DNA of 63,425 bases, the filler included, from Lenisia limosa (Eukaryota; Protista; Breviatea): assembly GCA_001655205.1 (NCBI GenBank). It is 5 parts of 5 records of this genome, joined end to end, with 100 filler letters (N's around TTAATTAATTAA, not from the genome) between each part and the next. Parts side by side here need not be neighbours in the genome. Positions count along the whole stretch, not along the records: positions 1 to 25,509 come from LPNZ01002260.1; 4 more parts are not named here. One strand, 5' to 3'. How positions within the stretch are numbered: position 1 is the first letter of the stretch; each line of letters opens with the position of its first letter. The notes beneath the pieces were generated by a model that saw only the letters and a list, made by a program, of their open reading frames with translations, was not told the DNA's origin and did not search any database. Shown piece after piece: positions 1 to 63,425 of this stretch. Position numbers and translations under genes: made by a program.

Positions 1-777
1 CAGTGTCTCCTCGGTTCGCCCAGTCCAGCAGGTCAGCAATCTTCTTCATTCCAAACTTCACCTTCACAATTGTGCAATCTATGTCCCTTTCACAAAAGTG
101 GCATCATCTCTCACTTGAGCCCAATTTCAAATGACTCAAGACCAAATGGTTTGCGAATGCTTGCTTGGAGCAACACTCTGATTCACTCAACAAAAGCTGA
201 ACAGATACAGTCAACAAACAGTAGCAGGTCACGTGGACGAGCAAAACAACTTCAACCAGAAAAGCCCATCTCTATTCATTGCTGAACGAGCCTTGCTTGC
301 CTGGTTATATCCGGTCCCAGCACAAGGCTAATATAGAATAGGCGGTGGGCGGAAATTGGACCCACTATCACATGACCTTCTTCCCATTCCCATTCCCCAT
401 ACATCTTCTCCTGAACATCTTCACAATGTGGCATCTTTATCCCTCTCACAACGTGGCATCTTTATCCCTCATCACATCACATCCAGATTGCGACCATCTA
501 TAATGTAAGGGTTGTTTTTTGATTCCATCAGTTGAGTGAATACACTGAAACAAAGTGCTCAACTGAGCCTCGAATCATATCAACCAACGCAACCCCGCCC
601 ACTGCTGACCTAGGCAAATACTGTTGGTTCGAAGGCTTGGGTGCAGGATTTGGCGCGTGCTGGAGTTGTGATTGTTGAGTTGAATGGGATAAAGTGGACA
701 TTTGCTAAAAATAAACAAAATAGTCAAAAGAGAGAGCTTACAGAATCCATAGGCGCACCCGCTGTGTGGTTGCCCAT
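1..777 (-). CDS. Hypothetical multi-exon protein, 3' part outside window; begins MGNHTAG (possible N-myristoylation)
   Basis: ATG at 777 with exon MGNHTAGAPMDS ending in GTAAG donor; next exon QMSTLSHSTQQSQLQHAPNPAPKPSNQQYLP after TTTTAG; further open exons (KFGMKKIADLLDWANRGDT). No family recognised. Confidence 0.4.
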
Positions 778-1083
778 CTCAAACATTCAGTCACAACTGT
801 GCTGTGCTCATAATTCATAAACATTCAGTAAACTGCGGTTTCTGATGTTTGGTTTGGGGAGGGAGCAACACAAGAAGGTGAACATCAAGAACTGAGTGCA
901 AAACCAAAAAGTACGAAAGGAGGACATCTTCCTTCCTTCTCCTCCATAAGTCGTGCCATTATTTCATTTTTGGTTACGGTTTGCATTGCAAGCATTCCGC
1001 CAATTTCCAATTTCATTTGTTTCTGCTGGTTTCATGCCAATGGCATCAAATTAATCTGGGGGTATATTCACCCCGGGCTTTAG

Positions 1084-1737
1084 AGAATCCAGTCGAGGCG
1101 ACCAGATCATCCAAAGATCATCAGTGCTTGCAAAATGTACTGAAAGTGGGAAATTGGAAGGAAAGGAGAGTTGGAGGAGAGAGTCATTGACTGAAAAGCT
1201 GAAAAGGTTTGAATGGTATTTCCTCATAAATGATCACATTCACCCTGACCTTCTCAGAGAGAGGTGCCCGATAGTTACACACAAATACACAATTACATAT
1301 AACTTGATAAGATGAGTTCGTTTTATTTCTTGTATCTTGATCTTCTTCATACACGTATTCTTCCTTTTTCTCTGCTCTTCTGGGGTGCAGAGCTTAATAT
1401 TTCAGTATATTAGATTTCTTAATAGACAGCTTCAAAAAAATGTTAAACATTTTAAACAGCTTTAGCTCCAAAATAGTCATAAATAGCGGTAACTCCTGCT
1501 GTGACATTGTTGTAATGTGGTTTTGATCTATGTAGGTATTTTACTAGAATGGATGAGGATGTGAAAGCAAAGAGAAAGAAGAGATATTTGAAGAAGAAGG
1601 CAGAAGAGAGGAGGAAGTTAATTAAGATGGAGAAGTTGAATAAGAAGAAAAGGCAGAAGCAAAGAAGAAAGAAGAATGATGAGGACTTCAATGTATTATT
1701 GAAGGAAGAGTTGCCAGTCTTAGACTTAGAATTATAA
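1084..1737 (+). CDS. Possible small Lys/Arg-rich hypothetical protein
   Basis: Purine-rich open segments RESSRGDQIIQRSSVLAKCTESGK...KRFE followed by GT, and DEDVKAKRKKRYLKKKAEERRK...LDLEL-stop after an AG. Start not found; low complexity. Confidence 0.25.
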
Positions 1738-2034
1738 TTATGAATATTAGAAGGGTTGATTTTGCTGATTGGTCTCAAGATGAATGATAGATATGAGGTA
1801 GTATAATTTATCATATTATACTGTATACATATTATATGATATAGTATATCATATATCGATATATATACTCTATATATAATACAGTATATTGAATGTTTGC
1901 TTGTTTCCAACTTCTCCCTTTGGGAACTGCTGGGTCACCCAATTATTAGCCTTATAACTCTGCGCACAGAGCTTTCTGTGTGACTATCCATTTCGTCTAG
2001 TCTTACAATTTATTCAGAACCCAATAATTTCAGA

Positions 2035-5000
2035 AAACTGTGATCGAAATGTCATCTCTTTTTGTTTCTTGAGGATTGTACAATGTGTAAAACACGCTCA
2101 TCAAGTTCCTGAAGGGAACTAAAACAATAAGCCTCAACACTGATAGATGGAGAAATTAGGCTTTATTAAACTCACTCTTGTAAATCCTCGCGAGTATTCA
2201 GGGCCAGGGTTACGTCAGCACTGACTGAATGAAGTTCTCGTCTATAAGTCAGAAAAGGTCAACAAAATTCATTAATCCTCATTGAATCTAGGATAAACAA
2301 GTTTACTTACCACTGGGTAAAAATAGCTATTGTATTCTGTTACTCTATAGTTCAGGATATTAATCTCCACTTTTTCTCCTCAAAATGGTAAGTACTAACT
2401 CAAAAATAATAATAATAATAATCTCTCAATGTATCAAACAATATTTGAATAAAATATTTTTTATGAATATTTGATAATTCAATCTCCCTAATGACTTTCG
2501 CTATTCCCTCAAACTGTAACTGAGACTTTAACAATCTCAGCTGAGGACCTGTCATATCTAATAACGATTGAAAGTCTCTATTTTCCTCAAAAGGGGACAC
2601 ACTGAGTGGTGAGAAGAAATTGTGAAGCCCACTTTATACAATCAGTTTGATTAGTCTCTAGTGAATGGTCTAAATCCTCCAGCGCGACTGCGTCGATTCC
2701 TAGCATTGTAAGTTCTCTTCCCAATAGGCTGATAATTGTATTTTACTTACTTTACCCTACCAGAGGACATTAATGATCGTGATGATGCATTGAGTTCACT
2801 TGAAGCGTAACATGAACGTGAAGCTGTGATAAGACACTCCAATTCCTCGCTTTCATCTTGAAGTATATTAGAGTTAGAGAAAAAGTTAACTTTATACTAG
2901 CTGAATAGAGAAAAGTCCCACCCACCATGTTGCTGTCGATATTTCCCCCAAAGTTCATCAAGGTCACAGGAGGGTTCAGACTCCAGCGGATCCATCATTT
3001 CTGGTGCCTGTGGGGATTACTATTCCATTCAAAAGTATATTTAGCTCAAACCTCTGGTATGATATCCTGAAGTTCCAAAACGTTGTCGTCAACAAGCCCA
3101 TCGCAGTCATACTGCATCCACGTTGGTACTGCCGCTGGAGGTGGCTCAAAAATAAACCTACTTCGGGCCGGGCTGGAGACTGACTCCACTGGCTCAGAGT
3201 CATCCAATATCAGAACATTTGCACTGAAAGGTGAATGCCATCATTTGACCACACATATTACACGATCTAATGTTGCTCACCTGTGATGTGAATAAGAATC
3301 ATGAGTGTTATTGCCGCCCGAAACACTATTGAAGCCAATAGTTGTATTATCGACAACCTAAATTTTGAAATGAAGTAACTGTCAAGAAAAACGACAAAGA
3401 AGGAGTGCTCCAATCAAGTAAATACATTCATGCTCCCTGTTGACCTCAGCACCGGCATCCATAGCTGTCCAGGCATGCCGCGCAGCAGCTGTGGCAGGCC
3501 GATCACACATATCCCTTGCACTCTGTCCCGTATGGAAGTGCAAACTGCTGTTCATGTAATTTCCAACTATCCAACCTGTGACTCCTGACTTGAGATCCAG
3601 CTGTTTTTGGTCTCATTGTGTGAAAGCTATTGGAAAGAAGTCGGGTCTGTGTTTGGCTCCCTAAGAGGTAAAACCCACAATTAAAACAGCTGGAAATAGA
3701 CATCTTACCCATTGTTTTTGGTCGATTCGGAAGACTCAATGATAGATAGTCCTCCAAAGATAGCGGATTATCTATTTCAAAATTTCCCTTACAAGATGAA
3801 GATCCCTTATTGAGTCAGTTACCGGAAAATAAGAATGGTGAGCCTTTCAGAAAATGAGAAAAACAATATAATATATAAAAAGAATATCAAGCAGAAGCAT
3901 CTTCCCCTTCACATCAATAAAAGGATATATTATAAAACAATTCAATTATTTTTTGCCTTAAAATTCCGAATAGAGCTTTCTGATTCATGATAAAAAATCA
4001 ATAAACATTTAGCACTAAAGTCCAACCTGTTTTGGTGATATAAAATTTGGAGAGTTCAATTGAGTCAATTCAGACAGATTAGCTGTTTCAATTTGATCTA
4101 AATCGTAAATATGCTCATGAAGGAGAAAGGGATAATCATTTACCTGGGTGTGGAGGTGAGGCTCGGCCACTTTTCATTTCAGCTTTACCCCAGATTGACG
4201 CAAGAGGGTCTTTTTCAGGATAATCTGAAGAATGATGAGGAAACTACATACTATCATATGATAAAGAAGCACATTATATGATACATTATGGGATACGTCA
4301 TATTTTTCATGTTCTCTATCATAGTGAAATTTCATTAAAACTTGCGATGCTTTTGGTGGTATGATGAGCAAACCAGGAGGTGACCCAAGATGACGAATAC
4401 TCATAGGAGTGGACAACGGACCTTGTAAAGCTTCAGAATTTCTAAAGAGTCAACGGTATATTGCCTGAACTATTCAAAGTTATTTTCACAGACTCACGAA
4501 TGAGAAGCTGTTTTTAGGTCTAAATGTGGAACATTAGTAGCACCAATTTCTAAAAAAATAATATAACCTCACTAGATCTTCAAGTTACAAAATGTTCAAC
4601 ACTCATGGTCAAATTTGCAGTCAAGCAAGAGTAATAAAACTTGTATCATATCTTTTACCCAGAGGTGTTCCACCTTTTGGTTGAGTGGCATTCCTTTGAG
4701 AAGTGGTGATAAACTCAACGTCACTGTAGAGCTCAAGTTCCAGGACACCTGGTGTTGCGGGAGGGGTGTCAAAAAGGTCATCATCAGCATCTTCCAGTAG
4801 TATTCGCGAGTTTACTTTGGTTCTCTCAACCCACGATCGGTAGAACTGTTGTATCTTCACAGCTGAAGCTGGGGTGTGAGGACAAAGATGTCAAACACTT
4901 GTTTACAAAGATAATAGAGAATGGCATAAATCAAAGCCTCTTACAATACTCGAGACGATCTTGACTTTTGGAGACCACATTTTTTACCTCCAACTCATTC

Positions 5001-6300
5001 TAAATCCATTAACCAAAATCTGAACACGAAATATATATAGTATACTATCATATATGATATCATTATATCATAGAATATAATTATATCTATATACTTTATA
5101 TCATACTGTATATCTATATATATCCTATCATATACTATGTAGACGGTGTAGCTTGCTTGTCGCCCTCCAACTACGGAAGTGGATTTTATTAAAAAAGAGG
5201 AGACCACAGATTGATTTTTGAATAAAACACTACAGGATATAAGATATTATGAAAAGGTTAAAATCTAAAGACTTTACCTGTATCTATCGCATCAATAGCC
5301 CTCTAGTATTGTAATACATACATAGTATATACATATGATATATATGCAGAGTATATGATATGTTTATATAATATGTATGTATACATCTATACATATCATA
5401 TATAATACCTCTTCAAAAGACTCTCCCTAGATTCCTCTAAGAATTCTTTGCAAAAAATCCATCAAAAATACCTCAATTTCTGAAGCTTTGAGAATATTGT
5501 TGGTAGAGGTCACATTTTCAAGCCCAAGTGCAACCCGATGCAATTCCGACTCCTAAGAATCAAGATGAGTTAACTCAAAAAGTTGAGATGTGAAAAAAAA
5601 CAAGGTGCTGTAATTTGCTTATGATATTTCATATGTATAAGTTGCCAACCTCAAGCTGTTCAAAGAGCAAATTGAAATACTCCTTCCGTCCAAGATACCC
5701 TCTCCATTGCTCTAAAAAATGAAGAAGAAGAAATTCTACTTACTTTGGATCGTTAAAGCCGCGTTGTTTTCTAAAGACGGCTCAAACTAAAACAAGTTAA
5801 GTAATAAAGGGGTGGTGTCATTCAATGAAGGGAACCAGTCCTACTGATATATTGGGGTGGAGAATATGTTGAAATCGTTTCTGCTGTTCCACTTCCAGAT
5901 CTTCCAAGCTCTTGTGAGGAAGGTCGTAGAGTTTGTCATACTTACCTAATAACAGTAACCACCATTGAGATTTCTCAGAACTCATAACCTCATATCCTTT
6001 ATGAAACAGCTTATGAAGAAAGATTGCCTGAATTTACCTTCCTCAGCAAAAGGAGAGTCCATTCTTTCGATGTAGTCTCCTCTCAGCCAATCAACAAGTT
6101 AAAAAAACTGACAGAAATGGTTGTCTACATGGTTGCTGAGCACGGCTATCCTGTGTGAAATTAACATTTTGCTTGGAAAGAATTAGAAGTAACATTCCAA
6201 AATAATCCTTCCATTGTTATCCCACCTGAAGGCAAATAATCCAATGAAATGAGTCTGTTGAGCTGAAACTGCTCGGGTTATAAATATAGTTGGTTGGTGA
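2035..6300 (-). CDS. Large multi-exon IQ-motif (calmodulin-binding) protein
   Basis: Spliced IQ motif AALTIQ|KQWRGYLGRKEY (about 5780-5660) and a second KIQQFYRSWVER (about 4860-4820); many minus-strand exons bounded by AG/GT (YDKLYDLPHKSLEDLE; ESELHRVALGLENV). Ends approximate. Confidence 0.55.
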
Positions 6301-6605
6301 TGTTGCACTGATGCATACGTTGCTAATGAAGTGTCCTTTCTCGTCTGCTTGTGTTTGGGGGGGCGGGCGGGCAGGGGCGGCAGGGGAAGCAGGCCCAAAG
6401 CCTGCGACCACATATAATCGCCCCTCCATGTATGTTTTGGGGAATGCCCCAAAATTCTATCTACTACCCCATGGTGGGTGTTGTTTTTAATTTTCGTTTC
6501 GCACCTTCTAACCACACTCTAACGAACTCATAACCACTCGTAACATCCAAACTTCTCCAACAACTCCAGTAATTGCAAGGAAGAAGTGTACTTGGGCAAT
6601 TTAAG

Positions 6606-9600
6606 ATGGATTTAACCAGACCGTTGGTTAAATACAGCATTCTTTTGCTACTTGCTGTTTTAGGTGGGTTTAGTCTTGCAGAAGAATTTATTATTTAGCG
6701 TTTTCTGTCAGGCAGTTCTCAGTTATTCGTTTTGAGGTCGTTATTCATGAATTTGATCCGTAAGAGAGGCTAATCGGCTGACAAGACTCCATTCTTGCGT
6801 TTTTTTTTCCTTTCCCCAAATTTTTCTGACTGTCTCAAGCTACTTCAACTACCGCTCAACCGCTTACCTCATCAAACACGGATTTTACTCATTCCTGAAC
6901 TGGTTTGACTCAGAATCATGGTATCCTCTGGGTCGCATCGTTGGCTCAACAGTGTTCCCTGGTATTATGTGGACTGCCGCCGCCTTTTACCATGTCCTTG
7001 ACGCACTTAATTTGACTCTTACCCCAGTCGAGATTTGTGGGTTTGAATTGATTCAGCGTTTCAATATGTGTGTCTTTCATCGTAACTTTCACCAGGCGTG
7101 TTTCTGGCACCCTTCTTTGCTGGCCTGACCAGTTTTGCCACTTTCCTCTTGACTAGAGAGATGCACGGTTCTGATGGCGAGGGTCTCTTTGCTGCTGCCT
7201 TCATGGCGTTTGTTCCAGGTATCCCGACACATAATATTTCACTCATAGCTTGTTGGTACTAATGCTCCAGGCTATATCTCAAGATCAGTTGCTGGTTCCT
7301 ATGATAACGAAGGTGTTGCCATTTTTGCCCTGATCTTCACGTTCTACCTATGGGTATGTTGCATCGCTGCTTTTCTCGTGTTTAATAATTTTTGATTCTT
7401 CAATTATTGAGTTTCCACCCCCAAGTCGTTTTACCTTTAGGTTCGTGCTGTGCGCAAGGGCACCATTTTAAGTGCTGTCTTCGCTGCCATTGCCTACTTC
7501 TACATGGTGGCTGCCTGGTGGGTGTTTTCCTTCTCATGCTCTCCTTCATGCTCTTTCAACTCTGTTTTTCATCCATCAGGGGTGGATACATTTTCATCAT
7601 CAACCTTGTTCCTCTCTACGTTATGACTATGATTGTTACCGGCCGATTCTCATCTCGCCTCTACGTTGCTTATTCCGTCTTCTTCACTGTAAGATTCGGA
7701 GAACAGTGTACTATCAATTTTGGCTAAGCCGAAGTACATTTAGGAAAGAAACCGACCGTAACCTGAGAGATTTATATTATAATACATTATAATCAGCAGT
7801 TAAAGAATGATGTGTTATCGTAACATGATAACCTTTTCTCACCCGCTCAAGGTTGGATCCTTCCTTGCTATGCAAATTACTTTTGTCGGCTACAACCAAG
7901 TTCAAACTTCGGAGCATATGGCTGCTATTGGTGAGCTTTTAACTCTGTTTGTTCATTTGTTTCTTCTTATATATCTTTCTTATTCATCTAGGAACGTTTA
8001 TTTTTGTGCAGCTTCTGGCTGCCTTTAAGCTCGGTCGTTTCTTCTTTACTGATGATGTGTCATACCTGAGGTCTGTTCAGATCATTTCTTAGTTTTTTTT
8101 CCTCCTCTTTACTATGTCATCTATATTCTGCTGTTTCATCTTTGGCCTGACCGAACCCTTTAGATTTGTCAAGGCTATTGCCACTGTTTTGGCTGTCCTT
8201 GTGACTGGTGCTATTACTGTGGCTTCTGCAACTGGTTTGTGGAGAAAAGGCACTTCTCTGTTTAGATTTGATTTATTTTTTTTGTTTAGGTTACATTTCT
8301 CCCTTCAGTGGCCGTTTCTACTCTCTCCTTGATCCCACTCACGCCAAGGGTAGGTATTTATCATGGGTGGATATTTGAGGAAACAAGGCTATCAATTTTT
8401 AGCTGTCATTTCCTTAACGTCATCATAGACCATGTGCCAATTATTGCCTCAATCTCCGAGCACCAGCCCACTGCTTGGTCTTCTTATGTCTTCGATCTCC
8501 ACATGTTGACCTTTCTCCTGCCTGCCGGCCTCTACTACTGCTTCAAAAACCTCAATGATTCGAACATCTTTGTCATCCTCTATGCCACTACCATTGTCTA
8601 CTTCTCTGTATGGGGTTAAATGAATAGAAGGGACGAGTCTCTTCTTTCAAAGATATAATATGGTATTGTTCGGTCAGCAAAAGTGGAATTGACCTTTCAG
8701 GGAGTGATGGTGCGCCTTATGCTTGTATTGGCCCCTGTGGCCAGTATCATGGGTGGTGTTGCTGTGTCTCAGATCTTCAAGGCCCATATCCCCAACCTAA
8801 TTATGTCAGAAGGACAGAAGGTAACTGGGTTTTCAATACTCTGGTGCAGATTGCGCTAACAAGAGTCTCACTTTACTTTAGGAAGAGAAAGATATGTCTG
8901 GAAAGAGCAAAGCCAAAAAAGCTGCTGCTGAAGAAGTCAAAGAGTTGTCTAGCCAGGTGTGTCCCCCCCCCCCCNNNNNNNNNNNNNNNNNNNNNNNNNN
9001 NNNNNNNNNNNNNNNNNNNNNNNNNNNNNNNNNNNNNNNNNNNNNNNCCTGCAGAGACGTCTCTACTCCATTGTCATTGTTGGCGGTATGGCGCTCCTTC
9101 TCTTCATGTTTGTCTCCCACAGTGTCTGGGTCACTAGTGAGGCTTATTCATCTCCCAGTATTATCCTTTCTGCTAAACAGGTTAGTTAAATGGCAATCAA
9201 CCTTATTTTGGAATCCATAATTGTTTGGAATCACCTTCCAGCCTGATGGCTCGCGAGTGATCTTCGATGACTTCCGTGAGGCCTACTATTGGATCAGAGA
9301 CAACACTAAACAAGATGTGTGAGGGAGTAGTAGTAGCCTTTGTTTGTTATTCAACATTCATCAACAAGAACAAGACCTCCTCGTTGACGTTTTAGGCCAA
9401 GGTTATGTCTTGGTGGGACTATGGGTATCAAATGGCTGAACTTGCTAACAGAACCACGATTGTGGACAACAACACTTGGAACAACACCCACATTGCGACT
9501 GTGGGCAAGGCCTTCGCTCTCAATGAAGAAGGTGCCGCCGAGATCCTGAGGGACCTTGATGTTGATTATGGTAAGGGGGGGGGGGGCGTCAATTTTCTCA

Positions 9601-10487
9601 AATAATTTTTTTTTGAATCTACCATAATTTTTTTAGTTCTTGTTCTTTTTGGTGGAATGTCAGGATACGCAAGTGATGATATCAATAAGTTTCTCTGGAT
9701 GGTCCGTATTGCTGGCGGCGTTGATCCTGCCATCAAAGAGGCGGATTACTACAGCAATGGACAGTTTAGGTGAGGCTTAGCTTTTTGGCCTTTTTTTTTA
9801 ATTCATTGATTCTTGCTTATTCAATAGAGTTGACGCGAACGCTTCAAAGACAATGAAGGAGTCTGTCATGTACAAGCTCTGTTACTATCGTTTCGGTGAA
9901 CAACGCACCGATCACAGTAGGAACGGCGTAGGATATATTATAATATATAATATTGAGATAGTATATATTACTTATATCATGTGATATCATGTTTTCTAGT
10001 TTAAAGGGTATAGTATCATATACTAATATTACTATTTAAAAAAATATATAATACATATGATAATATTAGTTTATCATATCATATCAGAGTATTTTTTTAT
10101 TTTTTTTTTAGTGCCCTCCTGAACAACTCTAGGAATGCCAGCCGGTTATGATCGCGTTCGTCACGTGGAAGTTGGAGACAAGAACATCAAGGTTGGGGTT
10201 TTTGAAGACATGTTTAGTTCTCACATATGAAAATGACCCAAAAATAAAGATGGTGTGCGTGTAAATACAATTATTAACTGTCCGAGAGGACTTGTTGCGG
10301 AATAACTCCTCTAGCTCAAATACTTTGAAGAGGCCTATACTTCTCGTCACTGGCTCTCGAGGGTTTTCAAGGTTGGCTTAGCTTCTCCAGTCCAAGTGAT
10401 AGATTATTGAGATTTGGTTGCTTGTTTGTTATTCTGAATCTTATAACCCAGGTGAGAAGAGACCTTCTTCCTCCTCGTGATGACTAA
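6606..10487 (+). CDS. STT3: Oligosaccharyltransferase catalytic subunit STT3, about 20 introns
   Basis: [49 protein letters not shown] (about 9405), [28 protein letters not shown]; ends RVFK|[14 protein letters not shown]. Confidence 0.97.
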
Positions 10488-10586
10488 TAACTTCCTGGTA
10501 ATAAATTTGTACATCAAATCCCCGAGTTGAGTATGATAATATGTTTGATGCATTGAGATAATAATGATAAACCTGATAGAAATAGA

Positions 10587-13500
10587 TTAGAAGGTTTTGT
10601 CAATGACATGGTCCTCAATCACGCACATCAGTTGCTGAGGGTGGGGGGGGGGGGGTANNNNNNNNNNNNNNNNNNNNNNNNNNNNNNNNNNNNNNNNNNN
10701 NNNNNNNNNNNNNNNNNNNNNNNNNNNNNNNNNNNNNNNNNNNNNNNNNNNNNNNNNNNNNNNNNNNNNTCAAATATTCACACACGAGAGCTTGAAATAT
10801 TAAGTCAATCAAATTTGCCACATTTAACAAGCATTTTACCAACCTCGATGTCCTCGAAAGTGTTCATGTATCCGACAGATATGCGAACTGAGCCGAGAGG
10901 CTTGTTCATTTCGTCGATGTCCATCTTGCCTCCACAAGTGTGTCCTGCCTGGAGAGACGGTGGGTGAAAACTTTCACAAAATACGATATACCTATCACCA
11001 TACTACGATACAAGTCTTTATTCGTGGAAAATTAATTCTCATCTAGTATCCAGGAAAACAACATTGTGTATATAAATGGTCCAGAGTTGGGGAGGAAATC
11101 TTCGCATAACCTCAACACCAAAAGCCAGAAAAAAAACTTGCACAAAGTTTACGGAACAAAGTTTTTCTTGTCGCATAATCTCAAAAATATGGATCCAAGC
11201 CTTACCACTGCTACCTAGAAAAGTATTGACTATTTTGCCTATACTATGTGAATATTAAGCTGTATCCTTATTCCTGTCAAATCATGAAAAGCATAGTATA
11301 AGAAGGCCGCCACTCTTCCTTACTTTTTGGTTGCGTTTGACATCATCTGGCGACATGGACAGGGAAATATGACAGGCTCCGGGGTTACAGAAGCATCCCA
11401 CACGAATGTGAATGTTGTGTTTAGTGCAGATGTTACTGCAACATAAGTATGTAAATTGCATTCAAAGATGTAATAAAGCCTCTCCCCCTCCCCAGACCTG
11501 ATGGTATTATAACCAATGTAGTTTCCCTCATGACTGATGAAGGAACAATTGACAATAGGTCCCTGAGTTGTCAAAAGTTATTTCATCAAAAGATTCATTC
11601 CTTAAATATACTCACACCAAAGAACAAGAGTTACCGCCTCACCTGTACATTTGCGTCATTGTTGGTGTGGTTACCAACAACATGGCAGACATCTGTACCA
11701 TTGGAGTGTCTCAGTGAGGTCAACCGCTTGAACAAATACTGTTGGGTGTGAAGGTGAAAGAAAAATACTGAGGGAAGCATATTGAAGGGCGACAGTGATC
11801 TCAAACAAACCTGGGTCAAAGTGTGGGTATGGGCCTTGATGTTGTCGAATCCAAGACGATGCAGGATCTAAGCAGTCAAAAAAAAAGGCAAAGTGGCAAA
11901 AGATACGGGACAAATGTATGACCCCCCCCCCCACACACACACGCAGCAGCCAGTCACCCACCTTGAGTCCATGACGGACAGCTCCGATGGAGAGGAAAGA
12001 AATTGTTCCGTCTTCATACCGTTCAACAGGGTTCTGAAAAGGTGACAAGCGTGATGGAAAAAAAAGGAAACAAGGTATTCACCTTTCGGAGTGTTTTGTA
12101 GTCTTCGCCAGATAAAGTAACAGCAACAGATCCTCCACCCCAATAGCGCTTGCGTAGAAGTTCAATGGATTCTAAAACGTTTAAATTTATACAACTTAAT
12201 AAATAAATTTAAATGGAAGAGTAGTGAAAACTGTATTTTGAAGAACCCTCCCCTCTCACCTCTCTTAGCAACCAATGCGCCGAGGCCAGTAGGGTAACCA
12301 AACATTTTGTAGAACGACATTGACACAAAGTCAGCGTCAACCTTACTCAGGTCCAAGTTGCTTGTAGGAACCTGGGGTTAGAGTTTTTTTAAAAGAATAT
12401 ATCAGGCCGACAGAGCTGCAAAATAGTTCCAAAACCAACCAGTGCTGCTGCATCCAAAAGAACAAGCCAACGAGCAGTAGGATCTGAACCTTCAGATACC
12501 TTGGCCTTGCCAGCTCTAATATCGTTAGTCAAAGATGAAGCTCAAATTTTCCAAAAAACAACCATTGACCACCTGTAAAGTTCTGGCCATTCGAGGCTGT
12601 ATTTACGTCCGGTAAAGTTACATTCACCAGGGTACGCGAAAAGATGGAACACCTGGCCAGAGCAATCAGGATTTTTTTTTTCTAGTGGGAGGGGGGGTTA
12701 CAAACAGAGAAGTTACCCCTCAGATCGAATTATTTGTGAGAATAACAGTAAGTGCCAAACTGCATACCAATATTCTTGTTGACAATAACGCGTGCGGGGT
12801 TGAGAGGGTCACAGGGTGCGGCCATTGAAACCTGAGTGCGTCACAAATAACAGAAAAGGAAACATAGTGTTTTTAGTGCAATCATGAATTATACCCCCCC
12901 CCCCGCACTTGAGCGCCATCACGTGAAGCGTACTCGCGCATTNNNNNNNNNNNNNNNNNNNNNNNNNNNNNNNNNNNNNNNNNNNNNNNNNNNNTGCAGG
13001 GCGTCCAGGGGAAGTTCTCAGCAACAAGCTAAAGGTCAAATGGCAAAAAAAACGACTTTTGAGAGACCCAGATTCAAGAAAAAGCATTACCTTTAAAGCA
13101 GCGGTGCAATTTGAAGTAAACAGAACACAATGGGTTTCTTCAGTTACATTGAAATGACGCAGAATATCTTCACGAGCAGCATCAACCATCTAAACCATTA
13201 ATCTCATTGCTGGAATAATTGCAAAAATTATATCAGAGGCTGGATGAATAAAATCACATTCAATTTTTCCAATTTAAGAGCACTCTACCTTTGTTGCAGC
13301 AGAGGAAGAGGGGTTGTCGGAATCTTAAAAATGATTAATTTTACCAAGGAAATCAAAGACAAATTGACAGAGAATAACTACAATAAAAAATAAAATGAAA
13401 AGCAAACATGAAAAAGAAGATATAATAAAGAAAACCAGAGCATACGGGGGTTACCAAAGGTTCGGCTTTCGAGTTCAGCTTTAACTTCAGCAATAAGAGA

Positions 13501-14015
13501 TCTGTATCAGTCAGCTATCGAAAAAAGGGAATCGCCAAACCTTGGGTAAATTGAAGCCCCAGTAGAGTCCAAATAGCAGTCTCCAAGGCCTTCACTTCCG
13601 ATCTATAATAAAAATGAAGCCTGCTATTTGAATTCTGTAAAGTTTCTCTCCGGTTCCAAAAGAATCGGTAAGATTTCGATATTTATTGAATATATACCGA
13701 GAAATTCAGTTTTTTTTTCTAGTAACGAAGTGAAGCCCTAAGCGGCTGATGTCAAACGTATATACACATGTGCATAACAGTGCTTCAGTGCCACAATAGC
13801 CCACTACCTTGTCACCGTTCTGCAATTGAGCAACCTGGAGAAGATTGGGGAAATCATCACGCCTACAGAGATAAGTACAATATCATATGTATATCATAGG
13901 TGTTTTCCGAGAAAAGTTACGATTTCTCCTTCCACCTGAGATTTTCAATACGGCCGTCAAAGCCATAGTTGGGAAAATGCTTATCAAATATTTCGCGACG
14001 CTGAGGAAGAGGCAT
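10587..14015 (-). CDS. MOCOS: Molybdenum cofactor sulfurase-family PLP-dependent cysteine desulfurase, NifS-like domain only (no C-terminal MOSC domain)
   Basis: [27 protein letters not shown]|[47 protein letters not shown]-lysine motif [22 protein letters not shown], catalytic-Cys motif [30 protein letters not shown]|[18 protein letters not shown]. Confidence 0.9.
13638..13740. mobile_element. MITE-like palindromic element, degenerate copy 1 (MOCOS intron)
   Basis: Right end GAGAAATTCAGTTTTTTTTTCTAGTAACGAAGTGAAGCCCTA matches the family; left end decayed. Confidence 0.55.
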
Positions 14016-14168
14016 ATGAGGCTGGCCTGCATCATCAGAAAAGGATGTTACGCCTGGGTGACTGTGCCTCCTCTCCTACCAAGTTCTCCTACATCAGCTT
14101 CTACACGTCTTCTCTTTGCGTCACGTTGTCTGAATGATCAGTTCTCCATCCATGTCATCTAATCCCAC

Positions 14169-17100
14169 TTACACAAGACACTTCTCCTTCTTGTCATTGA
14201 GCACTTGCATATCCTTCTTTTCTGCCCAGTCACGAACGTCTGCATGTGCAAACCTGGTCAGGGAGGAGGGTAAGTAAATGAAATTGCAAAATGAATATAA
14301 TGTAGAAATGAGAAAAAAAACTTGAGAAATAAAACAAGGTACAATCAGGCCGAAGCTGTCAAAACCATCATGCAAAGGAAAATATGATGTGATTATAGCG
14401 TAATATTATTCCCCCATTATTTGTCTTACACAACTCTGTGCACACAGTGAGTGCCTCCCCAGCATACAAATGACATTACTGGCATGATCAGCACGTAGTA
14501 TTATTATATTATTATATTATGTATCACAACCCTTTTTACCCACTTTTGAGCTCTGAACGATTCAAACCCTCCAGAAATATGGCAAATCTGTTGGCCTGGT
14601 CTGTGATGACGCAGGAACTGTTCCGCAAAGTATGCCGCCCTTCCAATTGCACAACTCAGGATGATAGGACTAATGCAATAAAAAAAAAGAGAGACGTGCC
14701 TCGAAAAACCAAGCTGAGCAAAACAATACCGATCAGTAGGCAGCTCTTTGATTTTGGCTCGGATCTTGTCAGAGGGAATGGACTGGACACCTATGTATAA
14801 AAGATGTTGCACCATAATAAACACTAGCGCGGGATAAAATGGGAAGATATCAACTAATACACAAGGGTTTGAAGAAGTCTACCAGTGTATCACCCCTTTA
14901 TATGGTAAAGAGACATGAATAGTTGGGAGAATAAAGAGTTGCAAGTTGCCCTACCAGGGATGTGGCCTGCAGTGAATTCCCAGTCATAACGGACATCAAT
15001 GAAATAGGCATTGGGGATTGCAATTGCTTCAAGCCACGAGAGAGGCTGAATGGTAAGCCAAAAAGTCAAGTTGTACAACGACAACGAACAAACACTGCAC
15101 CTTTGAAACGCCTTCGAGCACATGTGTCGCGGACATGGCCAAAAGATTGATGGGGTCTCTGAAAATATCAATACCTAATGATTTGAAAGCCTCTAGAATC
15201 CCCAAAAACCTAGCGGAATTGAATTGAGGTGCATAGCACAACTCAGCGTTCTCCAAATCATAAACTGTGCCTGACTTCTGCATGCACATACTACAAGGTC
15301 AGTACTCTTATGAAGTTGAACTCATCACACACCTCACAACATCCACACGCTTGTCCACTCCTTCACAACGTCCAGAAGCTTGGAATCCCAAAATACGACC
15401 ATCAGACTAAATTGTCAGCTGAACAGGGTTTCACAACATCAAAAGATCCAACAAGCTTTTGTATTGCAAAACGATTATCATTTGATTAACCCGTGAACTA
15501 ACCTGGTAGATGAGCTTGGAATGGATTTTATGGGCAAGTGGATAGTAACCTGCGTGCTGGTTTGCGTGATGGAATAGTACATGGTAGTCGGAAATACCTA
15601 AAGAATAACAACAACAAAACACATGCTTGCCCACTACCCCCCCCCCCNNNNNNNNNNNNNNNNNNNNNNNNNNNNNNNNNNNNNNNNNNNNNNNNNNNNN
15701 NNNNNNNNNNNNNNTCCAACTGAACCAATCGTGACACCGAAAGCACCAATAACTGCGCTTCCCTTTGTACCAGGATAAACTCTTTGGCGTCCTAATAGTG
15801 AGAATATTAGCATTGAAGATGAACACACCATTTCTCCAGGATGATGTGATGTTTTCAGCTACCAAGCGGCCTTGCCGAGCAGCTGGACCCGCAAGGGGTA
15901 CCTGAGTATTCAAACCCGTGACCTGGTGCTTGACTTCGATAGCGTCTCCAACAGCCCAAATTGAGGGGATACTAGAGTGCAAGTGCTCCGTAACAATGAT
16001 GCCTCCTCTTTTGCCGATCTATGCGTTCAACTCAGAAATGCTCAATACTTTCGCTATCATTACATTGACAAATCAAAACACTTTGTAATAGAGGCATATA
16101 TTAGTATATGATATGTAGTATATAATATGATATATTACATATACTACTATGTTAAGAAAACTTACAATGATATGATATGATTAGTACTTCGAAATAAAAA
16201 GTATAAAAACCAGTCAACACCATCACACAGCTTTACGGAAGCCGAAGTAGTCAAATCAAGTGAAATATTAAAGTGAAACCTCCTGGTTACCTTGCATCCG
16301 GCCATCTTTGCAAGCACGTTCTAAAAAGTCATAAACCATATGACAAGGCGTTGAGATCATGAGAAAGGAATACCCTACCCACCTCAGGGGTCACACCAAT
16401 AGCCATGATGATAATGTCAGCAGCAATCTCTTTGTTGGATTGAGTAATCACCTAAAAGAATAAAAAAAAAATGATTAAAATATTCTCTTTAGCCCACAGT
16501 TAACCTTGAACCAGCCTTGCCCTCTTCAACACGAGCAAGTCCGTCACCCAACACCATTCGGACTCCGGCCTTCTCAAGTTCTTCATGAAGCCAAAAGGTC
16601 ATTTCTCTGTCAACAACCGGCAACACCTACAAGTCATAAATCCCTTGATCTCAAATGGATATCATGTCATCTGAGTCAACATACTTGATCAGCGATATCG
16701 ACAAGAGTCACGTCAAGGAGCTGTTTGCGAAGATTCTATAAAATGATCAGTGTTCCATCCACGTCATATACTACATACCTCGGCCATTTCCAACCCAATG
16801 AAGCCGGCTCCAACAACAACAGCACGGCGGGGTGCGGGGCGCGAGGCAAGGAAAGCTCTAACCAAGTAAGGTACACTTGAAACAGATATCCCACCAGGTA
16901 ATAACCAGTGTATGATAAATGTTTAAGAGAACAATTTTATCCAACCTAATGTCTCTAGCATCCGGGATGTTCCTGACAGTAAAGACACCGGGGAGGTTGA
17001 GGCCAGGGAGGTTGGGTTTAATGGGCTTGGCACCAGGCGCAAGAACAAGCTCATCGTAGGCCATCGACTCAGTCTAAGATGTTATCCTGTGTGACAAATT

Positions 17101-17867
17101 TTTATTTTCAAAAAACGCTTGTTTTTTTGGGGGGAAAACTGAATCGGAAAAATCACTTGCCCTCAAAAAACAAAACACTCAAAATCCAGTCAAAACTAGA
17201 CAAATTAGACGACAATCTATCTGACTTAAGCGCAAAGAAAGAAAGCCAGAACCTTAAATAAAATACACATTATTACGTAACGTTAGTGGAGTACACCAGT
17301 AATGTTCGCGGGAAAAGCTCTCGTTTGCTCCGCAACAGAAAAAAAAGTTTCATCACTAGATTGACTGATGGAACAGTAAACATGGCGCCTTCGGGAGAAA
17401 ACAGAACCGTGTTTGTTTTTTTGTTTTTTTTTAGACATCTGCCCACCTCTCCATTGGTGAGACGCGTATAGGTGAGGACTTTAGAGGAGGAGTCAACACC
17501 AGTGACTTCAGTTGAGGCAAAAACTCGTACATTGAACTCCACTTCAAAGTAATGAGGTGTTACAATCACCAACTAAAAGGTCATTTACAACATAATGATG
17601 TAAAAGACTTCATCCGAGGCAACTTACATTTTCTTCGTGATCAACAACATCACCAACGTGGTACGGAAGTCCACACTAAAGATAAAATAGGCTTTATATT
17701 TCATACAAAAGAATATCACAAAACAAAGAGCTCACATTGGCAAATGAGACGTGTGGGGATCTTTCAAACATGATGATTTCACATGATTCGTCTAAACGAC
17801 GTAGTCTAGCAGCGCAAGCGGCACCGCCGGCTACACCACCAACAATCACAACTCTTCTAGTTGCCAT
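14169..17867 (-). CDS. cdr: CoA-disulfide reductase-rhodanese fusion (CoADR-RHD / NADH-dependent persulfide reductase Npsr-like), about 19 exons
   Basis: MATRRVVIVGGVAGGAACAARLRRL (FAD Rossmann), SFAN|CGLPY redox Cys, YDELVLAPGA, VVVGAGFIGLEMAENL (NADH), IWAVGDAIE, PLAGPAARQGR, ELCYAPQFNSAR|DPIN, rhodanese FIDVRYDWEFTAGHIPG, active loop ILSCAIGRAAYF, HISGGFESF. Confidence 0.92.
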
Positions 17868-18054
17868 ACTGTTGTTTTTAACAACCAACTGCTCAACTCA
17901 CTCCTGGGTGACTGGGTGACGAAATAAGAGAACGCGTGAAAAAGCTGGGGGAAAAGCTGGGAAAACAAGAACCAAAATACGTGAATTGAATAGCTTACGT
18001 TGTTGGGGCTGCTTTGCTGTTTGTTGTTGTTGAGTTGTTTTTAACAAGTCTTTA

Positions 18055-20676
18055 ATGATGCAGATTAATATCAAATGGTCAGCTGGGCCTGGCTTCGAAA
18101 TCGAGGTTTGGGGTTGTGGTGATGTTGACGTTGTGTGGTGTGCATTCAATTGAGACCAAATTGCCTTGTTAACCATTAGGTTGAAGAAAAAACTCTAATT
18201 GAAGACTTCAAGAAGATGCTTGCTGAGGATAAGACACTGGTTCTGGAATCAGTTCGTCTCGTATGCTCTGGCAAGTTGTTGAAGGATGGGTCAAGTCTTG
18301 CTGATTATGGTGGGTGTCTTTCCAAATGGATTGTTGAAAGATTGAAAAATGCTGCTTTCCCCTATTTTCTCCATTTTTATCTCTTCCACTTCCACAAGTT
18401 TCAATACAATTACGGACATGAGTAGGAAGTGGTTTTATTTTTAAGGTTTGAAAGAAGGAGCAGTGATCCACATGGTTGGACGAAAGATAAAAACTGAGGT
18501 TGGAGGTTGATATAATTGCCCATAAAACCCACAGGTGGTTTTGCTCTCTTACTTTTGAAAGTACCTCAATCACATCAGGAAAAGCAGGTAGTTGTGGAAA
18601 AAGAGGAAACCATTTCGGCATCTGTCCCTGCTGCTGCCCCTGTCCCTGCTGCCCAGCCATCTCAGGTTAGTGAAATCATAGTTAAGATTCGTTTTTCGTT
18701 AGTGTAGTACCCTTCGAATAAGATCATAATACATATTTTATGCATTATTATGTTCAAATCTTCTTCTTTTTGTTTATTTTTAATCCTTAATAAAGACTCG
18801 CCAACAACAACCTTCCGGTTACGTGAATCATTTTGCTTCCTTTGGATCAGGCAGCAGTAATATGGCTGAAATGATGCGTCATCAGCAAGAAATGCTCAGA
18901 CAGAACCCAGTACGTGTTGTACTCTTAATTTTCTCCGCCAATATTACTTTAGAAGTGCACCCGCACTCATTATTAATCCAGGAAATGATGCGACAAATGA
19001 TGCAAGATCCTAGTGTACAGCAAATAATGGCCAACCCCGAGGCACTTCGGAATATGATGCAAGGCAACCCCATGATTGAGGTATAATTGTTGACAGTTTA
19101 ATTTTCGCAACATTCTTTCAGATCTCCCTATGCTCATCATTTTGATATTTTTTTGTTAATTTTTATTTTTATTTATTTTACTTGCAGTCACTTGTTGCTG
19201 AAAACCCGGAACTTGCGACTGCTTTTGAGAATCCAGAAATGATACAGCAAATGCAGCGAGCAATGACTGATCCTGTCTGAAGATGATTGATGAGATGATG
19301 ATTTGAAAATTTGCCGTTTTTTTTTACTCTTTCAGGCGTATCAAACTCAGTTGCAACAACAAATGGACAACTCTTTGCTCAACATGGAAAATATGCCTGT
19401 ATGAAGTTTTCCTTTCTTTGGATGTTCTAAAACTGTAGCACGGCATGCAGGCTATTCATGCAGCCCATCGATCAATGACTCAGGCTGAAGAAGCGGCCGC
19501 AGGAAGGAGTCGTGGCGAAGGTAAAATCTGGTCAGTTTTGTTACTGACGTAAAAGATAGAGCAACAGCAGAGTCAAACCTCAATGCAACACTGAGGGAAA
19601 CTGATAATCAGATGAATCAACACGCCCCTAACACAGATGCCCTCCCTAACCCTTGGGCGGTTTGAGGATATCCCTTTGGCATTGTGTTTTTGAATTCTGT
19701 GGATGAGTTAATTGACAATTTAAGGCAGCTGCAGCCCCAGGAATGGGGGGGCCTGCTGCACCCCAAATGTTCAATCCTATGATGGGTAACCCAATGGGAG
19801 GAGCAATGGGTGGTGCTCCGGATATGGCCCAGATGCAGGTTTGTCTTTGAACAGTTTCCAGCACCGAGATTTATTTTTTTGCTTGGACGAAATTTTCTTT
19901 TAACACCCTGATTTTCTTCAGCAAATGATGGAGAACCCAATAATGAGGCAAATGATCAGTGGTGTTCTTTCAAACCCTGATCAATTGGAGGCAATGGTGA
20001 GTTCTAACTTAATTTTGGTTGACGCCTGTAGACTGGAAACAGAGAATTGGCTGATATGATGCGCAATAATCCTATGATGAGACAAATGTTCAGTAACCCT
20101 GATACCCTTGTTGGTGGTGTAAGCTTTTTATCCTCAATATTGGTTTTTTTGGGGGAAACGTTTCTCTTGAAATAATTTTTTCTCCAGAGTCAAATGTTGA
20201 CCCCAGAGGCAATGCAACAAGCTGAACAAATGCGAGCTATGATGTGGGTGAGAGTATTGGAGTATTGTGAGAATGTTTTTATGACTTTTTCAGGGGAGGT
20301 GGAGCTCCAATGGGCGACTTTGGTATGGGAGGTAAGCCACGATGCAATCATGTATCATTTGACTGTCTAGGAATGGGCAATTTCCCTTTCGCCCCTCGTC
20401 CATCAGCAGATACACGTCCACCAGCTGTTGGCGTGGCAGAAATATGGAATTATTTCTGAATTATGATTATTTTTTCATTAGTTATCTAAAATTTCTGACA
20501 TTCGCAATTTCATATATTTTCCCTTTTTTTCATTTTTTATTTTGTTATAGGAACGTTTTGCTGCCGAAGTTGCCCAACTTAGAGAAATGGGGTTTTATGA
20601 TGAGGCAGAGAACCTGAGAGTCTTAACCATTACCAATGGCAACGTTAATGCCGCTGTAGCTATTTTGCTTGGATGA
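18055..20676 (+). CDS. UBQLN: Ubiquilin/Dsk2 family UBL-STI1-UBA ubiquitin shuttle
   Basis: N-terminal UBL (VRLVCSGKLLKDGSSLADY), Met-rich STI1 repeats (MMRQMMQDPSVQQIMANPEALRNMMQGNP), C-terminal UBA ERFAAEVAQLREMGFYDEAENLRVLTITNGNVNAAVAILLG-TGA. Confidence 0.93.
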
Positions 20677-21365
20677 CTTCTTTGGTGGATTCGTTTTGAA
20701 ATGTATAGCCCAACCCCCTCTGAACCAGAGTAACTTGCAAGCAACATCAGGAGCCAAGTCCGGGAGCAAGCAAAAAAACATTACTTTGGCTTCTCACAAT
20801 ACCGGTGTCCGCGTTAGGATGCAAATTGTATTACCAAACGTACCCAACACACACACACATACACACACACACAGTGAGTTTCCCAAGACATTCTAATGAA
20901 CACCACAAGGAAGAAAGTAAGCGATAATTGTAGAGAAAAGAAAGAAAGTAGTATAGCAAGTTATTCCCACTACACAACATATAAGAGAGAGAAAAAAAAA
21001 AAAAAAAAAANNNNNNNNNNNNNNNNNNNNNNNNNNNNNNNNNNNNNNNNNNNNNNNNNNNNNNNNNNNNNNNNNNNNNNNNNNNNNNNNNNNNNNNNNN
21101 NNNNNNNNNNNNNCATAGAGAATGATATCAACAACATCAAGAAAAGAAGAAAATTTGATATAGGGATGATTTCCACAACACCAAGAAAGATGTGTTAAAG
21201 AAGAAAATAAGAAATTGAGAAGAATAGTCACAGGGAATGATTCCCACTGCAACTGAGAACTATTAAGAAGTAGAGAAGAAGGAAAGAGAAACTGGAAAAC
21301 AACAAAACACAACACAACAAAACACACACAAGACAAGAAGGCTAACAAAGGGAACCATCATCAGC

Positions 21366-24290
21366 TTACGCCTTGAAAAACTCATCTACAATGTCAAAAA
21401 TAATACAGGAACAATTGAAGTATCTCTAACAAAAGAACAGTAGAAAGGAGCGTCCAAATACCATTACGTGGGCAGTAGACGGGGAATTCGTAGTCCGTAA
21501 AGCCATAGTATTTCTTCTCTTCATCTTGGAACACTAAATAATAATGAATACACTACACTTCATTTTAAATCACTCAAAAAAATATTGCACCCCTCACTGT
21601 TATACCAAAGAAGAGCAGCGATACCACGATGGGCGAAGAGGCTTGGATGGAAGCAGTCTAGGCCACTCAGGAACATTTGACCATAGTTCACTGCGTCAAT
21701 ACCCTAGAAAATAATGATCCATGACAATAACAAGATAACCGTATTTTCCAAGAAAACTACAAGTGATTTTCTTCCTTTTGTTACTCGGAGTTTCTCTGTT
21801 GACAACACTCGTTCGCTTCGCAAACTCATTTTCTAGCCACGAAACTCCCTTAAAAAAAACGAAAAACCACTCCCAGGAAAAAAAAAAATCTGGGTTTTCT
21901 GATAGGCAAACAATACCTTCATATGGGGCTGCAAGGCTACTGTGAAAGTTGATGTGCTTTCGGTAGCTCTCCAACGATGAACCATCTGTATTGTTAATTG
22001 AAGTGGCAGGTGGTATTTTATTCAACCAAAATAGAGGAGAGCGTAACTATAATTCCCCCACACCTCCACAACAGCATCGTTCATCATGATATAGAAGTCA
22101 TGCATCTGCTCTCTGTGGGCTTTGTCCTTGTGAACGCACTCACATTCAGCCTGTAAAGCGGTTAAAAGCAAAAAAATGAGGGTTTTTTCCCCTCCCAAAA
22201 AGACCGCTGAGAACTTATTCAGCCCACCTTGAAATGGGGCATAACAACATCACGACAGTACCAAGAAGTTTGAGCTGCATCCCATGTACGCGACACATCC
22301 AACATCAGCATCTTGGGAGATTAGCACTATTGAGGCGATAAACGGTGAAAAAAACACCATAGCCTACAACATTGACGAACACCTTAGGGATACCCTCTTT
22401 AATTCTCTTGAGTGCATTCTCAGTTTGAGCCATAACTGCCTCAAGTTGCTCATCCGCATCTTTGTGGGTTCTGGAACAGTTACCTTTGAAGAATAAAGAG
22501 AATAACACAGCACTCCCCCCCCCCCCCNNNNNNNNNNNNNNNNNNNNNNNNNNNNNNNNNNNNNNNNNNNNNNNNNNNNNNNNNNNNNNNNNNNNNNNNN
22601 NNNNNNNNNNNNNNNNAAGGGTGACAACCTTCCAATCATTATTGAAGTCAATGTCTTTGCTGTATAAGTTCTTCATTGAATGGATAAGATACCTGTAACA
22701 ATGAGGAGTATTTCACTTGATAAAAAAAATACTATAGTGGGAGGGGGGAATGTTACAGCTTTTTTGCAGTGCAAGGACTCCCTCTCGTCCTTTCAGACTA
22801 TCAACCCCACATGATGACCCAACCAAAGAGGCCACACCCCTCACGTGACTTCTTCATCTAAATCGCTGGCCATGCCACCAGTAATTGCTGCATCAAGCCA
22901 TTTCCCACGAGTCATTGGGATAGTCCAAGATGGCGAGCCACCAACTAAACTTGGACTAAAGAATAATTCTCATACAAAAGGAGAGATATACTACGTGAAG
23001 AATTAGAAACCATGGTTGTTTCATCCACCCTCTCACTTGTATTCCTTAATGGCATTGTTGAGTGAAAAAGTATCAACGGCAGCACCAGTGGAAAATGCAT
23101 AGTCACGATATTCAATAACCGTGGTTGGGAATGTGCCTTTCAGTGCTAGAGTGTGAAATATATATAGCAATAAGAAATAAAAAATAAGGTTGTATCTGGC
23201 CGANNNNNNNNNNNNNNNNNNNNNNNNNNNNNNNNNNNNNNNNNNNNNNNNNNNNNNNNNNNNNNNNNNNNNNNNNNNNNNCTGAGTGCCTCCCCAGCAT
23301 ACCATACTTTCCAAAAAAAACACCCCTCCCTCATCGATTACCCCTAATCTTCCCATTCAAACTTTTGTACTCTTTTTTCTTTCCCTCCAACATACCAAAT
23401 CCTGCAGAAATGGAATCCCCAAGAGCGGCATTGACCTTGATATGCTGAACTGTTACAAAATGTTAAGGGAATGGTTATGTGATGTTTTTATCCTGACGTT
23501 TATACATATGGGTCAACTATATTACAGTATTCGGAAGAATTTATGGAAATGATAGTCACAAAATTTGTGACGGGAATGGGGAGAGTTTTAAGCGGGATGG
23601 GATGAGGGGAAAAGCAGGGAAATGAGAAAAGCGAGTGATTTCAGAGGGAAATGGAAAAGGGAGTGAAAAGGGAGAAATTTATGTCAGTGAAATACACAGA
23701 TATTGAGGGAAGGGGATATTGCGCTATCTTTAGTCAATCGTGTCAAGACTCGCGGTCAGTGGGTAGTACATTACATATAATATATATATGTATATAATAT
23801 ATATATATATATATACATGTATATATACATATGCTCTCATACATAGTATTTATAAAATTGATATGAATAAATATCACATAGAATCTATTATAAAATGAAA
23901 AGGCATATCAAACAGACTGAAGGGTGCAGATGAAAAACGTCAGATGGAGGGGGGACCTCGGAAATATCAACAGAACAGTTGAAGATTGGCGGATGAGGTG
24001 TTTTTTCAAAAGCAACCGGAATCTGAAGCAATAAAAAAATGATGACCATTTCCAATCATCATAAAGCGGATAGTTGCAGACCAATGTAAACTCTCCATCC
24101 ATACAGATACAACCACAATAATCTTTTCCTCATTTCCCAATAAATCATTATATCTCATCGGTGCCCATCAGGTTTCCCCAGTAACATCCGAACTTGGTAA
24201 ATGAAATGGAATTCCAACCCATCCACCCCCAACCTGTCTGGCAAAAACAGAAGCTAATAGGAAGGCAATGACAACATATAATGTATTCAT
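21366..24290 (-). CDS. Secreted GDSL/SGNH lipase, phospholipase B1-like single domain
   Basis: Signal peptide MNTLYVVIAFLLASVFA; block I HIKVNAALGDSISAGFG; block II DAAITGGMASD; DFNNDWKVVTL; KEGIPKVFVNVV; catalytic DCFHPS; ends DEFFKA-TAA. Confidence 0.85.
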
Positions 24291-24753
24291 TACGAGCGAA
24301 GTCTAGTTGTGGGAGGGAGGAAGACGCTGAAGAGCAGTTAAAAGCATAAACAAAGAACAGTGAAGAAATATAGGAGCTTAATTGTTCTCAAATTTCACTT
24401 ATATCATTAAATAACCTGTAAATAAATAACACACAGGTCTCTCTCACACAAAAGGTGATACACAGATTCACAGCCCAAATTCACCTAAAAAAAAATGGGA
24501 AATGTTCCGTCTTCAGATGTGTGTCAGAGTAGTGGATCCTGTCCTGGTGTTGTCAAGCGTCAAAAAGTCAAAAAGTCAAAAAACTGAAAAAACTAAGGTG
24601 TAGCATGGGGTAGTGAATAGTTATAGATGTGATAATTTTTTCCTTGCCCCCTTGCCCCCTTGCCAACCCCTTTCAACCAAGCTTTAATTGTCAATTGATC
24701 AATTGATTGTTAATAAGCAATATTTAGGCAATACCTGCGCAGCTATCTTCTTG

Positions 24754-25329
24754 ATGGCTTCAGACGGATGGGGAGATAACAAACCAGTTTGGGACACTCC
24801 AGAAGCTGCCAAAGCTTTTGAGCAAGATGGAAGTCTTCACACTGATAACCCTGAAATGAGACCAAAAGCCATCAGTGTCAAGGTTGGGCTGAGGTTTCAA
24901 AAAATAAATTGCAGCCTTATAGGTTATTTCTGTCAGCGTTTTATTTATCCTGTTCTGGTCTTTTTTTTTTTTTTTTTGATACCTGGTGACAGTTAGTTGG
25001 TTTGAGTGNNNNNNNNNNNNNNNNNNNNNNNNNNNNNNNNNNNNNNNNNNNNNNNNNNNNNTTTTTCTATTTTCACACTCTCAGGAGTTATACAATCACT
25101 TTGTCAACGGTGATTTGGCTGGAGATAATGAGAACCTTGAGGAGATAGGGGAGCTTATTCTGAAGCAAAGAGTGGGAGGGTTTGTCAGTTTATAATCTTC
25201 TTCTTTTTTTTTTTTTGATGCTCTAGGGTTTCTACGATGACGAAGAAGAAGTAAAAGAAAAGGTGGTTGAAATTGAGGAACAAAGAGAGTCACCACCACC
25301 CAGAAAAGCAATTCCGGAGAGAGAAGGTA
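24754..25329 (+). CDS. Hypothetical protein, 5' exons only (cut by segment end)
   Basis: MASDGWGDNKPVWDTPEAAKAFEQDG...AISVK|ELYNHFVNGDLAGDNE...|GFYDDEEEVKEKVVEIEEQ with GT/AG boundaries. Confidence 0.5.
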
Positions 25330-25509
25330 GGGTTGTCATCTCGTTTTAGTAGCAGCATTCAATCATAATAAAAACATATCGTACTGTACTATAAACATAC
25401 ATATATATATATATATACATGTATATCATATATAATATGTATTATATATCATCTATAGTATATATGAGGTGTATCATATATATAATATATAATATGATAT
25501 GATATATAG

Positions 25510-25609
25510 NNNNNNNNNNNNNNNNNNNNNNNNNNNNNNNNNNNNNNNNNNNNTTAATTAATTAANNNNNNNNNNNNNNNNNNNNNNNNNNNNNNNNNNN
25601 NNNNNNNNN
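25510..25609. other. Artificial contig-join linker
   Basis: 44 N + TTAATTAATTAA (stops in all six frames) + 44 N. Confidence 0.95.
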
Positions 25610-26000
25610 CACCTCTCGCCCTCAGCTCGGCTGCAATGGTTTATCATCAGCATTGCAACCCTGCAGCTCCCCTTTCTCCTTGCCAACGGGACCAGAAGAA
25701 GCATTTGGTTCCTGGTTTTGGCTGTTTTTCTTCTGCCTGTCTTCATCTTCGGCCACACCGTCGCTCCTATCTTGTGAGAAGGAAACAATTGTTTTTACAT
25801 TCCTAAATACGCCACCAAACCAGGAGGTCAATATTTCAGGTGATATACTAGGGAGTTAGCTCTAACTCTCAGTGATGACCACGAGAACGACAACTTCCGC
25901 AGTGTGTTTGTTGCCTCCACCCTTCTGGCTTTTATAATGATCATCTTCGGGGTGACTCTTGTCATATGGCGGCGCTTTGTTTCCTGGAGGGTATGAGGGG
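25610..26000 (-). CDS. Possible exons of a low-complexity hypothetical gene, truncated
   Basis: Open charged segments (DRSDGVAEDEDRQKKNSQNQE; PPGNKAPPYDKSHPEDD) after AG acceptors; frame ambiguous. Confidence 0.2.
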
Positions 26001-26229
26001 TGGAACAGGAGGGTGGTTTGGTACTAAATAGTAGCGCATATTGTGAGGTTTTGAGTATCATAATAATCAAAGAGCGTCTGATTATGACACATAAAGTTCA
26101 GCCAAGCACTTTACTTCTATTTTAAATCTAACATGACGTTATTTTTTATTGAATCGTGTCAACCTTCATGTTAGTTTGTTTCACAATCATAGAAGGAGCA
26201 GAAGTGGCAGAAAAGAGCCAAGAACGCGA

Positions 26230-29200
26230 TTGACTCTTCCGAAGGTGATGTTTGGCAGCAATCCTCTAAGTACCGCGTGGGTTGGGGCGTGGTTTCATGT
26301 GTCCATCTATTCGAGTGTAGCATCAACCGCCTTCGCGTTATAGTCAGATTCCCATAATACTTTCCCCCATGTCTCCCCCATGTCTCCCTTATGTCTCCCT
26401 TATGTCTCCCCCATGTCTCCCTTATGTCTCCCTTATGTCTCCCCCATGTCTCCCTTATGTCCCCAGGACCAGCTATTCGAGGTTTTCGACAGTCGTAATA
26501 TTGTCTCCAAGAAGTACCTGCATTACGTCCGTCTGCTGTCCTCTCCGTCTTCAAAGGAGTTACCAACTATCGGCAGTTTTGGCCGTTTCAAAATGTAGGC
26601 TCAGATACAGCACCGATGTTGGTAAGAGCTGAAGCGGCCTTGAACATTTGGCTGGAAATATCACTTCTGTATAATACAATACTCCTTTTTGAGGCAATTC
26701 TGACCCTCAGATTCCTGCTTGGTCTTGTGGCACTCGGAGACACAACATGGCAGGAAGACCTGGAGAACGCTGACCGTCACCCTATCGATTACACCGGAGT
26801 GAAGAACTTACCTAATAAGGTAGGCAGGACTTGCCTAATAAGGGAGGCTGGACTTACCTAATAAGGAAGGTGGGATTTGCCTTCTCAGGTACTTCGTGTA
26901 GAAGACAATGTGTAAAGGGTGCTTGGTTATGTGAAAGCATTTGTCACACCCTCCCTTATAGATTGCAAGTCAAGCCGCGTTGAGCTTGAAAGTGTCAATC
27001 AAGCGACTCCTTCAACCCGTTCCAAACCCCCGAGCGGTTTGAGGGGAATGGAATGTGTCTTTTTAGGATAAAAAAAAATGCGCGCGTTTCTTACCCTCTG
27101 CTTTCTAACACAGCTTATCTCCGTTTCCACCTCCCATCATTCATATCTACCCTGTACTTCTCCTTGGATTCTTGCAGAGTAATACACCCCCCACCCCAGG
27201 CCTATGGAAAGTACTTCCGATACCCCCAGCGGCTGTGGCTCACTGCGACTGTTTCGGTTTTTGTGGGGGGGGGGGGNNNNNNNNNNNNNNNNNNNNNNNN
27301 NNNNNNNNNNNNNNNNNNNNNNNNNNNNNNNNNNNNNNNNNNNNNNNNNNNNNNNNNNNNNNNNNNNNNNNNNNNAGGTACAAGCCATTCTGGTAACTGT
27401 TCTCTTTTGCGGACTACTCTGGTTCAGGTTCGCTTCCAGGGGTTTAATGTAGTAATTTCTTGAGACAACATCGATACAGCCCCTATCCACCATCCTGTTG
27501 TTGTTCGATACAGCTTGCACATGTTGCGTTATTTGTCCGACAAAACTGTTTGAAAGACTTGGGTATTCTAAAGTGAGTATTTATGAAAGAGGCCAATTAT
27601 ATGTATAGGAATTGAGTGTAGTATTTTCTGAATGTTCAGTTTGTCAATGACGCGACTGAGACAATACGCCTACCAATCATCCCTTGCTGCTGCAGTCATT
27701 CTCGCTGATAATGAACACGATGCTGGTGGGGTGACATTGTATAAACCCTTGTTGCCATAGACTGAGTCGATTAATTTAATGAAGCTTTGAGCGGATTAAC
27801 AACACAGAAATTCTCGGCACCTTCCTGGACATAACCAGTGACTCACTCCATGAGGCTGGCTGGGACTCTAAGTTCCTCCAAGTAGGAGGGTCAATGGGTC
27901 TTCACGTTCGAAAAAGGAATCAATGGAATTTGTTTATCATTGTACTCTCGTGTTTTCTTTCGTCATTATCCGCAGATGTTGACCCTCGGTCCCCGTATTT
28001 TGACAGGATCACCATCTTCGGCCTTGGGGCTCTACTCTGAAATCCAGTCGGCCAACACTGAAGTGAGCCCTATTCTGAAATGACATGCTTGATATGGGCT
28101 ATTTGGCTCTCAGAAAGACTGGATTTATGGATAGCCTTCAGAAGCTCTATAGTACTTATGTAGTCGAAACCATCATAGCAAATGCAAATAGTATTACAAT
28201 ATTGTGAAATTATTGTCTTTTCTGGGGTCTTTTCGCAAAAAAGACAGCATTTTTCTTTTGTTTCTTAGAGCTTATGGCATTAGGCTGGAGAGCTGATCAC
28301 TTTCATTGAGAACACCGTTTGGACTGCATGCATCGTGGGGGGGGGGGTATTGCGCGAACTCTGTGTTAGTGTCTGATTGTATTCTTGCATAATATGTTTG
28401 CTCACTTCTGTAATTAACAATTTGTTAGATTGGCGCAACGGTTGCATCTCTTTTCGTTCTCATGTCATGGGTTATGACGTTCTCTTCTTTCAAAACAAAA
28501 GTTGCTGGCATGGGGTTAAACATCTTATCTATCACTCAGTTACCCTCACCAAAAGATGCCATATCCCTCAGTTCACTAAGAGTACTATAACCCCCATTGA
28601 CCCCAAAGGTGCACGCAGCGCGTCGACATGACAACTGGATCGGGCGGCGCTCGAGATACCCCCCTCATTTGGGTGTGTGGGGCCCTATCTCAAAAAGTAT
28701 TTTATACATACAGTGACCGGGTTGGTGTTGACTTTCCTTGGAAAATCACATAGCAAATCGGTCAATACTTACCCCGGTCACTATATCATATGATGTAACA
28801 AGTGTTACATCGTAAAGCACCATCTCTAGATATGTATCTTCAGAGCATGCAAAAAACAACCCTCACCCCTCCAGCCCCTCGCTATACGGGGCACCAATTG
28901 GGCCGAATGGTGATAGCGTCATGCGCACTGACGCTTATTGTGGCCAGCATTGTCATCGCCATCATTGTTATGCGGAGGGAGGAGGTACTGAAGACCCTCA
29001 TCACAGGGGTCTTTGTGTTACTTGGTATGGGAATGGTATCAAATTTCATTGTTGATCCTCTCTCATACAATTTTGTTCTCACCGCCTCTTTAGTCTCCAT
29101 TGCACTGTGGTTCAAGCTGATAAGCAAAGTCTTTATTCAGTTCATTGCTACTGATGGTCGCGAGCGAATCAACCAGTATGCTTTATTATATCATTTGGTT

Positions 29201-30168
29201 TAATTTCAGACTTAAAAATAATTTCAAATTATCGAATGCTCCAATCTTTAATGTAAAACTGTTTTGTTTGTGTCATTCCCAGCCTAACGCATACATTCCA
29301 ATGTTCTAACATGACAGCCCCCGACTCTTCGCCATCCTGGACTATTTCTCGGTGTTTCTCAATATCATTTCTGGTCTTATTGCGAGTCTCAAGTTCTTTA
29401 TCAAAGACTTGATTAAGGTATGGGGATAGTCTATTCAAATTCCTTTGCATTAGCTGGATGACTGTTTATTTGCATAAACAAATCATTTGTGTTGATTACC
29501 TGCCGCAAACAAGGAAAGCAGTGGGAGCTCTTCGAAACGGAATAAAACAGTGACAATGTTTTCAAGGCATCTGTGTCAGAAGTGACTGTTGTTTTATTTA
29601 TTATCAACCTGTCTGTTACATCCAGCCAATGTTGGAGATTTCCTTCTTGAGTTCACTTTTCCCCCCAGATAATCCTGGTCTATGCCCGTTTGGACAGCCC
29701 CACAGCGTTTGCGGCCACCAATGACTTCGATGAGCCGCTTCCACGTGATCAAGGATTCAAAATATGTTCGTGGGGACTGCTGGTATTGCAGTCTTTGTCA
29801 ATGGGTAAAACATTTTACCGAGCAACAGTCACATTGTCACATTTACAACGTTTCTCCAACTTTCATCAACCCAGACTAAACCATTTACCTTAATAATTCA
29901 GTCATGTCAATGGTGTTGATTCATAGTCGATACTGCAACCCAGTCGTCCGAGTAGCAGTCTTCCTCATGGCTCACCGTGGGTTGGAGTTATGATAATAGG
30001 AAATGCCATTTTTCTGAAATAAAAAACTGGAAGGTGTGGCCAAATAAAGATGTTCTGGTAACCCATGTAGAAATGCTGGAGAATCGAGCCGTCCAGCCCT
30101 ACCAGATGAGCGATGTTAGTCCTCAGAATCAGCGGGCCAAAATAGCAAAAAACCGGTTGGCTGTTTGA
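26230..30168 (+). CDS. Hypothetical multi-pass membrane protein with long N-terminal region
   Basis: AG/GT-bounded exons DQLFEVFDSRNIVSKKYLHYVR, FLLGLVALGDTTWQEDLENADRHPIDY, and hydrophobic helices IGATVASLFVLMSWVM, MVIASCALTLIVASIVIAIIVM, LITGVFVLL, ASLVSIALWFKLISKVFI. Ends uncertain; may be more than one gene. Confidence 0.4.
26369..26464. repeat. 11-bp minisatellite ATGTCTCCCYY, about 8.7 copies
   Basis: Units end CC,TT,TT,CC,TT,TT,CC,TT and run into the acceptor CCCCAG at 26466. Confidence 0.9.
26806..26874. repeat. 23-bp tandem triplication spanning an exon/intron junction
   Basis: ACTTACCTAATAAGGTAGGCAGG / ACTTGCCTAATAAGGGAGGCTGG / ACTTACCTAATAAGGAAGGTGGG. Confidence 0.85.
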
Positions 30169-30470
30169 AAACAAGTGGTCCATCAATTTATATCTATACA
30201 CCTCCTAGGTCCATAATGATAATTTTAACCCCTCTGTAGCTGGCACAAAACCTACACTCTTGTGCGAAATCCGCAATTGGTGACCGCCTCTTCTTCCAAC
30301 ATCTCCTTCTGCCCTCCAAACTCTGTTTAATTCGCTGTTTCTTTCTATGGTATTCTCAAATATTATTTGTATTGTGTTTTCGAAGAGTCTCAGTCCACCA
30401 CGCGAACTAAACTCTAAAAAACATGCATGCTATGCATCAAACAAACACTACTACAACTAACCCGGGCTGT

Positions 30471-33400
30471 CTAGGCCGTAATGGGGGTGCCGGCGGCGGT
30501 TTCGGATGCCATCGTCTCCGCGGCCGTCTCCTCATATGCGTCGTCCGAGGATATCTGGGGAGGGCGTAAATCGGAGGGGTCTGTACTCAAAAGAAAAGAA
30601 AATGTCTCTATCAGACCTTCACTTGCTCCTCGCCCTCTTCAGTGGGCATCAGCTTGAGGGTGGGCTTGAAGGTGGCGGCAAGATAGACCATGGCAGCCAT
30701 TGGCGATGCGCTGTCTCCTGGAGTGGTTACAGCACAATTTCAAATAAAATATTGAAGAATAATTGTGCTATCTTGGAGCTCACCATCAGCAGTAAGACGG
30801 ATGCGATGGTCAACTAAGCAGTTGGGCGTAAGTTCCACCAAGTCAATAACACCCTTGGCAATGAGGCTGTCCTTCATCATCCTAGCAAGTCAACTATTGC
30901 GACATTCAAGGATACATTCAGATGAAATGATTTAATGCGAATAAAGTGCTGTAAAACGTGGCAAATGAGCCGCCAAACGATTTTTCATAGCACGACACTT
31001 CGATTTCGCGAGCAGCAGCTTCGTCCATTTTATCGTCCTCGGCTATCAGAGATTTCAAGAACGAAAACAATCGCCAAATACTCGGATTCCAGAAAAGCCA
31101 TTGAATGTTATGTAATATTCATACCTTCTTCTGCTTTTTGGTTCTCTTTTCGGCCTCTTCAGCCATTGAAGGGATCTTAATGGAAAAGTCCTTGTTTTGG
31201 AAGGCAGTTTTGGTCTGGGGGTTGTTGTTAATGCGACTGAGAAAGGTAGCATTGGTCTATATTTGGCTCACGACAAAAGTGTTGATCAATATTAGACAGG
31301 ATGAATGGTGACCCCTGTTCAGCTCTACTTGAGGTTCATTTTAGTAATTTGTTATCATAAATCCAACCCTTGTCTACTATTTTTATAATGTAGTTTACTC
31401 AAATTGTGCAAAGTTGCTCCGCCAACCTTTTTGCATTTGTTTGTCTGGATCTTCTGCTTTCCAAACTGCATAACAACATAGAATTCACATGGATCTAGAG
31501 TGATAAGTATATTATGCCATATAATACATACATCATATAATCCACACACACTCACATATTATATGATATGATACGTACATAATTATGTAAAATATAGGAC
31601 AATGCAAATATACCATTGAGGTAGAATATGCATCTCTTCAAAAGTGACATCCTCAAACCTCTGTTGACGACCGAGGTTTTCTCAATAAGACCCTCGAAGA
31701 CTCCTCCTCCAGCAAGAAGCTCTGAAGGGTCAAAATTGTCTTTGGAATAAGTTCATTACCCACTCCCTTGGAACTCACAAAGCCCATGTATATAATAGTA
31801 AAGAAACCCCAAATATTCGCTTTCCCCTCAAAATTCACGAGGCCCACGAACCCTCCTCTGGCATGGGCACTTTGTCATTGAATTTGAGATAGAGAGGGTC
31901 AATACTGAGGGGGTCAGATTGATCGCCAATCTCTTCGACTGTCAGCGGCTTTGTCAGCTAAATGGTGAGAACTGTAGGATGATGACAAAGACTAAAATCC
32001 CCCATTGTTAATACGTTGTATAATTCCTCAAAGGTTACCTAGTACACATTCCTACCATAGCCTTGCGATCTTCATCAAGATGCTCCATTGCTTCCTTGAT
32101 CTGAAAATATCGTAAACAGAGTAGGGGACAAATAATGATCCACTGGACAGAGCCAACCCATTATTTCCATAAAATATCTTACATCTACGAATCCGAACCT
32201 ACCTTATTCTCCATGCTTTTGACTGTGACGAAGTGTTCGCATGCCTATGGCGTAAAAGGTGAAATATTTTTGGTTTCTTGAACATAATAATCCTTTATTT
32301 CAACAACCCATTGTTTTCAAAACCCTTATTATTCACAAAATGAGCCCTTCGGGTAACACCCACAGCAGGGTCATGGTTCCTCAGAAGGTTCTCTTGGCGC
32401 TGGCTGATAATCTGAGGCCGTCCATCCACGGGGGGATAGGGAGGACCAAAGAGGTAGCCCCTTGGACGTGAAAACTGTGACATATCATAGGATATATAAT
32501 ATAGAACATAATATATGTAGGACTAAAAGAGTATTATCAGTTCTTCATATTTCTTTTGCTGATAATGTCCAGCAACCATACCTGTTCATTTGGTCTGCAA
32601 GAGGAATAGTAATCTTAGCAGGAAGGATCAGAGTCTCGAGTCCGTTGATGACAATGCCTCGGATCCAGTCATTGAGTCCAGGGAACGCCATAAGGTCGGG
32701 GCCTTGAGAGTCAGAATCAAGACGCTGTAATGTGTTTCTGCAGCAATATTGGGATATAGTACCCTTTTTGTTCGACTACAGCAACCAAAACCATATTCAG
32801 AAGAGTTTATTATTCCAATAATTATTATTGGAGCCTTCACCCACCCTTGAGAGGCTTGATATCCATGTCAACAAAGGGGGCATGTCTGAGGGCAACATGT
32901 ACGTTTTCTAAATGCATCAACAAGAAAGTCAACAACACATATACTAATACTATAGTTGTGTATATTTACACTTTCCCCTTCTCCCATATTTTGCAGTAAT
33001 TGCGGAAATATATGACGGTTGATTCACAGGGCATACCGACAAATGGCATTTCCTCACAAAGCTCAAGCTCGACACGTGCCTGAATTGTCAGACGCTTGGC
33101 ACATGTTGAGTATTACAAAGAAACATCAGACTGCCTGAAATGGCCCCACCTTGCCCTTGATAGTAAGGTTGGAGACGAGCAGAGTGACAGGGACCAGGGA
33201 GGCTCCAGTCATTCGAAGAGCAATCACAATCTCAAATTTAGAAGCCCAATCGATATCACAGTCCATCACCTGAAACTGTCAGTATTGAAATCGGTTTGTA
33301 TTGAGATAAAATAATTAGTGCCATTAAGAGAACGTTTACAAGGAGATTGAATTTTGCATCTCTTCATCAAAACAATTTCCAGCATGGCAGCTATTGCCGC

Positions 33401-34850
33401 CATAATATCTTTTGTGCCCATTTTGGTCCAAAAATGGAGATATCGTGAATATAATAATGCATTTTTCGGTACCTAAGAAGAGCTCTTTTTTCGATACCCC
33501 CCACGATTGGTTCATTGATTGGCGTTTTGTACACCTTGAAGTTGGTGAGCATTGGCGGCTCGTCTCCAAGGTTAAGGCGGTCAATCTGGCTTGAAGTGAG
33601 ATTGAATGTGAAATGTACAGTATTTAAAACTATTATGAGAAACATGAGGGATTAGGAAACAAAATGCCAAACAAAATGCCAAACCGTGATGCTCTTGACC
33701 GGTTTCACAATTGCCTCCTTGATGGCAGGTTCCACAGCCTCATCCACCATGGTCTTGATGGCAGGTTGCTTTGCCAAGTAGCTGGGGGGAGGGCAAAATG
33801 AAGAAATGTCACCTCAACCCCCAAACAATCAAATCGTGACTCAAACATGTGCACAACCTTTGGGGAGTTTGAAACACAAAAATATAGAATCATCATGTTG
33901 TAATCAGCAAACGAACTACGTGAACCCTCTGGGTATTCATACCGGTAAAACTTGGCAACCAGGGTGTTGAGCCAAACCGCGGCCTCAGCGGAGCCGTTTG
34001 CCTGCGGGTGTGAACAATTGAGATAGTTTGATGAGAAGCTTCTTTCAAATACTCTAACATTTTGTAGAAATCATAGGTAGAAATGAGAAATCCAACCAAG
34101 CATTTAATAGAGTGAAAAATTCTATGATCTCATTGTGTCAGTGATCAGCAACAAGAATGTATTCTGAAATGAACAAAAACAATGAGTGAAGAGGACGGAA
34201 GATGATTTGGCGATTAATTGTGATGTTTTCGCAGCACCCTGCACCCGACCTTTTGGTAAATAAAAGACCTGTAGAGTTGGACCCGAGTTTTGGCCATGTT
34301 TCGGCGGCGTTGTAAGTCCAAAACTGCCACACCTACACGGGTGAATATACTGGGACGAAATAGAAAGTTGTTCTCGTAAATGATAAACTAATGGGTGTTT
34401 CTGGCATTGGTGATATCGAATAAATACTTAGCAAAGATTGACTATGATGGTTACAACGCCCCCCTCAACACGTTAATGCTGTGTGACCCTCATACCGATA
34501 GCAACAAAGAGGGCAGCAGCAGGCCAACTCCACTCGCTCCATCCGATGAAGATGGCAACAAAGAGGATAATCCCCTCAACTGTCCCCATGCCTATCATCT
34601 GAAGGAAGGTAAAGTATCTGAAAAAAAAAGGGGAGGGGGGGGGGGGGTTACCAAGCCAATTTTGAAGAAANNNNNNNNNNNNNNNNNNNNNNNNNNNNNN
34701 NNNNNNNNNNNNNNNNNNNNNNNNNNNNNNNNNNNNNNNNNNNNNNNNNNNNNNNNNNNNNNNNNNNNNNNNNTTCAGTCAGAGTCAAAAAGAACGGTAA
34801 AGCCCGCCAAACACCCAAAAGGAGAAACGACAATATAACGCAAATGCGCG
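30471..34850 (-). CDS. Extended-synaptotagmin/tricalbin-like protein (TM hairpin, SMP domain, C2 domain(s))
   Basis: TM GIILFVAIFIGWSEWSWPAAALFVAI; SMP motifs AEAAVWLNTLVAKFYR, DRLNLGDEPPMLTNFKVY, MDCDIDWAS...VSNLTIKGK|ARVELELCEEMPFVG, FPGLNDWIRGIVINGLETLILPAKITIPL; C2-like EFYVVMQFGKQKIQTNKCKK and DSLIAKGVIDLVEL...MVYLAATFKP. Start approximate. Confidence 0.8.
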
Positions 34851-35520
34851 ATTGAATTGGGCTGTTGTGAAAAAAATAAACAGCAAAATGAAGGAGAGGA
34901 GGGGAGCGCGGGGAGCACGTAGAGTGAGCGAAAGAAGAGGAGGGCTACTTTGAAAGAAACTTCAATTCTTGCATAAAACAACCATTTTCAATCAAAGATA
35001 TCGCTATTCCAAGGTCTTACTTTGTCAATTCAGCAGGGTAAAAAGGAGGAAGCTGTTTAGTGAAAAGGGTTACTAGTTTTCGAATAGTTTTCAACTGGTT
35101 ATCAAATTCAAAACACCTTAGAACTGTAGAACAAATCTAGATAAAGAGCAACAATATATAGCCGCTGGCTTACCCGATTAGGAAGGTTTGGCATTTTGAA
35201 AAGTCCCGTTCTGGAATAGGACTGGGATTCGTCGTTCTAAGGAAATATTTTGACTTTTCCTGATTTCAAACATTATATTATTGTTGGATACTGCAAGCTA
35301 TTGCTGTTTAAAAGGAAGGAGGGGAGGTTTCCATTTGAGAACCATTAATTGATTACATATAAATCTAATCAAATTTAGCCTTGGAGATTTTTGTTGAGGT
35401 TTTCACTGATGTATCTCCTGAAATATTGTTATTATACATATTCATGGGAACTGAAACAGTTTAAGGTTCCTAGAAAGGCTTTGCTTGCAAATTTAGTTTA
35501 TTCCTAGCTGCATAGAAGCA

Positions 35521-38500
35521 ATGCTTCGCAATGTATTATCATTAACATCACCATTGCTGTTGATATGGATGGTGTTAGGCGGCACTGCCTTCGCTTCCAA
35601 CGACATCCGTCACAAAAGGTGTGTTGTGATGGTCTTCCTGTGCTCTAACGCCTCCAGATACTATGATGAAAGACGTAAGGATGCTCACTATTACCAGCAC
35701 TACTGTCCTCTCATCTCTGACTCGAAATACGCTATCTTTTCTAACAGCACGGTATGCGTGGATGATTGTTTTGTGGACTACTGGAGAGCTATGTAGGCAG
35801 TTTCTACATTTAAAAAATAGTGGCAATACTTGAGGGAGTATCAGGCGGATTTAGTTTTTGAAGAGCGATTCCCGACATGAATTGGACAATGAAGCCAGCT
35901 GGCGTCAGATAGAAATGAGCTGACAATAGAAATGTCAAATCATGCATCAGAGCTGACAATCGAAATGGCATATCATGCACTTTTTAATGTTGATATGTAT
36001 ATTACTCCTCCAAGCTCTATTGATGGAGAGGAGTTTCCTATGGATTTCGACATGGTGTAGCCCTTTTCAGCTCTTCCATTCCAATTACAATTGAATTAGA
36101 TATTGAGATGTTGTGCTGGTGTTTGATCGGCTTTGATCTGATACAACCTTGTAACATGCCCCCAGCATGACCTGAAAGAACGCACGATGGTGAACGTGGT
36201 TGCGCAGACGCTATTCTTCAATAATGGCACCAGTGAATTCGGCCTAACGGTCAACGGCCAGGCCGGTGCATCTGTTCTTAGTGGGAGGGGGGACTTTTCA
36301 CTGGGTATTTCTTAAAATGGTTCAATACTCACAAACAATTGTCATTCTTCGTCTTCTTCCTTTTCTTCTGAAGTTGTAATAATGATATTGCCTCCTTTTA
36401 TTAAAGACTTCTTTTTAAATATTTTGACTATTTAGACTACAATCAAAGAAACAAGCTGTCAAATACTGTTGCGTTGGTGGATACTGTGGATGTTTCCAAC
36501 GGAGATTATATTGGTACAACAATGGATATTATTATGGAAATCTACAAATTGGTAACAGCAAAAAATGTCACCCGAAAAACCAATATTTAACAAATCTGAA
36601 TCCCAAGTTCTGACATCCCAGCCCCAAATACTAACAACTCAGGTTTGAATGGACCGATGTCCTCGAACCAGGTATTTACAACTTCATCTTTTATGGACTG
36701 TCACATACTGAGGAAAACATTAAAGCTGTACGAGGGTTTTACTCATTCCTTTTCACTGATCAAAATGGCACATGTTCCGATTTTGTCTTCTGAAATCCCA
36801 TAAAATACCTTTGTTTTTCCATTTCTCTTGTTTTATAAAATACTGATAAAAAATGTGATGGATATCAATATCAAATGATAATTGTCAAAGTTAGATACTC
36901 ACGTAATAGGGATGCACGTACTCCGACTACTCGCGATTTGACGTGCTGTTCATTGATGAAATGTTGAATGGGACCTTGAGCCCTCAGTTACTGAACACCA
37001 CTGTCAGCCATGAGAACTGCCCAGATAACAAGGGTGTGTGGCGGCGGCTATTTTATGCTTTGCTGTTTTTCATATTAAACTTCTTTTGGCATATTTATAT
37101 AGTCAATTTTCAAGACTAACGACCCAGCAATTGATGAGCCAGTTGTGTCACAAGATTTCGAGGTGGTTTCAACCCGAGTTGTAAAGTAGTGGGGATGTTG
37201 ATTATTATCTTGAGCATTTTGCTTAAGTTTTGCTTTGTTTGGAGTATGGTGTTTGTTTCTTGATTACTTTATAGACATACTGATCATCGAAATTTCCCTG
37301 CTTTTCGAGATGAATTTCCACTTTTATGACTAAAAAATTGATATCTACGGATTCACCTATTGCAGGATCTATATGCAAGCTGACATTGGTCTGACATGGC
37401 CCCAAGAAGTTATTATGAGAATGCATCTCAACAGTGACAAGATTGACGCTGATCGGGGAAAGGTGGGAGGAATTATATCTATGGGACTAGATTGTGTGAT
37501 TGTGGTTCAAAGTACCATAGTCTTAGAAAGCAGGTTACGGAGGTGGTTTCTCTTGATATGTTCATTCACTCTTTCCAAAACAGCCATTTTATAGTTCTTT
37601 TATCTCTCCTCAGATTCTTTCCACGGCCATCGAGAAGATTGCAGGCGAGTTCGGCGAATTAAATCGCAAAACTGGTTGGAAAGGGGGTCTTTGTTGGAAA
37701 GGAGTCTTTGTTGGAAAGGGGTCTTTGTTGGAAAGGAGTCTTTGTGCGTAGCAAGTCATTATTAATGAGTATCATTTTTGCTTCACTTCGGTCCAACAAG
37801 CATTGTAACCGACATCACTCTTTGCACAGCAAATTACCAAAAGAGAGGAGGAGAGAGCAGAATGGTAGTTCTGAACAAGATAAAGCAATGGCGAAACCCT
37901 GATTGATAACCCCCATCCGGACCAATGAACCCGGATTGACGTTCGGGCCAGAGTGGAACCCCCATCCGGAGCAATGAACCCATGGACGTTCGGGCCAGAG
38001 TGGAGCCGTCTTGCGCTCTATTTCTTTGATTGATTCCCTTTTTCAAATATTACATTCCATGCACATTGACCTGGATAAGTCTTGACCGATTTGCTATGTG
38101 ATTTCCCAATTAAATTAGGTCAAGACTTATCCCGGTCACTGTGTCCCGATTTACAGCCAACAGAGTGGATTCTTGGTTTTGTTTTGTTTCATACATATAT
38201 TTACCCTCCCCCCAGGCATTCTCACCTGGGTTGGCTATCTGTCAGCAGGCAACTACACCGTCTCTTTGATTCCCTCCATCAATGTTGTGGGATGTGGGCA
38301 TTCCGTTGCAACAGTCGTCCTTTTCCCAACAAGCATGGTGAGCGCAAAGGGCAAGCTGAGAAATATCATATACGTCTATTACTAATAGAATATTTTCAGG
38401 TTAGATTAGTTGCTTTGAAGAGACTTGATACTCTAGGCCGATTTCAACCCGCTTGTTACTTTTCAGATTAGTACAGTCGTGAACAAGAATGGCGCGTGTC

Positions 38501-41500
38501 CCTACGAAGTGGCTTACGAACCTCTTGTCGAGGTATGGAAGGGCTTCAGTTCGGTTCGAAAAAAAGACTGATTTATCGATAAATCCTCGAAAACTATCGA
38601 TATTTTACAGGTCTTTTTCGAACCGAAGTGAAGCCCTAGGTAAGAATTACTTCAATAACGCCTCTGTAACACACAATAACTTACAACAAATCCTCGAAGC
38701 TCACCGTTCAGTACACGTACAAAAACTACTACCCGTCGATCAACATGGCCTATGCAAGTTCCCAGGTTGATGTTTTACAATGAAGCCCAAAGATTTCTCT
38801 GTTTTCATTTAATGAAGCCTACAGATTTCCCTATTGAGTTAACTAGTTTCATGCCTGTTACATAGTATATGTATCTGTGTATCGATATATACTGTGTGTT
38901 ATTTTACTCTAGTTTGCTATTTATTTCATCCTTTCCCCCTCAGAGCCTGCATGCCGGTGGAATGTCGTCGTATGTGTTCAGTCGGGCCGGGTCATGGTCA
39001 CGTGAGATCTCAAACCTTGGCTCATCTTATTCTGGTTGAGGGGGATTGAATCATATTGAAATGGTTAACTAAGTTCGTAACTTTTGGGATGAGTGGGGGT
39101 TGTGATTTTGACGCTATAGACACGGCCTACAACCGGCCAACTCCAATCAACCATCGTGTAGTCAACATCCTTTCTTCAGAGTGGGTTTTTGTCACCAATG
39201 GTTGAATACATGCATCAATATCCATTAGGTATTGTTACTCTCTTATCACCACCATGTAGTAGTTTGTATATGCTTTTTGGGGCGATGTACAGCAATAACA
39301 ACCTTCACTCTTTAAGTACTATGTAATATTTGGCTGCCTCACATATGATAACAGTTCGGGTCATCCTTGGGATATTTGATGATACTCTTCACCACTTAAG
39401 TCCCGGAGAGTACACAACGTCATTCTTGGCGTCACAACACTCGGTTTTCAATACGCACTGGGGGTGTGGAGAGCAGTTGTCCAACCTGCAGTTTGTTGCT
39501 TTCAGACGGTCGAGTGGTGGGGGGTGCATACACGGTGAATATTTGTACATTCAAGCCATATAATAACACAATACAGAATTTTGTATCATGATGATTCTGA
39601 CATCACTATCAATTCTTCAACAAAAGCTTGATCTAAACCGGTCTTCGAGTAATTCTGACAAAATACAAGATAACTATCGATGTTCGAGTGAAAACCCTGT
39701 GTCATCACCTCCAGAGTCACCAAGATGCTCAGATGGCGTCGTCGTATCCCCAGAAACGTGTGATGATGGAAACCTTGAAGATGGTGATGGGTAGGTGGGG
39801 AGGCACGGAGAATGGTAAATTGGGTGATTGAAAATCCAACAATCGATAAATGCTGCATTAAATGTATCTGGTTAATTTTCTCTGGCATCTCTATGTTACG
39901 GCCATTTTGGTTCAATAAATCTCTTCGTTTACAGTACCACAGTTAGCAAATTGATTGGGGTTTTTTACTCCCTCCCCAGCTGCAGCCACTCGTGTCGCAT
40001 TGAGAAGGGTTGGGCATGTCCAGACAACGTTTGCCAAAGTTTGTTGGGTCCAGTCTGTTGTGAACTTTGTGCCATCCTTGATTGAACGGAAACACATTGC
40101 TGTTGGTATATTTGCCGGAGCAATACTGTATTAGTTTGATTACCCAGACATTTGCGGAGACGGCATCGTCGTTGGGGACGAGGAATGCGACTTTGGTGGA
40201 ACAGTTTGAGGCTGTGAACCCCTGATTAGAAAAGAAAACTGAAATATGTACGTACAATGATCACTGGTTGTGCTAGTTAGTCTTATCCGATTATTCCGAA
40301 AGGAAATTTGATTTTATCTAGTGATAAAAAACCCCACCAAGTTGCACACCTTTTATTTAATGTCATTATTGCTATTGTGAAGTTTTATCTTGTTTACCTC
40401 TCCCTCAGAAGAATGAAGATGGCACGTACACGCCTATCAACAGTTCAGGATGCGAAAACTGCCAGGCCACTACTGGCAATAACACCTATTCGTGGGGAGG
40501 GGGGGGGGGGNNNNNNNNNNNNNNNNNNNNNNNNNNNNNNNNNNNNNNNNNNNNNNNNNNNNNNNNNNNNNNNNNNNNNNNNNNNNNNNNNNNNNNNNNN
40601 NNNNNNNNNNNNNNNNNNNNNNNNNNNNNNNNNNNNCTTTTATAAATATTACATGAATTTGATTGTTTTGTTCTGAATCCACTCCACTCATTCTGCAGAC
40701 ACATGGTGTGGTACGATGAGCGCACCAACTTCTACTGTCCGGAATACACCACTGACAGAGAGATGGTGGCCATTGAGGGCGAATTCTACATGAAGTTCCC
40801 AGGGTATAGAGGGGTGTAGTCAGTGCATAATGAGGTATTATCCATCATTATTCAGAAGCTTTTTAGGACATTTTTGGCTTCTCACCAATAGCACACTGTA
40901 TTCACCCATGTAGACAGGTTTACATGGAATCTTCTATGCTTATCCACATGCCTGCCGAAACGCACACTGTTTTGAAGGTATTCGGCAAACAATATGAGAG
41001 TTTCATTTCAATACTCTATCAAAATGAAATATTGGTTCTTGATGTTTTCCTGGTTCTTGTCTGATCCCTCAGATCATCAAAACGTCAAGCTTCATTCCTA
41101 GTGACCCTGACAAGCCTGATTCTGAGTCTACTGTGGGGGGTGGAATAATGATAACTTTTTATGTTACTGTTTTCAACATCGGGAAGGATTTGGGGGCGGG
41201 GGTGTTGAAGTTTGAAGGGATTATTTGGATTATTATTTTGATTATACAATAATGGTGATACCCTTCATTCATTAAAGCAATATTCTTTACTAAGTCACAG
41301 CCTCTCCTAACTGTTCAGTTCACCTACGTGAAGTCCACCAGTACGAGTAGTGGCCAAACCTCAGACCACGAAACACTGAAAAACGAGTTGGTAACTCTAC
41401 CAAGTATCCCCATATTCCACCGAAGTAGTATTCATTTTGGAGATAACTTTGCGGCGACCTAAGGGTCTTATAGTAGCTTTGATCTTTGAACAATGTGATC

Positions 41501-42650
41501 TTTCAATTCTCGTTTCGTTGTTTTTTTTTGCTTCATTTTGAGATATGATATATATTGTACAATATTTTATTAGATACTATGCAATATTATACATGTCTTA
41601 ACCAAAATCTTTTCGCTCGCACCTCATAGATCAAATAATTTACTCCCCACCCACTGACCATGCAGTGCGGCTTTCAACCTGACAATCGGGACCTACACCG
41701 CACAATTGGTGTATGAGGCTGTGTCCAAAAGGAACATTGACCTGGGAGATATGTCAAAGGAAAACTGTTGAATCCATCATAACAGTGGTTGTTGATTAAT
41801 ATCCCTAGGGTTGAGAACCATAGTGCTCTTCGTTACCTTGCATTCGGCTGCTACGAGTCTTGGGGTGGGCAGGGACATTATCAATATTATACGGTAGGTA
41901 TGGAGATTGCCATACAATGGCCTATACACAATGTCAAAGGGAAATACCTGTGTAGGATGAATCTTATCAAACCGTGTTGAAATTATCTTATTCAACTAGC
42001 ACTTTAAAATGGCTACTTCTAATTTGTAACCAAATAGACTTGACATTTTTGGCTTGTTTTTAGTTTTAAAAATTCTCTTCACCCTAGGGCTTCGCTTCGG
42101 TTATAGTTTTCGAGGATTTATCGAGAAATTCAGTCTTTTTTCGAACCGAAGTGACCCCCATAGGCCAACTCCACCTCCACCGTGTCTATGAGACGACTGG
42201 GGCGGTTCAGTTCTCTCAGGTGTTCACCAATACTATCGGCTGTCCAAGTGATGCCAACTTAGAGCGACTGAGTATCGAGTGGGGTGATCCATGGCCATCA
42301 CATACCTCTCATTTCATAGTTCCTCAAAGAGAGAAGTCCTCCTTGCCACTCCCCAGGAAGATGATGTATGGGGGGATATGAACAGGGATATTCTGTTTCA
42401 TTTTTTGTTACGTGTATAAATCTAATTTTTAACAATGACATTTGTACTTTGATAAATTATGATAAGTGTCTGTACTGTACCAGCTTGCTCTAGTTCAGCT
42501 TTGACCCCCAGGACTCGGAGCGATACGATGCTACCCGGGTGACCAGCATCGACCTCGACAACGTCCCCTCTGTCTCAGTGTATCATGAGGGCAAAGAGAG
42601 GGACCTTGTCACACCCACTACCTCTGTAGGCCCATCAACATGGATCACGC
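35521..42650 (+). CDS. Large secreted/surface protein with Myxococcus-type Cys-rich (DUF4215-like) repeats, 3' end cut by linker
   Basis: Signal peptide MLRNVLSLTSPLLLIWMVLGGTAFA; CSDGVVVSPETCDDGNLEDGDG|CSHSCRIEKGWACPDNVCQ|ICGDGIVVGDEECDF at 39727-40200; many short beta-strand-rich exons. Confidence 0.7.
37675..37745. repeat. 17-bp minisatellite GTTGGAAAGGRGTCTTT x4 starting at a splice donor
   Basis: One 18-nt and three 17-nt units directly after exon end AAAACTG. Confidence 0.85.
37908..38003. repeat. About 48-bp tandem duplication (intronic)
   Basis: AACCCCCATCCGGA..AATGAACCC...GACGTTCGGGCCAGAGTGG twice. Confidence 0.8.
38539..38638. mobile_element. MITE-like palindromic element, copy 2 (near-intact, core inverted relative to the other copies)
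   Basis: TIRs GGGCTTCAGTTCGGTTCGAAAAAAAGAC ... GTCTTTTTCGAACCGAAGTGAAGCCC-TA; begins 6 nt after a GT donor at 38533. Confidence 0.85.
42085..42160. mobile_element. MITE-like element, copy 3 (internally deleted)
   Basis: TAGGGCTTCGCTTCGGTT-ATAGTTTTCGAGGATTTATCGAGAAATTCAGTCTTTTTTCGAACCGAAGTGACCCCCA, immediately followed by the TAG acceptor. Confidence 0.8.
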
Positions 42651-42668
42651 TGTTTAAAATGCGATTAA

Positions 42669-42768
42669 NNNNNNNNNNNNNNNNNNNNNNNNNNNNNNNN
42701 NNNNNNNNNNNNTTAATTAATTAANNNNNNNNNNNNNNNNNNNNNNNNNNNNNNNNNNNNNNNNNNNN
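42669..42768. other. Artificial contig-join linker
   Basis: 44 N + TTAATTAATTAA + 44 N. Confidence 0.95.
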
Positions 42769-43095
42769 TTGACCCCTTCATCGACCTCACAATCCAAATT
42801 ACTCTCTCTGAGGAGCTTAACGAGGTACTACCCATATTAATTTAAATAATGACTCGGATTAATAATACATACAGTAACCACCATAACTCCTGACACGATT
42901 GACAAAAGATAATACTCAATATCCGGCAGGACTCATCCCTAGGTTATAGTGAATCACATGATTAGTCTTGACACGATTGACTGGATATGGAATTAGCGCG
43001 GTTAATGTACATGCAAAACACGCACAAGTCTTTGCTACTGTACTGGGGAGTCACATAGAAAGCTGATCGTACAGAGCAATTGATTGGGTGAATTA

Positions 43096-43195
43096 AAGGG
43101 ATTCACTTTGATTAGAAAAAAACCGGTAAAATATAGATAGTTTTCGAGGATTTATCGAGAAATTCAGTCTTTTTTCGAACCGAAGTGAAGCCGTA
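43096..43195. mobile_element. MITE-like element, copy 4
   Basis: GGGATTCACTTTGATTAGAAAAAAACCGGTAAAATATAGATAGTTTTCGAGGATTTATCGAGAAATTCAGTCTTTTTTCGAACCGAAGTGAAGCCG-TA. Confidence 0.8.
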
Positions 43196-43204
43196 ATTAG
43201 TAGT

Positions 43205-44230
43205 ACCTCATGATGGATTTTGTTTTGACTTGTCTCAGACCGGTGCCATTGCCGCTGATACCTATTAATATAGTAACTCATAAGGAGTTTTGTGCTCACC
43301 CTTTCCGTCTCCAATCTTTAAATGATATGCATATACATATATTCCTGTATTATTTTTCTGATTATTTTTAAGCAAGAGAAATAATAATATACATTAAAAA
43401 TCCAGGGAAACAAAAAAACACAGAGGGAAAACAGAAACAAATTACCACGCCTCCGCGCCCTCACTTTTTCTGACTTGTCCCAGGCCTCTACTATTGCTGC
43501 TGATATTCTGGAGAAAGACATTATCTACCTCTACACTTTCACTGGTGAGAGGGAAGGGGGGTAATTTTAAAAAACTGGGCTTTTTTTTTTGTTTTTTTAT
43601 TGTTTTTGCGTTCAGTTTTCTTGAGGGCTCCGTGGCGGCTTGGTTTAATAAGTTGGAACTGCCATTTTGGCTGGCGGTTTGGCTGGTGTCTGTAATGTTG
43701 GAACTGTGGATCATGTCGCTTTGAGGCTGGCTGAAGAGGGCAACCGGTGTGGTCTCGGTGGAGGATGAGAACATGTCTGTTGTTGACGGCTCTGATGATG
43801 ACTACGGAACTGCATCGAAGTCAAATTCCGGATTGAGGTCGGAATGCTTCACGCAAGGCTTGGCAGAATCAGTGAAATCATCACTTGGTGATGATGATGA
43901 GGGTTGGGCGAGTGACTGCGTGGTGTTCGTCTTTCCGAAGAGGTCATCAAATGATCCGATCGGAGTGTCCGAAAGGGAGGCTGAGAAGAACATGTTGGAT
44001 GACTCGATGGAGGGTACGGCCTCCTGTGAAGCGAAAAGTCCGTCCAAGCTAGTTTCAGGACTGCCTTGTGTATTGTCAGCCAACAGAGTTGATTTTGGCT
44101 TTTTTGTTTCATAAATTTTCCAAGTTACACAGCCAGGTTTCAAGCACCTTCGCCCCTCCACCGCCACGCTCCTGCCCTCAGGCCTGGCCCTGACACTGAC
44201 CTGGGCCGCGGACCGGCTGCTTGCCGGCGA
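43205..44230 (-). CDS. Fragment of a Ser/Thr-rich hypothetical gene with an in-frame TAG
   Basis: Long S/T/D-rich reading frame (KSTLLADNTQGSPETSLDGLFAS...FDAVP*SSSEPSTTDMFSSSTETTPV...) plus short exons VFLQNISSNSRGLGQVRKS and GISGNGTGLRQVKTKS. Confidence 0.35.
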
Positions 44231-44315
44231 AGTGGGAGTGGGTAATATAATGCAGTATCTTGTATTGAGCCTTGATTTGATATCCTATATCTTGTATTGA
44301 GCCTTGATTTGATAT

Positions 44316-44415
44316 NNNNNNNNNNNNNNNNNNNNNNNNNNNNNNNNNNNNNNNNNNNNTTAATTAATTAANNNNNNNNNNNNNNNNNNNNNNNNNNNNN
44401 NNNNNNNNNNNNNNN
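44316..44415. other. Artificial contig-join linker
   Basis: 44 N + TTAATTAATTAA + 44 N. Confidence 0.95.
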
Positions 44416-44529
44416 TATCTCACAAATTGTAGGACTTAGGTTTTCTTTGGTTAATACAATCCGATTAGAATCTCGATATCTAGAAAACTTGATAAACACT
44501 CGTTTTATAGATTTATCTACTTGCCACAG

Positions 44530-47500
44530 TGTTTTTGACACCAAAGTTTAGTGAGAAAACATATAGATTATTTTTCCGTGTTCTATCAGTCAACACTTCA
44601 GCCAAATTCCTTCGTTCCTACTCCTTGGTTGAAAGCCTCAATCTCTCGAACAACAACTTTGGGAAGCAGGCATCTGAGCTGGTTTTGATGCTCGAGGTAT
44701 GTTGGCATCATATTATTATCACTGGTATTGATATTCGTACAGTATATTGCACCTCAACTCATATGCAATATATCATGGGTGAGGGGTGCCTTCAATATAT
44801 CATGGGTGAGGGGTGCCTAATTTCTGGTCAAATTTGGCGTTCTTGAGTACAAACGTAATATGTTTATCTGAAGTCCTCACCCCACAGACTCCTGGTTTGC
44901 AGCTGACCCACTTGACAGAAGTCAATTTGAGCGGGAACCAGATTCCGCCGAAGCTCATCTCGCGTGTTATTGACGGCTTGAGGGTTGGCAGTCTTGGGAC
45001 ATGGTATAACCTCAGAGGACTGTCTACAGTCTTCCGATTTCTTTCACCAAGAACAAAGGGTTATTCTGGTTATTCTATTGAATTTGCCTTGTCATCCAGT
45101 ATAATACCACCGTAGAACTGCCACCAGTTGACTTCCTTGTCTCTTGCGGATAACGCGGTCAAAGATCAGTTTTCAGACTCATTCACATCAATTCTCAAGA
45201 AAAGTGACCCGGCGCTTACTCATTTGGACCTGGTACGAGGGATATCTCTTTGGTTTCAACCAAGTATTGTATCTCGTCACTCTTTGGTTTTGAGTCAGGC
45301 CAAATCGGTTACTTGTAAAGCGATCAGGTGAATCAGTGAGAAATTATTTGTTCCATGGTAAACGTCATATGTTCGTATTTGGTCACAACACCCTTTTGTT
45401 CTTATCTCGATTAGGTATTCCATTTCTCTTTCATTTGCTTAGTGCGACTGCAAACTGTCCGATAGTTTTGTGAGCAAATTGTGCCGTTCATATGAAGATC
45501 TTCTCTCGTGGGGGGGGGGGGCATTTTTTACCATGATAAGACCATCTTCGTAACTCAAGCAAGTAGAATGTGATATTGTTGTATGAATACAATCGGTGGA
45601 AGTAAATACCAGATAATGCATCAACTGCACATCGCTAATTTATCTAGACCCGAGTTGCGTATTCTGCGCCTTTCAAACAATTCTTTGTCCAACAAATCCA
45701 TGGCAAGGGTCATCGCACTGTCGGCGCATATCGGTAGGATTACGTCTTGTTTAATAGACCTATTGTTAGGAATAGTCTTTTCAAAATTTCACTTCAACAA
45801 ATACACATGTACTTCGATTTCGTATGATATGCATCCCTTCTTAAGGAACAATTTTGGTATTATCTTATCCTCTTCAGGCTCCCTGAGAACTTTGACCATT
45901 TCCGGTAATAGCATCCCAACCAAAGCAGGAATACAGGTGAGTGATGAGATTGGAGTGAGGGGTTGAGAGGTTGGAGGCATGTGGGGTGTGGAGAGAGGTT
46001 GGAGGCATGTGGGGTGTGGAGAGAGGTTTAGCACTATGTATTGAATTGAAGACACTGATGATCATATATATTCATGACCTCCCTCCCTCTTTCAGTTAGG
46101 AGATCAGTTGTCATCTGAGACCTTCAAGCTCAAACGCCTTATTATCAACAACTGCAGCCTCGACAAAAAAGGTTGAAAGGGGGGTTCTGAGTACTCAAAA
46201 GGAGTAAATGTGATTTTTTTGCCTCTTTCGTGTCATCTCCCCCACTCTAACCATGCAGTTATTCTCCATATTGCAGAGGCGCTTCGATTCAACAAAAGTC
46301 TGAAGTCTCTGCAAATCGCCCGTACTACTATTGATGATCCTACTGCGTCTGCTTTCAGAGAGTCTTTGTCCCGGCATAACTCTGTTTTGAGAGTGCTGAA
46401 CCTGTCATTTTGTAGCATGACTGCTCAGGGTAGGGGTATGATATATTTTATTATTTATGATCATGTACCTTTTGTTTTGACTTAGGTTATTAAAACTCAC
46501 TCTTTCAGCTTCGGAAGAGATCGGTCTCATACTCTTGACAAACTCCACACTTAAGACGTTGGATTTCTCTGGACTTGCTTTGACTGCTTCGTGTTTGCTG
46601 GGAATTTGGGCGATAATCTTACTTTCAATGTCAAATTCAAGTTGTATATTACTCCCCTCCAACTACCTAGTAACCGACCAAATCGGTTCCGCCCTTGTTG
46701 TTCAATCACAATGGTCATCTGATCTGAATTCCTCTATTCTGCCAAACTACTCGTCAAAGTAAGCAGCGTGTGTCTGATGGATGATTACTCCAGCCGCCCC
46801 ATCAATAAAAGACTGTCCTCGGCTCTTTTTTGTCTTCTATTGCCTCTCAATTGTTGAACCAATAAAGATGTTTACCCCCCCCCCCACAGGAACCTGTTGT
46901 CGGAATGGTCGCGTCATCCGTCAGCAGTCAGGCCTGTGTCGGTGGTATCAGCTAGTGGCTTTTCTAACAACGCTGAATGCTCCTCTAGAAGGTGGGGGCT
47001 TAGTATTTCTATATATGACGGCCATAAGTAAACTGTTTTCAAAGATTTGTCAGGTAAAGAGCACAGGATGCAAGAATATTACCTTACTTAACTTGACGTA
47101 ATAGATTGTTTGGGAAATGAATCGTGGAAGGATATTGATTCATGTTTGTTTGAATGAAGCTCCATCTCAATCTCAATATTGCAGTCGATCTCTTCTCAGT
47201 GCCACCACCATAAGCATTGGGTCAAATGGCAAGAGTTGGAGGGAGACAGGTACTCTTATGTCGGCCAGATACTACCTTATTTTTTTATTTCTCATTGCTA
47301 TATCATATATTATGTATATTTAACAAAAATAACGATATACCTCTAAATAAAGATGCATTTTTACATCTATTACAGTTATAATTGCGCCCACCTCTTTTCA
47401 GTGCATCAAAACGCTCTCTGTTTTCGCTCTTACCTCGTAGGTGAAGACCTGAATAAGGACAATGAAAAAGATGCAATCAGTGAGTATTCGTCAGATCGTA

Positions 47501-48440
47501 TCCCGGGCCTAAGGGCGCTGTGCCTCTCTTACCCCGACTCCGAGCCTGAAAATGCTGCGTGGGAATTGGACAAACTTCTCTGATGGGGTGTTAGTTTTGA
47601 AACCGAGGTTGTTATAAGCTAGAGTTTTCATAAGGCGGTTCCAGGTTCTTTCTGTAGTGTTGTTTTAACAATTTTTCGTGTCCTTTTTTATTTTGTGATC
47701 TTGTGCTCTTGTCAACACGTGTTAATGATGCTGCTGACCCAACAGTCTTCTTTGGGAGAGTATAGGGGCGTGTGCGCGAATTGAACGACTTTTGCTCCAC
47801 GGCTGGAAGTTCAACGCCGCCACCATGACTGAGGTGGGTCAGCAACTGGGTGGTACTTAGGGTTTCACTTCGGTCCGAAAAAGACTTAAGATATTGATAG
47901 TTTTCGAGGATTTATCGGGAAATTTAGTCTTTTTTTGAACCGAAGTGAAGCTCTAGTGGTACTGTTGTCAAATGTGCAATGTTTATGTTCTTTAGAATCT
48001 CTCTCTCTGTTTTTACAGCATAGATGTTGGTATTAATTGGCCAGTCAGAAAACCTCAAAAGGCTATGTATTCGAAGTAGGCAACTTTTTTTTAATGGGGG
48101 GGGGGGTGGGGGGGTTGAGGCTAACTTTTAGAAGAAAGAAGACCATTTCAAATGTATTATTACGTACCGCCAAGGATGTTAACTATCCAGACACCCCATT
48201 GTCACCTAAGGTGCTTCTACCTGCAATTCAAGCCATGCCAAGAAAACCCTCTGCTCTACATCTTCAAATCGGTTTGATGGTACATTCATATAATTCAGTG
48301 TTGTGAATTCTGAGGTATATATTAATGATATACTGTTCAGATACATTCATAAGTGTAATTGGTAACTGCTTACCCGTTTAGATCGGAGCGATGCGGAGTG
48401 GACAGAAGTGGAAATGGCAGGACGGGAGAAGGCTGTCAGG
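44530..48440 (+). CDS. RNI-like leucine-rich repeat protein, 5' truncated
   Basis: Repeated LxxLxLxxN units in successive exons: VESLNLSNNNFG, LTEVNLSGNQI, LTSLSLADNAV, LRILRLSNNSL, LRTLTISGNSI, LKRLIINNCSL, NKSLKSLQIART, LRVLNLSFCSM, NSTLKTLDFSG. 3' end uncertain. Confidence 0.8.
45965..46028. repeat. 28-bp G-rich intronic tandem repeat x2.3
   Basis: GAGAGGTTGGAGGCATGTGGGGTGTGGA repeated. Confidence 0.8.
47858..47955. mobile_element. MITE-like element, copy 5
   Basis: TA-GGGTTTCACTTCGGTCCGAAAAAGAC ... GTCTTTTTTTGAACCGAAGTGAAGCTC-TA, about 25 nt after a GTGGGT donor. Confidence 0.85.
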
Positions 48441-49294
48441 GTTGTTTTCGATTAGTTTTTCATTTGTTTTCGATAGGTTTTTCTTGTTTTGTTATTTCTT
48501 TGTCTTTCTATTTTCTCGTAATAATTTATTCCTGCATGCCAGTTTGCAATTTCAAGCATTCAATCAATAGTTGTATTTGGCTATTTGGTCAAGTTTTAGA
48601 AAAGAAATATCAAGGAAATACCAACAACAAGTTGGCTTAGGTTGATAAACAAACGTGTAGCAGTAATGATAAGGTGGTCCTCATCCCTCCCCTCGCTCTC
48701 ACTCTTTTTGAAGCTTCGCATTCTGTCTTTCTTTTATACTATTTATTAATAAACTAAGAAACAAGTGAAATATCGCTTTGTTTACTCTCAGCAATAGTAC
48801 GTCATCAACTTTCATGGGGGAATCAGCAAAAAAATCATCAGCAAAAATCATAAGCCCCCTTCTTAAGCATTATGATGTTGTTAATTAGAGCGCCACTTGT
48901 GAAACTTGCCTTTTATGGAGATATTCTGAAAACATTTCTACTAGTTCCCTCCAGTTTATTCAAAACGTAGTCAAAGGCTCATTTGTTGTACACTATATTA
49001 ACAAATTTGAGAAGGTTTGTCATACTACGTTTGGAATGGAACATATCATATATATTAAAAAAGATGTTCACCCCCCAGGATTCTGAAAATTTTTCAATTA
49101 GTTCCAGAAAGTGCAACTTGCCTTATATGGAGATGTTCTGACAATGTTTCAATTAGTTTCCGACAGTATATTCAAAACGTAGTCAGGCAAACGCTTAGTT
49201 AGACTCGTATAAACATATTGACAATACCGACCAGTGAAAAAAAAATAAAAATAAAAAAAAAAGGGGGGGGGGTAGAATACATGATATCCATGCT

Positions 49295-51627
49295 TTAGAG
49301 GTTCTTGATAGAATCCTGTTGCAATTGTTGGAAGTTCTTAACGTCATCAATACGAGTTCTGTCAACCAACTTCCAGCCGTCTTTGTTGATGTGAATAACT
49401 AGAGATGTTAAGGAGACGTTTGAAATCTAAACGTTATTTCTCTCGACTAAATGAAAAAGCTCAAAGTTTGGGAGGGGGGGGGGTGAAAANNNNNNNNNNN
49501 NNNNNNNNNNNNNNNNNNNNNNNNNNNNNNNNNNNNNNNNNNNNNNNNNNNNNNNNNNNNNNNNNNNNNNNNNNNNNAGTTTCTGGCCAAATCATAGGCC
49601 TCTTGGTCGCACATGTCGGCACGGTAATGAGTCTCCATCACTGAGTCTGGGAAGGGGTAAAACGAAGGATACTGTTCTTCATATGGCGAAACGGTTCTAA
49701 TTACGAACATAGAAAAGCAAAAAAAAAAGGGAGAGAGAGAGAGAGAGCGTACTTAATGACAAAGGCAAAACTCCACAAATATTCGATAGCAGCTTTGTGG
49801 TGTGGAAGAGCGGAGGGGTATATTNNNNNNNNNNNNNNNNNNNNNNNNNNNNNNNNNNNNNNNNNNNNNNNNNNNNNNNNNNNNNNNNNNNNNNNNNNNN
49901 NNNNNNNNNNNNNNNNNNNNNNNNNNNNNNNNNNNNNNNNNNNNNNNNNNNNNNNNNNNNNNNNNNNNNNNNNNNNNNNNNNNNNNNNNNNNNNNNNNNN
50001 NNNNNNNNNNNNNNNNNNNNNNNNNNNNNNNNNNNNNNNNNNNNNNNNNNNNNNNNNNNNNNNNNNNNNNNNNNNNNNNNNNNNTTGGTGGTGGTACCGT
50101 CATTGTCCACGTAGTTCAAATGGAAGCCCTGGGTCATTAGAGTAAATGTCATAGTAGATAAATGATGGATTGATATACTGATTGAAAGAGCAATGTATTG
50201 CATTGCAAAGAGCTTTATAGAATTACAGTTCCAAAATAAGACGTTTGACTCGAAAATAGCATTCCCGGCAAGCATGTCTCCTCCCACATTTTCGTCCACA
50301 CCCGCGACCATAGCGCCAATGGAGAGCCCATAGCCTCTATACTGGTACACGATATCAGCCAGGATGCGTGAGGCGGCGGGAACGGAAATCGGCCTACGCT
50401 CACGCAACTCAGTTACGCGGCACTCTTCCGCCACCACATCAAACCAGAACTGGCAGTCGGCTGGGAGGGGGGGGGGGNNNNNNNNNNNNNNNNNNNNNNN
50501 NNNNNNNNNNNNNNNNNNNNNNNNNNNNNNNNNNNNNNNNNNNNNNNNNNNNNNNNNNNNNNNNNNNNNNNNNNNNNNNNNNNNNNNNNNNNNNNNNNNN
50601 NNNNNNNNNNNNNNNNNNNNNNNNNNNNNNNNNNNNNNNNNNNNCACCACATCCCATCAGTCCAGCGTACAATGAATTGAAAAACACAATAGAAAGATCG
50701 CATTGGCCTGGGAGGCGTATTTTTGATATTCCTCTTAGCACAGACAAAAAAAGTAACAGTTTTTTTGTTCATATGAGTATAATATGCGTTACACTCACTT
50801 ATAAATATACACTATAGTAAAACGACTAAGCTAAGGAGTAAATATCTGAAGATATCACAGGAAAAGAAGTCTTTTTCTCGAAATAGCCTTTATAACGCCC
50901 CTCCTCAACTCACCCGCTCCTCCGGCCATTGTTGTCACAATATTGTCTGTGATAGGGATGTACTTTAGTACTGTTTGCGTTGCTGATAGGTGAGAATTGG
51001 TAGCAGGGCATACGATATATAATAGAAACAGTAATATAGGTGTGACAAACAGACCATTGGAAATAAGCAACGAATCAGATTTATAGGTTGTAGACGATTG
51101 GTTGAAGGCAAAACCAATGAAACATACATAGCTTTGATTCGCCAAGGGAAGAATAGTTTATTTGATTTTAACTTTGATATTGAAAAGGTAAGCACTGGAA
51201 TCACGATACTATCCGCCCAAGTAGTCTCCGGTGTCAATTTTATCCCAAATGGAATTCTTCGGGCTTTCAGCATTTGTTTTCTCCCAAGAAGCCTTTCATA
51301 TTGACAACCCAGGCCGCAAGATACATACCGATAGATGGACCTTGTGTTGCTCTTGAATCCACAGCGATGATGACACCTCCATCATAAACGAAGGCTACGA
51401 GGTTAACGAGGAATACGTCAAGGGAATTCAAAGTAAAAAAAAACCCACAAAGGGTTGTGGTTCCATGTTCATAGTTAATGCCTTCTACTGAGTGTGACCT
51501 TTCATGGAATGGTGTTTGGGGCTAAATAATGTCAACAGTGAATAAAAGAGAGGTCAGGTACCTCTAGTTCATTGGGAACTGACACCCTTTCAACAGCAGT
51601 TTTTGGCAGGAATGCAAGGTTATTCAT
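49295..51627 (-). CDS. PSMB5: 20S proteasome subunit beta type-5 (chymotrypsin-like), part hidden in gaps
   Basis: Propeptide then GTTTL|AFVYDGGVIIAVDSRATQG, QTVLKY (K33), TMAGGA|ADCQFW, ISVPAASRILADIVYQYRGYGLSIG, YVDNDG, EAYDLAR, IHINKDGWK; stop TAA. Confidence 0.93.
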
Positions 51628-51901
51628 TATGCTTTATCTAACTTTAATACTTAATAGTGTACCGCAACAATTCCACAATTAGCTAGAAAAAGACTTCAAA
51701 AACTCAAAACAATTTGTTGAAAAGAGTTGTACCCGCAAAGTGTTTATAAGCTTTTTCGTTTTTTTTTTTTTTTTTTNNNNNNNNNNNNNNNNNNNNNNNN
51801 NNNNNNNNNNNNNNNNNNNNNNNNNNNNNNNNNNNNNNNNNNNNNNNNNNNNNNNNNNNNNNNNNNNNNNGAATATTGGGTAAAACAGACACTTATAACA
51901 G

Positions 51902-52541
51902 TTCCAGGAGGATGTACTTGCGAAAACAAGGTTGACGACACTGCTCGTCAGGTTGCCGAGAAGGTCAAGACCGAACTCCAGGCTAAGGTATACACGGATA
52001 TGCTTTTTTTTTGGGGAGCTTCCTTCTGTCAACAGTGTTGTGAAAGGAGGCTCTTTAAGTTCATATAAATGATATTTTGAGAACCTGTGTTCTTTTTTTT
52101 TTTCATTTGCCCCAGCTTCCCGAGTTCAAGTGCTACGAGGTCATCTCCTACAAAACCCAAGTTGTTGCTGGCATCAACTACTTCATGAAGGTGCGATTTT
52201 GACCCATTTGGCATTTTACTTGCTTTCTTTGTCAAAACCTTCACTATGTAGATCAAGGTTGACGAATGCAAATTCATCCATGCCCGCATTTTCCAGTCCC
52301 TCCAACAAGAATACTCCGTTGCAGGAATTCAGGAACACAAGGTGAGGGGATGATTTGTTGTTGTCGCCATGGTGATGGAGTCGGAGGGAGTGAAACTCTT
52401 ATACGCTTTGCTTGGCGGACCTGTCTGCTGGTCTGCCATATGGTTATTGAGTCAAACTACAATGAATTGCTAACATATTAAGGTTTATTATTCCTTTTCT
52501 TACCGCTCCAGACTTGCGAAGATGAGCTCAGCTACTTCTAA
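51902..52541 (+). CDS. Type 1 cystatin (stefin); start codon probably in the preceding gap
   Basis: N-terminal PGG, ARQVAEKVKTELQAK, hallmark YKTQVVAGINYFMK, FIHARIFQSL, C-terminal EDELSYF-TAA. Confidence 0.92.
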
Positions 52542-52671
52542 GCCCTTTGTAGCACCTTAGATAAATATAAGCATTATAACCAAACTATATCTGGAACTGA
52601 CCAATATTAGTACAAAATAAACCTGTATCCATCACGTTCAGACATCTTGCTTAGTTTACCATGGGGATCGT

Positions 52672-55600
52672 TTACTCGTCAGATTCCTCGTCGCTTTCAC
52701 TGCCAGCGTTAAAAAAAAAAAAAAAAAATTGATCGTTCAGAGTTGATGTCAACTCGTTGATGTATACAATACGCTCCACATACGCAAGCCACTCCATAAG
52801 GGGTTTGCAGGTTTCACGGATCTTCTCAGCGGTCTCTTTGCTGCCGATGAGCTTGGCGGAAATGTTGGGCTTTGAGTACCAGGCTTCAATACCTGAGCGG
52901 TGAACTTTCGACGCCATTGAGAAGCGTACAAAATTTGTAGTACCAGTCAAAACAAACCTTCCTCAGTGAGGACTTCCTCGTCAAAGAACATTTGCAGAAG
53001 ACGAGGGACCTTGGGAATGTTGGCAGGGCTGTGGGGTCAGTCAACGAAGCGATATAGTTATGAGTTGACAACATGAGCTAATAGCCCTGGGAGGGTTCAA
53101 CTGAAATCCAGCGCTCACCATTGTACACAGTGCTTCTCGACCTGAATGCAAAGTCCTAAAAAGTGACCCTCACGTTCTGGAATGGGTTTGATTTGATAAG
53201 ATCAATACAGATGTGGCCAACTACTATTTCGCATCTTCTCAAAAAGCAAACCACCCACCGCGCATGGAGTTCACAGAGTTGTTGACGATGGTGGCAAAGG
53301 CGTCACCCCACTTCTCAACCAAGGAAAGAGTGACAGGGCCGTTACCAAAAATGGCTACAAAAAGTCAGAGAGTAACTGTATTCCACTGGCTTTGCTGTAC
53401 CTCCAAACGTGAAACGCTTCATCATAAGTTGGGCAACCAACATACATACATGTCTTTCACCCTATGCAAACCCTCGTAAATGAGTTGGGCGACATTGATC
53501 TCGTTGAGTTCGTACTCGTCAGCAATGGACTTCACCTGGGGGGATGTCAAGAAACTGAAACAGGTGTTGAAAAAAAGAGACAACAAGATTTATATGCTTT
53601 TTTGAAACGAGGTTAGCCTTGAAGATACACGATATTACGCATCATTGTTCCAAAATATCACCCCCACGCTTTGAACAAGGTTGAAAACGGATCTCTCTCC
53701 ACCAGCAAGCCACTCAGTAAGGACTTCAACTAAACGGTGAGTATGGCTCCACGAGGGATGTATTTGTTGATGTCGCACTGACGGAGTAAAGAGGCACTAA
53801 AAAACCAACCGGGGTCCTCGTCTTCCTCGGATTCCTCCTCCTTAGGTTCCTGCAAACGTTAAAATTTGTTCAAGAAGAACTGCCAATGAAGGTATGTTAA
53901 GAAAAGCCTTTCTTAAATCGTATTATCCATGTATACATGAACTCTGGATTATGCAGCATCAATGTCTAACCGGCCTATGTGTTCATTATGGGTAGATACC
54001 CCCCCCCCNNNNNNNNNNNNNNNNNNNNNNNNNNNNNNNNNNNNNNNNNNNNNNNNNNNNNNNNNNGCCCACCATAGCCTAAAAAAACAGTTATTTACAT
54101 TGGGCTGCAAATGATTTTGTCGATTAGTGTAAGCTCATTGAGTAAGAAAGTCAGGGGTACGCCATCGTCATAAAAAAGTAACTCAAGCAGCTGCTAACGA
54201 TGACCCCCCCCCNNNNNNNNNNNNNNNNNACATCATCATCGTCTTCACTTTCTTCCTCGGTCTTCCTCGCAGCCTAATCGGTGAGATTACGAAACGAAAT
54301 AGAGTACATATCAACACATGAGTACGACTGCCTTCCTCAAACCTTCTCCTTAGCAGCCTTCTTTTCGGCTTTCCTTTCGGCCTTCTTCTTATCCTTCTTG
54401 TCTTGCTTCTTCTTCTCCTCAGCAACACGATGAGCGGCAAGCTAGTTATCAGAGAGTGCATTAGAGACAACGAATGTTATAGTTATAGTTTTTATGAATG
54501 TCTAACATAACGATATACTCAAAGACCTAATAGCAAAACATAAACTCCCTTCATGAAAGCCCCCCCCCCCCNNNNNNNNNNNNNNNNNNNNNNNNNNNNN
54601 NNNNNNNNNNNNNNNNNNNNNNNNNNNNNNNNNNNNNNNNNNNNNNNNNNNNNNNNNNNNNNNNCTGCTTACGAAGTTTCTTCTCTTCCTGGATTTTTAT
54701 TAAACAGCTCCAAAGGATCTCTTAAGAATAATATGAACCAAAGTATCACCATTGAAAGAAGAGACGGGGCCAACCTTCTCCTTGAGCTTTGCAGCTTCCT
54801 TGCGTGCACGTTCCTCCTCCTCACGCCTCTTCTTCTTCTTGTCCTTCTTGCCTTCGCGAACCTGTTTCGTCAAATAACAAAATAGCATCTTGAAAACCCC
54901 AACTCTAACACTGATACACACTATTGTGCAGCGGCAACGCACCCACTCACAGAGCCAGGGGGAGGGTGGCTGAGAATGTAGGAAGCGAGACGATGACGCA
55001 TGTCGCACTGGGTGTTGTGTCCTGCGGGGAGTAAAATAAGAGAGAAAATAATGGCGAAGGTGCTTTCTTTAACAAAAAGTTCAAAATAATACTCACAAAA
55101 TTGACCGCATACCACAGGCAATGCAATCCATAGTGATGTTGCCATCTTCAATCACAAAGCGAGTCTCAGGGTTGTTGCATCCTGATTTGGTGATCTCCGA
55201 AAATAAAAAAGCACAAGTATCCTGATGAACATCTAAATATTTGGGTGTAGAAGAGAGCATTGTAATATCTACTTGATGAAGACTGAATGCCAAAAAAAAA
55301 AACGGGGGCAATCAAGTCTGAGTTGACATTGTATTTGTTTTGGTTTGTTTACTTTCTGTGATAGGATACATAGTTTAAAACAAGATTTTACCTCATACCG
55401 CTGCAGAGAATGAACTTCTTGATGAACTGAAACACGATCTTCTGGCACACCTCGTTGTCGTGGGCACTGGTGAAATGATGTTTAAGAAATAGCATGACTT
55501 CATCTGTATATGTTGCTTCATTTTATCTTCCTTATTACAGATTTATAATGACCAAATGATTGGGTGAAAAGATCAAGTCAATCGATAAGATCATAGCAAG

Positions 55601-55983
55601 AAAGATTGCATACCCGTTGACGATTCCGAAGCCCTGACCCTCGTTGTAGTTGGAAACTGCACCGAACTCACATCCAAAGAACTTAGTGACGCCTGAAGAA
55701 AGGGTCAGTCAAGCTGGAGAGAAGGAATACAACTTACAGGCAGGGTCACGCTCAAGACTCTTGGAAACGGTCTTAATATTCACAAAGCGAGTTTTGATGC
55801 CATTACCACGACCCTCAACCTGCAGTAGTGAGAAGAACCCTCGCATTTCACATTTGCTACAAAGCCGCAAACCTTGGTTTCGATGGGGGGCATCTTATAA
55901 CGGTATGAAGCGTCATTGGGATCGCCTTAATAGTCATAACATTTGAAAAAGAGAAACAAACCTGCAATATTTAAAAGTCCCAT
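52672..55983 (-). CDS. EIF5: Eukaryotic translation initiation factor 5
   Basis: MGLLNIA|GDPNDASYRYKMPPIETK|VEGRGNGIKT, KFFGCEFGA, zinc ribbon LCSG|CNNPET...CIACG, lysine-rich linker, W2 domain with IEAWY and KPLMEWL...SDEESDE-TAA. Confidence 0.95.
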
Positions 55984-56092
55984 GGTTGCTAAATGATCAA
56001 TGCACTAATACACACTAATAAGCGACTAATAATGTTCTATTAGGTTAAAAAGGTAGTTTCAAAAAAATAAACCGTTCTTTAGATTGAATGAT

Positions 56093-59000
56093 CTACTTGA
56101 TCAGCTTGCGACTGCGTTTGATAATTATGTTCATGTTGTCTTGTGTTGTCCATCCTGTTACTGTCGCCTGCTCACGTTTCCCCAATAGGTTGACTGTTTG
56201 AAAACTGGTTGCCAATAACTTACCAATAACTATGAGACAAACCATGTCCATGTTAACTTGTTAAGGAATAAATTAATATTCATAGCACATACAAAAAACC
56301 AGGTAACAACAGACCGAACAATAAAAACGTTTTCAAAACAAAAGAAAATGAGAACCAGAAAGAAACTAACTACAGATCCGGGGGGGACCCAGGGAGAATG
56401 GGTGGAGCTAGAAAGTTATTCATGGAAAAAGCATAGCAAAAAGAATAATCATAATTTGTATGACAGGACAAGTTGAAGTCATTCGTATCATTGTTCCATG
56501 AGAACTAACATTTGATAACAGGCGACTGAGATGCTGTATTGAGTGGGGTGAGGGGGGTGGTTCTGGGGGAGGTGAGGTTAAAAATTCAAGTGTTAACCAA
56601 CTCACGTTGTATGTACTAAAGCAAATCGAACGAATAAAAATTATCACTCGACTTCATATTCCCCCTTCATACAAGCTGGAACTTGAGCGGCCAGTGGTGG
56701 GAGGGGTTTGGCCAGGGGCACTGGAAAATTAGTGGGAGATGAAGACCATTTGAATGATAAGTCCTCTCTAACACTAAAAGTCGGCATGTAAGCATAAACC
56801 GGATATAATTCAAGTCACTTAATAGCCTCCCTCACCGCACGATACCCGGGGGCTGTGGGGCGAGCGATGACGTCCTTTAGGGTAAATCAAGAAATGGGAA
56901 AGAAGAAAAAAAAAAAGCNNNNNNNNNNNNNNNNNNNNNNNNNNNNNNNNNNNNNNNNNNNNNNNNNNNNNNNNNNNNNNNNNNNNNNNNNNNNNNNNNN
57001 NNNNNNNNNNNNNNNGCCTCGTGCAGTTCCGGACCCTCCTTCCATCTCAGTCTTCCAAAACGCCAAATTCAGCTTCGTACCCTGGTTGATTGTTATGATA
57101 GCTTTGAGATGGAAGTAGCATTTGAGAATAGAACGACAAGAGGAGGCTGAAGTAGTTCTCATATCCTTTCAATACCACAAAATGGTCATATAGTAAAGCC
57201 CTTACCTTCAAGAGGTAGTCCTGCCCAGTGAATTCGGTCCAAGCGTCAAGCATGGGGCTAAACAGTCAAGCCAACCTAGGTACTACATTCATTGTACACA
57301 TCATATCATTTTTTGACCCCCCACGTAATCACGAAGTTGATGAAGCCGATTTGACTCTTCGCCATGTTTTGATCCTGGAGTGTCACGTTTGTTAATGAAT
57401 ACAATAAGCCGGAACACTATGATAAACAAAAGAATTTGGAATAAAGCATGTATAATTTTCATGTTAGCCTACCTGTCGGTTCATGAAGGGAGAGACTGGC
57501 ATGCCCATTTCTCGTTCTCGATCTCCCTGAAGTGGTCAGCAACATTTGTATGAGATATTAGCCTTTCACATATATATAAATGATATTGTCTTGTTACAAT
57601 TTCATTCAAAATCACCCCGTACCTGGCTAAAGAACTCCTCGTTCAACAGTTTAGACCATCGAACGTGCAGGGCCCTGTGTCAATAAGTTGTACTGTGGCA
57701 ATGTATCCCGGTTACCGAGTGGTTTTCACATTTTCGCAAATTGAGGGGAAACAAAACAGAAACAATAAACAACGTTGCCCTTCATTCCATATTCCTCCTC
57801 CCACTTGTTCTTTGCCACATGGCCGACATCACAGATCTTGATTGCCATTTTTAGAACCTAAGTAATAGTGAGGGACTTTGTACATACGGAGTGAACAACA
57901 ATACAACACCACAAGCGGCAGAAAACAATACAATGTTGCGAATTAATAGTTGCAATTCGGCGAAAATACCTTGCAACACATCAATTATACCATCAACATG
58001 ATATTTGTGCTGTTTATGTTGGACCTCATGAGGTTCCAGCTAAACAGCTCCGCAAAGGTACACCAGCCCACCAAAGTCCTGTCCTCAATGCTGTTGTAGT
58101 CGATTTCAGCCATTCGAGACTTGAACTTGGAAACGTAGTTGAAGTGCTACACCATGAGGCTTTGGCTTGTTTTGTGTATTTGGGACATAACCTTCTCCCG
58201 AAAAAATCTGGTTGGACAGTACAATTCCATTACCCCAAGCGTACTTGGGCCATGTCGGTGGCTAGGATAAGTTCAATGACTGTGGTGCGGATTCGTCGCC
58301 AATCATCTTCAGGGAATGGGGCAAGGATGTTGAACTCTGGGTTTTCAAGAAGCTGAACGTGTGAGTAGGGAATTTTCATTTGGGTATCATAGAATCCAAA
58401 CTAATAATAACACGTACCTTATAGAAGGCGCTGATATGATGGTTTTCAAGGACACTTTGGTCGTTATGCGTCAAGGCCAATTCTGACCGGGTATTGACCT
58501 GAGTGTCAATTTAAATAGAAAACACACAAGGAACTTGAAATTACAAATGGATTTTGAAGTTTTCATGAAATATTACAAACAGTATCTCGCCACCCCCCCC
58601 CCCCCNNNNNNNNNNNNNNNNNNNNNNNNNNNNNNNNNNNNNNNNNNNNNNNNNNNNNNNNNNNNNNNNNNNNNNNNNNNNNNNNNNNNNNNAAGCGCTG
58701 AAAACGTCCAAAGCCACAAGTTCCCTGGAGTGTAAAGTGTGAAAGTAAACCATTTAGAATGGTTAGTTTTTGTAAAAAAAAACGTTGTTCACGCAGTGAA
58801 AAACAAGAGAAAAAGAACTTGCAGTTGAACTCTCTTATCTTACCTATCGAATGGGGGGTGCATCAGGACGTTGTTGAGGGACATCACCACATCAGCAGCA
58901 TGGATGTTACTGTGGTAGCGGCCCTGTTATCGTTAACTCCCTCATACACCACATACCCCAGGAATGGAATTATTACACATGAAAATAAAAATACATCACC

Positions 59001-60430
59001 AAGCTGAGGAAGCTTTTGATGGACTCTCTAAAATACCCCCCCCCCCCACAGTCGCATAACTGGACTCGATATGAGTGNNNNNNNNNNNNNNNNNNNNNNN
59101 NNNNNNNNNNNNNNNNNNNNNNNNNNNNNNNNNNNNNNNNNNNNNNNNNNNNNNNNNNNNNNNNNNNNNNNNNNNNNNNNNNNNNNNNNNNNNNNNNNNN
59201 NNNNNNNNNNNNNNNNNNNNNNNNNNNNNNNNNNNNNNNNNNNNNNNNNNNNNNNNNNNNNNNNNNNNNNNNNNNNNNNNNNNNNAATCACGAACCGAAT
59301 AATCTTAAACTCCAAACAAAAAGAGATCGTAAAAATTTAATAAAAATGGAAATTCATCAAGTGGGGATACGGGAAAAGAACTATTATAAATCTGGAGGAT
59401 TGAACACACCTTTCGTGTCGTTGGCAAGAGAGAACATGTCGAAGGAGAAAGGTGCAGGCCAGGGGACCGTATCGTAAAGGTCTCGGACTGCTGTCACTCC
59501 CCTGAATGTTGGAAAGATATGAATCAAAGCTGAATACTATCAAAAAATAATCAAATACTTCATCCAATAATCTCCCCTCACTCTGCCTCCAAAGCAGTCA
59601 TTTCTGGTGCCGCACTTGAGAAGCCCTTGATGCCCGTTTTGGCAGTTGTGACCGGTGGTGGTGACGTGTTCACCTCACGGTCGGCTTGAACCGACAGGTT
59701 CTTCGCCTCTTCCGACGCAAGTTCCGACAGTAGCCACGCCCGCGTGTCTTCGTCCAAGCCGCTCACCTNNNNNNNNNNNNNNNNNNNNNNNNNNNNNNNN
59801 NNNNNNNNNNNNNNNNNNNNNNNNNNNNNNNNNNNNNNNNNNNNNNNNNNNNNNNNNNNNNNNTACAGAATACGTAATACGCTATAATTCAGAGTACGTA
59901 ACGTAATAACACCACTTCGTCTTCAAATGTACCACATACCTGGTTCAAGATGGTTGGTGCTGTGACTTGCTGACTCGAAAGTTGTATCAACGCCTCTTCC
60001 ACTTGGGTTAGCACTGAGCCAGCTACGGGTTGTGAATACTATCATAAAATTATTTAATCACCATAACTCATCATAAACGTCACCATATGGACGTCGTAGC
60101 AAAACTAGGGCTTCCCTACGGTCCGAAAAAGACCAGTAAAATATCGATATTTATCGAGGATTTATCGAGAAATTCGGTCTTTTTTGGGATCGTAGGGAAG
60201 CCCTAAGCATAATCCATCAGAAAGCACATATTTTATATGGTAATTCTCAGTCGCGTATGCCTACAAAGGTCGCTCTTCACGTCGTTGAGAATGATGACAG
60301 CCTTTTGGAGGGGTGAGTTGAGGTCGAGACTGCCAGCAGATGGGTTAAGCAAATTCTGAAGTTTCGACTGAAGGCTCGTGTTCGCCTCTTCGAGACGCAG
60401 GTTCTCACGAACGTTGGCCACCTCAGAAGT
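56093..60430 (-). CDS. Class I 3',5'-cyclic nucleotide phosphodiesterase, 5' truncated
   Basis: YHSNIHAADV, SELALTHNDQSVLENHH, LILATDMAQ|H, AIKICDVGH, LNEEFFSQ|GDREREMGMPVSPFMNR, KSQIGFINFV; upstream LDLNSPLQKAVIIL resembles the PDE8-type helix. 3' end uncertain (about 56500 or 56093). Confidence 0.9.
60106..60205. mobile_element. MITE-like element, copy 6 (variant TIR subfamily, PDE intron)
   Basis: TA-GGGCTTCCCTACGGTCCGAAAAAGACC ... GGTCTTTTTTGGGATCGTAGGGAAGCCC-TA with the family core. Confidence 0.88.
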
Positions 60431-60454
60431 AAAACGAGAATGCTTTAGTGAGAC

Positions 60455-60554
60455 NNNNNNNNNNNNNNNNNNNNNNNNNNNNNNNNNNNNNNNNNNNNTT
60501 AATTAATTAANNNNNNNNNNNNNNNNNNNNNNNNNNNNNNNNNNNNNNNNNNNN
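60455..60554. other. Artificial contig-join linker
   Basis: 44 N + TTAATTAATTAA + 44 N. Confidence 0.95.
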
Positions 60555-61099
60555 TCACTCTTCAAGCCCCACCCCCGACTATGTACAAAAAAATTGCATT
60601 TGATAAGTTTGCTGGTTATATTATATACTAGTATATAATAATGATATATACTATGTATAATTATGTATATTATGTAGTATATTATATGTACCACATGTAA
60701 TATAGTATATCATATATTTTTATTATATGATATGATATAGCTATATATGTAATGTGTATGATATGATATAGCTATATAAGCTATATATATGTAATATGTA
60801 TGTGGGGTGTGGTTTGGTGGGTGGTGTGTGCTTTCGTTAGATTGTTCTTCCTGCTCTCTTCTTGTTTCCTGTTTCATAAGTAAGATTGTTTTAGTATTAT
60901 ATTCAAGTATTTTCTGATTATTTTCATGCAAAGTTTTTTTCAAGTATTTTCCGAAGTATTTTATTTAGTTTTTTCAAAGTATTATGTTTCAAGTTTTTCC
61001 AAGTAATATTCTTAAGCTTTTTTCAAGTATCATGTTTCGATTTTTTTTTTTATAATAACAGATGGCCGTATTTATACGATGTCAATTATTCTCTTTCCC

Positions 61100-62460
61100 T
61101 TTTAAAACCATGTTAAATCATAAAGAAAATATCAATAATTCGTTCCAACGATTAAACTACGAGGCCAGAGTTGGCCGAGAAGGTCTGAAAGGTCTTGTCG
61201 GGTTCGAACTTGACCATTCCCCTACTTTCATAGAAGGAGAGGCAAATCTCGATAATTTTCTCGTATACATTCAAAGACAGAATTGTGTCCCAAATTGTGA
61301 GTAGTGAGTTCCTGGAATCAGTTAAATCGAAATCATAAAGTTTACCTGAGAAGAGGACGGAGCAATGAGAAGGCTAATAGGTAAGGTGTAAGGAATAGGG
61401 TGTTGGAGACCGCTGTTCTCGCCGAACTTGCCTGCCATATCCCTGAGAAGAACCATCATGTTCCCATACACTGCCTCTAATTGCTGTGTGCACTCCTCTT
61501 GAAATGCTTAGGATATCTAAGCAAGCATATAATTCCTGAAATATAACTGAGATGAGCTGCAGACAACAGCTATGATCGTTACACCAATTTCTAAACAATA
61601 TAAAGAACATTTCCACAAACTGTGCAAAGACCTCAATCTTAGCCCATAAATTGTCCAAGCTGTGGACCACCTTGGCCACCAATAGTTCTCCTTCTGAAAA
61701 GACAACATGCACCTAAAATATCTGAAATTTGGGTGAAATTTGTTTGAGGAACTTTACCAACAATTGAGTCTACAAAATGATTGCGTAACAAGACTATCGT
61801 GGACTAGGCGATCACATTAGCACGAGAGTTGCGAGGGTATAGTCATTTGGATCTTAAAGATTGCAAAAATGAAAGGAAGAAAAAAAAAAAAAGTGCGTCC
61901 CAGAAAAAGGTGTCCTTCATTTAGACCAAACTGCACAAATTCGGTCCGCACAAAAATTGGGTCAAATTCCTTGACATTCACCTTTTTGAAAATATCAAAG
62001 TATCTGAAATTTTCAACATGTTGTGCAAACTGTCTCTTGTTTTTCAAATAAGTGATCTGTGTTTTTTTATGTTTTATTTTCAAGTGGAATTCAAGTGTTT
62101 TTGAAGTAATATGTACAAGTTATTTTTTGTGTTACTATTATGTTTCAAGTATCTTTTCAAGTAATATTAATTTCCAGGTATTTTGCAAGTAAATATAGAA
62201 TTTCGAGTGTTTTCTACTGTTTCTTTATTTTTTTTTTTTTGACAAATTGACCAGCAGAGTATTTAGTTTAATTTTTAACTCTTTTTATTCAAACTTTTTT
62301 CAACACTTTATTTCCCCTTTTCATCCCCTAGTATCCTTTTTTGACCTGTTTAACCCCCTTATCCCCCTGATTTCCCCTTTTGTTTGACCATTGCCAGCGG
62401 GGACTACCCTCACAGCGGTCTTTCACCATGCCTCGCTTTTTTCAGGTAAAAGAGGCAACA
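61100..62460 (-). CDS. Possible exons of a hypothetical gene
   Basis: Open, protein-like segments YLKNKRQFAQHVENFRYFDIFKK, LLVAKVVHSLDNLW, ESRGMVKFEPDKTFQTF; structure not resolved. Confidence 0.25.
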
Positions 62461-62654
62461 TATTGGGATATAATTTTCAGTATTGTTTATTTGCCTAGTC
62501 TATTATTTGGGGGGGGGGGGTTNNNNNNNNNNNNNNNNNNNNNNNNNNNNNNNNNNNNNNNNNNNNNNNNNNNNNNNNNNNNNNNNNNNNNNNNNNNNNN
62601 NNNNNNNAAATATGTATTGATTTGAGAGGGGATTAGATGTATTGGGTGTATCAT

Positions 62655-62749
62655 TAGGGCTTTCCTTTGGTCACAAAGAGACCGGTAAAACATCGATAGT
62701 TTTCATGTATTTATCGAGAATTCTATTTGGAACCGAAAGTGAAGCCCAA
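62655..62749. mobile_element. MITE-like element, copy 7 (diverged)
   Basis: TA-GGGCTTTCCTTTGG...GACCGGTAAAACATCGATAGTTTTC...TTTATCGAGAA...GAACCGAAAGTGAAGCCC. Confidence 0.7.
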
Positions 62750-62879
62750 TTTAGTACTCAAACTTTATGAGAGTTGTACTGTATTGTATATATCGTTGTC
62801 ATTATTTAGTCTTTTGGCTCATACTGAAAAAGATCGAAAGCGTTGTAAAACAAAAGGCTGCAAGGTTAAGGTAGGAGAT

Positions 62880-63062
62880 TTATAATGAATTGTGGATTGA
62901 TAATTTCAACGTAACCGCTTTAGATTGCTGACATGGTGGTTTATAACGATTTTTTGATTAATACTGTTAACATTACCTTAGATTGCTGATGCAATGGTTT
63001 ATAATGATTTCAGGATTAACAATGCCAACATTACCTCTTTAGATTGCTGATACGGTGGTGTA
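62880..63062. repeat. Degenerate ~60-bp tandem repeat x3
   Basis: TTAGATTGCTGA recurs three times, with shared GGTTTATAA.GATT and AACATTACC blocks. Confidence 0.7.
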
Positions 63063-63425
63063 TCGGGCTAAAAGTGCGCCTTTTCGACTCTTTACTGCTA
63101 CTGATGGTACCATTCATAGGTAGGGGAAAGTGTTTACTATTAATGGTATTTATTCATAGTTATGTTGGGGAGGCACGCAGAAAGCTGTGTGCACTAAGTT
63201 GTTAAGCAAATGATTGGGTGAATTAATATTTTACTATCATTATACTATAAGCGTGATGGTTTTGACGGCTTCGGCTAGTTACAACCTTGTTTTTTTTCTT
63301 CTCATTACTATACATCTAGATGTGATATGTGATATGTGATATTCAAAAAAACTGTATCATACATATATTGTATACGTGGGGTATATTTTCCCGAGAGGTT
63401 ATTGATAAAGCGAAGTTTATTCTGA

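Follow-up and report, generated by a model that had tools for sequence, protein, structure and literature searches.

On the minus strand of a stretch of Lenisia limosa DNA, two genes rich in introns follow one another head to tail: gene A (17867-14169), which encodes a CoADR-rhodanese protein, and gene B (14015-10587), which encodes a cysteine desulfurase without a MOSC domain. Positions refer to the window, that is, the whole stretch of 63,425 nucleotides that was analysed. Does this arrangement reflect a joint role in sulfur transfer, or the ordinary proximity of genes? We favour, with a confidence slightly above even, the view that these are two separate, intact nuclear genes standing side by side in a genome with short spacers, their adjacency being most likely an ordinary neighbourhood. 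Were the pair instead to act as one unit, it would be the first case in which a cysteine desulfurase is coupled to a persulfide reductase, and would offer a eukaryote a new means of producing H2S or of discarding reducing equivalents.

Identity and layout of the two genes

Gene A (start codon at 17867-17865) comprises 19 exons on the minus strand: E1-E5 (17867-17736, 17675-17628, 17572-17447, 17073-16946 and 16857-16779), E6-E10 (16735-16685, 16626-16498, 16451-16383, 16320-16291 and 16018-15829), E11-E15 (15791-15715, which runs into an assembly gap, 15597-15503, 15406-15333, 15290-15210 and 15158-15101) and E16-E19 (15045-14955, 14790-14730, 14669-14544 and 14253-14169). Its introns are GT-AG throughout, and the last splice, leading to the stop codon at 14171-14169, joins a donor (AA/GTGGGT) at 14544/14543 to an acceptor at 14254. 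The assignment of gene A to the NAD(P)H persulfide/CoA-disulfide reductase type with a rhodanese domain, made in the earlier note, was borne out by Pfam, PDB and tblastn searches. Specifically, its exons match Pyr_redox_2 in order (positions 2-34, 96-135, 137-158, 178-213 and 252-291), and exon pieces also match Pyr_redox and Rhodanese, the latter on E16 and E18, after Pyr_redox_2. The best NCBIfam match is TIGR03385 (CoA-disulfide reductase), the translation contains the GxGxxG-type motifs VIVGGVAGG and VVVGAGFIG, and full-length homologs chain along the exons in tblastn at about 41% identity. For gene A, the PDB comparison covered exon 10, whose best matches are 8a56 (CoA-persulfide reductase of Enterococcus faecalis), 3ntd (Npsr of Shewanella loihica) and 3icr (CoADR-RHD of Bacillus anthracis), with E-values of 4e-12 to 4e-11 and about 50-55% identity over 57 residues; NADH oxidases reach no better than 1e-9.

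Both catalytic cysteine motifs previously read in gene A (SFANCGLP and CAIGRA) are present. The single active cysteine of CoADR and Npsr sits in an SFxxC motif; in gene A this motif, SFANCGLPY (17628-17750, E1/E2), is split after SFAN by a 60-nt intron (17735-17676). The rhodanese active-site exon (14544-14669; PIILSCAIGRAAYFAEQ...GGFESFRAQ) covers Rhodanese profile positions 63-101 and carries the CAIGRA loop at 14653-14636, which aligns to CAVGQRAYFA or CQVGLRGY in homologs, the arginine lying one place earlier than in CAVGQR and CQVGLR. With 3ntd, 8a56 and 3icr the gene A protein shares the Pyr_redox_2 core, the SFxxC redox cysteine, a C-terminal rhodanese with its active-site cysteine and a similar length (about 580 aa), whereas it differs from them in being nuclear and eukaryotic with 18 introns, in the shifted arginine, and in a C-terminal tail rich in lysine and arginine. 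Eukaryotic homologs annotated as 'Rhodanese domain-containing protein' (Chlamydomonas reinhardtii CHLRE_06g271200v5, Chlorella variabilis, Guillardia theta and EukProt entries) have the same domain order, a similar length and about 41% identity over the exons, and are no closer to the gene A protein than bacterial or cyanobacterial ones.

Gene B (start codon at 14015-14013, stop codon TAA at 10589-10587) also comprises 19 exons, from D1 (14015-13936) to D19 (10634-10587), and encodes a class V cysteine desulfurase of the MOCOS-N type, about 490 aa long once split codons and a gap are counted. Its proposed identity and RVGCFCNPG motif are confirmed by the exon table, by Pfam matches of exons D11 and D18 to Aminotran_5, and by type II desulfurases as its best PDB matches. 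The NifS-like domain of MOCOS and ABA3 contains an SFYK motif with the PLP lysine and a GCFCNPG motif with the persulfide cysteine. Gene B possesses both, the first in exon D11 (12261-12371; 73% identical to the bacterial homolog L044) and the second, in translation, within the catalytic loop of exon D17 (11324-11434), and the naming of its homologs by JGI agrees with this likeness. We infer the enzyme activities by analogy. As in Npsr, CoAPR and BaCoADR-RHD, the rhodanese cysteine of the gene A protein would carry persulfide or polysulfide sulfur, whose reduction, with release of H2S, would depend on NAD(P)H, FAD, the SFANC cysteine and bound CoA. The gene B protein would be PLP-dependent, the lysine of SFYK binding PLP and the cysteine of GCFCNPG taking a persulfide from L-cysteine. 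Both families have been studied chiefly in bacteria, and the two genes add eukaryotic representatives rich in introns.

The pair is flanked by two eukaryotic genes. STT3, on the plus strand, stops at about 10410, tail to tail with gene B across a spacer of 176 nt, and a ubiquilin gene stands head to head with gene A across 187 nt. The same-strand linkage of A and B described earlier stands at its minus-strand coordinates, and so does the accompanying caveat that adjacency in so compact a genome could be due to chance: spacers within the window are all short (153-187 nt), and the 153 nt between the two genes are typical because the other two spacers measure 176 and 187 nt.

Gene neighbourhoods in other genomes

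The linkage was compared across 7 CoADR-RHD loci (3 green algal and 4 bacterial) and 120 bacterial desulfurase loci; no close relative was found. None of the 7 CoADR-RHD loci (Chlamydomonas, Chlorella, Tetradesmus and the 4 bacterial ones) has an Aminotran_5 desulfurase as a neighbour, and no CoADR gene occurs within about 4 kb of the desulfurase at any of the 120 bacterial loci. The same holds within the Lenisia genome, where the CoADR-like paralogs on C1855, C4090, C1860 and C3079 have no adjoining desulfurase and the desulfurase paralog on C10144 has no adjoining CoADR. Fusion of the two proteins was found neither among the 120 best matches nor among another 150 database matches. A conserved linkage, for which the earlier note had proposed to look, therefore did not emerge from these loci, and the absence of the pairing or fusion from all loci and matches examined argues against a single expression unit.

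Rhodaneses are a different matter. Nine of the 120 bacterial desulfurase loci carry a rhodanese gene within 1.8 kb (upstream and on the same strand in 8 of the 9), about ten times the chance expectation by our estimate, and 6 of the 120 are rhodanese-YeeE/YedE-desulfurase operons. In Chlorella, the CoADR-RHD gene has a cysteine dioxygenase and a rhodanese as neighbours. Biochemical precedent exists as well: persulfide transfer from ABA3 to the rhodanese STR18 exemplifies a hand-off by a MOCOS-type desulfurase, natural desulfurase-rhodanese fusions such as Pseudorhodoferax CD-Rhd occur, and an IscS-ThiI/YnjE relay is also known (PMC8931425). The transfer envisaged here, from the cysteine persulfide of gene B to the rhodanese cysteine of gene A, would be exactly the same chemistry, and such a hand-off is plausible on chemical grounds. 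Unlike in those systems, the rhodanese of gene A is part of a reductase, which would break the persulfide down instead of handing it on, and the Lenisia pair shows neither fusion nor conserved adjacency. Weighing against an ordinary neighbourhood are these bacterial rhodanese pairings (9/120), the lack of a close relative in the comparison, and three features of the spacer: its possible reduction to 32 nt, a shared 12-mer and upstream ATGs.

The spacer between the genes

The spacer features invite a more tentative reading, in which the A and B ORFs are expressed as one unit: they could be co-regulated, lie on a bicistronic or overlapping transcript or, less likely, be fused by splicing of 14079-14027. 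The products would then act as a relay, passing sulfur from the persulfide of the desulfurase cysteine to the rhodanese cysteine and on to CoA, and the resulting CoA persulfide would be reduced by NAD(P)H to H2S; cysteine would serve as an electron sink or supply sulfide or persulfide in a controlled manner. The ABA3-STR18 transfer, the natural fusions and the bacterial operons described above favour this reading.

The 153-nt spacer given in the earlier note holds in so far as the gene A stop codon at 14171-14169 is reachable by canonical splicing. It is less secure in that this TAA lies inside a possible further intron, within the GTAAGT of a 43-nt intron-like element (element B, GTAAGT...CAG; 14130-14172, minus strand). 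Element B is a paralog of a true gene A intron, the 43-nt intron between E5 and E6 (16778-16736), and its 26-nt core has only two copies in the 49-Mb genome, both at the gene A locus. As an observation in its own right, the two illustrate cleanly the copying of an intron within a single gene.

If element B were spliced out, the gene A ORF would gain a 3' extension of 26 codons (VQRDAKRRRVEADVGELGRRGGTVTQA and a stop; 14048-14129, minus strand), and its new TAA (14050-14048) would be separated from the start codon of gene B by 32 nt. These codons score as coding (codon log-odds of 0.77-0.84 per codon), specifically in the frame predicted by splicing, and above all 979-1321 intron windows and all 714-822 windows of two other spacers. 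A remaining spacer of perhaps 32 nt would be too short for ordinary independent transcription units. Conversely, the exon side of the element B donor is poor and its PWM score of -1.2 falls below all 34 true donors; gene A moreover retains its in-frame stop.

A candidate 53-nt intron (intron C; G/GTAGGA...CTGAT...CAG; 14027-14079, minus strand), with donor and acceptor scores of 3.9 and 5.1 that fall within the range of true sites, might, if used, join the two genes in frame, a proposal for which the sequence offers weak support. In favour of it are the strong acceptor 12 nt before the gene B ATG, with its branch-like CTGAT motif, and phase-compatible donors; against it, its 5' half has a high purine content and resembles coding sequence, and the ATG of gene B lies exactly at the natural N-terminus of its domain. 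Two out-of-frame ATGs just upstream of the gene B start would hinder scanning unless spliced out or bypassed by a very short 5' UTR.

The two genes also share a rare 12-mer, CAGTCACCCAGG, on the minus strand. One copy (14053-14064) precedes the start codon of gene B by 37 nt; the other (17903-17914) precedes that of gene A by 35 nt and has a near-copy beside it at 17911-17920. By a rough estimate, the probability of such sharing by chance is 1e-4 to 1e-3. This observation supports joint expression, but the 12-mer is not a general motif: its 10-mer core has only 65 genomic copies, and the other 62 copies display no association with start codons.

More doubtful still is the further step that one unit, whether it is a fusion in the full sense or a transcript of the bicistronic or overlapping kind, couples cysteine desulfuration directly to persulfide reduction driven by NAD(P)H. 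Such a self-contained route would convert cysteine and NAD(P)H to alanine, H2S and NAD(P)+, and could serve a eukaryote as a sink for electrons or as a regulated supply of sulfide; an architecture of this kind appears in none of the database matches.

Absence of a MOSC domain and integrity of the locus

As the earlier note had it, gene B lacks a MOSC domain. The stop codon directly follows the NifS-like domain, and missed MOSC exons beyond it are excluded for want of room, with STT3 ending 176 nt further on the opposite strand. Compared with MOCOS and ABA3, the protein has no MOSC_N or MOSC and ends about 15 residues past the last NifS-like helix. The same architecture characterises thousands of bacterial stand-alone proteins of 460-500 aa with both gene B motifs, mostly from Chloroflexota, Acidobacteriota and Bacteroidota and named 'cysteine desulfurase family protein', which gene B matches in length, motifs and C-terminal end at 38-50% identity, while differing in being eukaryotic and intron-rich. 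Exons D18 and D19 match the ...NFEDVERFLEFV... of these homologs with nothing missing. Among the 120 bacterial homologs, SFYK occurs in 116 and an RxGCFCNPG-type loop in about 106; the best 120 database matches contain PF00266 only, and a Pfam scan of ten bacterial ORFs from the 120 loci returned Aminotran_5 only. The Lenisia paralog on C10144 likewise stops right after the NifS-like domain. On sequence grounds, absence of MOSC is the norm for this family, so nothing was lost that the neighbouring rhodanese must replace. The idea that this rhodanese substitutes for a lost MOSC is not supported, given the size of the bacterial MOSC-less family and a MOSC-less paralog in the same genome without an adjoining CoADR. 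Nor is the low-oxygen setting assumed in the earlier note. These MOCOS-type desulfurases constitute a large, uncharacterised stand-alone family, without a specific NCBIfam model, whose genes sometimes stand in operons with rhodaneses and YeeE/YedE sulfur transporters.

Could gene B, or its paralog, nonetheless be the Moco sulfurase for enzymes of the xanthine dehydrogenase family, with a MOSC carrier that is separate, too divergent or split to detect, or missing from the assembly, and with the CoADR-RHD neighbour irrelevant? We regard this as improbable. The genome does carry Mo-binding exons of the xanthine dehydrogenase/aldehyde oxidase type (MoCoBD_1, on three contigs), and many bacterial homologs bear the JGI name 'molybdenum cofactor sulfurtransferase'. 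Profile searches of the assembly gave no match to MOSC (PF03473), MOSC_N (PF03476) or MoaC; the blanks for MOSC and MOSC_N say little in view of the low sensitivity of such searches for split genes, the PF00266 search having missed gene B itself. Besides this missing signal, the termination of both paralogs right after the NifS-like domain counts against a Moco role, as does the tendency of the bacterial stand-alone desulfurases to adjoin sulfur transporters and rhodaneses rather than Moco genes.

An artefactual origin of the locus, through scaffold mis-joining, bacterial contamination or pseudogene decay, is scarcely credible despite a fragmented assembly of 11727 contigs and three N gaps in the region, each beside a G or C homopolymer run, for 12995-15647 spans the A/B junction without a gap, each gene has 18 GT-AG spliceosomal introns, the 1010 codons checked contain no in-frame stops or frameshifts, and the neighbours STT3 and ubiquilin are eukaryotic. 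Neither gene is broken by any of the three gaps. The gap at 12943-12994, inside exon D7 of gene B, keeps the frame if it is 52 nt long, and the paralog predicts about 15-18 hidden residues there. In gene A, the gap at 15648-15714 hides the last part of E11, about 10 residues, since 10 separate the E11 and E12 alignments in homologs, along with the beginning of the intron that follows. The gap at 10658-10769 falls inside the last intron of gene B, and no part of the C-terminal helix is missing between the exons on either side of it.

Gene identities and the stand-alone desulfurase

Contig LPNZ01002260.1, which supplies positions 1–25,509 of the window, belongs to a 49.0-Mb eukaryotic assembly of 11,727 contigs; it has a G+C content of about 40% and an AT skew that tracks the direction of transcription. 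Exons are short (10–63 codons), and the introns of the two genes considered here are 100% GT-AG, 37–375 nt long (median about 62 nt); family and homology tests were run exon by exon, or with fetched proteins as tblastn queries on the window DNA. Several introns measure only 39–46 nt, and the shortest of both genes, the intron between exons E10 and E11 of gene A (15792–15828; 37 nt, GT-AG), would break the frame if kept.

Gene A (17867–14169, minus strand, 19 exons) encodes a CoADR-rhodanese. Specifically, its exon pieces match Pyr_redox_2 in profile order (profile positions 2–34, 96–135, 137–158, 178–213 and 252–291), and its last exons match the Rhodanese profile. The solved structures nearest to exon 10 are the CoA-persulfide reductase 8a56, Npsr (3ntd) and Bacillus anthracis CoADR-RHD (3icr), with E values of 4e-12 to 4e-11 and NADH oxidases ranking behind, and its top NCBIfam match is CoA-disulfide reductase. 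The SFANCGLP motif named in the earlier note is present but not contiguous, as a 60-nt intron interrupts it (SFAN/CGLPY). The rhodanese loop reads CAIGRA, as against CAVGQR or CQVGLR in homologs, with the Cys retained and the Arg one position earlier. Full-length homologs share about 41% identity with the exon chain, whether bacterial or eukaryotic. Green algae (CHLRE_06g271200v5 being one case), Guillardia and EukProt sets already contain unnamed CoADR-RHD proteins, so a eukaryotic CoADR-RHD is in itself not new. Splice-site enumeration indicates that the proposed last exon of gene A can be reached canonically through a good GTGGGT donor at 14543; read-through to 14504 was rejected by codon scores (−1.5 per codon). 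Elsewhere in the genome, contigs C1855 (locus L127, 5291–7830), C4090, C1860 and C3079 hold at least two more CoADR or NADH-oxidase-like paralogs, and no rhodanese exons were detectable downstream of the C1855 copy.

Gene B (14015–10587, minus strand, 19 exons) encodes a class V cysteine desulfurase. Its PLP-binding Lys motif (SFYK type) lies in exon D11 and its persulfide-Cys loop (RVGCFCNPG) in exon D17. Aminotran_5 is matched by exons D11 and D18, type II cysteine desulfurases are the nearest solved structures, and a protein atlas query with one 37-aa exon returned only weak Aminotran_5 leads. Its last two exons match the C-terminal AVRISVGMVSNFEDVERFLEFV of homologs with no residues lost, and the plus-strand STT3 oligosaccharyltransferase gene (6606 to about 10410) ends 176 nt away, so that MOSC exons could not fit at this locus. 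At least 120 bacterial loci were recovered with a degenerate DNA pattern for FYKxFG[YF]PTG. Their ORFs are mostly 460–500 aa long and 38–50% identical to the gene B exons; the SFYK motif occurs at 116 of the 120 loci listed and an RxGCFCNPG-type loop at about 106 of them, and Pfam finds Aminotran_5 alone in the ten ORFs scanned. The few long bacterial forms (814–887 aa) proved not to be MOSC fusions; they arise by fusion to a methyltransferase or by read-through upstream. One bacterial homolog, used as query in a word search, gave 8000 candidates, and PF00266 was the sole domain in the best 120 of these 8000. Many of this best 120 carry the JGI label 'molybdenum cofactor sulfurtransferase', a name that links the family to MOCOS without recourse to motifs. 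The motifs of gene B are those of MOCOS, in agreement with the JGI naming of homologs.

A second paralog in the same genome, on contig C10144, carries SLYKIFGYPTG and RSGCTCNPGAC and stops directly after the NifS-like domain, with no MOSC. It is a divergent MOCOS-N-type desulfurase (locus L126, about 1354–4409, plus strand), with a possible N-terminal membrane segment upstream (MAFRDRLQ...LILRTLLGCAVVILVFIACSSIIW). The earlier description of gene B as a desulfurase without MOSC is borne out, but this trait is not special, being the family norm in bacteria and shared by the C10144 paralog; these MOSC-less homologs make gene B an ordinary stand-alone family member and not a MOCOS that lost its MOSC domain. 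Both gene identities stand on solid ground, as does the absence of a MOSC domain. The family of stand-alone desulfurases is large and uncharacterised.

Adjacency of the two genes

Close spacing had been read in the earlier note as a sign of a candidate sulfur-relay module. The other spacers around the pair measure 176 nt (STT3, tail to tail with gene B) and 187 nt (head to head between gene A and a plus-strand ubiquilin-like gene at about 18055–20700, which has a UBL domain, STI1-like repeats and a UBA-like end), and the 153-nt spacer between A and B is therefore unremarkable in the window. CoADR-RHD genes lacked an Aminotran_5 neighbour in Chlamydomonas, Chlorella and Tetradesmus as well as at four bacterial loci, no CoADR lay within about 4 kb of the desulfurase at any of the 120 bacterial loci listed, and the CoADR-like and desulfurase paralogs inside the Lenisia genome are unlinked. 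When 1.84 billion representatives were searched with exon 10 by phmmer, identities reached at most 69%, and the best-matching hits checked sit on bacterial contigs; the searched collections yielded no close relative of Lenisia limosa (best identity in this search, 69%). We lean towards A and B being two independent genes, their proximity being functionally meaningless except for regulatory surroundings that they may share.

In Chlorella variabilis (GL433846.1), the CoADR-RHD gene has a cysteine dioxygenase gene (CDO_I) as its neighbour, about 200 nt off, and a rhodanese gene two genes upstream. Sulfur-metabolism genes thereby form a small neighbourhood in a eukaryote other than Lenisia.

Possible co-expression and the A–B junction

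A rival explanation, possible but clearly less probable, is that A and B form a co-expressed unit; a true fusion would account for perhaps one third of this probability. One argument in its favour comes from bacteria, where a rhodanese gene lies within 1.8 kb of the desulfurase at 9 of the 120 loci listed (upstream and on the same strand in eight of the nine). Six of the listed loci (L014, L051, L053, L075, L116 and L125) are operon-like, running from a tandem rhodanese through a YeeE/YedE-type sulfur transporter (Sulf_transp) to the stand-alone desulfurase. Since this proximity is about ten times that expected by chance, by our own estimate, the stand-alone family does accompany rhodaneses. 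In addition, ABA3 hands persulfide to the rhodanese STR18, and desulfurase–rhodanese fusions occur naturally (PMC8931425).

Upstream of both start codons, 35 nt from the ATG of gene A and 37 nt from that of gene B, lies an identical 12-mer, CAGTCACCCAGG (17903–17914 and 14053–14064, minus strand). Coincidence is unlikely, at roughly 1e-4 to 1e-3, an estimate for a match noticed only after looking. Its 10-mer core, GTCACCCAGG, was rejected as a general, genome-wide promoter motif, with 65 genome copies versus 46 for a control and no start-codon bias among the other copies genome-wide.

The junction itself offers further hints. The stop codon assigned to gene A in the earlier note (TAA, 14171–14169) falls within the GTAAGT that opens a 43-nt element (14172–14130, minus strand) with CAG at its 3' end. 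This element and the 43-nt intron between exons E5 and E6 (16736–16778, minus strand) have in common a 26-nt core, ATGACRTGGATGGANNACTGATCATT, with three differences; the core occurs twice in the 49-Mb genome, both times in the gene A region. The E5–E6 element is a true intron, whereas its counterpart lies at the 3' end of gene A; the pair has the look of an intron that was copied inside a single gene. If the junction element were spliced out, the ORF would extend by 27 codons to a TAA at 14050–14048, and the spacer would shrink to 32 nt. Codon usage in the extension is coding-like and frame-specific (0.77–0.84 log-odds per codon), scoring above all intron windows and all windows of two other spacers. 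Against splicing counts the exon side of its donor (GT/GT), which scores under all 34 true donors.

Outright fusion could use a good acceptor, accompanied by a CTGAT branch-like motif and situated 12 nt ahead of the gene B ATG, and three phase-compatible donors could join the two ORFs; by our estimate, such a constellation would arise by chance in about 10–15% of cases. Two features speak against it: the 5' half of the candidate intron (14079–14027, minus strand) is coding-like, and the gene B ATG sits exactly at the natural N-terminus. More broadly, a module would be based on adjacency where everything is adjacent, plus weak or after-the-fact hints. A relay from a desulfurase into a persulfide reductase would, if shown, be new.

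Cofactor sulfuration and assembly continuity

That gene B serves Moco sulfuration with an unseen MOSC partner is improbable. XDH/aldehyde-oxidase-type MoCoBD_1 exons occur on three contigs (C4182, C261 and C4412). MOSC, MOSC_N and MoaC were not detected in the assembly by a per-exon family search, which is weak on finely split genes; gene B itself escaped the search for PF00266, so these blanks prove little.

An artefact is very unlikely: positions 12995–15647, which run from the 3' part of gene A across the spacer into the 5' part of gene B, are free of gaps, so the adjacency is backed by real sequence and not by scaffolding. Assembly gaps lie at 15648–15714 (about 10 residues of exon E11 and the start of an intron, gene A), at 12943–12994 (within exon D7, gene B) and at 10658–10769 (last intron, gene B). 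The flanks of the D7 gap share one frame if it is 52 nt long, and the number of hidden residues predicted from the paralog is similar to this estimate. Runs of 10–14 G (or C) at 10635–10657, 12890–12905 and 15635–15647 adjoin all three gaps, with a further run at 11921–11931 inside an intron; homopolymers seem to be break points of the assembly.

Besides a normal 18S gene on contig C6123, a stretch of only 1.1 kb on contig C6212 (24382–25480; locus L004, 1501–2599) covers the eukaryotic SSU rRNA model from one end to the other, with 464 bits. It may represent an rRNA gene that is strongly reduced or has internal deletions, or it may stem from another organism.
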